Source: an uncultured Acidobacteriota bacterium (lineage in GTDB: Bacteria > Acidobacteriota > Thermoanaerobaculia > Multivoradales > SZUA-115). Taken from it: DNA of 64,000 nt. Position numbers and translations under genes: made by a program. The stretch lies in NCBI GenBank assembly GCA_963805975.1, contig CAWDVR010000003.1, positions 480,001-544,000 on the forward strand. The letters run 5' to 3'. Shown piece after piece: positions 1-64,000 of the stretch. Below the pieces are notes generated by a model. That model was not told the origin of the DNA and did no database searches. It worked only from the letters and a program-made list of their open reading frames with translations. Every line of letters starts with the position of its first letter. Within the stretch, counting starts at the first letter, position 1.

Positions 1-2
1 CC

Positions 3-800
3 GATGCCGCGGGCACTCCCGGCACGGACCTGACCTTCTTCCCTTGGGCACACATGGCTCCGCCGCGGCCCGGCCACGGTCTCGCCACCGAAGTGGCGCT
101 CGCCGTGCCGCCGGGCACGCTCGAACACTGGGGCGCCCGCCTCGAGCGCTACGGCACGCCGTTGAGTGCCCTCGAGACCCGCTTCGGCGAGCGCGCTCTG
201 CCGCTGGTCGACCCGCACGGCATGCGGGTGGCGCTGGTCGAGGCCGCGGACGCGCTCTCGCGGCCGTTCGTGCCCTTCGAGGACAGCCCGGTCGAGGTCG
301 CGAGCCAGATCCGTGGTCTCCACGGCGCGCGGCTCTCCGAGCGGAGCCTTTCACTGACCGCGGGCTTCCTCACCGGCAACATGGGCTTCGAGGCGGCGGG
401 CTCCGAGGACGGCTGGCACCGCTTCACGGTGGCCGGGGGCGGCTCCGGCCGCTTCGTGGACGTGGCCGAGGCACCGGGCGCTCCGCGCGGCTCCTGGGGC
501 GTGGGTTCCATCCACCACCTCGCCTGGCGGGTGGAGGACCAGGCCCACCAGCTCGAGGTGCGGGAGCGGGTGGCCGAGGCCGCACGGCCGACGCCGGTGA
601 TCGACCGCTTCTGGTTCCAGTCGGTGTACTTCAAGGAGCCGGGCGGGGTGCTCTTCGAGCTGGCCACGGACGGCCCCGGCTTCGCCGTGGACGAGGCCCC
701 CGAGCACCTCGGCGAGTCTCTGGTGCTGCCGCCCTGGCTCGAGGGCCAGCGGCGGGAGATCGAGGGAGTGCTGCCGGTGCTCAGCTTGCCGAGCGAGTAG
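3..800 (+). CDS. Ring-cleaving dioxygenase / glyoxalase (VOC, MhqO-like), 5' truncated by the window edge
   Basis: Open frame from position 3 (DAAGTPGTDLTFFPW); motifs IHHLAWRV, DRFWFQSVYFKEPGGVLFELATDGPGF. Confidence 0.9.
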   Translation, partial: DAAGTPGTDLTFFPWAHMAPPRPGHGLATEVALAVPPGTLEHWGARLERYGTPLSALETRFGERALPLVDPHGMRVALVEAADALSRPFVPFEDSPVEVASQIRGLHGARLSERSLSLTAGFLTGNMGFEAAGSEDGWHRFTVAGGGSGRFVDVAEAPGAPRGSWGVGSIHHLAWRVEDQAHQLEVRERVAEAARPTPVIDRFWFQSVYFKEPGGVLFELATDGPGFAVDEAPEHLGESLVLPPWLEGQRREIEGVLPVLSLPSE

Positions 801-855
801 ATCGAGGCGGCCGGCGCGGATGACGACGGTCATCCGCGCCGGCTGTCGGTCCTGT

Positions 856-1179
856 TTACCAGGAAGCTTCGATGGTCACGTCGATGTCGTTGAGGAAGAC
901 GAATCCGCCCCGCTGACCCTGGGTCTGGACCACCTCGTAGCTGACGCGCTGGTCGCAACAGCCGGCGCAGGTCTCGGCGTTGGAGATGGCGTCTTCGAGC
1001 GCGGCCTGGAAGTCGCCGGTACTGTCGGTGCCGGTGTAGAAGCCGGGGTTGTTGCAGGCACCGCGTGCGGCCTTCTCCTCGGCCTGGGCGCCGGCGGGCA
1101 CGGTCGGTCCGGCGAGAAGCAGGGCGATTGCCGAGGCCGCGACGGTCAGGGTGACGAGGGCGAGCAGTTTCTTGGCCAT
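856..1179 (-). CDS. Small secreted Cys-rich protein with a dodecin-like C-terminal domain
   Basis: SD AAGGAG before ATG; signal peptide MAKKLLALVTLTVAASAIALLLAGP; pattern GT.S..DF..A..DAI..A...YEVVQTQG....DVTI resembles dodecins. Confidence 0.7.
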   Translation of the reverse strand: MAKKLLALVTLTVAASAIALLLAGPTVPAGAQAEEKAARGACNNPGFYTGTDSTGDFQAALEDAISNAETCAGCCDQRVSYEVVQTQGQRGGFVFLNDIDVTIEASW

Positions 1180-1346
1180 GGTTTCTCCTTGTGGGTAGAC
1201 GCATTGCGCTTAGCGCACATGCGCAGTTTCCATGCATAACAGTGCCGTGGTTTGCTCGGGGCGGGACACCGCGGCACGGCTGACCGTCCCATCAGGAAAG
1301 ACGCAAGGCGCTCGGCTTTCGGGCCAACGGCCCTAGAATCTTCGGC

Positions 1347-1445
1347 ATGCCCACACCAGGGTTCCGGCGAGGCACCGCAGTCCTTTGTGGCCTCCTGCTG
1401 CTCGACGTGTTGACCGCGAAGATGAACACCTGGATGGCGAGGTGA
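1347..1445 (+). CDS. 32-aa small ORF or internally deleted gene remnant upstream of the PQQ-propeller gene
   Basis: MPTPGFRRGTAVLCGLLLLDVLTAKMNTWMAR*; TAGAAT at 1334-1339 lies 7 nt upstream; stop lies 2 nt before the next ATG. Confidence 0.4.
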   Translation: MPTPGFRRGTAVLCGLLLLDVLTAKMNTWMAR

Positions 1446-1447
1446 CG

Positions 1448-2752
1448 ATGAAACGTCCGGCCGCGCTCTCGTTGCTCTTCGTCGCTGCAGTCTTGGGGGT
1501 CGCTGCAGTCTCGGGTGCGCCCGCGCCCACGGTCGAGATGGTGCCGGCGCCCGGCGCGGGCGAGCACTGGCCGCGCTGGCGGGGCCCTTCGGGTCAGGGG
1601 CTGGTGGAGGACGCCGGCTACGTGGACCGCTGGTCCGCGAGCGAGAACGTGCGCTGGAAGGTGCCGGTCCCCGGCCGCGGCAACTCCTCGCCCGTGGTAT
1701 GGGGCGAGAGGATCTTCCTCACCACCGCCTACGAGGAGGGCGCCCGCCGCTCGCTCCTCGCCTTCGACCGCACCACCGGCCGCAAGCTCTGGGAGACCTT
1801 CGCGCCGCAGGCGGCGCCGGAGAGCGCCCACCCCAAGAACGGCCTCGCCTCCTCGACTCCGACGACAGACGGGGAGCGCGTGTACGCCTATCTGGGCAAC
1901 CACGGCCTGCTGGCGGTGACGGTCGAGGGCCGGCAGGTCTGGCACCGGGCCCTGGGGAGCTTCGAGGCCTACCACGGCACCGCGTCCTCGCCGCTCCTCC
2001 TGGGCGAGCGGCTGATCGTGGCGCAGGACCACCGCGGCGAGATGGGCTCGTTCCTCGCCGCCTTCGATCGCCAGACCGGCAAGCCGCTCTGGCGCACGCC
2101 GCGCGAGGCCGAGGTGGGCTGGAACTCGCCGGTGGCGGTCAAGGTCGGCGAGCGCGAAGAGGTGGTGGTCAGCGGCCAGCAGGCCGTGATGGCCTACGAC
2201 CCCGCGACAGGCCGTGAGCTCTGGCGGGCGCGCGGCAACACCTTCGAGGCGATCCCCACGCCGGTGGTGGGCGAGGGGCTCGTGTTCTGCTCCTCGGGGC
2301 GCGCCGGTCCAACGCTCGCCATCCGGCCCGGCGGCAGCGGCGACGTCACCGGCACCCACATCGCGTGGCAGGCCGCCAAGGGCTCGCCCTTCGTGCCTTC
2401 GCCGGTGGTCTACGGGGGGCGGCTCTACATGGTGAACGACATGGCCGCCATCGCCACCGCGTACGAGGCGGCGAGCGGCAAGCTGCTGTGGCAGGGCCGC
2501 CTCGGCACCGCCGAGAAGGAAGGCTTCTCGGCCTCGCCCGTGGCCTTCGGCGGCAAGGTCTTCTTCATCAACGACGAGGGCGAGACCTTCGTACTCAAGG
2601 CCGGGGACGAGTTCGAGATCCTCGCCGTCAACCGCCTGGGCGAGCGCGTGCTGTCCTCGCCGGCCCTGGTCGGCGGCACCTGGTATTTCCGAACCGAAGG
2701 CCATCTCCTGGCAGTGGCCCCGGCCCCTGCCGCGCAAGGAAGGAAAAGCTGA
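1448..2752 (+). CDS. Secreted PQQ-like beta-propeller repeat protein (BamB-like family)
   Basis: Signal peptide; WPRWRGPSGQG, SSPVVWGERIFLT, repeated D..TG..LW blades. Confidence 0.9.
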   Translation: MKRPAALSLLFVAAVLGVAAVSGAPAPTVEMVPAPGAGEHWPRWRGPSGQGLVEDAGYVDRWSASENVRWKVPVPGRGNSSPVVWGERIFLTTAYEEGARRSLLAFDRTTGRKLWETFAPQAAPESAHPKNGLASSTPTTDGERVYAYLGNHGLLAVTVEGRQVWHRALGSFEAYHGTASSPLLLGERLIVAQDHRGEMGSFLAAFDRQTGKPLWRTPREAEVGWNSPVAVKVGEREEVVVSGQQAVMAYDPATGRELWRARGNTFEAIPTPVVGEGLVFCSSGRAGPTLAIRPGGSGDVTGTHIAWQAAKGSPFVPSPVVYGGRLYMVNDMAAIATAYEAASGKLLWQGRLGTAEKEGFSASPVAFGGKVFFINDEGETFVLKAGDEFEILAVNRLGERVLSSPALVGGTWYFRTEGHLLAVAPAPAAQGRKS

Positions 2753-4179
2753 TGCTGCACCGTTTCGTGGCCTTGGCCCTGCTGCTCGCCTCGCTCACCT
2801 CCCCGGCCTCCGCCGAGGCGCCGCGGCGATTGCAGCTCGTGTTCGACGCCTCGGGCTCGATGTGGGCCCAGATCGGCGGCGAACCGCGGATCACCATCGC
2901 CCGCCGGGTACTGGCAGACATCGTGGGCAAGCAGCCGCCCGGCACCGAGGTCGGCCTGGTGGCCTACGGCCACCGTCGCGAGGCGGACTGCCAGGACATC
3001 GAGGTCCTGGTGCCCATGGGGCCGGTGACGCCGGCCGCCGTGAAGGGCCGCCTCGAAGCGATACAGCCCAAGGGCAAGACGCCGATCGGCGCCTCGGTGC
3101 GCGAGGCGTTCCGCCTGGTGCGCGAGGGTGGCAAGCCGGCGACGGTGATCCTGTTGAGCGATGGCCTCGAGACCTGCGGCACCGACCCCTGCGCCATCGT
3201 CCGGGAAGCGAAGGCGGGCGGCCTCGACTTCCTGCTGCACGTGGTGGGCTTCGGCATCGAGGAGGCCGACCTCTCCTCCCTCGAGTGCATGGCCCAGGCC
3301 GGCGGCGGCCTGTTCTTCGACGCTCGCGACGCCAGCGGCCTGGCCTCCGCGCTGGCGGGTGCGGTGGCGCCGCCGCCCGCCGCCGGCGGCGAAGAGCTGC
3401 GCGTGGGGGCCAAGGCCGACGGCAAGCTGGTGGATGCCACGGTGCAGGTCTTCCCGCGCGGCGGCAAGCAGGAGATCGCGACGGGCCGCACCTATGCCGT
3501 GCCCGGCACCAACCCGCGGACCCTGCTGCTGCCGGCCGGGAGCTACGACGTGGCGGTTACGGCGGTCACCATCTCCGGTGCCAGCCAACGCTTCGACGCG
3601 GTGAGGGTCGAGGAAGGCAAGCCGGCAGCGGTGACCGCGGACTTCTCGACCGGCGAGATCGTGGTCCGGGTGCAGCGCAACGGAGGCCTTTCCGACGCCA
3701 CGCTCGAGGTGATCTCCACGACTGAGAAGAAAGCGGTGGCGCAGGGCCGGAGCTACACCCAGGCCGCCTCCAACCCCAAGCGGTTCCGCGTGCCGGCCGG
3801 GGCCTACGAAGTGGTAGTGAGATCGGTCGAGATCGCGGGCAAGCCGGAGCAGCGCCTCCCGGCCACGGTGGCGCCCGGCAAGCCGGTGGAGCTCACCGCG
3901 GCGTTCGAGAGCGGCACGCTCCGGGTGGGCGCCACGGCAGGCGGGACGCTGGTGGACGCCACCGTGACGGTGGTGGGGGCCGGCGGCAAGGAGGCAGACC
4001 GCTGCCGCACCTATGACAAGCCGACCTCCAACCCGTGCAGCTTCGTCCTCCCTCCCGGCGCCTACAAAGTGGAGGTCGCGGCCGTCAAGCTAGCAGGCCA
4101 GCCCCGGCGCCAGCTCTCGGCGACGGTAGCGGCGGGTGGGGAGGCTACGTTGACGGCGGATCTGAGTACCAAGCCTTGA
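2752..4179 (+). CDS. Secreted VWA (MIDAS) domain protein with three C-terminal beta-sandwich repeats
   Basis: TGATG coupling; signal peptide; DASGS, KGKTPI, LSDGLETCGTDPC; three ~85-aa repeats. Confidence 0.85.
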   Translation: MLHRFVALALLLASLTSPASAEAPRRLQLVFDASGSMWAQIGGEPRITIARRVLADIVGKQPPGTEVGLVAYGHRREADCQDIEVLVPMGPVTPAAVKGRLEAIQPKGKTPIGASVREAFRLVREGGKPATVILLSDGLETCGTDPCAIVREAKAGGLDFLLHVVGFGIEEADLSSLECMAQAGGGLFFDARDASGLASALAGAVAPPPAAGGEELRVGAKADGKLVDATVQVFPRGGKQEIATGRTYAVPGTNPRTLLLPAGSYDVAVTAVTISGASQRFDAVRVEEGKPAAVTADFSTGEIVVRVQRNGGLSDATLEVISTTEKKAVAQGRSYTQAASNPKRFRVPAGAYEVVVRSVEIAGKPEQRLPATVAPGKPVELTAAFESGTLRVGATAGGTLVDATVTVVGAGGKEADRCRTYDKPTSNPCSFVLPPGAYKVEVAAVKLAGQPRRQLSATVAAGGEATLTADLSTKP

Positions 4180-4206
4180 CCGAACGGCACAGCAGGTACT
4201 CCACGC

Positions 4207-4623
4207 TCAGGGGTAGGAATCCGGCAGGAGCTGGAAGGCCCCGAGCCGGGCCGGCCGGTAGATCGAGAAGTCTCTCTGATCCAGCGTGAAAATCTTGTTG
4301 AGCCGCTCGCGCTCGGCGACTGTCACTAGGGCTGCGTCGGCCAAGTCCATCGGCAGATCCTGATACTTCCGCATCAGCTCGCGCATCCGGGGAGCGTCGG
4401 TCTCGCCGAGCGGCAGGAGGGCCAGAGCCTGACGTTCGACGAGCTCCCAGAGCGCGTCCTGCGCCTGCCACGAGAAGCCGAGCAGGTACATCGCTTCGAC
4501 GAAGGCGGGCCATACTGTACCCAAGGGCTCGCCGAACGATTGGAACGCCTTCGAGCAACGGAGGTGGTGCCGGTCGTCCTTGTGGATCAGGGCAACGAGC
4601 GGACCGGCATCGACGAGGATCAC
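4207..4623 (-). CDS. vapC: PIN-domain toxin (VapC family)
   Basis: ILVDAGPLVAL, MDLADAALV, IFTLDQRDFSIYR. Confidence 0.9.
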   Translation of the reverse strand: MILVDAGPLVALIHKDDRHHLRCSKAFQSFGEPLGTVWPAFVEAMYLLGFSWQAQDALWELVERQALALLPLGETDAPRMRELMRKYQDLPMDLADAALVTVAERERLNKIFTLDQRDFSIYRPARLGAFQLLPDSYP

Positions 4624-4886
4624 GGCCTTTGAGCTCTCCGCTGGGCGAGCACCTCACCGAATTTCTTTCCGGTCTCGATGGAGAGGTCGGGAGAGCCACC
4701 GGAGACGCAGCCGATGAGGTCGGCGACCCGTTGGAAGGGGGTCGCGAAGGTCATCTGCTCGGTGGTGTCGCGGGCGAGGCCGCGAATCGCTTCCCGCAGG
4801 ACCTCGGACTTGGTCAGAGATCTCCGCCTGGCCAGGCTCTCCAGGAGGCGTTCGGTCTCAGGATCCAGGCGCACGCTCGTCGGCAT
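4620..4886 (-). CDS. CopG/RHH antitoxin (VapB-like)
   Basis: MPTSVRLDPETERLLESLARRRSLTKSEVLREAI; DLS motif; overlaps the toxin start. Confidence 0.8.
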   Translation of the reverse strand: MPTSVRLDPETERLLESLARRRSLTKSEVLREAIRGLARDTTEQMTFATPFQRVADLIGCVSGGSPDLSIETGKKFGEVLAQRRAQRP

Positions 4887-4896
4887 GGGCCACCTC

Positions 4897-4916
4897 GTAG
4901 TACAAAACTGTACTAC
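4897..4916. promoter_or_regulatory. Perfect inverted repeat, probable antitoxin operator
   Basis: GTAGTACA-AAAC-TGTACTAC 10 nt upstream of the antitoxin ATG. Confidence 0.75.
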
Positions 4917-4965
4917 AGGGGCTCCATGGCCGCAACGAGGGGGCAAGCCCTCGAAGCTCGTCTCC

Positions 4966-7227
4966 CTACAGCACCCACGCGTACCCCACCTTGAAGAAGA
5001 AGGTCTGGTCCTGGCGGGTGAGGTCGATGCGCTCGTCGCCCAGCGAGTTGTCCGAGTAGCCGAGGAAGAGCACGGTCTGGGGATTGAGCTTGTAGGAGAA
5101 GAGGAGCTGGGAGAAGAGGCGCTCGGTCTTCGGCTCGACCACGGTCGCGGTGTAGAGGTCGGGCTGGCGAGTGATGTCCGTGTACTGGAACACGGTGCGC
5201 AGGAAGGTGCGCAGGTTGAACTGGTAGACCAGCCGGAGCTGCGTCAGGTCGGCGGTGAACAGGCGCCCGCCGGGCACGTCCAGTTGCTGGCGGGCGTGCG
5301 AGAGCTGGAAGCGGGTGTGGGTCCCCGGCGTCCAGCGCACCATGGGCTCGAGGGTGACCATCTCGCCGAGCTGGTTGTTGGTGAAGTCGATCTGGTCGCC
5401 GGCCCTCGCGAAGAGCTGGAAGAAGAGGTCGCCGGTGGCCTGCATCTCGGCGTAGGTCCAGACGAAGTTCTCTCCGAACACCGTGCCGCGCGAGGCTCGG
5501 TCGCGCGTGCCGCCGCCCACCTCGACGTACGTCTGGTGCGGCAGGGAAAGCTCTACCCGCCCTTCCACCTCGCGCTCCAGTAGGTTCCCCGCCTGGTCCT
5601 CGGTCAGGTCCCAGTCGCCGCCCGCCTTGATGCTGTTGTACCAGTCGCCCTCTTCGCCGTACCAGTTGCGGAACAGGCCGCCGAGCCAGAAGGTGTAGTC
5701 CACCTTGGGCATGAAGCCCATGTCGGCGCGGAAGCCGCTGCCGATGTCGTTGTACTCGGCGTACCAGTGCCAGTCGCGGCCCGAGTGGTCGTAGGCCACC
5801 ACGCTGGCGAGGTCGTCGAAGGTGCCGTCGGGCTGGCCGAAGCGGGAGACGACCTCCCCCGGGTACTCGGTCTGCGAGCCCAGGATCTGGAGCTTGAGAG
5901 TGTCTGCCTCGCTCGCCCGGTAGAGGCCGTCGAAGCCGGCCACGGTGTTGGTATAGCCGTCACCCGCGCGGTTGGTGAAGAGCACTCCCACCGCCGAGTT
6001 GCCCTTGAGGTCGCGCCGGTAGCGCAGCACCGTGTCCGTGGTGTCGAGGTCGAGCGACGTGGTCCTCGAGGACTCGTTGCCCGGCAGGAGGAGGTTGGTC
6101 ACCGTGTCCTCGGCGGCGAAGAGGCCCAGGCCGTGCGGGCCGGTCTTGCCGGTGAGCTTCGCCCCCCAGCGCGGATCGGCCACGTTGCGCGTGAAGACGG
6201 CGTTCAGACGGGTGGAGAAGAAGTCCGCGCCTTCGAGGAAGAACGGCCGCTTCTCGGGGAAGAAGAGCGCGAACTGCTCGTTGACCCCGAGCTGGGCGGC
6301 GTCGGCCTCGACCTGCGAGAAGTCCGGGTTCAGGGCGGCGTTGAGCGACAGGTTGGGCGTGATGCCCCAGCGCGCGGTGAGGCCGGGCTCGGTCTCCAGG
6401 TCGCCGGCCTCGAAGTCGCCCTCGGGGAACCCGCTCCGCACGTCGGTGCGGGTGGCGGTGACGGTGGGGGCGACCTCCAGGTTGCGGCCCGGCGTGATGC
6501 CCGAGAAGCCGGTGATCTTCGTCGTCTGGCAGAGGTAGCAGGAGATGTTGCGGTCCATCTTCTGGCTCGACAGGCGGTAGCGGTCCGCACGCGGGTAGTA
6601 GCGGATGGCGTCGATGCCCCAGGTCAGCTCGTGGTCGCTCGCCGGGAAGCGCAGCGACGACCAAGGGATGCGGATCTCCACCTCGTAGCCGCTCTCGGTG
6701 ATGCGGCCCGCCGACTCCCAGATCGCGTCCCAGGTGTCGTCCTCGTTGCCGGAGACGTCGTCGTTGAACATGTCCATCTGCACGCCGAGCGGGTTGACGA
6801 AGAACTCGAAGGCGCGGCGCTCGTCGTTGAAGGTGTCGAGCGCCAGGCCCACGAAGTCGTCGGAGAACGCGGTGTCGCGGTCGGTCAGGTGGGCGACGAT
6901 CGCCTCGGGATCAGGGTCGTGGGCGCGGAACGCGGCGTAGAAGGCGGTCTCGTCGTAGGTGATGAGGCACTCGGTCTCGACCCTGGCGGCGATGTTCTCT
7001 CCCGGCTTGGTCTCGAAGCGCAGCGGGATCACCGTCGCCTGCTCCCAGGCGCCCTCGTTCAACTGGCCGTCGATCGAGATCGCGGAGCCGGCCCGGCCGA
7101 TGCGATACGGAGGGCGCTCGAGCGGGTCCGTGACCTGACCCTCCGCCGCCATCACGGCTGATAAACCCAGACCTGCAAAAAGTCGCACCGCTCGCCTCTG
7201 CCGTCCGCCGATCCCGCGAATTGCCAT
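4966..7227 (-). CDS. CBM9-like / DUF5916 outer-membrane beta-barrel protein
   Basis: IDGQLNEGAW, LDTFNDERRAFEFFVNPLGVQ, NPDFSQVEADAAQ, FFPEKRPFFLEG; ends FFFKVGYAWVL. Confidence 0.85.
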   Translation of the reverse strand: MAIRGIGGRQRRAVRLFAGLGLSAVMAAEGQVTDPLERPPYRIGRAGSAISIDGQLNEGAWEQATVIPLRFETKPGENIAARVETECLITYDETAFYAAFRAHDPDPEAIVAHLTDRDTAFSDDFVGLALDTFNDERRAFEFFVNPLGVQMDMFNDDVSGNEDDTWDAIWESAGRITESGYEVEIRIPWSSLRFPASDHELTWGIDAIRYYPRADRYRLSSQKMDRNISCYLCQTTKITGFSGITPGRNLEVAPTVTATRTDVRSGFPEGDFEAGDLETEPGLTARWGITPNLSLNAALNPDFSQVEADAAQLGVNEQFALFFPEKRPFFLEGADFFSTRLNAVFTRNVADPRWGAKLTGKTGPHGLGLFAAEDTVTNLLLPGNESSRTTSLDLDTTDTVLRYRRDLKGNSAVGVLFTNRAGDGYTNTVAGFDGLYRASEADTLKLQILGSQTEYPGEVVSRFGQPDGTFDDLASVVAYDHSGRDWHWYAEYNDIGSGFRADMGFMPKVDYTFWLGGLFRNWYGEEGDWYNSIKAGGDWDLTEDQAGNLLEREVEGRVELSLPHQTYVEVGGGTRDRASRGTVFGENFVWTYAEMQATGDLFFQLFARAGDQIDFTNNQLGEMVTLEPMVRWTPGTHTRFQLSHARQQLDVPGGRLFTADLTQLRLVYQFNLRTFLRTVFQYTDITRQPDLYTATVVEPKTERLFSQLLFSYKLNPQTVLFLGYSDNSLGDERIDLTRQDQTFFFKVGYAWVL

Positions 7228-7263
7228 GATTTTCCCCCCGAGCTCCAAAGCAGCGCTACTACA

Positions 7264-7287
7264 TACGTGGTAGATGGGAAAACGTTT
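7264..7287 (-). promoter_or_regulatory. ECF-type promoter for the DUF5916 gene
   Basis: Minus strand AAAC-N16-CGTA(TGTA). Confidence 0.55.
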
Positions 7288-7360
7288 GACCATCCCGCAA
7301 GTTCCTGAGGCTAGGACGGACGGCGGTCCGTTTTTCGGGGCTGGGGTGAGGGGGCCTGCT

Positions 7361-7383
7361 AACCGCGGTAGCCTCGGCCCGTC
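7361..7383 (+). promoter_or_regulatory. ECF-type (autoregulatory) promoter for the sigma operon
   Basis: AAC-N16-CGTC ending 5 nt before ATG 7389. Confidence 0.55.
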
Positions 7384-7388
7384 CAAGC

Positions 7389-7976
7389 ATGCGTATGGAA
7401 GCCGAGGAAGCAGCCGTCGTGGAGCGGGCCCGTCAGGGAGACCGGGAGGCCTTCCGGCAGCTCGTCCTCGACCACAGCCGCAACGTGTTCCGTCTCGCCT
7501 TCCGCATCACCGGCGAGGAAGCGAGCGCCGAGGACGTGGTGCAGGAGACCTTCCTCTCGGCCTACCGCGGCCTGGCGCGGTTCGACGGCCGCTCGCGCTT
7601 CGGCACCTGGATCCATCGCATCGCCGTCAACCACTCCGTCGAGGTGCTCCGCCGCCGGCAGCAGATCACCCGGCCGCTGTCGCTCCCGGCGGGCTTCGAC
7701 GAGGGCGAAGGCGAGCTGGCCGCGCTCGAGCCCAGGAGCGGCGAGCCCGGCCCGGACCGCCACGCCGCCTCGGGCCAGATCGCGGCGGTGGCGCGCCGCG
7801 CGCTCGCCGCCCTGACGCCGATGGAGAAGACCGCCTTCGCTCTCCGCCACTTCGAGGGCCGCTCGATCGCCGAGATCGGGAGCGCCCTCGGGGTGCGGGA
7901 GAGCGCCAGCAAACAAGCCGTGTTCCGCGCCGTGCGCAAGCTGCGCGAGGCGTTGCAGCCGTTCGTCACCTGCTAG
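7389..7976 (+). CDS. ECF RNA polymerase sigma factor
   Basis: GDREAF, AEDVVQETFL, FGTWIHRIAVN; region-4 HTH SIAEIGSALG. Confidence 0.95.
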   Translation: MRMEAEEAAVVERARQGDREAFRQLVLDHSRNVFRLAFRITGEEASAEDVVQETFLSAYRGLARFDGRSRFGTWIHRIAVNHSVEVLRRRQQITRPLSLPAGFDEGEGELAALEPRSGEPGPDRHAASGQIAAVARRALAALTPMEKTAFALRHFEGRSIAEIGSALGVRESASKQAVFRAVRKLREALQPFVTC

Positions 7977-7987
7977 GGAGAGCGCCG

Positions 7988-8782
7988 ATGAAGAAGCCCA
8001 GCGAGGAGGACCTGATCATGCACTTCTACGGCGAGAAACCGGAAACCCTCGAAGCGCTCCGCGATCCCGAGGTTCGCGCGCGCTACGACGAGATCGCCCG
8101 CCTGCTCGACAGCGTGCCGCACCCTGCCGTGCCCGAGCGCCCGGTGACCTATGGGGCCGAGGTGTGGGCGAAGCTGGCGCCCCGTCTCGACGCACCGGGC
8201 TCCGGCTCCCTCGCCCCGCGACATCAGGGAGAGGGCCGGCGTGAGGGGCTCCTCCTCGGCCGCCTGTGGGCCTTCCTCACCGGCGGTGCACCGCGCTGGG
8301 CCCTGGCGGGCGCCGCCGCCGCTCTGCTGGTCACGGTGGGCTTCCTCGCCGGCCGCTTCGGGGCGCCGCCTTCGCCCGCGCCGGCGGAGGGGACGCAGGG
8401 GCTCTCGGCCGAGGCGCGGCAGCGCATCCTCACCGGCACGGTGGCGGCCCATCTCGAGGGCTCGGAGCGGCTGCTCCTCGAGAGGGTCAACCGGCCGGCC
8501 GCGGCCGAGATCGACCTCGAGGGCGAGCGCGAGTGGGCCGAGGCCCTGCTCACCACCAACCGCCTCTATCGCCGGGCCGCTCGCGAGGCGGGGCAGCGCC
8601 GCGTCGCCGCCCTGCTCGACGAGCTCGAGCCCATCCTTCTCGATCTGGCGCACGAGGGCGGCGAGCCCACGCCCGCCACCCTCGAAGAGACCCTGTTCAA
8701 GCTGCGGGTCGTCTCCGGCCGCCTCGAAGGCGCCGGCAAGGCGGTCCCGCCGCGCTCGACCCATCCACGCACTTCGACATGA
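7988..8782 (+). CDS. Membrane-spanning anti-sigma factor
   Basis: Follows the ECF; N-terminal EEDLIMHFYGE, one TM segment (WALAGAAAALLVTVGFLAG), LLDELEPILLDLAH. Confidence 0.75.
   Translation: MKKPSEEDLIMHFYGEKPETLEALRDPEVRARYDEIARLLDSVPHPAVPERPVTYGAEVWAKLAPRLDAPGSGSLAPRHQGEGRREGLLLGRLWAFLTGGAPRWALAGAAAALLVTVGFLAGRFGAPPSPAPAEGTQGLSAEARQRILTGTVAAHLEGSERLLLERVNRPAAAEIDLEGEREWAEALLTTNRLYRRAAREAGQRRVAALLDELEPILLDLAHEGGEPTPATLEETLFKLRVVSGRLEGAGKAVPPRSTHPRTST
8206..8248 (+). repeat. CCCTCTCCC-family palindromic repeat inside the anti-sigma reading frame
   Basis: ctccctcgccccgcgacatcagggagagggccggcgtgagggg resembles the reverse complement of 22205-22247. Confidence 0.7.
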
Positions 8783-8829
8783 GACGCCCGCGGACGACGA
8801 CTCCCCGGGCGTTCGACGGAGGACTGAAA

Positions 8830-10089
8830 ATGTTGACAACACCTTGGATCGTGACGTTGAGTCTCGGGCTCTTCTCCGGACCCGGTTTGGGAATCGATCC
8901 CCTGCAGGCGGCGGTGCCTTCCCTCGCCCGGATCGACGCCGAGCGCTCCGGCTACGCGCTGGCGGCGCAGGGCTCCACCCGCGAGCAGACGGCCTACGAC
9001 GTCGGCCGTGCCGCGATCGACGCCGGCCGCTTCTCCGAGGCCGTCGAGACCTTTCGCAAGCTCGCCGCCGAGGGCGGGCCGGAGGTGGACCGCGCTCTCT
9101 TCTGGCAGGCCTACAGCGAGGCCAAGGCGACCCGCACCACCGCGGCGCTCGCCACCCTGAAGCGGCTCAAGGCCGAGCACCCGGAGAGCCCCTGGCTCGA
9201 CGATGCGCGGGCCCTGGAGGTCGAGGTGCGGGGCGCCGGGGCGGGCCCGGCGGTGGCGGGCGACGACGAGGAGCTGAAGCTCTACGTGCTCGACGGCCTG
9301 CTCTCCTCGGACTCCGAGCGCGCCGTGCCCCTGCTGCTCAAGTTCCTGGCCGGCAACCACTCCGACGCGCTCAAGGCGAAGGCGCTCTTCGTGCTCTCGC
9401 AGAGCGAATCACCCGAGGCTTTCCAGGCGCTGCTCAAGATCGCGCGCGGTGCCGAGCAGCCGCGGCTCCAGCTCGAGGCCGTCCGCGTGCTGGGGGTCTC
9501 GGGCGAGGACGCGGCGGTCAAGGCCTTGGAGGAGCTGTACCGCACCTCGTCCAGCCGTGAGATCAAGGCGGAGGTGATCCAGGGCTTCCTGGTCGCGGAC
9601 GCCACGGCGCCGCTCGTGCGCCTGGCGAAGGAGGAGAAGGACCCGCAGCTCAGGGCCGAGGCCATCCGCACCCTGGGAGCGACCGACGGCGGCGCCGAGC
9701 TCGCGGGGCTGTACGCGGCGGAGACCTCGCGTGAGATCAAGGCCGAGATCCTGCGCGCCATGGGCGTGGCAGGTGAGGAGAAGGCGCTCGCACGCCTGGC
9801 CAGGGAGGAGAAGGACCCCGAGCTCAAGGCCGAGGCCATCCGCGGCCTGGGCATCACCGACGACGAGGAGGCCGGAACGGCGCTCGCCGAGATCTATCGC
9901 CAGACGAGCGACCGGAAGGTGAAGTCGGAGGTGCTCAACTCCCTGTTCGTCCAGGACAACGCCAAGGCCCTCCTCGCCATCTTCAAGAGCGAGACCGACC
10001 GCGAGCTCAAGCGCGAGGCCCTGCGCTTCCTGTCGATGATCGACGACGAGGCCTCCTCCGAGCTGCTCGATTCGATCCTCAATGACTGA
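8830..10089 (+). CDS. Exported TPR + HEAT-repeat protein
   Basis: N-terminal hydrophobic segment; TPR-like ALFWQAYS...HPESPWLDDARAL; repeated E.DP.L.AEAIR.LG HEAT units. Alternative start 8779. Confidence 0.8.
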   Translation: MLTTPWIVTLSLGLFSGPGLGIDPLQAAVPSLARIDAERSGYALAAQGSTREQTAYDVGRAAIDAGRFSEAVETFRKLAAEGGPEVDRALFWQAYSEAKATRTTAALATLKRLKAEHPESPWLDDARALEVEVRGAGAGPAVAGDDEELKLYVLDGLLSSDSERAVPLLLKFLAGNHSDALKAKALFVLSQSESPEAFQALLKIARGAEQPRLQLEAVRVLGVSGEDAAVKALEELYRTSSSREIKAEVIQGFLVADATAPLVRLAKEEKDPQLRAEAIRTLGATDGGAELAGLYAAETSREIKAEILRAMGVAGEEKALARLAREEKDPELKAEAIRGLGITDDEEAGTALAEIYRQTSDRKVKSEVLNSLFVQDNAKALLAIFKSETDRELKREALRFLSMIDDEASSELLDSILND

Positions 10090-10114
10090 CCTTCACGGGC
10101 GAGGGAGACCAGCC

Positions 10115-11047
10115 ATGACGAGAAGAGTCCTGATCTCGACCGCCGCCTGCGCGCTCGCCGCCGCCGGGCTGATGGCGGCGGCGTCGAGCAGCAAAGGGTT
10201 CGGCGACGGCGAGCGGCCGGGGACGAGAATGCCCGTCGAGCTGGCCGCCGCGGATACGGCGCCGGTGAGTGGGGCGCCGGCGAGCGGGGCGCCCGCGGTC
10301 CCGGTGGGCTCAGGCGGCCTCGCCGCCGCGGTGCGCAAGGCCGGGCAGGGCGGAGCGGAGTGGATCGCCTACCAGGTGCCCATGGTGGCCGGCCAGAGCT
10401 TCACCTGTTGCTGGGACCGCTCCTGGAAGCAGAGCGCCTGTTTCCTCGAAAAGAGCAACCAGAGCTGGGGAGGGCGCGGCGACGACAAACCCGAACGGCA
10501 GGATCTCGCCGTGCTCCTGCGCGTCGAGAACGGGCGGGTGGGGAAGCTCCGCGGCGTGTCCGCCGGTTGTCCGATCGACCCCGGCGGCAAGCGGCTGACC
10601 TGGCTCTCCGGCGTCGGCGAGGAGGAGAGCCTGGCGCTCCTGGGCGGCCTGCTGGCCGGCAAGGAAGACGTGCGCTCGCAGGGTGACGAGGCTTTCGCCG
10701 TCATCGCCTTCCACGCCGCGCCGCGGGCCGACGCGCTGCTCGACGAGCTCGCGCGGACCGGCGCTCCCAAGCGGCGCAGCGAGGCCCTGTTCTGGATCGC
10801 GCAGCGGGGCGCGCCCGGTGCGGCGGAGACCATCCTCGCCGCCATCGACCGCGAGACCTCCTCCGAGGTGCGCGAGCAGGGCGTGTTCGCGCTCTCCCAG
10901 CTCCCCGACGACGCCGGCACCCGGGGCCTCCTCGGCCTGCTCCAGGGAAACCGCTCGGCCGACGTCCGCCGCCAGGCCCTCTTCTGGCTCGCCCAGTCCG
11001 ACGACCCCAGGGCCTTCGACGCGCTGGAGGAGATCCTGGAGCGGTGA
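10115..11047 (+). CDS. Exported HEAT-repeat protein
   Basis: Signal peptide; EALFWIAQ, VREQGVFALSQL, VRRQALFWLAQSDDPRA. Alternative start 10082. Confidence 0.8.
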   Translation: MTRRVLISTAACALAAAGLMAAASSSKGFGDGERPGTRMPVELAAADTAPVSGAPASGAPAVPVGSGGLAAAVRKAGQGGAEWIAYQVPMVAGQSFTCCWDRSWKQSACFLEKSNQSWGGRGDDKPERQDLAVLLRVENGRVGKLRGVSAGCPIDPGGKRLTWLSGVGEEESLALLGGLLAGKEDVRSQGDEAFAVIAFHAAPRADALLDELARTGAPKRRSEALFWIAQRGAPGAAETILAAIDRETSSEVREQGVFALSQLPDDAGTRGLLGLLQGNRSADVRRQALFWLAQSDDPRAFDALEEILER

Positions 11048-11059
11048 GTACGGCCGGCC

Positions 11060-12517
11060 TCACGCCTGGAGCGCGGCGAGCAGCTCGTCGAGCGGCACGC
11101 TCGCGATGGCGGAGGCCTTGTCGCTCATGGCGTAGGGCAGGATCAGCTCGCGGCCGTGGATCAGGGAGCCGCAGCTATAGACGACGTTGGGCACGTAGCC
11201 CTCGCGTTCGTTGCCCGCGGGCGAGAGCAGGGGCTCGCGGAGGCGGCCGATCACTCGGGTGGGGTCCTGCAAGTCGAGCAGCGCGGCGCCGATGCAGTAC
11301 TTGCGCATCGGGCCGACGCCATGGGTGATGACCAGCCAGCCGGCCTCGGTCTCGATCGGCGAGCCGCAGTTGCCGACCTTCACCGACTCCCACAGCTCCG
11401 CGGGGCGCATGAGCACCTGCGGGTCGCTCCAGTAGTGGGGGTTGTCCGAGAACATGATGAAGAGGTTCTCGTCGTCCTGCCGCGAGAGCATGGCGTAGCG
11501 GCCGTCGATGCGGCGCGGGAAGAGCGCCATGCCCTTGTTCTGCACGGCGCTGCCGTTCAGGGTGAGCACGCGGAAGCTGAGAAAGTCCTGCGTCTCGATG
11601 AGCTGGGGGAGGATGGCGCGTCCGTTGTAGGCGGTGTAGGTGGCGTAGTAGAGGACGGATCCGTCGTCCTCGGTGAGACGGACGAAGCGCGCGTCCTCGA
11701 TGCCGTTGCTCTCGTTCGGCGAGACGGGAAAGATGATGCGCTCGCTCATGGCGATGGTCGGTGAGAAGAGCAGCTCGTAGTTGGATTCGGCGAGCCACTG
11801 GATGCACTCGAGGGTGCGGTCGAGGTCGCGGGTGACGGGCAGCGCCTCGCGCCGGACGCGGGCCACGCTCTTGTCCAGATCGCTGAGGGTGAAGCTATCC
11901 GACAGCGCCGTCATCACCGCGGCGGCGTGGTCGTTCTCGAAATCCATCTCGTGCAGCTTGATGGCGAAGCGTTTCTTTCTGTAGGAGGGGTTGGGGACGA
12001 TCTGCGGCAGGGTGACGAAGCGGGAGACCGGGTCCAGCTCGATGCCGCCGTCCGGTGCGATGAGACCGGTGCGGAACTCGATCGAAGAGATGTGCCCTTC
12101 GCCGGTGGCGCGCAGGCTCAAGATGAAGCGCAAGCCGCCCTCGGGCACGCCGCTCTGGTCGGGATGGGGCACGATCGAGGGGTTGAACAGCGCGGCGGAC
12201 TCCAGCGCGTACTCCATGGAAAAAAGCGCGCCGACGAGGAGTTGCCGCACGCGCGAGAGCGGACGCTGCGTGAAGATGTGGGGCCGCACCGTCTCGTAAT
12301 TCGCGAGCAGGCGCGGCTCGACGTCGAGGTGCCGGGAATCGAACTCCAGAAGCACGGCTTCGAGGTCGCGAGTGGCTTCCTCCTCACTCACGGCGAGCGC
12401 GCGGCCGATGATGGTGGTGATGCGCTTGGCGTCCGCGGGAATGAAGGGGCGCAGGAGGACCCGCGCGCTCTCGGGCACGAGCCTGACGTCGTGGCGGTGG
12501 AGCTGGATGGGCTTCAT
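11060..12517 (-). CDS. Glycoside hydrolase family 130-like glycosidase/phosphorylase
   Basis: ALFNPSIVPHPDQ, ESNGIEDARFV, YATYTAYNG, NKGMALFPR, REGYVPNVVYSCG. Confidence 0.9.
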   Translation of the reverse strand: MKPIQLHRHDVRLVPESARVLLRPFIPADAKRITTIIGRALAVSEEEATRDLEAVLLEFDSRHLDVEPRLLANYETVRPHIFTQRPLSRVRQLLVGALFSMEYALESAALFNPSIVPHPDQSGVPEGGLRFILSLRATGEGHISSIEFRTGLIAPDGGIELDPVSRFVTLPQIVPNPSYRKKRFAIKLHEMDFENDHAAAVMTALSDSFTLSDLDKSVARVRREALPVTRDLDRTLECIQWLAESNYELLFSPTIAMSERIIFPVSPNESNGIEDARFVRLTEDDGSVLYYATYTAYNGRAILPQLIETQDFLSFRVLTLNGSAVQNKGMALFPRRIDGRYAMLSRQDDENLFIMFSDNPHYWSDPQVLMRPAELWESVKVGNCGSPIETEAGWLVITHGVGPMRKYCIGAALLDLQDPTRVIGRLREPLLSPAGNEREGYVPNVVYSCGSLIHGRELILPYAMSDKASAIASVPLDELLAALQA

Positions 12518-14799
12518 TCGGCGGGCCGCGGTGAGCCGGAGAGCAAGTGTTCGGCGCAGCTCATCTCGGCCAGGGAAAGCTGGAAGGCCAGCGACGACTC
12601 GGCACCCTGGTTCTCGTTGATGCGATCCTGGTGCAGCCCGTCGGCGCAGCCCCCGGTGCTGGAGTCGTAGAGCGGCAGGCCGAGATCATTGCGCCCCAGG
12701 AACCACTCGAAGGCGCGTTTCGCCTCGCGGGACCACACCGCATCCTGGGTGGCGCGGAAAGCATCGAGACAGGCGGAGACCATGGCCTGCGCTTCCACCG
12801 GCTGTTGGTCGAAGTCGGCGCGTGCGCCGTCCCGCTTGTAAAAACCGTTGCTGCCGATGGGACGGAAGTGGCCGGCCTGCGTCTTTTGCAGCGAAGCCAG
12901 CCAGCGGAGGGACTCGAGACCGATCTCCAGCGCCTCGGCGTTCGGCGTCGAGAGGCCGCTCAGGATGAGAGCCTGGCAGAGGCGCGCGTTGTCGTAGGTG
13001 GCGATCGGCTCGAACCACGGCCAGTCCTCGGTGGCGCAACCCTTCCACAGGTTGACGAGCTTTCCGGTCAGCAGGTCGCGCGCGGCGCTCGCCTCGATAT
13101 GGCCGGCGAAGCGTTGCAGGTACTCGTGGATGCCCAGCAGCGTGAAGGCCCAGGCGCGCGGCGAGGAGAACGACTCGACGCCGGCCAGGCCGCGCTCGAA
13201 GAGCTGGGCGGCCAATCTCCGGTGGCCCTTCTTGCGGGAGCGCCCGGCCCCGAGCCCCAGGGCCCAGAGCGCCCGCGCGTGACTGTCCTCGCTGCCCGCA
13301 TCTTCCAGCCACTGGCGTCCGTGGCTCATGAAATTGCGGAAGCGGCCGGTGTCGTGATTCAGGGCCGCGGCCAGAAACGCCAGATAGCTGGTGGTCAGCT
13401 TGTCGAGGTTCTCCGCCGGCGGCTGGTCACCGAGCTCGTCCAGGAGGTTGCAGAGGATGAAGGCGCGTGCGTTGTCGTCGGTGCAGTAGCCCTCGTGGAA
13501 GTTCGGCACGTCGAAGATCGCGTGCTGCAGGATGCCGGTCCCGTCGCTCATGCGCAGGAAATGGTCGAGCCGCAGCGGCGGCAGGTCGTAGGGCCGGCTG
13601 GCAAGCGTCCAACCGGCAAACGCCGCGCGCGGCGTCGCTCTGCGGTCGGCGCGGGCCCGTTGAAAGGACTCGAGGTAGCGTAGCCCGACCGCGGGCCAGA
13701 TCATCTCCCGCCCGAGCTGGTAGGCGGCTTCGCGCGTCTGCCGGAGAAGGGCCGGATCGTCGAGGAACCGGCACACGCCCTCGACGATGGCCCGTGGGTC
13801 GCGGAAGGGCACCAGGATGCCACGGCCGTCGGCGAGCAGCTCCCGCGCGTGCCAGTAGGGTGTGGAGACCACCGCCTTTCCGGCGCCGAAGACGTAGGCG
13901 AGCGTCCCCGAGGTGATCTGCTCCTCGTTGAGGTACGGGGTGAGGTAGATGTCCGTCGCACCGATGAACTCTTTGAGGTCGTCGAGCGACACGAAGCGGT
14001 TGTAGAAGATGACGTGCTCTTTGACCCCGCGGTCCTCGGCCAGCCGCTCCAGGCTCAGGCGGTAGCTCTCGCCTTCGCGGGCGAGGAGATGGGGATGGGT
14101 GGCCCCCAGCACGAGATAGACCACGTTCGGATGCAGCCGGACGATCTCCGGCAGCGCCTCGATGGCGTGCTCGATGCCTTTGCCCGGCCCGAGCAGGCCG
14201 AAGGTGAGCAGCACGATGCGGCCCTCCACACCGAACTGCGCCTTGTAGACGCTCGAGTCGAGGAAGGGGATGTCCGGGATGCCGTGCTGGATGAGGTCCA
14301 CCTTGGCGTCCGGCACGCCGTACGTGTCGCGCAGGATCTCCGCACCCTTGCGCGCCATCACCACCACCCGGTCGCTGCGCCGCATCAGCTCGTCCATCAC
14401 CTTGCGCTGCGCGGTGCTCGGCTCGCGCAGCACCGTGTGCAGTGTCGTCACCACCGGCATGCGCACTTCTTTGAGCAGGGCGAGGAGATGGCTCCCCGCC
14501 GGCCCGCCGTAGATGCCGAACTCGTGCTGCACGCAAAGCACGTCGGCGTTGTTGAAGTTCAGGAAGTCCGCGGCACGCCGGTAGGAATCCAGATCTTTTT
14601 CCAGCAGCTCGAAGCGCACGCGCGGCGGGTAGTGGTAGCCCTCCACGCGGTCGTTCACCGCTCCCACGTAACAGTGCGCAGCGGGAGCTTCCGCCGCCAC
14701 CGCCTCGCAGAGATCGTGCGTGAACGTGGCGATGCCGCACAGCCGGGGCAGGTAGTCGCCCAGGAAGGCGATCCGCTGCGGCAGGGTGGATTCCATCAA
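12514..14799 (-). CDS. GT4 glycosyltransferase with a C-terminal glycosidase-like helical domain
   Basis: YLPRLCGIATFT, QHEFGIYGG, FGLLGPGKGIE, SGTLAY, GYCTDDNARA, FDQQPVEA, NQGAES. Confidence 0.9.
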   Translation of the reverse strand: MMESTLPQRIAFLGDYLPRLCGIATFTHDLCEAVAAEAPAAHCYVGAVNDRVEGYHYPPRVRFELLEKDLDSYRRAADFLNFNNADVLCVQHEFGIYGGPAGSHLLALLKEVRMPVVTTLHTVLREPSTAQRKVMDELMRRSDRVVVMARKGAEILRDTYGVPDAKVDLIQHGIPDIPFLDSSVYKAQFGVEGRIVLLTFGLLGPGKGIEHAIEALPEIVRLHPNVVYLVLGATHPHLLAREGESYRLSLERLAEDRGVKEHVIFYNRFVSLDDLKEFIGATDIYLTPYLNEEQITSGTLAYVFGAGKAVVSTPYWHARELLADGRGILVPFRDPRAIVEGVCRFLDDPALLRQTREAAYQLGREMIWPAVGLRYLESFQRARADRRATPRAAFAGWTLASRPYDLPPLRLDHFLRMSDGTGILQHAIFDVPNFHEGYCTDDNARAFILCNLLDELGDQPPAENLDKLTTSYLAFLAAALNHDTGRFRNFMSHGRQWLEDAGSEDSHARALWALGLGAGRSRKKGHRRLAAQLFERGLAGVESFSSPRAWAFTLLGIHEYLQRFAGHIEASAARDLLTGKLVNLWKGCATEDWPWFEPIATYDNARLCQALILSGLSTPNAEALEIGLESLRWLASLQKTQAGHFRPIGSNGFYKRDGARADFDQQPVEAQAMVSACLDAFRATQDAVWSREAKRAFEWFLGRNDLGLPLYDSSTGGCADGLHQDRINENQGAESSLAFQLSLAEMSCAEHLLSGSPRPAE

Positions 14800-14918
14800 G
14801 GGGGTCCTCGCACGGTTCGGGGCTGGTCGGCGCCGTCCGGTAGGCGCGCCGAGGGGCGAGGCCCGAGACTAGCACCACCTCTCTCTGCTCCCTGTGAGTA
14901 GACTCCTTCCGAGATCCC

Positions 14919-15872
14919 ATGCTGGCCCTCCACCTCGGCCCCGACGGCCCCGTCCTGCGCTTCGACTACCCCGCGCCTCGCCGGGCGCCGGGGGAAGCGC
15001 TGGTGCGGGTGGCCCTCGCCGGGATCTGCGCCACGGACCTCGAGCTGATCCGGGGCTACGCCGGCTTCGAGGGCGTGCTGGGCCACGAGCTGGTGGGGGT
15101 GGTCGAGGAGGCGGAGGACCGGCGCTGGCTCGGCAAGCGTGTGGTCGCGAGCATCAACGTGGGCTGCGGGCGCTGCGCGGTCTGCGTGGGCGAGGGGCCT
15201 GAGCACTGCCCGGAGCGGACGGTGGTCGGCATCCGTGGCCGCGACGGCGCCTTCGCCGAGTGGGTGGTGCTGCCCGAGACCAACCTGCTGGAGGTGCCGG
15301 CCACGTTGCCGGACGAGCGGGCGGTGTTCACCGAGCCGCTGGCGGCGGCGCTCGCCGTCCTCGAACGGACGGCCGCGGAGCCCGGTACGCGGGCGGCGGT
15401 GGTGGGCCCCGGCCGGCTCGGCCTGCTCATCGCCCAGGTGCTCTCGCTCTCGGGCGCGGGGGTCACGGTGCTCGGCCGCCGGCCCGAGTCGCTCGCGCTG
15501 CCGGCCCGGCTCGGCCTCGCGACCGGCCAGGTCTCCGAGGCCCCCTCCGACGGCTTTGACCTGGTGGTCGAGGCGACCGGCAACGAGGCGGGGCTCCAGC
15601 AATCCCTGCGCCTGGTCCGGCCGCGCGGCACACTGGTCCTGAAGAGCACCTTCCACGGCGAGGCTGTGGTGGATCTCACCAAGCTGGTGGTGGGCGAGGT
15701 CCGGGTGCTGGGCTCGCGCTGCGGGCCCTTCGCGCCGGCCCTCCAACTGCTCGCCGCGGGCGCGGTGGCAGTGGACCCCCTGGTCGAGGCCGAGTACCCG
15801 CTCGCTCACGCCCTGCGCGCGCTGGAGCACGCGGCGGAGCCCGGCGTGCGCAAGGTCCTGCTCCGTCCCTGA
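14919..15872 (+). CDS. Zn-dependent alcohol dehydrogenase (MDR family)
   Basis: GICATD, GHE, CGRCAVC...C, GPGRLG. Confidence 0.9.
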   Translation: MLALHLGPDGPVLRFDYPAPRRAPGEALVRVALAGICATDLELIRGYAGFEGVLGHELVGVVEEAEDRRWLGKRVVASINVGCGRCAVCVGEGPEHCPERTVVGIRGRDGAFAEWVVLPETNLLEVPATLPDERAVFTEPLAAALAVLERTAAEPGTRAAVVGPGRLGLLIAQVLSLSGAGVTVLGRRPESLALPARLGLATGQVSEAPSDGFDLVVEATGNEAGLQQSLRLVRPRGTLVLKSTFHGEAVVDLTKLVVGEVRVLGSRCGPFAPALQLLAAGAVAVDPLVEAEYPLAHALRALEHAAEPGVRKVLLRP

Positions 15873-15977
15873 AGTCAGGCGCCGGGCTGATCTGTCCTCC
15901 CCAGCACCCACCACCTGTAAGATCCTTCGCACAGGCTGGCTCGACAGGATCGGCTTCGGCCTTTCGGCGAGATGTCG

Positions 15978-15990
15978 TAAGCCTCTGAAA
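15978..15990 (-). promoter_or_regulatory. IHF-like binding site upstream of the sigma54 promoter
   Basis: Minus strand TTTCAGAGGCTTA, one mismatch to WATCARNNNNTTR. Confidence 0.45.
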
Positions 15991-16029
15991 ACAGACATCT
16001 TGGAGATCTGAGGCGGGGCGATGTGGAAG

Positions 16030-16045
16030 TGGCGCCACGCTTGCT
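16030..16045 (+). promoter_or_regulatory. Sigma54 (-24/-12) promoter
   Basis: TGGCGCCACGCTTGCT with exact GG-N10-GC spacing, upstream of an operon encoding a sigma54 activator. Confidence 0.7.
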
Positions 16046-16107
16046 ATCTCGGCCCTCGCACGCAGTGCGAGCCGCTTCCGGGAGCCGGGAGCAGAAGGGG
16101 CAGGCCG

Positions 16108-17463
16108 ATGAGGAGAGCCGCGATCGGGAACCACTTGCGAGGAGGGCGCGCCTGGGCGCTGGCGATCGCCTGCGCCTGGGCTTTCGCCGCGGCGCCTCCG
16201 GCCTCCGGCCAGGAGGTACCAGGAGGCGATCCGCCCGATGCGCCGGCGGCCTTCCTCCTCGAGACGATCACGGTCGAGGGCACCCGCCATGCCTCACCGG
16301 AGCTGATCCTCGCCGAGTCCCTGCTCAGGGCCGGGCAGAGCTACACCGAGACCGCGCTCCGCCAGGGCGTGTACCGGGTCCGGCGCCTGCCCTTCGTGCG
16401 TGCGGCGCGCTTCGCGCTACGCAAGGGGAGCGCGCGCGGCAGCTACGAGCTGGTGATCACGGTGGAAGAGACGCACCGCGTGTTCTTCGGCGCCGAGACC
16501 TCGCTCGCCAAGGGTGCCGAATGGCAGCTCGGGGGTGTGGGCACGGTGGGTGGCCGGGTCTTCGTGGGCGCGCACGGCGTGGCGTTCGCAGCGGTGCGAG
16601 GCGCGCAGGCAAGAGTCGGTTACACCCACTACAACCTGTTCAACCGGCGGGCCTTCGCCAGCCTGGAGATCGGCCGCACGGACGACTGCTGCGGCGGCCT
16701 CACCTACGACCACGTGTTCGGCGGCCCAAACTTCGACAGCGTGCCGACGGACACGGACAGCGCGGAGCTGACGCTCGGCTTCCCGGTGGCCCGCAACCAG
16801 ACGGTGCAGCTCTCGCTCCTCGCCGACCAGACCGACGGTTTCGGCCGCGCCCTCTCCATCTCGGGCCAGGGCGAGGTTCTCGAAGTGCGGTTTCCGGTCG
16901 ACGCGCGGCAGCGCCGCGCGGAGCTGCGGTGGGTGCTCGATACCAGCGACGACCCGGTGGTGCCGAGCCGGGGCACCGTGGTCACGGCGCTGGTGGGCGC
17001 GGCCGAGAGCAAGCGGGACGCACGGTTCTTCCGTCCCGGGTCCCAGCCACCCGCGGAGCAGAGCGTGCGCTTCGAGGACGAGTTCGTGAACGCGTCGATC
17101 TCGGCCCGCCACTTCTGGCCGCTGTCCGTCCGCCAGTCGCTGTCGCTCGCGGCCACCCTCTCGACCACCCGGTCCAGCAACGAGAACGAGATCTGCTGCT
17201 TCCCGGCCGAGAGCCGCTTCTCGGGAGATGTCACCTCCGAGGGCAGCGTGCTCGACCTCGGCTACGCGGCGAGCTTGTGGAGCGAGGAGCAGACCCGGCG
17301 CCGGGGCGACTTCCGTTTCGAGGCCAGGGTCAGCCCAGCCGTGGTGGCCCGCGACGGCTTCGAGGACGCCATTTTCTTCGCCCATCTGGACGCCGGCCTG
17401 ATCTTCCGCAACGCCTGGGGCATCTTCCGCTTCCGGGTCTTCTACCAGCTGGTGGAGGGCTGA
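16108..17463 (+). CDS. Omp85/BamA-like protein (one POTRA domain + beta-barrel)
   Basis: Signal peptide; POTRA-like LETITVEGTR...YTETALRQGVYRV...LVITVEE; YTHYNLFNR; LDTSDDPVVPSRG. Confidence 0.7.
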   Translation: MRRAAIGNHLRGGRAWALAIACAWAFAAAPPASGQEVPGGDPPDAPAAFLLETITVEGTRHASPELILAESLLRAGQSYTETALRQGVYRVRRLPFVRAARFALRKGSARGSYELVITVEETHRVFFGAETSLAKGAEWQLGGVGTVGGRVFVGAHGVAFAAVRGAQARVGYTHYNLFNRRAFASLEIGRTDDCCGGLTYDHVFGGPNFDSVPTDTDSAELTLGFPVARNQTVQLSLLADQTDGFGRALSISGQGEVLEVRFPVDARQRRAELRWVLDTSDDPVVPSRGTVVTALVGAAESKRDARFFRPGSQPPAEQSVRFEDEFVNASISARHFWPLSVRQSLSLAATLSTTRSSNENEICCFPAESRFSGDVTSEGSVLDLGYAASLWSEEQTRRRGDFRFEARVSPAVVARDGFEDAIFFAHLDAGLIFRNAWGIFRFRVFYQLVEG

Positions 17464-17465
17464 CG

Positions 17466-18143
17466 GTGAGACCGGCGAGAGCCTTGCTGCCGTGGGTCCT
17501 GCGGGGGGTCCTGCGGACTGCGGCCCTGTCCTCGATGGCCCTGCCCCTGGCTTCGGGTGCCGCCGAGGAGCCGCCGCAGTTGCGCCTGGCGGAAGGCCGC
17601 CTGCACCTCGTCTCTTTGCCGCAGATCCTCGATCTGACCGAGGTGCGGGAGCCGCTCGCGAGCGGGCTCACCACCAGCTTCGTCTTCGAGGTGACGGCGC
17701 GGGACGGCGCCGGCGGCAAGAGCACCGGCGGCGCCGTGGTCGAGATCCGCTACGAGCTGTGGGACGAGGTCTACCTGGTGATGGCGCTGGGCGCCCGGGG
17801 GGTGCGACAGCGGACCACGCTCGCCTCCCGCGAGCAGCTCCTCGACTGGTGGCGGACGCTCGACCTGACGGTGGCCGACGCCGGCGGGCTGGCGCCCTCC
17901 GCGGCCTGGCAGGCCCGGGTGCGCCTCGCGGTGCTGCCGTTCTCGAGCGCCGAGCAGCGCGACGCGCAGCGCTGGTTCTCGCGCTCGCTCGACAGCACCG
18001 AGCCCGGCGCCGGCGACGCTTCCGTGGGCGAGGCTTCCGACGTGCTGAACCTGCTGATCGCCACCTCGATCGCCCGGGACTCCGCGCTGAGCTTCGACTG
18101 GCGGCTCGCGGTGCCGGCCAGCGCGAGGGGGCCGGGGGGTTGA
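17466..18143 (+). CDS. Exported protein, DUF4390-like
   Basis: GTG start, signal-like N-terminus; LASGLTTSFVF...IRYELWDEVY; immediately precedes a kinase. Confidence 0.6.
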   Translation: MRPARALLPWVLRGVLRTAALSSMALPLASGAAEEPPQLRLAEGRLHLVSLPQILDLTEVREPLASGLTTSFVFEVTARDGAGGKSTGGAVVEIRYELWDEVYLVMALGARGVRQRTTLASREQLLDWWRTLDLTVADAGGLAPSAAWQARVRLAVLPFSSAEQRDAQRWFSRSLDSTEPGAGDASVGEASDVLNLLIATSIARDSALSFDWRLAVPASARGPGG

Positions 18144-19359
18144 GCCTGCGCGCGGGTCTCGCAGCGCTCGCGGCGCTCCTGGCGGTGGCCGCGGCGGCGT
18201 TCCTGCTTTTCGAGCGGCAGCTCGCCGGCGCCTGGTTCGCCTTCGGCGTCCATCCGGACGTGGTCGCCGCGCTCGAGAAGAGCGTCGAGGACCAGAAGAA
18301 GCTCAGCCGCCTCGACCCCGGCCACGAGGCGGCCTACCGCGAGAGCTTCGTCGAGATCGACACGCTCCGGAAGCGCCTGCGCGTGGTGGAGCACAACCGG
18401 CGCGCCATCGTGCGCCGCTTCGCGCTGGTGCTCTTCGCCGCCTTCGGCGCGGTGGTGGCCGCGGCGGCGGTGGCCTATGCGGCGCAGAAGAACCGCGAGC
18501 GCCGGCGGCTCGAGCGCCTGCGGACCGCGCTCGAAGAGCTCTGCGCCGGCCGCCCGGACATCCGCCTGGGCGAGGCGCGGCGCGACGCCATCGGCCGGGT
18601 GGCGGCGATGATCGAGAGCACCTCGCGGCTGATGGCCGCGCACCGCCGGCGGCTCTCGGCGTTAGAGAACCTCTCGGCCTGGCAGGAGGCGGCCCGCCGC
18701 CACGCCCACGAGATGCGCACGCCGCTTACCGCGGCGCGGCTGGAGGTGGAGCGCCTATCGCAGGTGGCGGGCGAGCTCGGGGTGCGCGGCGAGCCGGTCG
18801 GGGAAGTGGCCGGCAGCCTGGCGCACGAGCTGGACCGGCTGGCGGTCTTCACCCGCCGTTTCACCAGCTTCGCCCGTCTGCCGCAGCCCCGCCCCGTGCG
18901 CCAGGACCTGGGCGCTCTCGCCCGCGAGCTGGTCACCACCTTTGGCGAGGCCTGGCCCAACCTCAAGCTCGAGCTGGTGCCGAGCGCCGCCGGCGAGACC
19001 TTCCCGGTGGAGGTCGATCGCGAGATGCTCCGCCAGGTGCTGGTCAACCTCTGCGACAACAGCGCTCTCGCCGTGGGCGAGCGCGGCGGTACGGTGCGGC
19101 TGGCGCTCGGTGACACGGCGGAGGGCGTCTCTCTCACCGTGGCCGACGACGGCCCCGGCGTAGTACCCGAGATCCGCCGCCGGCTGTTCGAGCCCTACGC
19201 CACCACACGCAAGGTGGGCGAGGGCATGGGGCTGGGGCTCGCCATCGCCAAGAAGGTCCTGCTCGACCACGGCGGCGACCTCGAGCTGGTCGAGACCTCC
19301 GAGCGCGGCACCATCTTCCGCCTGCTCTTCCCGCGTCCCGACGTTTCGAGAGGAGAGCC

Positions 19360-19363
<4 letters not shown>
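18140..19363 (+). CDS. Membrane sensor histidine kinase (NtrY-like)
   Basis: TTG overlapping the upstream stop; 2 TM; H-box AARRHAHEMRTPL; NLCDN, DDGPG, GMGLGL. Confidence 0.9.
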
Positions 19364-20727
<1,364 letters not shown>

Positions 20728-20752
20728 GGGGCGTCGTAGCCCCTCCGCCGAA

Positions 20753-20776
20753 GGGGCGACCGTCGGTCGCCCCTAC
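20753..20776 (-). repeat. GTAG-family REP palindrome
   Basis: Minus strand GTAGGGGCGACCGACGGTCGCCCC. Confidence 0.7.
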
Positions 20777-20786
20777 AAGTCCGGTT

Positions 20787-20825
20787 CCCTCTCCCGCTCG
20801 CGGGGAGAGGGTTAGGGTGAGGGGC
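20787..20825 (+). repeat. CCCTCTCCC-family palindromic repeat
   Basis: ccctctcccgctcgcggggagagggttagggtgaggggc. Confidence 0.8.
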
Positions 20826-20845
20826 GCTGCTATCGTCCGCTCCCT

Positions 20846-22198
20846 ATGAACACGACAGCTCACGTCGAAGACCTCGGCACCCTCCTGCCCCTGGGGTCGG
20901 CGCTGCCCTTCCTTGCTCTCCTCGCCGCCATCGCCATCCTGCCGCTCGCCGCGCCGCACTGGTGGGAGAGCAACCGCAACCGCGCCCGGGTCGCCTTCGG
21001 CCTGGCCCTGCCGTTCGCCGCCTGGATGCTCTTCACCTACGGCCGGGCGGCGCTCCCTCATCTCGAGCACTCGCTCCTGGACTACCTGTCGTTCATCGCT
21101 CTCCTGGGCGCGCTGTTCGTCATCTCGGGCGGCATCCATGTGCGCGGCTCGCTCGCCGGCACGCCGCTCTCGAACACCGCGCTCTTGGCGATCGGCGCCG
21201 TCGCCGCCAACCTGATCGGCACCACGGGCGCCTCGATGGTGCTGATCCGGCCGCTCCTGGCCGCCAACGAGGAGCGCCGGCGCAAGACCCACCTGGTGGT
21301 GTTCTTCATCTTCGTGGTCTCGAACTGCGGCGGGCTGCTGACGCCGCTCGGCGACCCGCCGCTCTACCTTGGCTTCCTCAAGGGCGTGCCTTTCGGCTGG
21401 ACGCTCTCGCTGTGGAAGGAGTGGCTGCTGGTCAACGTGCTCCTCCTCCTGGTTTTCAACCTAGTCGATCAGTACGTGCTGGACCAGGAGGAGAAAGAGG
21501 AGCCGGGCTCGCTCCTCGAAGAGGTGATCGAGCACCGGCCCTTCGTCATCGAGGGCTGGCACAACCTCTTCTTCCTGGCGGGCGTGGTGCTCGCGATCCT
21601 CGGCCGAGGCTATGGCTGGGGCACGGCCGGCGAGCCCTGGCCGTTCGGTGTGCAGGAAGCGCTGATGGCCGTGCTCGCGGGCCTCGCCTACGCGACCACC
21701 CGCCAGGCGATTCGCCAGGCGAACCGCTTCTCCTGGGGGCCGATCGTCGAGGTGGCGGTGCTCTTCGCCGGCATCTTCGTCACCATGACGGCGCCGCTCC
21801 TGATGCTCAACGCGCGCGGCGCGGGCCTGGGGCTGACCCAGGCCTGGCAGTACTTCTGGGCCACGGGACTGCTCTCGAGCTTCCTGGACAATGCGCCGAC
21901 GTACCTCTCGCTCGCCGCGGTGGCGGCCGGCCAGTACGGGATCGGCGCGGAAGGGCCGCGCTATCTCGCGGAGCTTCTGGGCAAGGGTGGGGAGAGCGAG
22001 GCGATCCTCGCCGCCATCTCCTGCGGCGCGGTGATGATGGGCGCCAACACCTACATCGGCAATGGGCCGAACTTCATGGTCAAGGCGATCGCCGAGCAGG
22101 ACGGCGTCAAGATGCCGTCTTTCTTCGGCTACATGGCGTGGTCAGTTGTGGTGCTGATCCCGATCTTCGGGGTGGTGACGTGGGTGTTTTTCGTGTAG
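20846..22198 (+). CDS. Putative sodium:proton antiporter (IT superfamily)
   Basis: Polytopic; GTTGASMVLIRP, GGLLTPLGDPPL, SSFLDNAPTY, MGANTYIGNGPNFMVK. Confidence 0.85.
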   Translation: MNTTAHVEDLGTLLPLGSALPFLALLAAIAILPLAAPHWWESNRNRARVAFGLALPFAAWMLFTYGRAALPHLEHSLLDYLSFIALLGALFVISGGIHVRGSLAGTPLSNTALLAIGAVAANLIGTTGASMVLIRPLLAANEERRRKTHLVVFFIFVVSNCGGLLTPLGDPPLYLGFLKGVPFGWTLSLWKEWLLVNVLLLLVFNLVDQYVLDQEEKEEPGSLLEEVIEHRPFVIEGWHNLFFLAGVVLAILGRGYGWGTAGEPWPFGVQEALMAVLAGLAYATTRQAIRQANRFSWGPIVEVAVLFAGIFVTMTAPLLMLNARGAGLGLTQAWQYFWATGLLSSFLDNAPTYLSLAAVAAGQYGIGAEGPRYLAELLGKGGESEAILAAISCGAVMMGANTYIGNGPNFMVKAIAEQDGVKMPSFFGYMAWSVVVLIPIFGVVTWVFFV

Positions 22199-22204
22199 CG
22201 AGCG

Positions 22205-22310
22205 CCCCCTCACCCCGGCCCTCTCCCCGCTCCGCGGGGCGAGGGAGTCAGAAGGAACCTTGGCTCCGGTCCCCTCTCCCCGCTTGCGGGGAGAGGGTTA
22301 GGGTGAGGGG
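22205..22310. repeat. Inverted doublet of CCCTCTCCC-family repeats between convergent genes
   Basis: ccccctcaccccggccctctccccgctccgcggggcgaggg ... cccctctccccgcttgcggggagagggttagggtgagggg. Confidence 0.85.
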
Positions 22311-22328
22311 TCTCGAGCGGAGCGGACC

Positions 22329-22934
22329 CTACTTCGCGGCGGGGGCCGGCTCCTGCTTGCCGGTCTCCAGGCTGATCGAGATCTTGACATCGTCGCCCAG
22401 GATCACACCGCCCTGGTCCACGGCGCGGTTCCACGAGATGCCGTAGTCCTTGCGGTTGAGGGTGGCCGAGGTCTCGAACCCGGCCACCGTGTTGCCGCGC
22501 ATGCCCTTGCCTTCGCCGAGGAAGGTCACCGGCAGGGTGATCTCCTTGGTGACGCCGTGCATCGTGAAATCGCCCGTGACGTCGTAGGTGCTCTCGCCCG
22601 TCTTCTTGATCTTCTTGGACTTGAAGGTGATCTTGGGGAACTTCGCGACGTCGAAGAAGTCCTCGCCGCGCAGGTGGTTGTCGCGGTCGGCGACGCCGGT
22701 GTTGATCGAGGTGGCCACGATCTCGAAGTTCACCGACGAGGCCTCCAGGTTCGCCTTGTCGAGGTCGATCGTGCCGGAGAAGTCGTCGAAGCGGCCGGCC
22801 GTGTTGCTCACCAGGTGGCGGATCCGGAAGCTCACTTCCGAGTGGCCCTTGTCGATCACGAAGGTGTCGGCGGCGGCGGGCAGGGCCACCAGCAGAGCGA
22901 GAGCCAGAACCGTAAGAAATTTGCGCATCATCAT
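22329..22934 (-). CDS. yceI: YceI family periplasmic protein
   Basis: Signal peptide; HSEVSFRIRH, RDNHLRGEDFFDV, GDFTMHGVTKE. Confidence 0.92.
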   Translation of the reverse strand: MMMRKFLTVLALALLVALPAAADTFVIDKGHSEVSFRIRHLVSNTAGRFDDFSGTIDLDKANLEASSVNFEIVATSINTGVADRDNHLRGEDFFDVAKFPKITFKSKKIKKTGESTYDVTGDFTMHGVTKEITLPVTFLGEGKGMRGNTVAGFETSATLNRKDYGISWNRAVDQGGVILGDDVKISISLETGKQEPAPAAK

Positions 22935-22975
22935 GTTCTCCTTGGGTGCTTTGGGTTGGAGGGTCGGGTGTGGGG

Positions 22976-23476
22976 TCAGGAAGCGGCGCGCGCCGTACGT
23001 TCCGGCGCGGCGCGGATGGAGTCGAGGATCTCGATCAGGCGCTTCTTCTCCTCGCGCGAGAGCACGGCGAGAGAAGCTTCGACGACCGCCAGGAGAGGCT
23101 CGTCGAGGCTGGCCAGCAGCCGCATGCCGGCAGCGCTGATCCGGCACGTGACCTGGCGCCGGTCGCGCGGGCAGCGCTCGCGCGCCACCAGCTCCTTGGC
23201 CTCGAGCCGGTCGAGGAGGCGCGTGATGCCTGGCGTCTGCTCGACCATGCGGTGGGCGATCTCGAGCGTGGGAAGGCCGGCGTCGCCCGCACCGCGCAGG
23301 ATGCGCAGCACGTTGTACTGCTGCAGGGTGACGCTCTCCTCGCCGACCACCTCGCTCATCGAGCGCCGCAGCAGATCGGCGGTACGCATCAGGCCGATCA
23401 GCGCCTCCTCGCTCGGCGAGCGGAAGGGGCGGTTCTGCTTGAGCTCACGCTGGAGCGGGGTCGGAGCGCCGGGCAC
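22976..23476 (-). CDS. MarR family transcriptional regulator
   Basis: QQYNVLRILRG, ITRLLDRLEAKELV.R...DRR; GTG start chosen downstream of the operator. Confidence 0.9.
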   Translation of the reverse strand: MPGAPTPLQRELKQNRPFRSPSEEALIGLMRTADLLRRSMSEVVGEESVTLQQYNVLRILRGAGDAGLPTLEIAHRMVEQTPGITRLLDRLEAKELVARERCPRDRRQVTCRISAAGMRLLASLDEPLLAVVEASLAVLSREEKKRLIEILDSIRAAPERTARAAS

Positions 23477-23497
23477 GGGAGATCTTCTATCAGACAA

Positions 23498-23515
23498 TAG
23501 TTGACTCGTCAACTA
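23498..23515. promoter_or_regulatory. Perfect palindrome, probable MarR operator
   Basis: TAGTTGAC-TC-GTCAACTA overlapping a minus-strand TATTGT -10 upstream of marR-yceI. Confidence 0.8.
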
Positions 23516-23563
23516 ATTTCGGGCCAGACGGCAGGAGAGACGCGGCGCAGGGCGCGAGTGGGA

Positions 23564-23597
23564 GAAAGAAAGAGGGGCCGGAAGGCTGCCGGCCCCG
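23564..23597 (-). terminator. Intrinsic terminator after the HU-like gene
   Basis: GGGGCCGG-cagcctt-CCGGCCCC followed by TCTTTCTTTC on the minus strand. Confidence 0.7.
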
Positions 23598-23635
23598 CGT
23601 CGGGAATGCAGGTGCAGGCTAGAGGCGCGGGGCGC

Positions 23636-23974
23636 TCAGTCGGCCATCGTCTTGAGCGACTTCAGGGCCCGCACCTTGACGACGCGGCGCGCGGGCTTGG
23701 CGGCAAACATCATCTCTTTGCCGGTGAACGGGTTGGTGCCCTTGCGGGCCTTGGTGGCGGCCTTCTTGGTGACCGTGATCTTGGCGAGGCCGGGAAGCGT
23801 GCACACGCCGGCGCCGCGGCTCTTCAGATGGCGCCCGATGAGGTCGTTGAGCGAGGCGAAGACAGCGGCCACGTCCTTCTTGGAAAGGCCGGTGTCCTCG
23901 GAGATGGCGGCCATCATCTGCCCCTTGGTGTAGGGCTCGGCGATCGCGGTCTGCTTCTTGGTCTTGTCAGCCAT
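23636..23974 (-). CDS. HU family DNA-binding protein (HU-like subgroup)
   Basis: TKGQMMAAISEDTGLSKKDV...KARKGTNPFTGKEM...KPARRVVK; SD GGAGG. Confidence 0.9.
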   Translation of the reverse strand: MADKTKKQTAIAEPYTKGQMMAAISEDTGLSKKDVAAVFASLNDLIGRHLKSRGAGVCTLPGLAKITVTKKAATKARKGTNPFTGKEMMFAAKPARRVVKVRALKSLKTMAD

Positions 23975-24151
23975 GGTCTCCTCCGTGGAACGTTTGCCGG
24001 CAGTCGGGCGCGACTGCCCAGAAAAAAGGGTTTACAGTTCCTAGGCTTCGGCAGTTCTGTGGAGCTGGGTTTCGGTTTGCACGGTAGTGCACGGGGCGAT
24101 CGATAGCGGCGGAGGATAGTAGAGAACAACGCGAAAGTCCAGGAAAAAACC

Positions 24152-25735
24152 TCAGCGCCAGGAGACGTCGCGCACGCTGGTCAGCTCACCGCCCAGGTAG
24201 TTGCGGTAGCCGGTGAGCGGCGCCGCCGCCACCGCTACGGTCTGGCGCAGGAAGAGGCTCACGTACGGCAGGTCGCGGGCCACGATCTCCTGCGCTTCGA
24301 GATAGAGCGGCCGGCGCGCCTCGCGGTCGGTGAGGCCGGCCGCGAGGTCGATCAGGCGGTCGAGCTCGGGGTTTTTGTAGCGGCCGCGGTTCTGCCCCGC
24401 GGGCGGCACGCTCGCCGAGTGCAGCACGAAGCGGTAGATGTTGGGGTCCGTGACCCCGGTGCGCACCAGGCTGAAGAGCTGGAAGTTGCCGCGCCGCACG
24501 TCGTCGTAGAAGGTCGCGAACTCGTAGGAGCGGATGTCGAGGCGGATGCCCGCCTCGGCCGCCATCGCCTGCAGAACCTGCGCCTGGAGCACCGCCATCT
24601 CGCTGTTCGAGGTCTTGTAGGAGAGCTCCAGGCGCGGCGCCGGCCCGTCCCCGTCCGGGTCGTGGTAGCCGGCCTCTTCGAGGAGCGCCGCGGCCAGTGC
24701 CGGGTCGTGGGGGATCGCCGGCAGCGCCTCGTGGCGCGCCCAGAGGCCGGGGGGCAGCATGGTCTCGGTGGTGACGCCCAGGCCGCGCCACAGGGTGTCC
24801 ACCAGGAGCTGGCGGTCGAGAGACAGGGCGAGGGCCCGGCGCACCCGCGGGTCGGAAGTGACCGGGTCCTCGAGGTTGAAGCCGAGATAGGCGTAGTTGG
24901 CGCCCGGGCTCTCGACGACCTGGAACGCCGGGCTGGCGCGGAAGCGCGGCACGAGGTCCGGCGGCAGGTCGTTGATCACCAGTTGCACCGAGCCCTTCAT
25001 CAGCTCGAGCGCGCGCACCGTGGCGTCGGGCACCACCTTGAGCTCCACCCGGTCGAGAGCCGGCCGGCCGCGGAAATAGCCGTCGAAGGCCGCCAGCGCC
25101 AGCGACTCGGGCCCGCGCCCGACGAGGCGGAACGGCCCGGCGCCGACCGGGGCGCGGTTCATCTGCGCCGGCGTGGTGCCCGCGGGCACGATGCCGAGCG
25201 CCTGGGTGAGCTCGGCGAGGAGCGAGCCGAACGGCCGCGCGAGCACCAGGTCCACGGTCGCGGCGTCGACCGCCTGCACGCGCTCGACGACCTGGAGGGC
25301 GCTCGCCTTGGGCGAGGCCACGCTGCCGTCGAGCACGCTCCCCAGAGTCCAGGCCACGTCGGCGGCGGTGAGTGGCCGGCCGTCGTGGAAGACGACGCCC
25401 GGGCGCAGGTGGAAGCGATAGCGCAGCCCTTCGTCGAGCACCTCCCAGGACTCGGCGAGGCTGGGGACGAGGTCGCCCTGCTCGTCGCGCTCGACGAGGC
25501 CGGCATGGAGCAGATCGAAAGCGCGGTCCGAGGACTGGTCCGTGCCCAGGCGCGGGTCGAGGTTGGCCGGCGCGCTCTCGAGCGCGATCACCAGGCGGTT
25601 GTCGACCGGCCACTCCGGCTGGCGGTGCGGCCCGCAGGCGGAGAGAAGCAGGGCTGTGGCGAAGAAGAGGACGACAGGAAGCGAGCGCAGACGGCCGGTA
25701 CGAGCCAGGCCCCTACGGCCGGAAGTCTTCTTCAT
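24152..25735 (-). CDS. ABC transporter peptide-binding lipoprotein (SBP family 5)
   Basis: Lipobox LSAC; NLDPR, LAESWE, FHDGRPLTAADV, PVGAGPF. Confidence 0.9.
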   Translation of the reverse strand: MKKTSGRRGLARTGRLRSLPVVLFFATALLLSACGPHRQPEWPVDNRLVIALESAPANLDPRLGTDQSSDRAFDLLHAGLVERDEQGDLVPSLAESWEVLDEGLRYRFHLRPGVVFHDGRPLTAADVAWTLGSVLDGSVASPKASALQVVERVQAVDAATVDLVLARPFGSLLAELTQALGIVPAGTTPAQMNRAPVGAGPFRLVGRGPESLALAAFDGYFRGRPALDRVELKVVPDATVRALELMKGSVQLVINDLPPDLVPRFRASPAFQVVESPGANYAYLGFNLEDPVTSDPRVRRALALSLDRQLLVDTLWRGLGVTTETMLPPGLWARHEALPAIPHDPALAAALLEEAGYHDPDGDGPAPRLELSYKTSNSEMAVLQAQVLQAMAAEAGIRLDIRSYEFATFYDDVRRGNFQLFSLVRTGVTDPNIYRFVLHSASVPPAGQNRGRYKNPELDRLIDLAAGLTDREARRPLYLEAQEIVARDLPYVSLFLRQTVAVAAAPLTGYRNYLGGELTSVRDVSWR

Positions 25736-25863
25736 GGGTCCGTGCAGTCTACCTCCGGCCGTAGCGGCCGGACCTGTGCCGGCCGTTCGGTGCCGGCCGT
25801 CTTCGCTCGCGGTCGACGCAGACGGCCGGTACGAGCCCGGCCGCTACGTCCGGAGGTACACTT
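25686..25863. repeat. Three copies of a ~45-bp GTAG-REP unit (two direct, one inverted)
   Basis: 25686-25732 and 25817-25863 match at 40/47 nt; 25746-25786 is an inverted copy; core GTAGCGGCCGG-N8-CCGGCCGTC. Confidence 0.85.
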
Positions 25864-25868
25864 TCGTC

Positions 25869-27035
25869 ATGCGGCGCGCCGTCCTCGCTGCCTGTGTCCT
25901 CCTGGCGGCCTCCACCTCTCTCACTCTTTCGCTCCAGGGCCAACCTGCCTCGCCCGCGCCGCAAGCCTCCGAGCTCGCCGCCCTCCGCGCCGAGATCTCC
26001 GCTCTCGAAGCACGTCTCAAGACCCTGTCCGCACGGCAGAGCGACCTGCGCGGCGAGCTGGCGCGGCTCGACCTCGAGCTGGCGTTGCAGCAGAAGCGCA
26101 GCGCCGAGGCGGCGGTGGCGCGGCGCCTCGCGATCGCCAGAGTGGAGACCGCGGAACTGGCCGTGAACCGCCTCGCGGGCGACCTCGGCCAGGCGCGCGC
26201 CGACCTCTCTCGCCGCCTCGCCGGGCTCTACCGGCTGGGGCGACAAGGGTACGTGCGCCTGCTGCTGGCGGCCGAGCCCGGCTCCGACGTGCTCTCCGCG
26301 GTGCGCTGGATCCGCTACCTGGCACGTCGCGACCGTGCCGCCATCGGCCGCTACGAGCAGGTCCACACCGAGCTCGCGCGGCAGCGCGACGAGCTGGTGG
26401 CGCACCGCGCCGAGGCCGACTCGTGGGCGGAGCAGGAGCGCCGCCGCGGCCGCGAGCTGGCGGAGGGGCGGCGCCGGCATGGCGATCTCCTGGCGGCGGC
26501 CGAGCGCGAGCGGCTGTCGGTGGCCTCGCGCGCCGTCGAGCTGGCGGGCCGGGAGCAGCGGCTGGCGGAGCTCGCCGACGAGCTCTACGACGCCTCCGCG
26601 GCGCCGCTCACCGGCGCGCCCCTCTCCGGAGGCCCCCTCTCGGGCGCCCGTATCCAGGACTTCCGCGGTGCGCTCGCCTGGCCGGCCTCCGGCCGCGTGA
26701 GCGCCGGCTTCGGGCCGCGCATCGACCCGCGCTACAACACCCGCGTGCCCCACCATGGCATCGACCTCGAGACCGAGCCCGGTGCCATTGTCCAGGCCGT
26801 CTATCCCGGCAAGGTGGTGTTCGCCGCCGAGTTCAAGGGCTATGGGCCGACCGCGATCGTCCATCACGCCGGGCGCGTGTTCACGCTCTACGCGGGTCTC
26901 GGAAGCCTGCGGGTGAAGCGGGGCGATGTGCTATCTTTGGGCCAGTCCATCGGGGCGGCGTCAGAGCGCCTCTACTTCGAGATCCGGATCGAAAACCAGC
27001 CCGAAGATCCCACTCCATGGCTCGCCCCGCGATGA
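25869..27035 (+). CDS. envC: Murein hydrolase activator EnvC family (coiled coil + degenerate M23)
   Basis: Signal peptide, long coiled coil; LAWPASGRV, HHGIDL, GYGPTAIVHH, LYFEIR. Confidence 0.85.
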   Translation: MRRAVLAACVLLAASTSLTLSLQGQPASPAPQASELAALRAEISALEARLKTLSARQSDLRGELARLDLELALQQKRSAEAAVARRLAIARVETAELAVNRLAGDLGQARADLSRRLAGLYRLGRQGYVRLLLAAEPGSDVLSAVRWIRYLARRDRAAIGRYEQVHTELARQRDELVAHRAEADSWAEQERRRGRELAEGRRRHGDLLAAAERERLSVASRAVELAGREQRLAELADELYDASAAPLTGAPLSGGPLSGARIQDFRGALAWPASGRVSAGFGPRIDPRYNTRVPHHGIDLETEPGAIVQAVYPGKVVFAAEFKGYGPTAIVHHAGRVFTLYAGLGSLRVKRGDVLSLGQSIGAASERLYFEIRIENQPEDPTPWLAPR

Positions 27036-28204
27036 CTCGAAACCGCCTGTTCTTCCTCTTCCTCTCCGTCCTCGTCGTCCTGCCGCTGATCGCCGGCACG
27101 CTGCTCGCCGCGAACGGCAAGGAGATCGACGACGGCGACTCCTTCTTCAAGTACCTCACCGTCTTCACCGAAGTCCTCACCCGGGTCCGCGAGAACTACG
27201 TGGACCCGCCGGACGCCGAGATGCTGCTCGCCGGCGCGCTCGACGGCACTACGGACGCGCTCGATCCCTTCTCGGTCTACGTGCCGGCCGAGGCCGTGGG
27301 CTCGTTCCTCGCGACGCGCCAGGTGGGGACCTCGCACAGCGGCCTCTTCCTGCTCAAGGAGCACGGCGTGCTCTACGTGGCGGGCGTGGCGCCTGGGAGC
27401 CCGGCTGACACCGCGGGCTTCGAGCTGGGGGACCTGGTGGCGGAGATCGGCACCGAGCTCACCCGCGTCATGCCCCTGTGGCGGGCGCAGCAGATCCTCG
27501 CCGGGCCCGCCGGCACCAAGGCCGACGTGAAGGTGATCCGCCTCGGCGAAGTGATGCACCTGACGCTGACGCTGGCGCCGTTCACGCCGGCGCCGCCGGC
27601 GGCCTCCGAGGCTCGCGGCATCTCCGTGATCAAGCTCGGTGGCTTCGACGCCGCGACGGTCCCCGGCATGGAGACCGCGCTCGCCGCCGCGGCCCGCGCC
27701 GGGCGCGACAAGCTGGTGCTCGACCTGCGGGGCATGGCCGGCGGCGACGCCGAGGTGGCGGTCGGCGTGGCGGGGCTCTTCGCCGGCGGCGAGATCGGCT
27801 CGCTGCAACGCCGTGGCTCGGCGATCGAGACCTTCCGCGGCCGAGACAAGAGCGCCTGGCAGGGCAAGGTGGCGGTGCTCACCGACCGCGGCACGCTGGG
27901 CGCTGCCGAGCTTCTCGCCACCGTCCTGCGCCAACGGATCGGCGCGCAGCTCGTGGGCGAGCGCACCTTCGGCTACAGCGGGCGGCAGGAGCTGGCCGAG
28001 CTTTCCTCCGGCGGGCGCCTGCTCTACACGGACGCCTTCTACGCCGGGCCGGACGGCAAGCCGCTCTCCGAGAGCCTGGTTCCCGACGTGCGCGTCGACG
28101 ACTTCCCGTTCGGGGAGAAGGGTGAGGGCGAGGGCCAGGACCTGACGCTCGAGCGCGCCTTCGGCCTGCTGACGGGCGAGGCGCCGGTGAAGAAGGCGGC
28201 GTAG
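27032..28204 (+). CDS. S41/CtpA-like PDZ protease homolog lacking catalytic Ser and Lys
   Basis: ENYVD, LDPFSVY, PDZ APGSPADTAG, DLRG..GG; TLGAAE and TFGYS in place of SASASE and TFGKG. Confidence 0.85.
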   Translation: MTRNRLFFLFLSVLVVLPLIAGTLLAANGKEIDDGDSFFKYLTVFTEVLTRVRENYVDPPDAEMLLAGALDGTTDALDPFSVYVPAEAVGSFLATRQVGTSHSGLFLLKEHGVLYVAGVAPGSPADTAGFELGDLVAEIGTELTRVMPLWRAQQILAGPAGTKADVKVIRLGEVMHLTLTLAPFTPAPPAASEARGISVIKLGGFDAATVPGMETALAAAARAGRDKLVLDLRGMAGGDAEVAVGVAGLFAGGEIGSLQRRGSAIETFRGRDKSAWQGKVAVLTDRGTLGAAELLATVLRQRIGAQLVGERTFGYSGRQELAELSSGGRLLYTDAFYAGPDGKPLSESLVPDVRVDDFPFGEKGEGEGQDLTLERAFGLLTGEAPVKKAA

Positions 28205-28234
28205 CACTCCCGCCTCTTCGCTCTCTCTGCACAC

Positions 28235-29221
28235 ATGCCCGCCCGCTCACGCGCCCGGAGGACCGGCTCCGGATCGACCGCGCGCGGCTCCGGCGGGCGC
28301 GGCCCCCTGTGGTTGCTGGTGCTCGCGGCGCTCGCCGCCGTCGGCTTCGCCTTCTACCTGAGCCGGCGCCCGGCGCCGAGTTCCGAGGCGCCGCCGAAGC
28401 CGTCGCCCGCGCAGCGCGAAGCCCCCGCGCCTACCACCTCGCGCACCGCCCCGCCGGCTGCCCGGCCCGTCGAGACCGCGGCGAGCGAGCCGGCGAGCCC
28501 GGAGGTCCCAACCTCAGAGGATGCCGCACCCGCGGCCGTCGAGGGCGTGCGCATCGCGCTGGTGATCGACGACCTCGGCCGCAGTCTCGAGGATCTCGAG
28601 GTTCTGAAGCGCCTGGGGACCCCCTTGAGCTACGCCGTCCTGCCGTTCGAGACCCGCACCGCGGAAGTGGTGGCGGCGCTCGCCGCAGAGAAGCGGGAGG
28701 TCCTCTGCCACCTGCCGATGGAGCCCGAGACGGGGGCCAACCCCGGCCAGGGTGCGCTCACCTCGGACCTGCGGCCGGAGGAGCTGACCGCCGCCACCGT
28801 CCGCGCTCTCGACGCCGTGCCGGGCGCCGCCGGCGTCAACAACCACATGGGCTCGCGCCTGACGGCCGACCCGGACGCGATGCGCGCCATCCTGGGCGTG
28901 GTGGCGGCGCGCAAGCTCTTCTTCCTCGACTCCAGGACCAGCGCCGAGAGCGTGGGCTACAGGACCGCGCGGGCGTTGGGCATCGCCGCGGCCGAGCGCC
29001 AGGTGTTCCTCGATCGCGATCCCTCGCCGTCGGCGATCGCGGCGCAGTTCGCGCGCTGGCTGGAGGTGGCGCGGGAGAAGGGCGCGGCGATCGCCATCGG
29101 CCATCCCTACCCGGCGACCTTCGCCGTGCTCGAGCGCGAGGTGCCGCTCGCCAAGGCGGCCGGCTACGAGTTCGTGCCGGTGAGCTTTTTGATGGACTCG
29201 ACCGGCGAGCCGCCGCTGTGA
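28235..29221 (+). CDS. Divergent polysaccharide deacetylase (YibQ family)
   Basis: IALVIDDLG, HLPMEP, NNHMGS, FFLDSRT, VFLD, AIGHP. Confidence 0.92.
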   Translation: MPARSRARRTGSGSTARGSGGRGPLWLLVLAALAAVGFAFYLSRRPAPSSEAPPKPSPAQREAPAPTTSRTAPPAARPVETAASEPASPEVPTSEDAAPAAVEGVRIALVIDDLGRSLEDLEVLKRLGTPLSYAVLPFETRTAEVVAALAAEKREVLCHLPMEPETGANPGQGALTSDLRPEELTAATVRALDAVPGAAGVNNHMGSRLTADPDAMRAILGVVAARKLFFLDSRTSAESVGYRTARALGIAAAERQVFLDRDPSPSAIAAQFARWLEVAREKGAAIAIGHPYPATFAVLEREVPLAKAAGYEFVPVSFLMDSTGEPPL

Positions 29222-29282
29222 GCTGACACCCAATCCCGAAGGCTCGAACCGCGCTCCCAGAGCGACGACCGTCGCCCTCCTC

Positions 29283-31880
29283 TCATTCGCTCCTCAGGGC
29301 CTCGACCGGTCGTTGCCGGAGCGCGCGGATCGAGGCCGCGAGGCCCGCCACCACGGCGAGCACCACGCTCGCGACGAGCGCCACGGCGAAGGCGCGCGGC
29401 TGGAAGTGCCAGGGGATCTCCATGCCCTCCCGCAGCACCACCCAGGCGAGCACTCCGCCGCCCACCGCGCCGATGGCACCCGCCACCAGGCCGAGGAGCG
29501 AGTACTCCACCGCGAACACCCGCGCCACGCCGCCGCGCGTCAGGCCCAGGGTCTTGAGCAGCGCCACCTCCCGGCCGCGGCGCGCCGCGGAGGCAGCCAC
29601 GGCCCCGGCGAGGATGGCGATGCCGGCGAGCACGGTGAAGCCCCCGAGCAGGCGAATGCCGAGCCCGATGCGCTCGAAGACGGCCGAGACCTTGTCGAGC
29701 AGGCTGCGGATGTTGAGCACGGTGACGTTGGGGAAGCGGTCGACCAGGAGGTCCTGCACCCGCTGCTCCTGGCCGGCAGGGAGGCGCACGGCGGCGACCC
29801 GCTGCTGCGGCGCCTCTTCCAGCACCCCGGGCTCCACCACCCAGAAGAAGTTGATGCCGAAGGTCTGCCATTCGACGGTGCGGAGGCTCCCCACCGTCAG
29901 GGTGATGGGCACGCCTTGCACGTCGAAGTCGAGGCGCGAGCCGACCTTCAGCCGCAGGTCGGCGGCGAACTCCTGCTCGACGCTCACCTCGGGCACCTCG
30001 GGCAGGCCCCAGAGCGTGCCCTCCACCACCCGGTTGTCGGGCGCCAGCTTTTCGAGATAGGTGAGGCGCTGCTCGCGGGTCAGGGCCCAGCGCCGCTCGC
30101 CGTCCTGCTGCTCGCGCTCGCGCGCGGCGAGATCCTGGGTGGACTCGCCGTCGATCGCCGTCAGGCGCGCCGTCACCAGCGGCACGGAGTCGATCCGCTC
30201 GGCGCCCGCCGAGGAGAGCAGGGCCTCCACCCCCGGCCACTGCTCGGGCTGGATGTCGATCAGGAACACGCTGGGCGCGTCCTTGGGCAGATCGGCTCGC
30301 AGGCGATTCACCAGGTGCTCCTCGACCAACCACATGGCGAGCACCACCAGCACGCCCAGGCCCAGGGCGACGATCGCCGCCAGCGTGCCGGCCCCGGGCC
30401 GCGCCAGGGCCGCCAGGCCGTAGGAGAAGGTGAAGCGCCCGCCGCGACTTCCGTCGGCCTGGCGGGAACGCTCGCGGAAGCGGGCGGCGAGGCGGGTGAG
30501 CCCCAGGGCCGCGGCGGCCAGGAGCCCCGTGACCATCGCGATGCCGATGGTGAAGCCGGCCGCGAGCCTCGCCGAGCCGGACTGCACGGCGGCGAGGGCG
30601 AAAATGCCGCCCGAGAGCGCCGCGAGCGTGGCCACGGAAGCGACGCGGCTGGGCGGCAGGGGCTCGGCGTCGCGGCGCAGCACCCGTGCCGGCGGCACGC
30701 GGAAGAGGGCGGCCAGGGGCGGCAGGCTGAAGAGCAGGGCGACCCCGGTGCCGAGGGCCAGGCCGCGAAAGATCGCCGCCGGCTGCCAGAGGTGGATGGC
30801 CTCGGCCGGCACCAGGTCCGGGAGGATCCGCGGCACGGCGATCATCACCGCCAGGCCCGCCCCCACCCCTAGCATGCTTCCGGCCAGGCCCAGGAGCGCC
30901 GTCTGGCCGAAGTAGAGGGCGAAGATCTCGCGCGGCCTGAGCCCCAGGCACTTCAGCACGGCGATCGAGTCCATGCGGCTCGCCAGCCAGGCGCGCACCG
31001 TCTGCGCCACGCCGATGCCGCCGGCGAGGAGGGACACCAGGGCCACCAGCCCGAGGAAGCGGTCGGTGCGCGCCAGCCCCTGGCGCAGGGCCGGCTGGCC
31101 GTCGGCATAGGTCTCGATGCGGAAGTTGGTGCCGGCCAGCTCCTTGAGCGAGGCCGCGAGGGCCTTGAGCTCCTCCTTGGTCATGGTCGCCGGGAGCTTC
31201 AGCAGCAGCCGGTGGTCGGCGCGGCTGCCCCGCTGCTCGAGGTCCGCCCGCGCCAGACCATCGATCGAGATCATCACCCGCGGCCCGGCCACGAAGGCCC
31301 CACCCAGGCGGTCGGGCTCGGCGCTGATGGTGCCGGCGACGCGGAAGCTCTGGCTGCCCACCCGCAGGGCCTCTCCCACCTCGAGGCCGAGCGCGGCCAG
31401 CAGCTCGGGCGCCGCCAGCACGCTCTCCGCATCGAGCAGCTCGGCGAGGGGCCGTTGCGGCTCGGTGGTCACCGCGCCGTAGAAGGGGTAGCCGGGGGCC
31501 ACGGCCTTCAGCTCGACCAGCCGCGAGGGCGCGGGGCGGGAGGGCGGGGGAGAGCCGGGCCGGGGTGCTCCGGACTGGGGCGTCGCGGCGACGACCGTCA
31601 CCAGCTCCTTCACCTCGGCGCGCTCGGCGCCGGTCAGGGAGGCCAGCCGCTCCTCGAGCGCCGGCGGCATGGGCAGCGAGCTGCGGCTCACCACCACCAG
31701 ATCGGCCGCCAGGAGCTGGCGCGCGTCGCTGCGGATCGCCTGGTCCAGGCTCGCGGTCAGGCCCGCCACGGCGACCACGGCGGCGACGCCGACCGCCAGG
31801 CAGGCGAGAAAGAACCCCAGCCTCCGTCCCTGGCCGCGCGACTCGCGCGCCATCTGGCGCAGGTAGAGCGCGGCGGTCAT
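29283..31880 (-). CDS. ABC transporter permease (YbbP/FtsX-like)
   Basis: Two FtsX-like halves; ELKAV..GYPFYG, FLIDIQPEQ, W.TFGINFF. Confidence 0.9.
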   Translation of the reverse strand: MTAALYLRQMARESRGQGRRLGFFLACLAVGVAAVVAVAGLTASLDQAIRSDARQLLAADLVVVSRSSLPMPPALEERLASLTGAERAEVKELVTVVAATPQSGAPRPGSPPPSRPAPSRLVELKAVAPGYPFYGAVTTEPQRPLAELLDAESVLAAPELLAALGLEVGEALRVGSQSFRVAGTISAEPDRLGGAFVAGPRVMISIDGLARADLEQRGSRADHRLLLKLPATMTKEELKALAASLKELAGTNFRIETYADGQPALRQGLARTDRFLGLVALVSLLAGGIGVAQTVRAWLASRMDSIAVLKCLGLRPREIFALYFGQTALLGLAGSMLGVGAGLAVMIAVPRILPDLVPAEAIHLWQPAAIFRGLALGTGVALLFSLPPLAALFRVPPARVLRRDAEPLPPSRVASVATLAALSGGIFALAAVQSGSARLAAGFTIGIAMVTGLLAAAALGLTRLAARFRERSRQADGSRGGRFTFSYGLAALARPGAGTLAAIVALGLGVLVVLAMWLVEEHLVNRLRADLPKDAPSVFLIDIQPEQWPGVEALLSSAGAERIDSVPLVTARLTAIDGESTQDLAAREREQQDGERRWALTREQRLTYLEKLAPDNRVVEGTLWGLPEVPEVSVEQEFAADLRLKVGSRLDFDVQGVPITLTVGSLRTVEWQTFGINFFWVVEPGVLEEAPQQRVAAVRLPAGQEQRVQDLLVDRFPNVTVLNIRSLLDKVSAVFERIGLGIRLLGGFTVLAGIAILAGAVAASAARRGREVALLKTLGLTRGGVARVFAVEYSLLGLVAGAIGAVGGGVLAWVVLREGMEIPWHFQPRAFAVALVASVVLAVVAGLAASIRALRQRPVEALRSE

Positions 31881-32605
31881 CGCGCCGGCTCGGGGCCGGA
31901 ACCGAGCCTGGACCCGGCCTCGCTCCGCGTCTCGATGCGCTCGATGCGACCGTCCCGCAGGTGGACCAGCCGGTCGGCGCGCTGGGCGATCTCGAGGTCG
32001 TGGGTGACCAGCACCAGGGTCGCAGCCGACCGCTCCGAGAGGCCGGAGAGCAGGTCGAGCACCACGCGGCCGGTGGCGCTGTCGAGGTTGCCGGTGGGCT
32101 CGTCCGCGAGCAGGATCGGCGGCTCGGCGGCGAAGGCACGCGCCAGGGCCACCCGCTGCTGCTCGCCGCCCGAGAGCTGCGAGGGGTAGTGGTGGACGCG
32201 CTCGCCGAGCCCGACTGAGCCCAGGAGCTCGCCGGCGCGCCGGCCGGGCTCCCTGGCGTTGGCCAGCTCCAGGGGCAAGCGTACGTTCTCGAGCGCCGTC
32301 AGGTTGGCGAGGAGCTGGAAGGACTGGAAGACGAAGCCGATCTTCTGCCGGCGCAGCAGCGCCAGGCGGTCCTCGGAGAGGCCCTGGATGGCCTCGCCGT
32401 CGATCCGCACCTCGCCGGAGGTGGGGCGATCGAGCCCGGCCGCCAGACCCAGGAGTGTCGACTTGCCGCTCCCCGAGGGCCCGAGCACGGCCACGAACTC
32501 ACCCGCCGCGACCGTGAGGCTCACGTCGTCGAGGATGGTCAGCAGCCGGTTGCCGGAGGGCAGGCGCTTGGTGAGGTGAAGAAGCTCGATGCGGGGCGTC
32601 GTCAT
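31877..32605 (-). CDS. ABC transporter ATP-binding protein (YbbA-like)
   Basis: GPSGSGKS, LSGGEQQRVALARA, ADEPTGNLD. Confidence 0.95.
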   Translation of the reverse strand: MTTPRIELLHLTKRLPSGNRLLTILDDVSLTVAAGEFVAVLGPSGSGKSTLLGLAAGLDRPTSGEVRIDGEAIQGLSEDRLALLRRQKIGFVFQSFQLLANLTALENVRLPLELANAREPGRRAGELLGSVGLGERVHHYPSQLSGGEQQRVALARAFAAEPPILLADEPTGNLDSATGRVVLDLLSGLSERSAATLVLVTHDLEIAQRADRLVHLRDGRIERIETRSEAGSRLGSGPEPAR

Positions 32606-32732
32606 GATGTCGGGAAGTGGGGGGAGGAGAGGCGGCCAGGAGCTTACCAGCCTCTATAGGAACGACGGCGAAGCCGATACCTTACCGGGGCCGGCCGGAT
32701 CTGGGCGGGGCACACCTCGTAGAATCGGCCGC

Positions 32733-33416
32733 ATGCGAGCGCGTTTCCTCTTCCCGATCCTCATCCTCGTCGCCTGCGGTGGCGGTGAGCCGAAGCAGAG
32801 CCCGGCCGCCAGCCCTCCGCCTGCGGCGCAACCGCCGCCGGCCGCCGCGCCGGCTCCCAGGGAGAGCGCGCCGCTGGTCGTCTTCCTGGGGGACAGCCTG
32901 ACGGCCGGCTATGGCCTGGCCGAGGACCAGGCCTACCCGGCCGTGATCCGCGAACGCCTGGCGGAAGAGGGTGTCGCCGCCCGCGTGGTCAACGCCGGCA
33001 TCTCCGGCGACACCACGGCCGGGGGCCTGGCGCGGCTCGACTGGCTCCTCAAACAGAAGCCCTCCGTGGTGGTGGTGGCGCTGGGCGCCAACGACGGCCT
33101 GCGCGGGGTGCCGCTCGCGGAGACCGAGTCCAACCTGCGGCGCATCCTCGAGCGGCTGCAGGCCGCCGGCGCCAGGCCGCTCCTCGCCGGCATGCTGATC
33201 CCGCCCAACTACGGGCCGGACTACACCCAGGGCTTCGCCGCCCTCTACCCGCGCCTGGCGCACGAGCTCGAGGTGCCGCTCATCCCCTTCCTGCTGGCGG
33301 GTGTGGCTGCCGAGGCCGGCCTCAACCAGGCGGACGGCATCCACCCCACGGCCGAGGGGCAGAAGAAGCTGGCGGAGACCGTGCTCGGGTACCTCCGGCC
33401 GCTGCTCACTCCCTGA
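32733..33416 (+). CDS. tesA: SGNH arylesterase / acyl-CoA thioesterase I (lipoprotein)
   Basis: GDSLTAGYG, NAGISGDTT, GANDGLRG, DGIHP; divergent from ybbA. Confidence 0.92.
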   Translation: MRARFLFPILILVACGGGEPKQSPAASPPPAAQPPPAAAPAPRESAPLVVFLGDSLTAGYGLAEDQAYPAVIRERLAEEGVAARVVNAGISGDTTAGGLARLDWLLKQKPSVVVVALGANDGLRGVPLAETESNLRRILERLQAAGARPLLAGMLIPPNYGPDYTQGFAALYPRLAHELEVPLIPFLLAGVAAEAGLNQADGIHPTAEGQKKLAETVLGYLRPLLTP

Positions 33417-34197
33417 GCTTGGCCTCTTCCCAGAGCGCGTCCATCTCGGCCAGGTCGGAGTCGTTCAGGGTCTTGCCGCGGGCGGCCAGGGCCTGTTCCA
33501 CGTGGGCGAAGCGGCGGCGGAACTTGCGGTTGGCCTCCGCCAGCGCGGCTTCCGGGTCCACGTCGAGCTTGCGGGCGAGGTTGACGGCGGTAAAGAGCAG
33601 GTCGCCGATCTCCTCGCGCACCTCGTCCCGCTCCCGCTCTTCTTTCCCCGCCAGCGCTTCCTCGAGCTCCGCGATCTCCTCCCGGAGCTTGGCGAGCACG
33701 GGCTCGGTCGCCGGCCAGTCGAAACCCACGCCGGACGCCTTCTGGGTCATGCGCAGCGCGCCCACCAGCGCCGGGAGCGAGGGCGCGACGCCGTCCAGGA
33801 GCGAGCCGCCGTCCTTTCTCTCCCGCACCTTGCGCCGCTCCCAGGCCTCGCGCACGGCGGTGGCGTCGGCGAGCTCTTCGCCACCGAAGACGTGGGGGTG
33901 CCGCGCCACCATCTTGGCCTCGACGCGGGCGATCGAGTCGGCGAGGGTGAAGAGGCCCTGCTCCTCGGCCAGGCGGCCGATGAACGCCACCTGGAACAAT
34001 AGATCGCCCAGCTCGGAGGCGAGCTCTTCGCCGTCGCGGGCGTCGATCGCCGCCGCCGTCTCGTGCGCTTCTTCCAGCAGGTAGGCCCGGACGTCCGGCA
34101 GGGTCTGCTCGCGGTCCCAGGGGCAGCCGTCGGGCGCCCGCAGGCGCGCCACCAGCGCCAGCAGGCGGCCGAGGTCGGGAGCGGAGACGGGGGGCAT
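33406..34197 (-). CDS. mazG: Nucleoside triphosphate pyrophosphohydrolase MazG
   Basis: LRAPDGCPWDREQT, ELGDLLFQV, RHPHVFG, GFDW, EEIGDLLF. Confidence 0.95.
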   Translation of the reverse strand: MPPVSAPDLGRLLALVARLRAPDGCPWDREQTLPDVRAYLLEEAHETAAAIDARDGEELASELGDLLFQVAFIGRLAEEQGLFTLADSIARVEAKMVARHPHVFGGEELADATAVREAWERRKVRERKDGGSLLDGVAPSLPALVGALRMTQKASGVGFDWPATEPVLAKLREEIAELEEALAGKEERERDEVREEIGDLLFTAVNLARKLDVDPEAALAEANRKFRRRFAHVEQALAARGKTLNDSDLAEMDALWEEAKLRE

Positions 34198-34256
34198 GGG
34201 CGGGCGGCTTCCAGCCTTGCTACCATACCCCAGCGGCATTCTGGAGAGGAGGCGGG

Positions 34257-34748
34257 GTGAGCGAGAGCGAGATCAAGGTCTCCGACAAGCGGATCTTCAC
34301 CGCCGACGGACGGCTCAGGGAAGAGTTCGCCTTCCTGGACGAGGCTGGTGAAGCTCCCCGGGCGGCGCCGGAAGGAGCGCCGGCCGAGCGGCCCGCGCCG
34401 GCGCCGCGCGAACCGGAGCTGCTTCCACCGACGATCCACCCGGGGCCCGCGGTGCGGACTGCCCCGCAGGCCCCGCTGCTCGATCCGGCCGTGAGCGGGC
34501 TCCACGCCGAAGCGCCCTCCTTCTTCGATCTCCTCGCTCTGCTGGCGGAACCGGCCTCGGTGTACCTGGGCGAGGTGACCCTGCCCGGCGGCGAGTCCGC
34601 GCTCGACCTGGACCTGGCCCGCTTCCACATCGACCTCATCGCCGTCCTCCAGCAGAAGACCGCGGGCAACCTCACGGCGGAGGAGGGCGCGGTGCTCGAA
34701 GACCTGGTCTACCAGCTACGAATGCGGTACGTGCAACAGCGTGGCTGA
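34257..34748 (+). CDS. DUF1844 domain protein
   Basis: IKVSDKR N-terminus; DLDLARFHIDLIAVLQQKTAGNLTAEE...LRMRYV. Confidence 0.85.
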   Translation: MSESEIKVSDKRIFTADGRLREEFAFLDEAGEAPRAAPEGAPAERPAPAPREPELLPPTIHPGPAVRTAPQAPLLDPAVSGLHAEAPSFFDLLALLAEPASVYLGEVTLPGGESALDLDLARFHIDLIAVLQQKTAGNLTAEEGAVLEDLVYQLRMRYVQQRG

Positions 34749-34754
34749 GAGCTC

Positions 34755-36539
34755 GTGAAGAAACCTGTGCTGCGGACCTGCTGCTGCCTGGGGTTGCTGC
34801 TGTTGGCAGCGTTGCCGGCGCGGGCGCAGGAGGCCTCGGCGCAGCCGGGCACCGGCATCGAGCTCACCGTCGGCACCCAACAGGCGCTCGGCCGGCTGCG
34901 CGAGCTCTGGCAGCAGTGGCAGCTCGCCGTCGAAGGGGACGACGCGCGCCGCCCTGCCGAGCTCGTGGCGCAGATGCTCGCCACCGCCCGCGCGCTCGGC
35001 TTCGAGCGCCTGCCGGACCTCGCCACCGCGGCCGGGGCGCAGGCCATCGAGCTGGCCCAGTCCCGCCGCTTCGACCGCGCCGCGCTGGGCCTCGAGGCCG
35101 CCGCCACGCTCGACCCCGGCCATCCGGACACTCATTTCGCGGCCGCGGCGGTGGCCCGCCTCGAGGGCCGGGGCTGGGCCGCCGCCAAGGCGCGGCTCAC
35201 GGGCCTCGGGGCCGCCGCCGGCATGCCGGCCGCCCGCCTGCTGTGGACGGCGAATCTCGTCACCTGGGCGCTCTATGTGCTGCTCTTCGCCGGCCTGCTC
35301 TACGCCACCCTGCAGTTGATCACCAAGGGCGGCGGCCTGGTGCGGGACCTCTCGCGCCTCAGCGCGCGCTTCCTGCCCGGACCGCTGGCGGTGCCCTTCG
35401 CCCTGGTGCTGCTGTTCTGGCCCGCCGCTCTTCCCTATGGCCTGGCCTGGCTCGTCCTCTACTGGTCGGCCCTGCTCTGGGGATACGGCTCGGGAAGCGA
35501 GCGCGCGGTGTGGATCGGGCTCTGGCTGGTGCTGGGCCTGGCTCCGCTCCTCGCCGAGCAGAGCCGGCGCTGGGTGCGCGAAGAGCTCACGCCGCAGGTG
35601 CAGGCGGTCGAGAACCTGCGCCAGGGCCGACTCTACGGCTCGCTGTTCTCCGACCTGGGCGTGCTGCGCTCGACGCTTCCCGACAGCCCGGCGGCCCGCC
35701 ACCTGCTCGCCGACCTGCACCAGTTCCTCGGCCAGTGGGACGCGGCCAAGCTCGCCTATGGCCAGGTGCTCGCCGGCGAGCCCGACCAGGCGAGCGTGCT
35801 GCTCAACCTGGGAGCTTTCGCCTACTTCCAGGGCGACTACCCGCAGGCCGCCGAGTACTTCAAGCGCGCCGCCGAGGGCGACCCGGACAACGCGGCCGGC
35901 TACTTCAACCTGAGCAAGGCCTACGCGAAGATGCTCTTCTTCGACGAGGCCACGGCGGCCCGCGAGCGGGCGCGGGCGGTCGACGACGAGAGCTACGGCC
36001 GCTGGCTCCAGGAGAAGGCCCGCGACGGCATCCAGTTCTCCCGCGCCGGCATCGAGCGCAGTGTGGAGATCCGCCGCCAGCTCGTCTCCGCCCGGCGCAG
36101 CGCCGAAGGCGTGGGCCAGGCCCTGATCTGGCGCCACGGCCTGGCCCTGCTGCTGGCCCTGGGGCTGACCCTGGTCGCCGTCACCCTCGACCTGGCGCGG
36201 CGGCCTTTCGGCTACAGCGAGCTGCCGATCGACCTGCGCGACACCCGGAGCGGCTTCGAGCGCGCCGTGCGGGCTCTGCTGCCCGGCCTCGAAGCGGCGG
36301 AGCTCGGCCTGGGCTTTCGCTCCTACGCGCTGGTGCTCCTTCCGGCCGGTCTCCTGCTGCTGGCCCTCTCCGCCGTGCCCCTCTACCGCCTTCCCCTGGG
36401 GCTCGATGCGGGGCTCTCGCCCTGGCGTTGGACCTTCAGCCTCCTGGGCCTCGCCGCGTTCTTCGGCTGGCGCCTGCTGCGGGCCTTCGGCGGCCGGTTG
36501 CCGGCCCGCGGCACCGCGGTGCCGGTGGAGGCGCGTTGA
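34755..36539 (+). CDS. Multi-pass membrane protein with TPR repeats
   Basis: Signal peptide, several TM helices, TPR motifs (LLNLGAFAYFQGDYPQAAEYFKRA, YFNLSKAY). Confidence 0.8.
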   Translation: MKKPVLRTCCCLGLLLLAALPARAQEASAQPGTGIELTVGTQQALGRLRELWQQWQLAVEGDDARRPAELVAQMLATARALGFERLPDLATAAGAQAIELAQSRRFDRAALGLEAAATLDPGHPDTHFAAAAVARLEGRGWAAAKARLTGLGAAAGMPAARLLWTANLVTWALYVLLFAGLLYATLQLITKGGGLVRDLSRLSARFLPGPLAVPFALVLLFWPAALPYGLAWLVLYWSALLWGYGSGSERAVWIGLWLVLGLAPLLAEQSRRWVREELTPQVQAVENLRQGRLYGSLFSDLGVLRSTLPDSPAARHLLADLHQFLGQWDAAKLAYGQVLAGEPDQASVLLNLGAFAYFQGDYPQAAEYFKRAAEGDPDNAAGYFNLSKAYAKMLFFDEATAARERARAVDDESYGRWLQEKARDGIQFSRAGIERSVEIRRQLVSARRSAEGVGQALIWRHGLALLLALGLTLVAVTLDLARRPFGYSELPIDLRDTRSGFERAVRALLPGLEAAELGLGFRSYALVLLPAGLLLLALSAVPLYRLPLGLDAGLSPWRWTFSLLGLAAFFGWRLLRAFGGRLPARGTAVPVEAR

Positions 36540-37885
36540 TGGCCGGCGAGTCGATGGCCATCGAGGGCACGCTCGATCTCTTCCAGCTTCCCGAGATCCT
36601 GCAGCTCGTCTCGCACCAGGCGAAGACCGGCATCCTCACCGTCCAGGGCGACACGGACATCGTCGCCATCTCCTTCGAGCGCGGCCGGGTGGTGGCGGTG
36701 GACGCTCTCAACCAGACTCTCGAGGAGTCCCTGGGAGAGGTGCTGGCCGGCCAGGGCATCGTGGCGCCGGCCGAGTTCGCGGCGGTGGCCGCCGAGCACC
36801 GCGGGGGCAAGGGGCGGCTGATGGACCTCCTGGTGGCGCGCGGGCTGGTGGAGCGGGGGCAGCTCCTCGAGGCTCTGCGTCTGCACATGTACCGGATGCT
36901 GGTCGAGCTCTTGCGCTGGCGCTCCGGCGAGTTCAAGTTCTACAGCACCGACGAGGTCTCCTTCGAGGAGGGGTTCCCGCCGATCGCGGTCGAGGAGCTC
37001 CTGATCCGCTCGGTCGAGGAAGCGGCGGGGGAGGGCCATCCGACCATCCCGGACTCGCGGTCGGTCTACGAGCCGGTCGATCCCGGGCGGTCGATCCGCG
37101 TGCGCCGCGAGGGCGAGGAGAGCCTGGACGGCGGCGACGCGATCTGGCTCTCGGCCGCCGACCACGAGCTGCTCGGCCGCCTGGGCGGCGGGCACACCGT
37201 CTCCGCCCTGGTGAAGAAGACGGGCACCGACGAGTACAAGGTGCGCTACCTGCTGCACCGCCTGCTCGAGGCGGGCGTGATACGGCCGCGGCCGGCGGCG
37301 GTGCTGGTGCCGGAGGTTCCGCCGTCCTTCGCCGCCCCGGTGATGGTCGAGGCGGACCGCCTCGAGGAGACGCTCCATGGCACGCCCGTCGTGCTGCCTC
37401 CGGAACCCCGGACCGATACGGCGCGCATCGCCACTCTGGTGCGCCCCTGGCCCGGGCGTCTTCTCGCCGCCATCCCCCTGCTCGTGGCCGGCCTGGTCCT
37501 GTGGCGTGCGCCGCTGTCGCTCCCGCTGCCCTTTCCCTGGCAGGCGGCGCAGCACACCGCGATCACCCAGACGCTGCTGGGCTCGACCTACCTGCGCCTC
37601 GATCAGGCGGCGAAGGTGTTCTTCCTCATCGAGGACCGTTTCCCGCCGGCGCTTCCGGAGCTCGCGCGGCGGGGGTTCCTCGCCCGCTCCGAGCTCGGGG
37701 ACCCGCTGGGCCGTCCTCTCTCGTGGGCCGCGCACGGCTCGACCTACGAGGTGGCGCCGGTCCAAGGGGGCACGAGCCTGGCCGAGCAGGGTGCCACCGA
37801 GGCCGCGACCGGCAATTTCCTGCTCGACCCGGAGTTCCTGCAAGGCGCCAGGACGGACCGCAAACCGCTGGTATTGCTGGACTGA
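36539..37885 (+). CDS. DUF4388 (PatA_N-like) membrane protein with a C-terminal GspG-like domain
   Basis: MAIEGTLDLFQLPEILQLV...KTGILTV, LLRWRSGEFKF; one TM; FPPALPEL...DPLGRP. Confidence 0.8.
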   Translation: MAGESMAIEGTLDLFQLPEILQLVSHQAKTGILTVQGDTDIVAISFERGRVVAVDALNQTLEESLGEVLAGQGIVAPAEFAAVAAEHRGGKGRLMDLLVARGLVERGQLLEALRLHMYRMLVELLRWRSGEFKFYSTDEVSFEEGFPPIAVEELLIRSVEEAAGEGHPTIPDSRSVYEPVDPGRSIRVRREGEESLDGGDAIWLSAADHELLGRLGGGHTVSALVKKTGTDEYKVRYLLHRLLEAGVIRPRPAAVLVPEVPPSFAAPVMVEADRLEETLHGTPVVLPPEPRTDTARIATLVRPWPGRLLAAIPLLVAGLVLWRAPLSLPLPFPWQAAQHTAITQTLLGSTYLRLDQAAKVFFLIEDRFPPALPELARRGFLARSELGDPLGRPLSWAAHGSTYEVAPVQGGTSLAEQGATEAATGNFLLDPEFLQGARTDRKPLVLLD

Positions 37886-37984
37886 GGTCTTCCGGGCAGG
37901 CCGCGGAGAATCCTCGGCCCGCGCTGCGGAGCGTTATGCGGAATAAATCTTAGCGAGTTGTTGTCATATACGCTGTCGGCGGAG

Positions 37985-38015
37985 CTTGACAGCGACTGAC
38001 TAAGGTTTATACCCT
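37985..38015 (+). promoter_or_regulatory. Sigma70 promoter of dnaK with an overlapping degenerate HAIR (HspR operator)
   Basis: TTGACA at 37986-37991, TACCCT at 38010-38015; CTTGACA-N7-ACTAAGG vs the HAIR consensus CTTGAGT-N7-ACTCAAG. Confidence 0.7.
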
Positions 38016-38052
38016 GTCTTGGAATCAGGAAAAGGGAGCAAAGGAGGCTTTC

Positions 38053-39975
<1,923 letters not shown>

Positions 39976-40014
39976 GAGCCGATCGATGGCCGGCAGGTCG
40001 CAAGGAGGCGCTCG

Positions 40015-40407
40015 GTGAGTCAACGTCCGCAAAGCTCAGGCAAACCCGGCAAGAAGTACGTGATGATCCGGGTCGTCGCCGAGCGCCTCCAGATCCACCC
40101 TCAGACCATCCGCTTCTACGAGCGCGAAGGTCTCATCACGCCGGCGCGGAGCGCCGGCAACACCCGCCTCTACGACGAGGACTCCATCCAGCGCCTGGAG
40201 ACCATCCTCAACCTCACCCGCCAGCTCGGCGTGAACCTCGCCGGGGTGGAGGTCATCCTGTCGATGAAAGAGCGCATCAGCGCGCTCCAGACCGAGGTCG
40301 ATCGCCTGCTCGCGGAGGCGCGCCAGCAAGCCAACGACCAACGTGCCGGCATCGACCGCCGCCACGCCCTGGTGCGAGTTCAAGGCGGCGTGCCGGCGAA
40401 GCGGTAG
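40015..40407 (+). CDS. hspR: MerR-family heat-shock repressor HspR
   Basis: IHPQTIRFYEREGLITPARSAGNTRLY...LGVNLAGV; directly after dnaK. Confidence 0.85.
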   Translation: MSQRPQSSGKPGKKYVMIRVVAERLQIHPQTIRFYEREGLITPARSAGNTRLYDEDSIQRLETILNLTRQLGVNLAGVEVILSMKERISALQTEVDRLLAEARQQANDQRAGIDRRHALVRVQGGVPAKR

Positions 40408-40415
40408 CACCTCCG

Positions 40416-40444
40416 TTGACAGCGGCTTGGTCGTCGATTAGGCT
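40416..40444 (+). promoter_or_regulatory. Sigma70 promoter of the TA operon
   Basis: TTGACA-N17-TAGGCT; three TGGTC repeats nearby may be operator half-sites. Confidence 0.65.
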
Positions 40445-40465
40445 GGTCGGCGACTGGTCTAAATC

Positions 40466-40708
40466 ATGAAAACCATCGGCGCTTACGAAGCCAAGACTCA
40501 TCTCGCTCGCCTCCTCGAGGAGGTGGCCAGAGGAGAGCGTTTCGAGATCACCCGCCATCGGGTCCCTATCGCCGTGCTGGTCCCCCCTCCCGCGGCAAGC
40601 AAGGCAAGCCCGAAGAGCATCGTCGACGAGCTGCGTGCTTTTCGGCGCGGAGTGGCCACTGGTGGTGTGGCTCTGCGCGAGATGATCGAAGAAGGTAGGC
40701 GATTCTGA
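40466..40708 (+). CDS. Phd/YefM-type antitoxin
   Basis: MKTIGAYEAKTHLARLLEEVARGERFEITRH...MIEEGRR. Confidence 0.9.
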   Translation: MKTIGAYEAKTHLARLLEEVARGERFEITRHRVPIAVLVPPPAASKASPKSIVDELRAFRRGVATGGVALREMIEEGRRF

Positions 40709-40716
40709 GCCGCAGC

Positions 40717-41130
40717 GTGCTCGATTGCTCGGTGACCATGGCCTGGTGCTTCGAGGACGAGGCGTCTCCCGAGACGGACCAGGTCCTGGAGCAGGTGGCG
40801 CAGGACGGCGCACTGGTGCCGGCGATCTGGGCGCTCGAGGTCGTCAACGTCCTGGTCACTGCGGAGCGTCGTCGTCGGCTGACCGCGGCCCAGTCGAACC
40901 GATTCCTCGAGCTTCTCCGCAACCTCCCCATCTCGACCGACGAGCATCCGCTGAACGAGCGCGCCGAGGCCGTTCTCGCCGTGGCGAGAGAGCACGGGCT
41001 CTCCGCCTACGACGGCTGCTACCTGGAGCTGGCGGCGCGCAGTGGCCTGCCTTTGGCGACCCGCGACCAGCGCGTGCGGGCGGCCGCGAAAAGCCTGGGC
41101 GTCGAAGTGCTGGCTCGGCCTCCCGACTAG
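40717..41130 (+). CDS. vapC: PIN-domain toxin (VapC family)
   Basis: LDCSVTMAWCFEDE, LSAYDGCYLELA, LATRD; the start may be slightly upstream (40705). Confidence 0.9.
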   Translation: MLDCSVTMAWCFEDEASPETDQVLEQVAQDGALVPAIWALEVVNVLVTAERRRRLTAAQSNRFLELLRNLPISTDEHPLNERAEAVLAVAREHGLSAYDGCYLELAARSGLPLATRDQRVRAAAKSLGVEVLARPPD

Positions 41131-41221
41131 GGAACCTCCCGCGCGCCGATCTTGTTGCTTCCCCCCCTCGACATTTCCATGCTATAAAAGCATTAGACGG
41201 TCCTGCAGCCTGGAGGTGGGG

Positions 41222-42688
41222 ATGGGGGCAGCGAAGAATCGCGGCGCGGTGGGGAGGTTTCTCCGGTTTGGGTTGTTGTTCTCCTGTTGCCTCGCCTGGA
41301 GTGCCGCGAGGCCCGCTGCCGCAGGGCCCTGCACCAGCGGGCCCGCGTGCCAGTTCCTCACCTGCCGTTCTCCCGCCTTTGCCGCACCCAGCCCGCTCTG
41401 GGGTGAGATCCGACCGGCCGACACCGGCCAGCTCCCCAACTACCGCGACTCCACGAATTTCTCCGAGTTCTCGCATTCCCCGGGCCCGCAGTACGCCCAC
41501 TGGATGTCGCTCGACGTCGAGAACGGCTGGATCTTCACCGCCATCGATCAGGGGATCGAGATCTGGGACGCCCGGTCGAACCCGGGTAGCCCGAACCGGC
41601 TGGTGCAAGTGAGCCGGCCGGCGTTCCCGACCTGGTCGATAGAGCCCCACGATGGCATCCCGGTGCGGGACATCGATGCCCCCGACGGCGTCGACACGGT
41701 CGCCGCCGTCGGGCTCTCGGGCAACGGCGGCCTCGTGGTCTTCGACACCACCTCGAAGTCGAGCCCGGTGGCTCGCTACTCGGACGCGGGGCGCACCGCT
41801 GTCGAGGTCTACGCGACGCGTATCGCGGGCCGCGACTATGCGTTCGGCGCCACCATGGGCTCCGGCCTCCTGGCCTACGACCTCACTGCGGCGCGCTCCC
41901 TCTCCGGGGTCTGCATCGACGACACGCCCGCCCAGAACCGGTGCGGCGTGTACCGGGGGCGGCTGGGAAGCCGCCAGAACGTCCGCTACGTCGACGGCGT
42001 GGGAGACGCGAGCGGCAACCGCCACTGGGTGGCCGCCTCCTCCGGCGGACAGCTCGAGGGCCTGGAGGTCTGGGAGGTCTCGAACCCTTCGGCGCCGGTC
42101 CTCCAGATCGAGGCCCTGCCGCTCGAGTACGTCCACGGGGCGGCCCTGTGGCGGGTCGGCCAGAAGTACTACCTCGCGCTGCGCTCGGAGTCGGCGCTCG
42201 CCGTCGTTCCTTGGACCACGGCCCGTATCTACGATGTCTCCTGCCTGGCGAGCGGTTCCTGCAACGGCCTCGGTTCGCCGCTCTGGTCGCGCCACCTTCC
42301 GACGCGGGGCGACGACTACTTCGTGGTCGACTCGGAGAGCAACGGCCGCCCGTTTCTTTACTTCGGCAACTTCGATCAGTGCTCGGTGGGGATGGAGCTC
42401 GAGAACGAGTGGCTGCTCGACGTCTCCTGCCCGCGGGCACCGCGCGACCTCATGCCGCCGCCGGCGCTCGTCGACGGCCTCCTGAGCTCCTATTGGGGCT
42501 GGTACTACCGTTCGAACGTCACCGGCTTCAACCGCGTGGCACCCCGCATGGGGAAGTTCTACGGCTCCTACTTCTATCGTGCCGCGAACAGCATCTTCGA
42601 CGTCCACCAGCGCGTGGTCGATCCCGACGCCCTCTTCGCCGACGGTTTCGAGTGCGGCACGGCCCCCTGGACGGAGGTGGTTCCGTAG
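41222..42688 (+). CDS. Secreted Cys-rich beta-propeller-like (LVIVD-like) protein with a C-terminal FADGFE motif
   Basis: Signal peptide; GIEIWDARSNP, GLVVFDTT, GLEVWEVSNPSAP repeats; ends DALFADGFECGTAPW. Confidence 0.7.
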   Translation: MGAAKNRGAVGRFLRFGLLFSCCLAWSAARPAAAGPCTSGPACQFLTCRSPAFAAPSPLWGEIRPADTGQLPNYRDSTNFSEFSHSPGPQYAHWMSLDVENGWIFTAIDQGIEIWDARSNPGSPNRLVQVSRPAFPTWSIEPHDGIPVRDIDAPDGVDTVAAVGLSGNGGLVVFDTTSKSSPVARYSDAGRTAVEVYATRIAGRDYAFGATMGSGLLAYDLTAARSLSGVCIDDTPAQNRCGVYRGRLGSRQNVRYVDGVGDASGNRHWVAASSGGQLEGLEVWEVSNPSAPVLQIEALPLEYVHGAALWRVGQKYYLALRSESALAVVPWTTARIYDVSCLASGSCNGLGSPLWSRHLPTRGDDYFVVDSESNGRPFLYFGNFDQCSVGMELENEWLLDVSCPRAPRDLMPPPALVDGLLSSYWGWYYRSNVTGFNRVAPRMGKFYGSYFYRAANSIFDVHQRVVDPDALFADGFECGTAPWTEVVP

Positions 42689-42725
42689 CCCGGCATGGCC
42701 GGGACCGCGTGCTAGCATTCTCGGC

Positions 42726-43550
42726 GTGGTCGAGCCGCTCGCGATGGAGGACGCCTGCCCGCTCTGCGGCGGCCGGGGATGGGTCCTCACCGACGACGGC
42801 GGGGCGGGTACCGCCCTCGCCTGCGAGTGCCGCAAGCTGGGCCTGGGTCCGCGGCTGCTCGACGCCTCGGGACTTCCGCAACGCTACCGTCACTGCCGTT
42901 TCGACAGCTTCCGCACCGATCACTACGACGCGGCGGTGGCCGAGCAGCTCCTGCGGGCGCTCGCCGACAGCCGCGCCTACGTCGAGTCGTTCCTGGACGC
43001 GGCGGGCGCTCCCCGCGAGACCGGCCTGCTCTACATCGGCCCCACGGGCGTGGGCAAGACGCACCTCGCCGCGGCGGTCGCTCTCGAGCTCATCGAGCGC
43101 CGCCGGGTGCGGGTGAAGTTCGTCGAGTTCACGGACCTCCTGCACCAGATCCAGGCCACCTTCGAGCCGGGCTCGCCGGGCTCGAAGAGCGAGATCATGG
43201 ACAGCGTGATCGAGGCCGAGCTCCTGGTGCTCGACGAGCTGGGGGCGCAGAAGCCCACCGCCTGGGTGCAGGACGTGCTCTACCTGATCATCAACACCCG
43301 CTACTCCCGCCGCCGGCCGACGATCTTCACCACCAACTACCGCCTGGAGGCGGGCCGCACCGAGAGCAATCGGGAGATGCAGCTCGATCGCGGCGCCGCA
43401 CCCGCCGCCACCGGGCTCGAGAGCCTCGGCCACCGGCTGCAGGCGACCCTGGTCAGCCGCCTCTACGAGATGGCCAGGCCCATCGTCCTCGACGGCGTCG
43501 AGGACTTCCGGCGCACGGTTCGCAACCTGTCGCTCGCCAGCGCACGGTGA
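42726..43550 (+). CDS. DnaC/IstB-like AAA+ ATPase with an N-terminal Zn finger
   Basis: CPLC...CEC, GPTGVGKT, LLVLDELG, TIFTTN, SRLYEM. Alternative start ATG 42744. Confidence 0.85.
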   Translation: MVEPLAMEDACPLCGGRGWVLTDDGGAGTALACECRKLGLGPRLLDASGLPQRYRHCRFDSFRTDHYDAAVAEQLLRALADSRAYVESFLDAAGAPRETGLLYIGPTGVGKTHLAAAVALELIERRRVRVKFVEFTDLLHQIQATFEPGSPGSKSEIMDSVIEAELLVLDELGAQKPTAWVQDVLYLIINTRYSRRRPTIFTTNYRLEAGRTESNREMQLDRGAAPAATGLESLGHRLQATLVSRLYEMARPIVLDGVEDFRRTVRNLSLASAR

Positions 43551-45758
43551 GACGCTCGCTCGCCGGCTTCGCGGTCCTGGCGGTCGCTCTCGCCTGCACC
43601 GGCGGCGGCCGCACGCCTCCCCGTGCGACGACCCCGGCGCCGGTGCCTCCTCCTCCCGGGTCGAGGCCCAGGAGACGCCGCCCGAGAGCCCGGCCCCACC
43701 GGCGCCCGCGGCCCCGGCTCCGCCCGCGCAGCCGGAGAGCGAGCCGCCGCCGGGAGCGGTCGCCAACCCGCCCCCGGTGGCCGGCCCGGCCGCTGCCTTG
43801 CCCCAGCTTCCTCCCCGCATCCGCGTGGGCCTCAAGAGCGATCTTTCCTCGGTGGTGCTGCCGTGCTGCGAGGGCACCCTCTTTCTGGAGTATCCGGGCG
43901 TCAGTGAGCCGCTCTCCTCGCCGATCACGGTCGAGCCGGTGACGAGCGGCGGCGGCACCACCTGGCGACTGCAGGTCGCCGCCCTGCGGGACGAGGCACG
44001 GGCTCGGGAGCACGCGCGGGCGCTCTCGGTGCGGACCGGCCAGCCGGCCGAGGCCCACTTCGACGCCGGCGTCGACCTCTTCCGGGTGCGTCTCGGGCGC
44101 TATGCCACGCGCGAGGCCGCGGACGCGGCGCGGCGCCGGCTCCCGCCCGCCGAGGCGGCCGGGGCCTGGATCGTCGCCGAGGTCACCGACCTCGCCTCAC
44201 CGGCCCTGCGGGTGAAGCAGAACGCGCGCACTTTTCTGGTGCCCGGCCGCCGGCTCGCGGTCGCCGCCGCGGCCCCCGGCGCGGTGCGCGTCGACGGCCG
44301 GCGCTACCGCGACCGTGTGCTCGTCTATCTCAACGACCGCGGCACCCTGAACGTGATCAACGAGCTGCCGGTCGAGGAGTACCTGCGCGGCGTGGTGCCG
44401 AAGGAGATGGGGCCCGACCAGTACCCGCGCCTCGAGGCCCTCAAGGCGCAGGCGGTGGCCGCCCGCACCTATGCGCTGCGCAACCTCGGCCAGTTCGCGG
44501 CCGAGGGCTACGACCTCTGTGCCGGGCCTCGCTGCCAGGTGTACGGCGGCATGGACGTCGAGCACCCGTTCTCCGACCGCGCCATCGCCGAGACCGCGTA
44601 CCAGGTGCTACTCTACGACGGCGCCCTGGCCGACACCCTCTATACCGCCACCTGCGGCGGCCACACGGAGGACGTCGGCGTCGTCTTCCCGCTGCGCCAC
44701 GAGCCCTACCTGCGAGGCGTGCCCTGCATCGAGGCCGGCGCGGTACCGGTCTCCGGCTCGCTCGCCCCGGGGACGCCCTTTCCCCACGGCTTCACCCACG
44801 CACTGTTGCCCACGGGAGGCTCCGCCTCCCCGGGGGGGCTCGCGAGGCCGGCGCGCTCGCGGGGCGCCTGGTGCACTTGGCGGAGCTCGCCGGCCTGGCC
44901 GTGCCGGCGGACCGCCTGGCCTCGCTCGACCGCCGCGAGCTGGGGCGATACCTGCTCTCGCTCTTCGACCTGAAGCTCGACCGCACCTACCTGGCCGAGA
45001 GCGGCCTCCTCAGCGGGCGGCTCGACCAGCCGCTCTCCGAGGCCGAGACCGAGGAGCTGGTGCTGAAGCTGGCCGAGTCCCTGGAGGTGGTGCGAAAGGT
45101 CGAGGCGCGTTTCCTGTCGCGCACGGACGAGACCCTGCGGGTGGAGCAGGACCGGCGCGAGCAGATGTACTCGTTGCCGGCCCGCCTGCCGACGTTTCGC
45201 GTGCGGGGCTCGGCCGGCGGTGGTCTGGCAGGCCCGCCGCTGGCGGCCAACCTCTCGCTGGTGCCGGGAGACCGGCTCCGGCTCTACCTGCGGGGTGCGG
45301 AGCTGGCTGCCCTGGTGCAGGAGGTCGGCGCCGCTGAAGGCGCCTTCGACCGGGCGAGCAAGATGGCCTCGTGGAACCGTTTCAAGAGCGACGGCGAGAT
45401 CGCCGCGCGGGTGGAGGACGAGTTCCCCGGCTTCGGCTTCGCCAGCCTGGAAGTGCTGGACCGCGGCCGCTCGGGCCGGGTGGGAAGAATCCGCCTCCTG
45501 AGCCGGGGAGGGCGGAGCCAGGACGTCCAGGGCCTCGCCGTGCGCTGGCTGCTCGATCTGCCGGAGACCCTGTTCACCGCCCGCCGCCTCACCTCGGCGA
45601 AGGGGGCGAGCGGCTGGCAGTTCTCGGGCCGCGGCTGGGGCCATGGCGTGGGCCTCTGCCAGACGGGGAGCTACGGCCTCGCCGGCCGCGGGCTCTCCTA
45701 CCGCGAGATCCTGGCGCACTACTATCAGGGGTCGGAGCTGGCGCGGGTCCACCTCTAG
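43547..45758 (+). pseudogene. SpoIID/LytB-domain lipoprotein with a SPOR domain, split by two frameshifts (~43658, ~44835); possibly sequencing errors
   Basis: Lipobox-like ALAC; EEYLRGVVPKEM, EALKAQAVAARTYA, CQVYGG; GRGWGHGVGLCQ, EILAHYY; three consecutive frames. Confidence 0.8.
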
Positions 45759-45854
45759 TCTCCTGGCTTGCTGCCTCGACATATACTCGGCGCCGCGGTT
45801 CGGAGGCCCAGTTCAAGGGCCCTGGTCATCGCCATCCCTGGGAGGTCGTCTGTC

Positions 45855-47621
45855 ATGAGCTCGTCTGCACGCCTGTTTCTCCACGCCGCCGGGTTCGCTC
45901 TCTTGGCCGCGGTCTCGACGTTGCCCGCGGGCGCCGCGGAAGCGCCCTTCGGTCTCACTGCACCGTTGCGAGCCGGCGGGGCCGGTCTCGAGCTGCGGTC
46001 GAGCGCGCCGCCCCCGCTGCGCCTCGCCGAGCGGGCCGGCGTCGCCCCTCTGGCCGAGCTCCGCGCCGCCGCTGTCGCGGCGCAGAGCGAGCTCGGCGAG
46101 GTCACTCTCTGGAACCGCTCCCGCAAGCTCCCGGTACGCAACGGCTTTACCCGCGCACTGCCGGCGGCGCAGCTCGTGGAGCTGCTGCCGGCGCTCGCCA
46201 CCAAGGCGGGCGGCGAGCATGCCGGGGGCCGGTTCGAGCGGGCCGCGGATGGCGCGCTCGTCTGGGGAGCCGCGGTCAAGGTGGAAGGCGCGCACCGCCT
46301 CCGGCTCCACCTCTCCGACCTCGACCTGCCGGCCGAGACCCTGCTCTGGGTCTATGGCGCGGGCGAGGCCGTCGGTCCCTTCGGCATCGAGCTCGCGGGA
46401 CCGCAGGGCGATCTGTGGACGCCCTCGGTGGGGGGCGACACGATCCGGCTGGAAGTGAAGCTGCCGGCGGCGGTCGAAGCGCCGTGCTTCACTCTCGACA
46501 AGGTGTTGGAGCTCTTCGAGCTCACCGCCGACGGCTCACCGGCGACGGGCCCTGCTTTCGCCAAGGGGGCCGCCTGCCTCAACGACGCCCAGTGCGTGGG
46601 CGCCGGTGCGTTCGACGTCATCGATCTGGCGCAGCGCGGCGTGGCGGCGATCGAGTTCGTGGACGGTTTCTTCGGCCTGCTGTGCAGCGGCGGCCTGCTC
46701 AACGACGTCTCGGAGTCGGGGATCCCCTACTTCCTGACCGCCAACCACTGCTTCGACGAGCAGGCGTCGGCCTCGACCCTCGAGGCGTTCTGGGACTTCT
46801 TCACCCCCACCTGCAACGGCACGCCGCCCAACCCCGGCACCCTGCAGCGGAGCAACGGCTCGATCCTGCTCACCAGCTCGGCGCTCGCCGACTTCACCCT
46901 GGTGCGGCTCAACAACATCCCTGCGAGCCGCGTGTTCCTGGGATGGAACGCCAACGCGGTCGCCAACGGCACTCAGCTCCATCGGATCTCGCACCCGCTC
47001 GGTCTCCACCAGCACTACTCGACCACCCGCGTGGACAACGCGGCCGATGTCTGCGGCGGCGCGCCGCGGCCGAACTTCCTCTACGAGTCCTACCAGGGCC
47101 TGGCCAACGAAGGCGCCACCTTCGGCGGCAGCTCGGGAGCGCCCGCGATGCGCGCGGGCGGCGTGGTGGTGGGCCAGCTCACCGGCGCCTGCGGCCCCAA
47201 CCCGCAAGACGGCTGCGACGACTCGAACGCCGAGGTGGACGGCGCGTTCTCGGAGAGCTTCGATTCGATCGCGCCGTTCCTCACCGACACCGCGACACTC
47301 TTCAACGGCCGCTTCATCGTGCAGATGGACTGGCGCGCGAGCGCCGCCAACCCGTTCCAGCCGGCGCGGGTCCTTTCCTCCGGCTCCAACAGCGCCACCT
47401 TCTACTTCAACAACCCGGCCAACTCCGAGGTTCTGCTCAAGGTGCTCAATGCCTGTGCGCTCAACAACCGCTACTGGACCTTCTTCGCGGCGACCACCAA
47501 CGTGCAGTTCGAGATCACGGTGACGGACCTGCAGCGGGGAGTGACCAAGACCTACAGCAACCCACTGGGGAACGCCGCGGCACCGGTGCAGGACACCAAC
47601 GCCTTCGCGACCTGCCCGTAG
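45855..47621 (+). CDS. Secreted trypsin-like (lysyl endopeptidase-like) serine protease with a C-terminal ...FATCP domain
   Basis: Signal peptide; TANHC, DFTL, GSSGAP triad; C-terminal FYFNNPANSEVLLKVLNAC...QDTNAFATCP. Confidence 0.85.
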   Translation: MSSSARLFLHAAGFALLAAVSTLPAGAAEAPFGLTAPLRAGGAGLELRSSAPPPLRLAERAGVAPLAELRAAAVAAQSELGEVTLWNRSRKLPVRNGFTRALPAAQLVELLPALATKAGGEHAGGRFERAADGALVWGAAVKVEGAHRLRLHLSDLDLPAETLLWVYGAGEAVGPFGIELAGPQGDLWTPSVGGDTIRLEVKLPAAVEAPCFTLDKVLELFELTADGSPATGPAFAKGAACLNDAQCVGAGAFDVIDLAQRGVAAIEFVDGFFGLLCSGGLLNDVSESGIPYFLTANHCFDEQASASTLEAFWDFFTPTCNGTPPNPGTLQRSNGSILLTSSALADFTLVRLNNIPASRVFLGWNANAVANGTQLHRISHPLGLHQHYSTTRVDNAADVCGGAPRPNFLYESYQGLANEGATFGGSSGAPAMRAGGVVVGQLTGACGPNPQDGCDDSNAEVDGAFSESFDSIAPFLTDTATLFNGRFIVQMDWRASAANPFQPARVLSSGSNSATFYFNNPANSEVLLKVLNACALNNRYWTFFAATTNVQFEITVTDLQRGVTKTYSNPLGNAAAPVQDTNAFATCP

Positions 47622-47627
47622 ACAAGG

Positions 47628-47651
47628 CCGGCCGGACCCGTGCCGGCCGTC
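47628..47651 (+). repeat. Degenerate copy of the GGCCGG-N8-CCGGCCGTC REP between convergent genes
   Basis: ggccggacccgtgccggccgtc, same family as 25761-25786. Confidence 0.6.
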
Positions 47652-48410
47652 TTACCGTCGATCCCGGAGAAACGGCAGCTTCTCCCGCACCGCGGCCACC
47701 ACCGTCGGGTCGATCTCGGCGAGGAGCATGGTCTCACCGCCGGCCGCCGTCGCCAGCAGCTCGCCCAGGGGCGAGACGATGCGGCTGTCGCCCACGTAGG
47801 TGAGCGTGCCGCCCTCGCCCACCCGGTTGACGCCCACCACGTAGGCCTGGTTCTCGATCGCGCGGGCGGTGAGGAGCGCCGTCCAGTGGCGGCGGCGGGC
47901 CTCCGGCCAGTTGGCCACCACCAGGTACGCGTCGACCTCCGGCGCCAGGGCCCAGAGCTCGTCGGCGAAGCGCAGGTCGTAGCAGACGAAGAGGCCGAAG
48001 CGCACCCCCTCGATCTCGACCACCGTGCGCTCGCTGCCGGCGCCGTAGCTTTCGTGCTCACCGGCGTAGGTGAAGGGGTGGATCTTGCGGTAGCGGGTGA
48101 GCTCACCTCCCGGGCCGGCGACCACCAGGGTGTTGTAGGGCCGCGGGGCGCCGTCCGGCTGCTCGGGGAGCGAGCCCGCGACCCACAGGCCGTGCTCGGC
48201 CGCCTTTTGGCGTAGGAACGCGGTGCTCGTGCCCTCGGGCGGCTCGGCCACGCGCTCGGAGCGCATGGTGAAGCCGCAGGCGAACATCTCCGGGAGCACG
48301 GCGAGGCGGGCACCGGCCGCCGCGGCGACGGCCAGCCAGGGATCGAGGCGCCGGAAGTTGCCCTCCGGGTCCTCCCAAAGAATGTCCGTCTGGAGGGCGG
48401 CGACGCGCAT
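47652..48410 (-). CDS. Carbon-nitrogen hydrolase (omega-amidase YafV/MtnU-like)
   Basis: LPEMF, YRKIHPF, VCYDLRF, ANWP, ARAIENQ. Confidence 0.92.
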   Translation of the reverse strand: MRVAALQTDILWEDPEGNFRRLDPWLAVAAAAGARLAVLPEMFACGFTMRSERVAEPPEGTSTAFLRQKAAEHGLWVAGSLPEQPDGAPRPYNTLVVAGPGGELTRYRKIHPFTYAGEHESYGAGSERTVVEIEGVRFGLFVCYDLRFADELWALAPEVDAYLVVANWPEARRRHWTALLTARAIENQAYVVGVNRVGEGGTLTYVGDSRIVSPLGELLATAAGGETMLLAEIDPTVVAAVREKLPFLRDRR

Positions 48411-48434
48411 GCGGCTAACCTACCGCCCTTGCGG

Positions 48435-49637
48435 CTACAGCCGTTCCCTGAGCTTCGCGAGCCTGCGGATGGCCTCGTCGAGCACCGCGTCGTCCTTGCA
48501 GAAGGCGAAGCGCGCCAGGTGCTTGCCGTGCTCGGGGTGGATGTAGAACGAGCGCGGCGGCACGGCGGCGACGCCGTACTCTGCGGGCAGGAGGTTGCAG
48601 AACTCGACGTCGTCGTCGAAGCCCAGCGGGCGGATGTCGGCGAGCACGAAGTAGGTGCCGTCCGGCGGCTCGATGCCGAAGCCCGCCTCGGCGAGGCCGG
48701 CGCACAGCCGGTCGCGCCGTGCACGGTACTGGGCGACGGTGGTCTCGAAGTAGCTGTCGTCCGTGGTCAGGGCCACCGCCATCGCGTGCTGGAAAGGCGT
48801 CGCCTGGGAGAAGGTGATGAACTGGTGGGCCGTACGCAGGACGGCGCTGATCTCGGGCGGCGCCACGCTGTAGCCGATCTTCCAGCCCGTCAGGCTGAAG
48901 GTCTTGCCGGTCGAGGAGATGGTCACCGTGCGCTCGCGCATGCCGGGCAGCGCGGCGAGCGGCACGTGCTCACCCTCGTAGACCAGGTGCTCGTAGACCT
49001 CGTCGCAGATCGCCAGCAGGTCGTAGCGGCGGCAGACCGAGGCGATGTGCTCGAGCTCGGCGCGCGAGAAGACCTTGCCGGTCGGATTGTGCGGCGCGTT
49101 GAGCAGCAGGAGGCGCGTGCGCGGCGAGATCGCCGCTTCCAGCACTCGCGGGTCGTAGCCGAAACGGGGCTCGCGGGGGCCCGCCGAGGTGAGCGGAACG
49201 GCCTTGATCTCGGCGCCGGCCATTTGCGCACTGGCGAAATACGAGTCGTAGAACGGCTCGAAGAGGATCACCTCGTCGCCGGGGTCGACCAGGGCCTGGA
49301 AGGCGGCGAAGATCGCCTCGGTGGCGCCGGCGTAGACGGTGATCTCCTCCTCGGGGTCGTGCTCCAGCCCGTAGAAGCGCTTCTGGTGCGCGGCCACGGC
49401 GCGCGCCAGCTCCATCAGGCCGGAGGTGCGGCAGTACTGGTTCTTGCCGTTGCGGATGGCCGCGATGGCCGCGTCCTTGATGAAGTCCGGGCCGTCGAAG
49501 CCGGGGGTGCCCTGGCCCAGGTTGACGGCATTGTGGAGGGCGGCCAGGCGGTTGACCTCGGTGAAGACCGAGGTCCCCAGGCTGCGAACGCGGAAGGCTT
49601 CGCGGGTCTCCGGCGGCGCGACCTCGGCCAGGCTCAC
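48435..49637 (-). CDS. Class I/II aminotransferase (YbdL / glutamine transaminase-like)
   Basis: VNLGQGTP, PHNPTGKV, DEVY, STGKTFSLTGWKIG, RFAFCK. Confidence 0.92.
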   Translation of the reverse strand: MSLAEVAPPETREAFRVRSLGTSVFTEVNRLAALHNAVNLGQGTPGFDGPDFIKDAAIAAIRNGKNQYCRTSGLMELARAVAAHQKRFYGLEHDPEEEITVYAGATEAIFAAFQALVDPGDEVILFEPFYDSYFASAQMAGAEIKAVPLTSAGPREPRFGYDPRVLEAAISPRTRLLLLNAPHNPTGKVFSRAELEHIASVCRRYDLLAICDEVYEHLVYEGEHVPLAALPGMRERTVTISSTGKTFSLTGWKIGYSVAPPEISAVLRTAHQFITFSQATPFQHAMAVALTTDDSYFETTVAQYRARRDRLCAGLAEAGFGIEPPDGTYFVLADIRPLGFDDDVEFCNLLPAEYGVAAVPPRSFYIHPEHGKHLARFAFCKDDAVLDEAIRRLAKLRERL

Positions 49638-50203
49638 GGGTAGTCGTCCAGTTCGCGGTAGGGGAGCCCGCAGGGATAGAACAGGTTGAACACCGGCTGC
49701 TCGATGATCTCGGCGAAGTGCAGCAGGGTCGGCCCCACGGTCTCGAGCGGCGACTGGCCGGCCTCGACCTCCGCGTACTCGGCGGCCGAGAGGCCCATCG
49801 CAGCCGCCATCTCCTCGACGGTGCGGTGGCGGGGCAGCCCGTCCTGCACCTCCTGGCGCTTCTTGTAGTCGGCGAGGCCGAGCTTCAGCATCTGCGCCGC
49901 TTCCTCGGCGCGCACCGTCTGCTCCAGCCGCTTCTTCTTGAGCTGGGGACCGGCCTGGCCCGGCTGGCAGTCGGCGGACTTGCCGCTCTCGGCCAGCAGC
50001 CGCGAGGTGGGAACGCCGAGCTGGATGGCGGCCTGGGCCAGCTTGAAGCCCCACTCCTCGGCGGGGGAGGCGCCGGCCTCGAGGTTCGAGTAGTCCTCGC
50101 CGGACAGGCCGAGCTTCTCCGCCATCTCGTCGGCAGAGATCGCGGGGTGGCGGGAGAGCCCGCGCCCCTCGCGTTCTTTTCTGAGCACGTCGCCAAGCTT
50201 CAT
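49634..50203 (-). CDS. Protein with two XRE-type helix-turn-helix domains
   Basis: EMAEKLGLSGEDYSNLEAG.SP and EMAAAMGLSAAEYAEVEAG.SP; SD AAGGAG; overlaps the aminotransferase start. Confidence 0.75.
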   Translation of the reverse strand: MKLGDVLRKEREGRGLSRHPAISADEMAEKLGLSGEDYSNLEAGASPAEEWGFKLAQAAIQLGVPTSRLLAESGKSADCQPGQAGPQLKKKRLEQTVRAEEAAQMLKLGLADYKKRQEVQDGLPRHRTVEEMAAAMGLSAAEYAEVEAGQSPLETVGPTLLHFAEIIEQPVFNLFYPCGLPYRELDDYP

Positions 50204-50290
50204 TGTTGCGCTCCTTTGTCGAGCCGATACACCGATCCCGGCGTTCCGCCTCTAGAGTGCCTGGCGAGCGGCAGGCGTGACAAGCGCCGT

Positions 50291-50385
50291 CCCTCCCCCT
50301 AACCCTCTCCCCGCTCGCGGGGCGAGGGGACCGGAGGTGCGCTCTGGCTCCCTCTCCCGCTTGCGGGAGAGGGGTGGGGTGAGGG
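50291..50385. repeat. Inverted doublet of CCCTCTCCC-family repeats between divergent genes
   Basis: ccctccccctaaccctctccccgctcgcggggcgagggg ... ccctctcccgcttgcgggagaggggtggggtgaggg. Confidence 0.85.
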
Positions 50386-50396
50386 TGCTGGTCGCA

Positions 50397-50425
50397 TTGC
50401 TTGGCTGGAGGCGCCGCGATACCAT
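50397..50425 (+). promoter_or_regulatory. Sigma70 promoter of the acyl-CoA dehydrogenase operon
   Basis: TTGCTT-N17-TACCAT followed by SD GAGGAG. Confidence 0.6.
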
Positions 50426-50450
50426 CGCATCTCTTCTTTAGAGGAGAGCG

Positions 50451-51608
50451 ATGAGCGGCCCCGATTTCTCCTTCACCCCCGAGCAGCGTGCCATCCAGGA
50501 GCTGGCGAGGGACTTCGCCGAGCGCGAGATCGACCCCATCGTCGAGGAGCACGACGAGTCCCAGAAGTTCCCGCTCGAGGTGATGCGGAAGGCCGGGGAG
50601 CTGGGCTTTCTGGGGGTCATTTTCCCGGAGGAGCTGGGCGGTGCCGGCCTGGGCTACGTCGAGTACGTGCTGGTGGTCACCGAGCTGTCGAAGGTGGACC
50701 CGTCGGTGGGGATCAGCGTGGCGGCCCACAACTCGCTATGCTCGAACCACATCTACAAGTTCGGCGACGACGAGCAGCGCCGGCGCTGGCTCGTGCCGCT
50801 GGCGCGCGGCGAGAAGATCGGCGCCTGGGCGCTGACCGAGCCGGGCTCGGGCTCGGATGCCGCCGCGGCGCGCACCACCGCCCGGCGGGTCGAGGGCGGC
50901 TGGGTGCTCAACGGCTCGAAGGCGTTCTGCACCCACGGCTCGGTGGGCGACACCTACGTGGTGATGGCGGTCACCGACCCGGACGGCCGCAAGGGCCACA
51001 ACATCTCCGCCTTCGTCGTCGACCGGGGCACGCCGGGCCTGCGCGCCGGCAAGAAGGAGAACAAGCTCGGCATCCGCGCCTCGGACACCACGGAGGTGGT
51101 GCTCGAGGACTGCTTCGTGGCCAAGGAGAACCTGCTCGGCCGCGAGGGCGAGGGCTTCAAACAGGCGCTGCAGGTGCTCGACGGCGGCCGGATCTCGATT
51201 GCGGCCCTGGGGCTCGGCACGGCGATCGGCGCCTTCGAGACCGCCGTCCACTACGCCCGCGAGCGCGAGCAGTTCGGCCAGCCCATCGCCCAGTTCCAGG
51301 CCGTCGCTTTCATGCTCGCCGAGATGGCCACCCGCATCGCCGCCGCCGAGGTCCTCACCCTGGCCGCCGCGCACGAGATGGACAAGACCGGCCGGGTCAC
51401 GCTCATGGCCTCCGAGGCCAAGCTGATGACCGGCGAGGCGGCGGTGTTCTGCGCCGAGCGCGGGGTGCAGATCCACGGCGGCTACGGCTTCATCAAGGAC
51501 TACCGGGCCGAGAAGTACTACCGCGACTCCAAGATCTGCACCATCGGCGAGGGCACGAGCGAGATCCAGCGGCTGGTGATCGCGCGCCAGCTCCTCAAGG
51601 GCGCCTGA
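50451..51608 (+). CDS. Acyl-CoA dehydrogenase
   Basis: [40 protein letters not shown]. Confidence 0.95.
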
Positions 51609-52639
51609 TGCCGGGCGCCGCCGCGCCGGTCGCCAACGGGCTCGATCCTGGGACCGGGCCGGAGGAAGGGGCCGCGATCCTCGAACCCATCCTCGCCGGC
51701 CTGGCGGAGCGCCGGCCGCGGGCCGTGGGCCGCGCCATCTCGCTGGTCGAGGACGGCGGGCCGCTTCGTTCGGAGCTCATCCGCCGGATCTACGGCAACA
51801 CCGGCCGCGCCCGGGTGGTGGGCATCACCGGCCCGCCGGGGGCCGGCAAGAGCACGCTGGTCGACCGCCTGGCCCGACACTGCCGGGCGCGGGGCGAGAC
51901 CGTGGGCATCCTCGCCGTCGACCCCACTAGCCCGTTCTCCGGCGGCGCCCTCCTGGGCGACCGCATCCGCATGCAGGGCCTCTACACCGATCGCAACGTC
52001 TTCATCCGCTCGCTCGCCACCCGCGGCGCCATGGGGGGCCTCTCCCGTGCCACGCACGACGCCGTCAACCTGCTCGATGCCGCGGGTTTCGACTGGGTGC
52101 TGCTCGAGACCGTGGGCGTGGGCCAGGACGAGGTGGACGTGGTGCGCAGCGTGGACACCGTGGTGGTGGTGACCGTGCCGGGCCTGGGGGACGACATCCA
52201 GGCGATCAAGGCCGGCATCATGGAGATCGCCGACGTCTTCGTCGTCAACAAGGCCGACCGCGAGGGCGTCGAGCGCACCACGCGCGACCTGGAGGTGATG
52301 CTCTCGCTCTCCGACACCCGCGGCTGGCGGCCGCCGATCGTCAGGACCGTGGCCTCCCGCAGCGAGGGCATCGAGCAGGTGGTGACCGAGATCGAGCGCC
52401 ACCGGGCCTGGCTCGCCGAGAGCGGCGAGCTCGAGGCGCGGCGGCGGGCCCACCTGCGCCTGCGGGTGGAGGCGATCCTCAAGGAGCGGGTGCTGGCCGC
52501 GGCCGAGGAGGGCGAGCGGCTGGACCGCGAGGTGGCCCATTCCTTCGCGGCGGGGATCGACCCCTACCGCACGGCGGAGCGGCTGTTTGCCGAGGTGGTC
52601 GCCGAAGAGCGCGGCGCGGGCGAAGAGGAGGGCGCATGA
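51608..52639 (+). CDS. meaB: Methylmalonyl-CoA mutase-associated GTPase MeaB
   Basis: GPPGAGKS, VDPTSPFSGGALLGDRIRM, ETVGVGQ, NKAD. Confidence 0.95.
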   Translation: MPGAAAPVANGLDPGTGPEEGAAILEPILAGLAERRPRAVGRAISLVEDGGPLRSELIRRIYGNTGRARVVGITGPPGAGKSTLVDRLARHCRARGETVGILAVDPTSPFSGGALLGDRIRMQGLYTDRNVFIRSLATRGAMGGLSRATHDAVNLLDAAGFDWVLLETVGVGQDEVDVVRSVDTVVVVTVPGLGDDIQAIKAGIMEIADVFVVNKADREGVERTTRDLEVMLSLSDTRGWRPPIVRTVASRSEGIEQVVTEIERHRAWLAESGELEARRRAHLRLRVEAILKERVLAAAEEGERLDREVAHSFAAGIDPYRTAERLFAEVVAEERGAGEEEGA

Positions 52640-53073
52640 TCCGAGGCATCGACCACATCGGCATCGCCGTCGCCTCGATCGCAGAGGCGCGGCGCTTCTA
52701 CGAGCTCCTGGGGCTCAGCGTCGAAGCCATCGAGGAGGTGCCGCACGAAGGAGTGCGCGTCGCCATGATCCCGGTCGGCGGCCTGCGCATCGAGCTCCTG
52801 GAGCCGCTCTCGGCCGACTCGACCGTCGGCCGCTTCCTCGCCAAGCGCGGGCCGGGCATCCATCACGTGTGCATGGCAACGGACGACGTGGCCACCGCCT
52901 CCGCGGAGCTACGGGCGGCGGGCCTGCCGCTCCTGCGCGAGGAGCCAACCGCGGGCGCCGGCGGCAGCAAAGTGCAGTTCGTCCACCCCAAAAGCGCCGG
53001 CGGGGTGCTGTACGAGCTGGCGGAGAGGGGGGCTCGAGTGCCTGGCGCGCCGGTGGGTCACAAAGGCAAATAG
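52636..53073 (+). CDS. mce: Methylmalonyl-CoA epimerase
   Basis: IDHIGIAV, IELLEP, GPGIHH, FVHPKSAGGVLYEL. Confidence 0.92.
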   Translation: MIRGIDHIGIAVASIAEARRFYELLGLSVEAIEEVPHEGVRVAMIPVGGLRIELLEPLSADSTVGRFLAKRGPGIHHVCMATDDVATASAELRAAGLPLLREEPTAGAGGSKVQFVHPKSAGGVLYELAERGARVPGAPVGHKGK

Positions 53074-53408
53074 AGGACTTGGCCCTCCATGTCGGCCTCG
53101 TCGTGGTACTCAACTACGAACACCAGCTCTTCCACCGCCTGACCTATCGCGAAGGGGTGGACGATCTCGATCACCCCAGGCATGGGAAGGCCAGCCTCGA
53201 CGCGCTCGAATGCGAATCGCGTCATCGTTGCCACGTCATGAGTCACTACGACTCGATGCTCGATCGCGGCCCAGGCCAGGATCTCGGGATCGGGCAGTCC
53301 GGGTCGGAGGACCCTCTGCACCCTGACGATGTCGGCTGCAGGAAGTCTCCTCAGCAAGCCGCGAACGATGTTGCCGTCGAGGTTCTCGTCAGCCAGGAGG
53401 CGCAGCAT
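53058..53408 (-). CDS. DUF5615 (PIN-like) toxin
   Basis: LLADENL...PDPEILAWAA...VVVTHD...MPGV. Confidence 0.85.
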   Translation of the reverse strand: MLRLLADENLDGNIVRGLLRRLPAADIVRVQRVLRPGLPDPEILAWAAIEHRVVVTHDVATMTRFAFERVEAGLPMPGVIEIVHPFAIGQAVEELVFVVEYHDEADMEGQVLYLPL

Positions 53409-53415
53409 GGAAGGC

Positions 53416-53610
53416 TCAAGCCGACTTGCGCGCGAGCAGGCGCCGGCGGAGCTCCGTGAACGGAGATCGTTGCTCCGCTAGGGCACGAGCCGCCTCAGAC
53501 TCACGCCGCTGGCTCCTGAGATACGCGTCAACGTCGTCTCGATGGGCCATATAGAAGCTCAGCGCCGCGTACACCGAGGGCCACGCCGGGCTGCTCGATC
53601 CCGCCGGCAC
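53416..53610 (-). pseudogene. 5'-truncated DUF433 antitoxin remnant
   Basis: Only the C-terminal part VYAALSFYMAHRDDVDAYL is present; the N-terminal core is missing. Confidence 0.65.
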
Positions 53611-53673
53611 AGAGCCTCCCCGCCAAGCTCCCCTGAAGGGTCAACGGCGCGGACGACGGGCGCTCGCGCCGCG

Positions 53674-54474
53674 CTAGAACTGCACGTTCGTGAGGAAGAA
53701 CACGACCGGATCAACCTTCTTGGCCACGATCGCCGCCGCCTGCTCCGGGGTGAGCAGGAACTGGCCGCCGCGCTCCTTGGCGGGCGTCACCATCAACAGC
53801 TCGAACGAGGCCACACGGCCGGGCAAGGCCGCCTGAGCCTTGAGCAGCACGTCCGCACCGATCTCGAGCGCGCGCAGCACCTCGGGCTCGTTCGCCGTCG
53901 GCAGCTCCACCAACGCGCGCGCTCCGGCCGTGCCCTGGTAGATGCCGGTGCCGGTGAGGCCGGCGCCGGAGAACAGGGCCTCGAGCTGGGTGACGAGCTC
54001 GCGGTCGGGGTGGAGCTGGCGATCGAAGCGCATGAGGTCCGGCCACGGGCTGCTGGCGCTGGCAGCCACGGCCTGAGGGTCGGCGGGTGCGCGCCGGGCG
54101 GTGGGCAACTGCCGGGTCGCCACCTCGCCTTGGGAGATCAGGTCCGCGAGGCGCTTCTGCCTGGGCACCTCGGTTCGCTCGCCGGCCTTCAACGGGCGGG
54201 CCTGGCCGCCCTCGATCACCAGCGCGGTGCCGTAGTCGGACTGGTTGACCTGATCGGTCTTGACGACATCGATCGCGTTCAGCGGGTACGAGGTTTCGGT
54301 GCCATTGGGCAGTGTCAGGATCGCCTGGCTGCCGCGGACGCGGTACTTCTCCTTGGTGATGATCTTGCTGCCGTCCTTCAGGTACACCGTGTAGGCGGCG
54401 AGGGGCGCCGCGAAGAGCAGGGCGCTCAGAAGGAACAGCAAGGTCGTGTGCCGGCGGCGGTTCTTGCGGGGCAT
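53674..54474 (-). CDS. Hypothetical exported protein
   Basis: SD GAGGAG; signal peptide ending APLAA; YTVYLKDGS beta-rich N-terminus. Confidence 0.75.
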   Translation of the reverse strand: MPRKNRRRHTTLLFLLSALLFAAPLAAYTVYLKDGSKIITKEKYRVRGSQAILTLPNGTETSYPLNAIDVVKTDQVNQSDYGTALVIEGGQARPLKAGERTEVPRQKRLADLISQGEVATRQLPTARRAPADPQAVAASASSPWPDLMRFDRQLHPDRELVTQLEALFSGAGLTGTGIYQGTAGARALVELPTANEPEVLRALEIGADVLLKAQAALPGRVASFELLMVTPAKERGGQFLLTPEQAAAIVAKKVDPVVFFLTNVQF

Positions 54475-54577
54475 CCGTCTCTCCTCGGTGACCGAAAGGG
54501 CTCTGCTATCATAGCTCGGCCATCACAGATAGGCCGCCCGGCAGCGAGGCCTCGAGCGGCGGCCCCATCCCCCAGAC

Positions 54578-55664
<1,087 letters not shown>

Positions 55665-55675
<11 letters not shown>

Positions 55676-56916
55676 GCGCTTCCGAACGCCCCTTCCCGTC
55701 ACGCTGGCGTGGCGCTTTCTCGCCGGCCACAAGAGCCGGCTGCTGGACGGCACGGCGCGGGCCGCGCTCCTGGCGACCGGCCTCGGGGTCACCGCCATGG
55801 TGATCGCCATGGCGCTGATGACCGGCTACAGCGAGGACCTGCAAGCCAAGCTGATCGGCGACAACGCCGCCGTCGGCGCCTATCCGCTGCGTAACGCGCC
55901 GCCGCTCGCACCGGAGAAGCTGGCGGCGCTCGCCGCCGTCCCCGGTGTGGAGAAAGTGAACCGCGTGGCCTACGGCCAGGGGCTGCTGGCGGCGGGGGAG
56001 GGCGAGGCCCTGGAGGTCACCCTGCGCGGCGTCGATCCCGGCGCCTTCCCGCAGGCGCGGCCGGAGCAGCTCGCCCTGCAGGCGGCCGGGGACGCCGGCA
56101 GCGGGTGGGGTGGAGACCAGGGTCCCCGGTGCGGTGCTGGGCGTCGAGCTGGCCAAGAAGCTCAGCGTCGGCCCCGGTGCCGTGCTGCGGCTGACGGCGC
56201 TCGGCTTCGGCGGCGGCCGGCCGCGCTTCCGCTACCAGAGCCTGGCGGTCACCGGTACCTTCTCCGCCGGCCTCTCGGAGTTCGACAGCTCCTGGGTGCT
56301 GCTCGACCGCGCCGTGGTCGAGCGCCTGGTGGGCGAGGAGCCGGGCACGCAGCTCTACGAGCTGGCCCTAGCCGACCCGGCCCTGGCGACAGCCGTCGCG
56401 TCGCAGGCCGAGGCGGTGCTGGGACCCGAGTACGTGGTCACCGACTGGCGGCAGCTCAACCGCGAGCTTTTCCAGGCGCTCGCCCTGCAGAAGCTGGTGC
56501 TGTTCTTCGGCATGGGGCTGATCGTCTTCGTCTCGGTGTTCCACGTCGCCTCGACCCTGGTGATCCTGGTGCGCGAGCGCCTGCGGGACGTCGGCGCCCT
56601 GGGGGCCATGGGGCTGGCGCCGGGCAAGCTCGCGTCGGTGTTCGTGCTCTGCGGCGCCTTCCTGGGCGGCACCGGCACCCTCCTGGGCGTCGCCCTGGGA
56701 TGCTCGGTGGCCTGGGTGCTCACCACCTTCAAGGTGATCCGCTTCAACGCCGAGGTGGCGGCCATCTACTTCATCGACTACGTGCCCTTCCGCGTCCGCC
56801 CCCGCGACCTGGGCGCCATCATCGCCTTCTCGCTCGCCCTCACTCTCCTCGCCTGCGTCCTACCCGCTCTCCGCGCCGCGCGCGTACAGCCCGCGGCGGC
56901 GTTGCGGTACGAGTGA
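55665..56916 (+). CDS. Lipoprotein-releasing ABC permease LolC/E, one frameshift near 56105 (likely sequence error)
   Basis: LAWRFL, GLGVTAMVIAMALMTG, DWRQLNRELFQAL, IYFIDYVP, PAAALRYE in two frames. Confidence 0.8.
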
Positions 56917-56989
56917 GGTCTCGGGGTTCGGTGTCTTGGTACCAGGTGCCGCGGAACCGAAACACCGACGCTCAGCATCTCAGTGCTCG

Positions 56990-57190
56990 CTACTCTCCGA
57001 CCACCCGGCGGGGGCGAGTGCCAGAACCGGCGCCGCCAGCATCATCCACACCCAGTCTTTCCAGCAGTGCTCGGGCCCTCTCGTCGTAGAAGGCGATTCT
57101 CTCTTCCGGTGTCTTACCGGCCAGGATCGCGTGATGAAGGTCGCGGATGCGCCGCGTCATCTCCAAGGTTCGGAAGGGCTCGTTCGGCAT
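56990..57190 (-). CDS. Small protein, putative antitoxin downstream of the PIN gene
   Basis: FRTLEMTRRIRD...GKTPEERIAFY; starts 3 nt after the PIN stop. Confidence 0.6.
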   Translation of the reverse strand: MPNEPFRTLEMTRRIRDLHHAILAGKTPEERIAFYDERARALLERLGVDDAGGAGSGTRPRRVVGE

Positions 57191-57193
57191 GGT

Positions 57194-57661
57194 TCAGTCC
57201 TTTTCGAGAGTGGTCACCTCACGGGGAGTATGGATCTCGAGTGTCTTGTAGCCGTTCTCGAGGTTGACCGCGTTGAAGCGTCTGATCTTGTCGAATCGAA
57301 CAATGTGGCGGAAGTTCCAGCTCACTACCAGATCTGCGCTCACGATCGTGGCCAAGGCGATGTGCAATCCGTCGTCATAGTAGCGCGGAGTCAGAATGCC
57401 ATGATCTTGATACCGGCTCGCAAGCTCCAGCGCCTCGTCTTCAACCCGGATCAGCTCATGGTTGAATCCGAGAATTTCGGCAAGCTTCTTCTGTACAGGC
57501 TCTGGCGCACCCTCGATCTCTGAAGCCGTCAGTCGCGAGACGATGGGAATGAAACGGCCTGCCGAGAAGTCTGCCATCAGTCCATTGGACCAATGGGCGA
57601 ACTCTGGATCGAAGCAGCCACCAATCACCGAAGTGTCGACGTAGATGCGGGGTCGTCGCAA
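57194..57661 (-). CDS. PIN-domain protein
   Basis: IYVDTSVIGGCFDPEF, DGLHIALAT, VSWNFRHIV, I.TPREV. Confidence 0.9.
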   Translation of the reverse strand: MRRPRIYVDTSVIGGCFDPEFAHWSNGLMADFSAGRFIPIVSRLTASEIEGAPEPVQKKLAEILGFNHELIRVEDEALELASRYQDHGILTPRYYDDGLHIALATIVSADLVVSWNFRHIVRFDKIRRFNAVNLENGYKTLEIHTPREVTTLEKD

Positions 57662-57761
57662 GTCTCGAGGTCCAATAGGCGAGTTCAGACGGTTTGGTTC
57701 GAGCGAGCATACGCCTGCTGGCTCTACCTCTCACGCTCGAAGGTCGAGGTTCCCCAGCTCT

Positions 57762-58373
57762 TCACCTCACCGCCTCCCTCGCGTAGTCCGCCAGCGCGGC
57801 CTCGATCACGCGGTAGGCGTGTTCGCGGCCGTAGCGGCTTTCGATGGCGACCTGGTTCTCGCCGCCGGGGCGCAGCTTGTAGGTCGAGAAGTAGTGCATC
57901 AGGCGGTCGAGGAGGGGCTTGGGCAGACCGTCGAGCTCTTCGAGCCCGGCCCATACCGGGTCGTTGTCGAGCACCGCGATGATCTTGTCGTCCGCCTCGC
58001 CCTGGTCGACCATCAGCAGGCCGCCGATCACCCGCGCCGAGAGCACGATCTCCGCCCGCGTGATGGGCCGCTCGGAGAGTACGCAGATGTCGAGCGGGTC
58101 GCCATCGCCGCGCTCGGCGGTGGGCGAGAGAGCGGCGACGCTTTCGCCGCAGTAGGTTCTGGGGATGAAGCCGTAGAGGGTGGGTGGCAGCGACGAGGTC
58201 TGCTGCGGCCGGTCGACCTTCAAGTACCCGGTGACCTTGTCGACCTCGTACTTGATGAGGTCGAAGGGCGTGATCTCGACATAGGCGCGCACGATGCGCG
58301 GCGCCTCCACGCCGGGATCGAGCCCGTGCCACGGGTGCGGCCGGAAGGTGTGGAACGGGCGGGGGAAGGTCAC
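57762..58373 (-). CDS. ppa: Inorganic pyrophosphatase (family I)
   Basis: [37 protein letters not shown]. Confidence 0.95.
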
Positions 58374-59986
58374 GAGATCCTCCCCGCTCTCCGGAGCCGC
58401 AGAAGATGCGCCTCGATCTGCCGCTCGGCCAGGGGATGGGCCATGGATGGCAGGTCTTCTTCGTAGACCAGCGGGCGAAGCGCGGCGGCGGTGCGGGTGC
58501 CGCGGTTCCATTCCGCGAGGATGCGTTCCTCGCGCCACAGGCGGTGGTCGAGGAACTCCTGGAGCTTGGCCACGGCGTCCATCACCGGCGGGCCGTGCGA
58601 CGGGAAGAGCGTGCGGGGCGCGAGCGCGATGAGCTTGGCGAGCGAGGCGAGGTAGTCGTCCATGTCGCCCTCGGGCGGGTCGACGACGATGGTCGAGAGC
58701 GTCGAGACCATGTCGCCGGCGAGGAGCGATCCGCCGTCGACGTCGAGGAACGAGAGGTGGCCGCGGGCGTGGCCCGGGGTGTGGACGACCCGCAGCGGGA
58801 ACGGCGGGTCTCCTCCCAGCACCACGACCTGCCCGTCTTCGAGGAAGCGATCGACCGGCACCGCACCCGCCAGCCGCTCGGCGGTGGCGCCGTGGGCGCA
58901 GACCGGCACCCGCAGCCGCTCGCGCAGCGCGGCGGCGCCGCCCACGTGGTCCGGGTGGTGGTGGGTGAGCCAGATCGCGCTCACTCGCCCGCCGCTCTCC
59001 TCGAGCGCGCGCGCCACGGCCTCCAGGCGGTCGATCACCGCCGGCTGGGCGGAGCCGGGGTCCACGAGCACCCTCTCCGCCCGGCCGAGCAGGTAGGCGT
59101 TGGTGTAGAGGGCCGGGGGCAGGGTCGCGGTCGCGACCGGCAGCATCAGCACGCCGGGCCGGAACTCCACCCTGCGATAGGGGCCGAGGTTCGCCTCCAC
59201 CGGCTCGCGCAGGCGGGCGAGGCCGGCCTCGGGCCCGTCGCTTCCGAGCACGCGCAGGATGTGGAGGATGGGTGGCGCGGCCAGCACCTCGCCCCGCTCC
59301 CAGCGCTCCACGCCCTCGGCCGGCGCCACCCACTCGCCGCTCTCGGCCTCCCCGGGCACCACCAGCGGCTGCACCGGGAGCTCCGCCGGCCACTCGAGCA
59401 GGAAAAAGCGGTTGTCGAAGCGCAGCGGCCCCAGGGGCGGCGTCAGCCAGCGGCCGGCGAAGACCAGGCGGCCGGCATCCAGGGTGAGGCCGTGCTCCGC
59501 CGCCAGCTCGGCGAGCGGCCGGCGGCCCTCGACGAGCCCTCGGCGCGCCGCTCCCAGGCGGGCCTCCACGTCCGCCGCGTCGCCATGGCCCGCGAAGAGC
59601 TCCGGCAGCGGCAGGATGCCCGTCTCTTCGAGCAGCTCGCGGAGCGCGCAGGCCACGATGCCGGGCGCGAGATGCGGTGGCGTCTCACCGAGGCCCTCGG
59701 CCAGGGTCTCCGGCATGGCGGCGGCGGTCACCGCTGCATCGGCTCCCTGCGGCCGGCCGGCGACCGCCGTCTGGGCGTCCTCGCGGGCCAGCCCGCCGCC
59801 GGGGAAGGCGTGCCAGCCGCCCATGAAGGCGAGGGCCGGCGAGCGGCGGATCCAGAAGGCCTCGAGGCCGCGCTCGCCGTGACGCCAGAGGACCACCGCG
59901 GCCGAGGCCCGAGGCGGCTTGGGCGGGGGCAGGGAAGCGCCACCCATGGCGGCGAGCACTTTCTCGTACAGGCTTGGACTGGACAA
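58370..59986 (-). CDS. NUDIX hydrolase fused to a metallo-beta-lactamase-fold (LACTB2-like) domain
   Basis: FPGG...[14 protein letters not shown]...RFDNRFF; [22 protein letters not shown]. Confidence 0.88.
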
Positions 59987-60058
59987 CGGCCGCGACCTCC
60001 GCCCCGGATGATACCCGGCCGCCGGGAACCGCAGGCAGCGCGATCCAGCCGGATCCGC

Positions 60059-60091
60059 AAGAGGGGGCCTCCGACCCCGAGGGGCCGGAGG
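60059..60091 (-). terminator. Possible intrinsic terminator in the intergenic region
   Basis: CCTCCGGCCCC-TC-GGGGTCGGAGG followed by CCCCCTCTT (weak U tract). Confidence 0.4.
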
Positions 60092-60239
60092 GCGGTGAAG
60101 GGTTTGGAGCGGGGCGGTGGAACCGCCGTTGAGGCCACCTGCCCGGCCGCGGACGCGACCGACGGGGTCTCGGGAGGACGTGAGAGCCGCAGCGCGGCCT
60201 CACGATCATAGTTACATACGCATGGGTGCCGCGAGCCGT

Positions 60240-61676
60240 CTACAACGTGACGCGGCGGTGACGAAATCTCGTCTCGAGGAGGCCGGCGGTCGAGCGCAGC
60301 ATCTCGACGGCGAGGGCCAGGAACGCACCGGGCAGGAACAGGGCCGAGAGGAAGGTGTAGCGGTCCAGGGGAACCTCGACCAGCATCACCAGGGCCTGAG
60401 AGGCGAGGAAGAAGGCGACCGCCACCACCAGGAGCTGCGCGGCGGGAGAGACACGCCGCGAGGGCGCTGAGCTCCCGGAGCGCTCTTCGGGCCCTCGACC
60501 GAACCAGATCGACCCCAGCCGGCCGAGGCCCCAGAGAAAAAAGCTCACCAGCAGGGCGATGGCCGATCCGCGCACGAGCCTGTCTCTCGCCAGCAGGTCG
60601 TAGGTGTAGCGCCCGCCGTCCGCCAACCAGCGCCGGTAGAGATCCGGCCGGGTGCGGATCATCGCCACCGAGAAGCGGGTGTAGAAGCGGTTGGCCTTCA
60701 CCCAGGGCGTCGGGACTCCCGGCGGCGCAACGCTCCTGGCGTCGCGCAACGCGCGGGGGGCCACGATGTGGGCGTTGGTGTTGTACTCCGAGCACCAGCG
60801 CGCATGACTGTAGCCCTGCTCGAGGGGCGGCAGGTTCTTGCGATGCCGCCACTTGAGCAGCATCCTGGCGAACGGGCGGTACTCCGCCGGCAGACCCGGG
60901 ATCGCCTGCGGGGTGACCATCGACGCGGTGATGCCGATCAGGTTGGCGCCGCCGAAGGAGACCAGGCCGAAGTGGCCCACCACCGCCCAGCGCAGGCCGC
61001 ACCAGAGGAGGAACGGGACGAGCGAGAGCAGGCAGAGCCCGGTGAACGGCCGGCGCAGAGCGGCGCGCCAGGCGACCCCGCGGTCGCGCAGCAGGGTGAG
61101 CGCCAAGCCCAGAAGCGGCACCAGCACGATCAGGAAGAGGCAGGCAGGCCGCACCTGGTAGGTGTAGAAGAGGGCGAGGCCGAGCCCCGCCCAGGCAGTT
61201 TTCGAGGCCGGCCGCGCCACCACTACGAGCAGCAGCGCCAGGGTCGCCACGGCAGCCCCGGCGGCGAGCATGTCGCTCATGATCCTCGTCGCCTGCATCG
61301 GGATCATGCGGGCGAAGAGCAGCGGCACCGCCGCCGCCAGGGCCGTGAGGCGCGAGCCGGAGAAGGCCTGGACCGCGGCGCCGAAGCCCGCCGCCGCCGC
61401 GAGGAAGGCGCCGAGCTGTGCGTGGGCGACGAGCGCGTGATCGCCGGTGAGCCGCCGCACCACCTCCAGGAAGAGGGGATAGCCGGGGGTCCTCTTGAGC
61501 TCGAGGATCGTGGACAGCGCGTGACGCTCGAACTTCCAGCGGTAGCCTTGGGTGTCCGGCGCCACCACGGACTCGAAACCCGGCGCGCCGACCCGCGCTA
61601 CGAAGATGGCGATCGCCATCACCGCAATCCAGAACCAAGCGGACCGCCAGACGCGCCAGGAGTGCGGCGGGGTCAT
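60240..61676 (-). CDS. Polytopic membrane protein, GT-C (ArnT/PMT-like) glycosyltransferase candidate, paralog 1
   Basis: DTQGY, RTPGYPLFL, YQVRPA, GHFGLVSFGG.NLIGI.ASM, VE.P.DRY. Confidence 0.75.
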   Translation of the reverse strand: MTPPHSWRVWRSAWFWIAVMAIAIFVARVGAPGFESVVAPDTQGYRWKFERHALSTILELKRTPGYPLFLEVVRRLTGDHALVAHAQLGAFLAAAAGFGAAVQAFSGSRLTALAAAVPLLFARMIPMQATRIMSDMLAAGAAVATLALLLVVVARPASKTAWAGLGLALFYTYQVRPACLFLIVLVPLLGLALTLLRDRGVAWRAALRRPFTGLCLLSLVPFLLWCGLRWAVVGHFGLVSFGGANLIGITASMVTPQAIPGLPAEYRPFARMLLKWRHRKNLPPLEQGYSHARWCSEYNTNAHIVAPRALRDARSVAPPGVPTPWVKANRFYTRFSVAMIRTRPDLYRRWLADGGRYTYDLLARDRLVRGSAIALLVSFFLWGLGRLGSIWFGRGPEERSGSSAPSRRVSPAAQLLVVAVAFFLASQALVMLVEVPLDRYTFLSALFLPGAFLALAVEMLRSTAGLLETRFRHRRVTL

Positions 61677-63091
61677 GGCCGACCCAGGAAGGTCGAGCGC
61701 CAGAGATCGACCAGGAGCGCGAGGGCGGCGCTCGGCAGGAACACCTCGGCCGACATGCGGTAGCGGGCGAATGGGTCCTCGACCAGCACGATCAGAATCA
61801 TCGAGGTGACGGCGAAAGCCACCGCCAGCACCGCGAGGCCGACGCTGCCGGGGACGGCCGGTCGATCGCCCTCCGCCGCGGGCATCGGGGCCGCGCTCGC
61901 CGGGGCCCTGCCCCGCCGCCAGCGCCGGATTCCGAGGGCGAGCAGCCAGAGCGGCAGGCTGGCGAGCACGAAAGTCCAGGTCTGCCAGATGGAGGGCACC
62001 ACCCAGATGCCGCGCAGGGAGTAGACCATGCTGTCCCACACCCAGCGCCGGTAGAGCTCGGGCCGCAGGCGGATGAGCTGCCAGGAGAGCGCCGAGAAGC
62101 GCCGGTTGATCTCGACGTGGAAGGCCGGCGACTCGAGGTCGCGGTTGTACCTCTTGCGGGCCATCTTGAGGCCGGCCTTGAACACGTTGTCGTTGTAGTC
62201 CTTCCACCAGCGCTTCCAGCGGTACTCGCCGTCGCTCGGCAGGCGCAGCTCGCGGCGGCGCTCGAGCATGGCGCCGGCCAAGTCGCGGTGCTCCTCGGGC
62301 AGCTCGGCGACCACCTCGTCCGAGAGCATGGAGGCGGTGATGCCGATGGCGTTGGTGCCGCCGAAGGAGACCAGGCCGAAGTGCCCGGTCGCCACCCAGC
62401 GCAGGCTGCACCACAGGAGAAAGGGCAGGGCTGCCACCAGGCAGAGGCCGGCGAAGGGCGACACCAGCGCGCGCTTCCAGCTCCCGAGGCCCTGGCGCAG
62501 CACCGAGAGCAGCCAGCCGAGGAGCGGCACCAGCGCGAGCAGGAAGAGGTGCGCCGGCCGCACCATGTAGGTGGCGAAGAGCAGCACGCCGACCCCCGTC
62601 CACGTCCAGCGGCTGCGGGGCCGGGTCACCAGCACGAGGAGCGCCGCGAAGGTGCCGATGGCCAGCGCACCGGCCAGCACCTCGGTCAAGAGCGCGCTCG
62701 AGAACTCCGCCAGCAGGCGGGTGTAGAGGAGCGGCGTCGCCGCCACCACCGCCTTCCAGGCCGAGCCCAGGTAGCGCGTGGCGGCGAAGCCGAAGCCGAG
62801 CACCGCCAGGAGATAGACCAGCGTCTGCATCTCGGCGGCGCGGTGGAGCTCGCCGGCCACCGCCTGGACCGCGCCCAGGAAGAAGGGGTAGCCGGGGGTG
62901 CGGATGTGCGAGAGCTGATCCTCGAAGCTCGCCGCCTTGAGCAGGCTGACATAGGTGCGCGTGTCGACGTAGTTCCTCGCCTTGAAGGACGGCGACAGCG
63001 CCAGCCAGGTGAAGAGCACGGCGGCCTGAAGCACCAGCCAGAGCATGGGCCCGGTCAGGACGCGGACCACGGGGCGGGGCAGGCGGCTCAT
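61673..63091 (-). CDS. GT-C-like membrane protein, paralog 2
   Basis: DTRTY, RTPGYPFFL, YMVRPA, GHFGLVSFGGTNAIGITASM, VEDPFARY. Confidence 0.75.
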   Translation of the reverse strand: MSRLPRPVVRVLTGPMLWLVLQAAVLFTWLALSPSFKARNYVDTRTYVSLLKAASFEDQLSHIRTPGYPFFLGAVQAVAGELHRAAEMQTLVYLLAVLGFGFAATRYLGSAWKAVVAATPLLYTRLLAEFSSALLTEVLAGALAIGTFAALLVLVTRPRSRWTWTGVGVLLFATYMVRPAHLFLLALVPLLGWLLSVLRQGLGSWKRALVSPFAGLCLVAALPFLLWCSLRWVATGHFGLVSFGGTNAIGITASMLSDEVVAELPEEHRDLAGAMLERRRELRLPSDGEYRWKRWWKDYNDNVFKAGLKMARKRYNRDLESPAFHVEINRRFSALSWQLIRLRPELYRRWVWDSMVYSLRGIWVVPSIWQTWTFVLASLPLWLLALGIRRWRRGRAPASAAPMPAAEGDRPAVPGSVGLAVLAVAFAVTSMILIVLVEDPFARYRMSAEVFLPSAALALLVDLWRSTFLGRP

Positions 63092-64000
63092 GCCGGGGCC
63101 TCCGCCGGCCGCGGCCAGAGAGCCAACGCCAGCGCCAGGAAGCCGGAGGGCAGCAGCAGCTCGGCGGCAAACACGTAGCGGTCGATCGGCGGCTCGACCA
63201 GCACCACCAGGAAGATCGAGGCCGCCGCGTAGGCCACCGCCGCGAGGGCGAGCCCGAGGGCGACCCCCAGACCGACGTGGTGTCTGCCCGCGGAGGACAC
63301 AGGGGAGAGCGCGCGGTCTCGCCGCCGGGCGAGCGCGGCGAGGGCCCAGCTCCCGGCTGCGGCGAGCGCCGCCAGGCGAACCGCCGTGCCCTCGGCCATG
63401 CGGGCGAACGCGGAGACCAGCGCGTCCCGGAGCCAGCGGGCGTAGAGCGTCGGGTACTGCCGGATCAGGGCGAAGGCCAGCTCCGTCGAGCGGCGGTTGA
63501 TCTCCACCCAGAGCTGCCGGCGGTTGAGCTTGGAGAGGGCCGGCATGCGCGCGGCCGCCTTGATCGCCATGCCGGAGATGTTGCGATTGTAACGCTCCAC
63601 CCACTGCTCGTAGTCGTACACCAGCCGCACCTCCATCTCCTTGAGCAGCCGGCGCTGGAGGATGGCGCCGGCGAGAGGGCGGGTCGCCTCCGGGAGCTTC
63701 GGCACCACCTTGGGCGTCAGCATGGAGCTCGCGATGCCGATCAGGTTCATGCCCCCGAAGGACACCAGCCCGAAGTGGCCCGTCGCCGCCCAGCGGAGCG
63801 TCGAGAAGAGAAGGAAAGGTGCCAGGGTCAGCACGGCGAGCCCTGCCGCCGGACGGCGTAGCACGCTCCGCCAGCCCCGCCGTTGGTCGGCGAGCCAGGT
63901 GAGGAGGAAGCCCACGGCCGGCACCAGCGGCACCAGGAAGAGGTAGGCCGGCCGTACCTGATAGGTGAAGAAGGTGGCGAGGCCCACACCCAGCCAGAGC
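63088..64000 (-). CDS. GT-C-like membrane protein, paralog 3 (5' end outside the window)
   Basis: YQVRPA, GHFGLVSFGGMNLIGIASSM, VEPPIDRY. Confidence 0.75.
   Translation of the reverse strand, partial: LWLGVGLATFFTYQVRPAYLFLVPLVPAVGFLLTWLADQRRGWRSVLRRPAAGLAVLTLAPFLLFSTLRWAATGHFGLVSFGGMNLIGIASSMLTPKVVPKLPEATRPLAGAILQRRLLKEMEVRLVYDYEQWVERYNRNISGMAIKAAARMPALSKLNRRQLWVEINRRSTELAFALIRQYPTLYARWLRDALVSAFARMAEGTAVRLAALAAAGSWALAALARRRDRALSPVSSAGRHHVGLGVALGLALAAVAYAAASIFLVVLVEPPIDRYVFAAELLLPSGFLALALALWPRPAEAPA

Follow-up and report, generated by a model that had tools for sequence, protein, structure and literature searches.

The window, a 64,000-nucleotide stretch from an uncultured Acidobacteriota bacterium, carries a gene for a predicted outer-membrane barrel that diverges from an operon encoding an ECF sigma factor, an anti-sigma factor and two HEAT proteins, H1 and H2 (Table 1). 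Open reading frames and Pfam matches bear out the first-pass annotation as to these genes, and both outward-facing AAC-N16-CGT motifs lie where it placed them (7264-7287 on the minus strand, 7361-7383 on the plus strand), in a gap that measures 161 bp (7228-7388) rather than 160 bp. The alternative start of H1 at 8779 overlaps the anti-sigma stop. Between positions 4000 and 11300 neither sigma-70 promoters nor intrinsic terminators were found. The anti-sigma factor has a single hydrophobic segment near residues 104-124, in agreement with the one transmembrane helix ascribed to it. The HEAT proteins had been described as signal-bearing; a hydrophobic N-terminal stretch is indeed present in most relatives (75/95 and 85/95 rows of the two HEAT alignments), but the signal peptide of H1 is weak in the window genome (best 19-residue hydropathy 1.28). 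The signal peptide of the barrel protein is weak there as well (1.18).

Table 1. Genes, domains and promoter sites at the locus (window coordinates).
Feature	Position	Strand	Remarks
DUF5916/CBM9_1 gene	4966..7227	-	753 aa; PF19313 and PF06452 above Pfam cut-off
Pfam DUF5916 core, a long and conserved loop that follows barrel strand 3	6175..6327	-	105-row alignment
CBM9-fold N-terminal domain	6496..7113	-	Z 18.1-19.2, rmsd 3.0-3.1 to 4jpq, 7nwn, 1i82
Predicted barrel promoter P2, TCAAAC-N16-CGTATGT	7261..7289	-	SigW-type; T-tract after -35
Best minus-strand match to local ECF consensus, CCTAGC-N18-GGTCAAA	7285..7315	-	5.9 bits
Predicted ECF operon self-promoter, GCTAAC-N16-CGTCCAA	7358..7386	+	24.3 bits; 2 nt 5' of ATG
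ECF sigma gene	7389..7976	+	195 aa; Sigma70_r2 and r4_2; ECF277s5-like
Anti-sigma gene	7988..8782	+	264 aa; cytoplasmic RsiW/ZAS-type domain, one TM helix, conserved periplasmic domain (residues ~135-255)
H1 gene, TPR and HEAT solenoid	8830..10089 (alternative start 8779)	+	TPR_16, HEAT_2
H2 gene, HEAT protein	10115..11047 (alternative start 10082)	+	HEAT_2

The AlphaFold2 model of the DUF5916 protein (pLDDT 90.4, pTM 0.87), with strands read off its DSSP list, predicts a 24-strand beta-barrel with a large pore in the outer membrane, and the protein ends in the C-terminal aromatic motif YAWVL. Fold matches of the barrel are generic (Z 15-18, high rmsd), no solved relative was found by sequence, and Pfam matches to TonB receptor, plug or STN domains were absent from the barrel. 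Pfam and the model agree on the CBM9-like N-terminal domain noted earlier, which the predicted topology would place in the periplasm. The profile of this domain matches 1i82 with E 0.0055; in this weak alignment W71 of 1i82 falls on a Phe and a nearby Glu on a Gly, and W175 lies beyond the aligned stretch. In 1i82, W71 and W175 form the two-tryptophan sugar clamp. A carbohydrate, suggested before as the signal, finds support in the CBM9 fold only. The loop that forms the DUF5916 core contains the densest run of invariant columns in the alignment; it is modelled partly with low confidence and likely folds into the pore, which would put it in the lumen. In the paper library searched, DUF5916 gave no match.

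ECF, anti-sigma factor and the two exported HEAT proteins were proposed to belong together, and the neighbourhood comparison across Acidobacteriota agrees: the four genes make up a conserved unit, headed by a promoter of its own, that is complete and in fixed order in 114/130 distinct loci. H2 is absent from 8 loci despite ample downstream DNA. The window ECF falls inside a 127-row clade (SH-aLRT 99), and the closest records to the unit, searched for with the H1 alignment, come from Thermoanaerobaculia and other Acidobacteriota. By its gene neighbourhood, host phylum and anti-sigma topology the window ECF is ECF277s5-like; the subgroup ECF277s5 is known by computational description only (Casas-Pastor et al. 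2021, PMC7826278). According to that text, ECF277s5 occurs in Acidobacteria, with a single-TM putative anti-sigma factor at +1 and HEAT proteins at +2 and +3, as in the window. A zinc finger in the anti-sigma factor is a further trait of the subgroup, and most relatives in our comparison have it; the window anti-sigma factor, in contrast, lacks the zinc cysteines. Moreover, the promoter motif is described there as 'not conserved', whereas we find it in 117/122 loci, and neighbouring PDZ proteins are counted at 0.5 per ECF, a trait that is not universal, compared to 0/130 first-tier and 5/40 second-tier loci here, as judged with a home-made PDZ profile; two of these five loci, L255 and L256, belong to the clade of the window ECF. 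DUF5916 is not mentioned for ECF277s5 in the portion of the supplement text searched, and ECF277 had no match in a main-text literature search.

In the anti-sigma family, whose profile matches RsiW (5wuq, E 1.7e-5), HxxxCxxC is present in 64/95 rows and zf-HC2 was matched in 16/95 members. The absence of HxxxCxxC from the window protein is a lineage loss, and the RsiW fold match remains. Residues L187, R192, R195 and L210 are invariant, and none of the 95 members matched FecR. H2 consists of an N-terminal beta domain with conserved cysteines followed by HEAT repeats (model pLDDT 86.1); of 95 rows, 89% keep Cys 98 and 98% keep Cys 152. The alignment has a gap in the window H2 at a middle repeat block found in most relatives. 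A fold search with H2 returned generic HEAT matches only, and in the Atlas only its own cluster was found (0.76). Elsewhere in the window genome two other HEAT matches turned up, both weak. A complex modelled from H1, H2 and the periplasmic part of the anti-sigma factor scored 0.16 against a mark of 0.32 and counts neither as support nor as counter-evidence.

With 20 copies of the bare AAC-N16-CGT motif across the 64-kb window, 10 on each strand, the motif on its own is not above chance; each promoter site is credible because it is conserved. The consensus (G/C)CTAAC-N16/17-(C/A)GTCTAA precedes the operon in 117/122 other loci. On a matrix trained without the window site, on which training sites score 11.3-28.1 bits, the window self-promoter ranks first in the whole 5.36-Mb genome. 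The promoter matrices were seeded with a consensus, and the promoter assignments depend on them. The ECF would thus be self-activating as judged from this site, and the short distance to the ATG suggests a leaderless transcript. On the minus strand, the barrel promoter P2 differs in type by its sequence (TCAAAC..CGTATGT vs GCTAAC..CGTCCAA) and scores +11.9 bits on a SigW-like matrix. It is kept in a same-genus genome, and P2-type sites precede 21/29 orthologous barrels (shuffling the 29 regions gave a mean of 0.66 and a maximum of 5) and 14/19 barrels in genomes without an anti-sigma match. SigW-like ECFs are present in 58/61 genomes of the order, and all 29 of 29 SigW-like self-promoters contain CGTA. 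P2 is a moderate site of this kind, as 64 of the genome's 7759 AAC..GT cores reach its score; in two relatives P2 attains no more than 2.0 and 4.5, and the type is rare outside the order (2/21 metagenome loci). A third AAC-N16-CGT (7306-7278) overlaps the minus site and scores poorly on both matrices.

The first-pass annotation had the local ECF control both arms. By sequence this holds for all six other divergent loci, where a cognate promoter, P1, precedes the barrel with 15.2-20.2 bits (in relative G001 at C197:2740-2769), but the window lacks P1 and its minus-strand promoter is of SigW type. The best match to the local consensus on that strand (7285..7315) is not at the position of a relative's intact P1; it is weak and probably non-functional. 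The predicted main reader of P2 is a SigW-like ECF whose gene lies elsewhere in the genome, at C4:399794-400378. An unlikely but still arguable alternative is that the local ECF cross-reads P2 and so drives both arms, with the barrel as output and P1 dispensable once P2 had gained its T-tract. CGTA and CGTC discriminate between ECFs in Bacillus subtilis, yet the CGTC-type sigma-V can read CGTA promoters there if these carry an AACnTTTT tract (PMC5758882), and P2 has such a tract (AAC-G-TTTT). The 6/6 relatives with P1 and the divergent arrangement retained in the window also fit cross-reading. However, P2 scores -12.4 bits on the cognate matrix, 114/117 training sites carry C as the fourth base of the -10 and 116/117 end in A, and the window ECF carries the common FDGRS loop, whereas the three relatives (of 117) with a GTA-type self-promoter have deviant loops.

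The distribution of DUF5916 bears on the tie between barrel and unit. Thirteen of 51 unit-bearing genomes have no DUF5916 match, Pfam check included, and the unit is complete there; we therefore reject an obligatory partnership. Within the order, DUF5916 is found in 60/61 genomes, 16/61 have the anti-sigma factor, and 44 of the 45 genomes without the anti-sigma factor have the barrel. The divergent arrangement occurs in 7/115 loci only. A DUF5916 gene lies near 21/158 ECF rows, and starred branches force at least seven label changes; barrels adjoining the unit belong to several subfamilies. In a second lineage, a DUF5916 gene of ~880 aa lies downstream in 5 loci, in one of them (L244) 25 bp after the HEAT gene, and has a promoter of its own ECF's type in 2. 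One further locus (L336) has a cognate site of 23.8 bits before a DUF5916 gene without an ECF within 5 kb. Not all 15 first-tier DUF5916 neighbours can be considered meaningful, as 8 have no cognate site; some may be chance neighbours, because the families concerned, f39 and f64, often hold 12-21 copies per genome. None of 22 metagenome barrel loci has the unit within 5 kb. Still, the link between barrel and ECF is not accidental, because P1 is present in 6/6 divergent relatives, which rules out chance adjacency in the window's clade, and the pairing is repeated in a separate lineage. Co-conservation of the two is thus incomplete, but the promoter-bearing neighbour in two separate lineages supports a functional tie, as far as promoter sites can tell, between DUF5916 and this ECF family.

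We favour, with a probability of roughly 60%, a self-activating envelope-stress module in which the DUF5916 barrel is an output of ECF stress responses in general and not the receptor of this one. The membrane anti-sigma factor, given its RsiW-like domain, would hold the ECF inactive, and H1 and H2 would bind or guard its periplasmic domain as the sensing part, as gene linkage and the analogy with RseB/MucB suggest. Envelope damage would remove the guard, the anti-sigma factor would be cut by an RseP-type protease, and the ECF would be freed; an M50 protease with PDZ domains is encoded in the genome. The freed ECF would transcribe the operon that encodes it together with a small set of envelope genes, among which promoter sites predict ADOP permeases, PadR-ADOP pairs, exported hydrolases, small exported proteins and, in relatives, DUF5916 genes via the cognate P1. 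Raw pattern counts did not beat the reversed-pattern control (25 vs 80; 16 vs 12) and were rejected as regulon evidence; it is solely the position of sites before start codons that points to this regulon.

H1 and H2 could instead be effectors, namely periplasmic chaperones or scaffolds, for example for outer-membrane proteins, with the anti-sigma periplasmic domain as the sensor. We consider this improbable. It agrees with a weak BamD/YfiO likeness of the H1 TPR, which two distant relatives show above the Pfam cut-off (in H1 itself, the BamD/YbgF matches stay below it), and with several distant anti-sigma relatives that have no adjacent HEAT gene. However, gene order is fixed in the 114 complete loci, and the anti-sigma factor itself contains the HEAT repeats in ECF277s1, ECF231 and ECF275, which indicates a regulatory role (PMC7826278).

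Less probable again is the TonB-independent chain of the first-pass annotation, in which ligand sensing falls to the CBM9-fold domain and the HEAT solenoids relay the signal to the anti-sigma factor, at least in gene-linked lineages. In a further form, an equally doubtful one, the domain of linked barrels would report ligand or barrel folding state to the solenoids, which would gate the anti-sigma factor while the ECF makes more barrel, and the HEAT pair would be a general periplasmic adaptor with other inputs where DUF5916 is absent. Such a relay is in line with the repeated linkage, the close spacing in L244 and the presumably periplasmic N-terminal domain. P1 is compatible with it too, because in true cell-surface signalling the receptor gene is itself an ECF target (PMC11637429). 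Against it stand the complete units in 13 genomes without DUF5916, the commonness of the barrel without the unit, the several subfamilies of adjacent barrels, the 8/15 neighbours without a cognate site in multi-copy families and the 0/22 metagenome loci. Together with a CBM9 domain in place of a plug, these counts speak against the barrel as signal source. If true, the relay would represent a novel type of trans-envelope signalling, but the distribution speaks against it, and a literature search for TonB-independent surface signalling gave no match.

The envelope-stress module that we favour resembles RpoE-RseA-RseB, AlgU-MucA-MucB and SigW-RsiW, which combine a self-activated ECF, a single-pass anti-sigma factor, an exported partner and envelope targets. 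The window system shares with them a self-promoter, as read from sequence, an RsiW-matching single-pass anti-sigma factor, a co-encoded exported partner and predicted targets of envelope type. Its partners, however, are two TPR/HEAT solenoids and not the LolA-fold RseB/MucB, its promoter is another, and its operon contains no protease gene. In FecA-FecR-FecI and FoxA-FoxR-FoxI, too, an ECF and a membrane anti-sigma factor are found near a barrel whose N-terminal domain is periplasmic, and the barrel gene is under predicted ECF control in the window's relatives as in FecA-FecR-FecI. A FecA-type system can nevertheless be rejected, as the window has no TonB-dependent receptor, plug, STN or FecR domain match, its type of barrel is dispensable and not co-inherited, and its ECF is apparently self-activating. 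One further, putative ECF system has, at a single locus, an ECF, a one-TM anti-sigma factor and a non-TonB barrel; there the barrel is as a rule fused or at +2, whereas the window barrel is optional, on the opposite strand and from a far larger family.

Many ECF modules, this operon among them, are uncharacterised, and the gene layout seen here has been published as ECF277s5. The analysis adds a sharply defined promoter consensus, which the published classification lacked, and this makes the regulon testable. The predicted regulon includes ADOP permeases and PadR regulators, large Acidobacteriota families of obscure role. It also offers a starting point for DUF5916, of which the genomes compared hold up to 21 copies each: a predicted 24-strand barrel with a CBM9-fold domain that appears to be repeatedly wired to envelope-stress sigma factors.

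The module in the window is a real ECF module of ordinary type from a group already described on computational grounds, and the predicted DUF5916 outer-membrane barrel encoded beside it is tied to this ECF, but loosely. ORFs and Pfam matches of the window (G000:C3:480001-544000) place all five genes where the first-pass annotation had put them. Loci were drawn from the 16 genomes, out of 61 in the order, in which the anti-sigma was detected (source genome included), from GTDB records via an H1 alignment (best 80 of 520 candidates) and from 40 of the strongest matches of a phylum search of 401 genomes, leaving 130 after removal of 6 duplicates. None of the conclusions depends on the unpublished genome G082. 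The neighbourhood is conserved: the ECF, the anti-sigma and the exported proteins H1 (TPR and HEAT) and H2 (HEAT) are complete in 114 of the 130 loci, and H1 occurs without H2 in 12, 4 of these less than 700 bp from the locus end. The family profile of the anti-sigma hits the corresponding domain of RsiW; HxxxCxxC is kept in 64 of 95 anti-sigma rows and is absent from the window's protein. In an extract of the PMC7826278 supplement (Casas-Pastor et al.), ECF277s5 comprises ECFs of Acidobacteria that are followed by a zinc-finger anti-sigma with a single TM segment (+1) and by HEAT proteins (+2, +3), whose repeats are proposed to belong to the sensor. Since the layout agrees with this description, the unit is already known in outline, and the window's copy can be called ECF277s5-like. 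The extract of PMC3174227 holds nothing further on the four-gene unit, and a literature search returned no paper with ECF277 in its main text. One copy (L028, genome G052) is broken or mis-assembled, its ECF and H1 genes each being split over two frames.

The 161-bp gap between the start codons of barrel and ECF does carry the two AAC-N16-CGT motifs claimed for it. As the window holds 20 copies of this bare motif, each site was judged by conservation. On the plus strand, a self-promoter (G/C)CTAAC-N16/17-(C/A)GTCTAA is present in 117 of the 122 further loci for which upstream DNA was available; sites were chosen with a consensus seed, and the 5 remaining loci were left out of the matrix. This matrix, trained without the window, ranks the window's site first in the genome. 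The site ends 2 nt 5' of the ECF ATG, so the operon message would be leaderless. Contrary to the ECF277 text in the extract of the PMC7826278 supplement, which calls these promoters not conserved, they are, on sequence grounds, conserved in the window's ECF clade.

Features of the window, the source genome (G000) and a related locus
Feature	Position	Strand	Remarks
RHH antitoxin and PIN-domain gene (vapBC-like)	4207-4946	-	directly 3' of barrel
DUF5916 barrel	4966-7227	-	
Barrel promoter P2	7261-7289	-	
Self-promoter	7358-7386	+	24.3 bits
ECF	7389-7976	+	
Anti-sigma	7988-8782	+	
GT4 glycosyltransferase and GH130-family gene	11060-14799	-	convergent with HEAT operon end; GH130 gene likewise downstream, at a distance, in relative genome G001
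480-aa protein without Pfam match, sensor kinase-like ORF, sigma-54 response regulator	16021-20727	+	in this order
Second-best cognate site	G000:C1:755598	+	23.1 bits; 7 nt 5' of exported amidohydrolase-like gene (L188:3635-5146)
DUF5916 paralogue, 359 aa	G000:C2 ~334417-335496 (L036:9417-10496)	-	GCAAAC-N16-CGTCTTA upstream; between tRNA-like sequence and tufA
Exported cysteine-containing protein, 258 aa	L021:3016-3792	+	same-genus genome; between barrel and ECF; no Pfam match

The minus-strand site, P2, scores -12.4 bits on the local-ECF matrix and +11.9 bits on that of a SigW-like ECF. Its type, AAC-N16/17-(C/A)GTA, lies upstream of 21 of the order's 29 orthologous barrels (shuffles, mean 0.66), among them 14 of the 19 from genomes without an anti-sigma match. 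Three other ECFs of the source genome carry CGTA self-promoters, one of them being closest to SigW by NCBIfam, below the cut-off; the SigW-like ECF is found in 58 of 61 genomes, with the self-promoter TG(A/C)AAC-CGTA in 29 of 29. According to an extract of PMC5758882, CGTA marks sigma-W and CGTC sigma-M/X/V promoters in B. subtilis, with overlap, and a T-tract after AAC allows a sigma-V reading of CGTA promoters. P2 has such a tract, which counts against a purely SigW-like assignment, and its SigW-like score is moderate, with 64 of 7759 cores in the genome scoring as well. The P2 type is present at only 2 of 21 metagenome barrel loci and so characterises the order, not the DUF5916 family. The source genome holds 56 AAAC-N16/17-CGTA sites, many 5-50 nt before ADOP permease-, exported protease-, PadR- and membrane protein-like genes (named from N-termini, no domain scan), and these look like a SigW-like regulon.

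Control of both arms by the ECF, as proposed earlier, finds support in the relatives: in all six other divergent loci the barrel is preceded by two promoters, P2 and a cognate P1 (15.2-20.2 bits). The window itself, however, has P2 only, and shows no match at the position that P1 takes in the same-genus genome. Among the 115 loci that have 1.5 kb or more of upstream DNA, 7 have the barrel divergent from the unit, and DUF5916 is nearby in 7 of 40 more distant ECF/anti-sigma loci. Five loci of families f49 and f28 have a distinct barrel of about 880 aa downstream, with a promoter like that of their own ECF in two and only 25 bp past the HEAT gene in one. In a quickly built ECF tree of 158 rows, from which ECFs below 125 bits or 150 aa were excluded, DUF5916 adjacency must change 11 times, and starred branches force at least 7 of these changes; on the barrel tree ECF-adjacent barrels spread over several subfamilies, and the window's barrel clusters with barrels from its own family that are not ECF-adjacent. 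Some first-tier DUF5916 neighbours may be there by chance, as 8 lack a cognate site and come mostly from families with 12-21 copies in many genomes. Three f49 genomes (L230, L233, L246) have a cyclophilin-like gene, named from sequence reading with no domain scan, between HEAT operon and DUF5916 gene; L233 has a second DUF5916 just upstream of the ECF, and its downstream copy is spread over two reading frames.

The first-pass annotation had proposed a trans-envelope pathway in which the HEAT proteins relay a signal between the barrel and the anti-sigma. Distribution argues against the barrel as the receptor. DUF5916 is not matched in 13 of 51 unit-bearing genomes (105-row profile, E 1e-30), one of them a one-contig, 99%-complete genome and 10 chosen as Terriglobia-type records without stated completeness; the Pfam model finds none in 6 of the 13 and is positive in 4 DUF5916-bearing control genomes. 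The barrel is also common without the unit: it occurs in 60 of the order's 61 genomes, and the four-gene unit lies within 5 kb of none of 22 metagenome barrel loci. Whereas a TonB plug and a FecR domain define FecA-type surface signalling (PMC11637429), Pfam finds no plug at the locus and no FecR domain among 95 members of the anti-sigma family. By our own count the barrel model has 24 strands, the third being followed by a long conserved loop, and its short-turn/long-loop pattern would place the N-terminal domain in the periplasm; the predicted structure of this domain matches CBM9 structures (Z 18-19), one tryptophan of the CBM9 sugar clamp aligning to Phe. We consider the relay unlikely. 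Ten of the 51 genomes (families f39, f64 and f27) carry 12-21 DUF5916 copies each, and a literature search found no paper naming DUF5916. One paralogue of the source genome joins, after an in-frame internal deletion, the CBM9-fold domain and first strands to the last ~36 residues.

Cognate sites outside the operon are few. In the source genome they precede the exported amidohydrolase-like gene listed above and, with a weaker site, an ADOP permease; G001 repeats the amidohydrolase pairing (L219) and has further cognate sites before an S41 peptidase gene and before the barrel. Four Terriglobia-type genomes without DUF5916 (L348-L363) have 12 non-self sites 5-50 nt before genes, namely 4 ADOP permeases, 3 acidobacterial PadR, 1 DUF4097, 1 TIGR03435, 2 small exported proteins and 1 unassigned ORF; one of the small exported proteins resembles a target in genome G035. 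Because total pattern counts are not above the reversed-pattern control, the predicted regulon rests on the position of sites before genes. Envelope and antimicrobial-peptide defence regulons have similar target lists. H1 and H2 would guard the anti-sigma and proteolysis would free the ECF, both by analogy and in view of the anti-sigma-HEAT fusions that the extract of the PMC7826278 supplement reports for ECF277s1, ECF231 and ECF275; the genome encodes an M50 protease that carries PDZ domains. In conclusion, this module of a described ECF group gains a newly sharp promoter consensus, and DUF5916 a useful lead.
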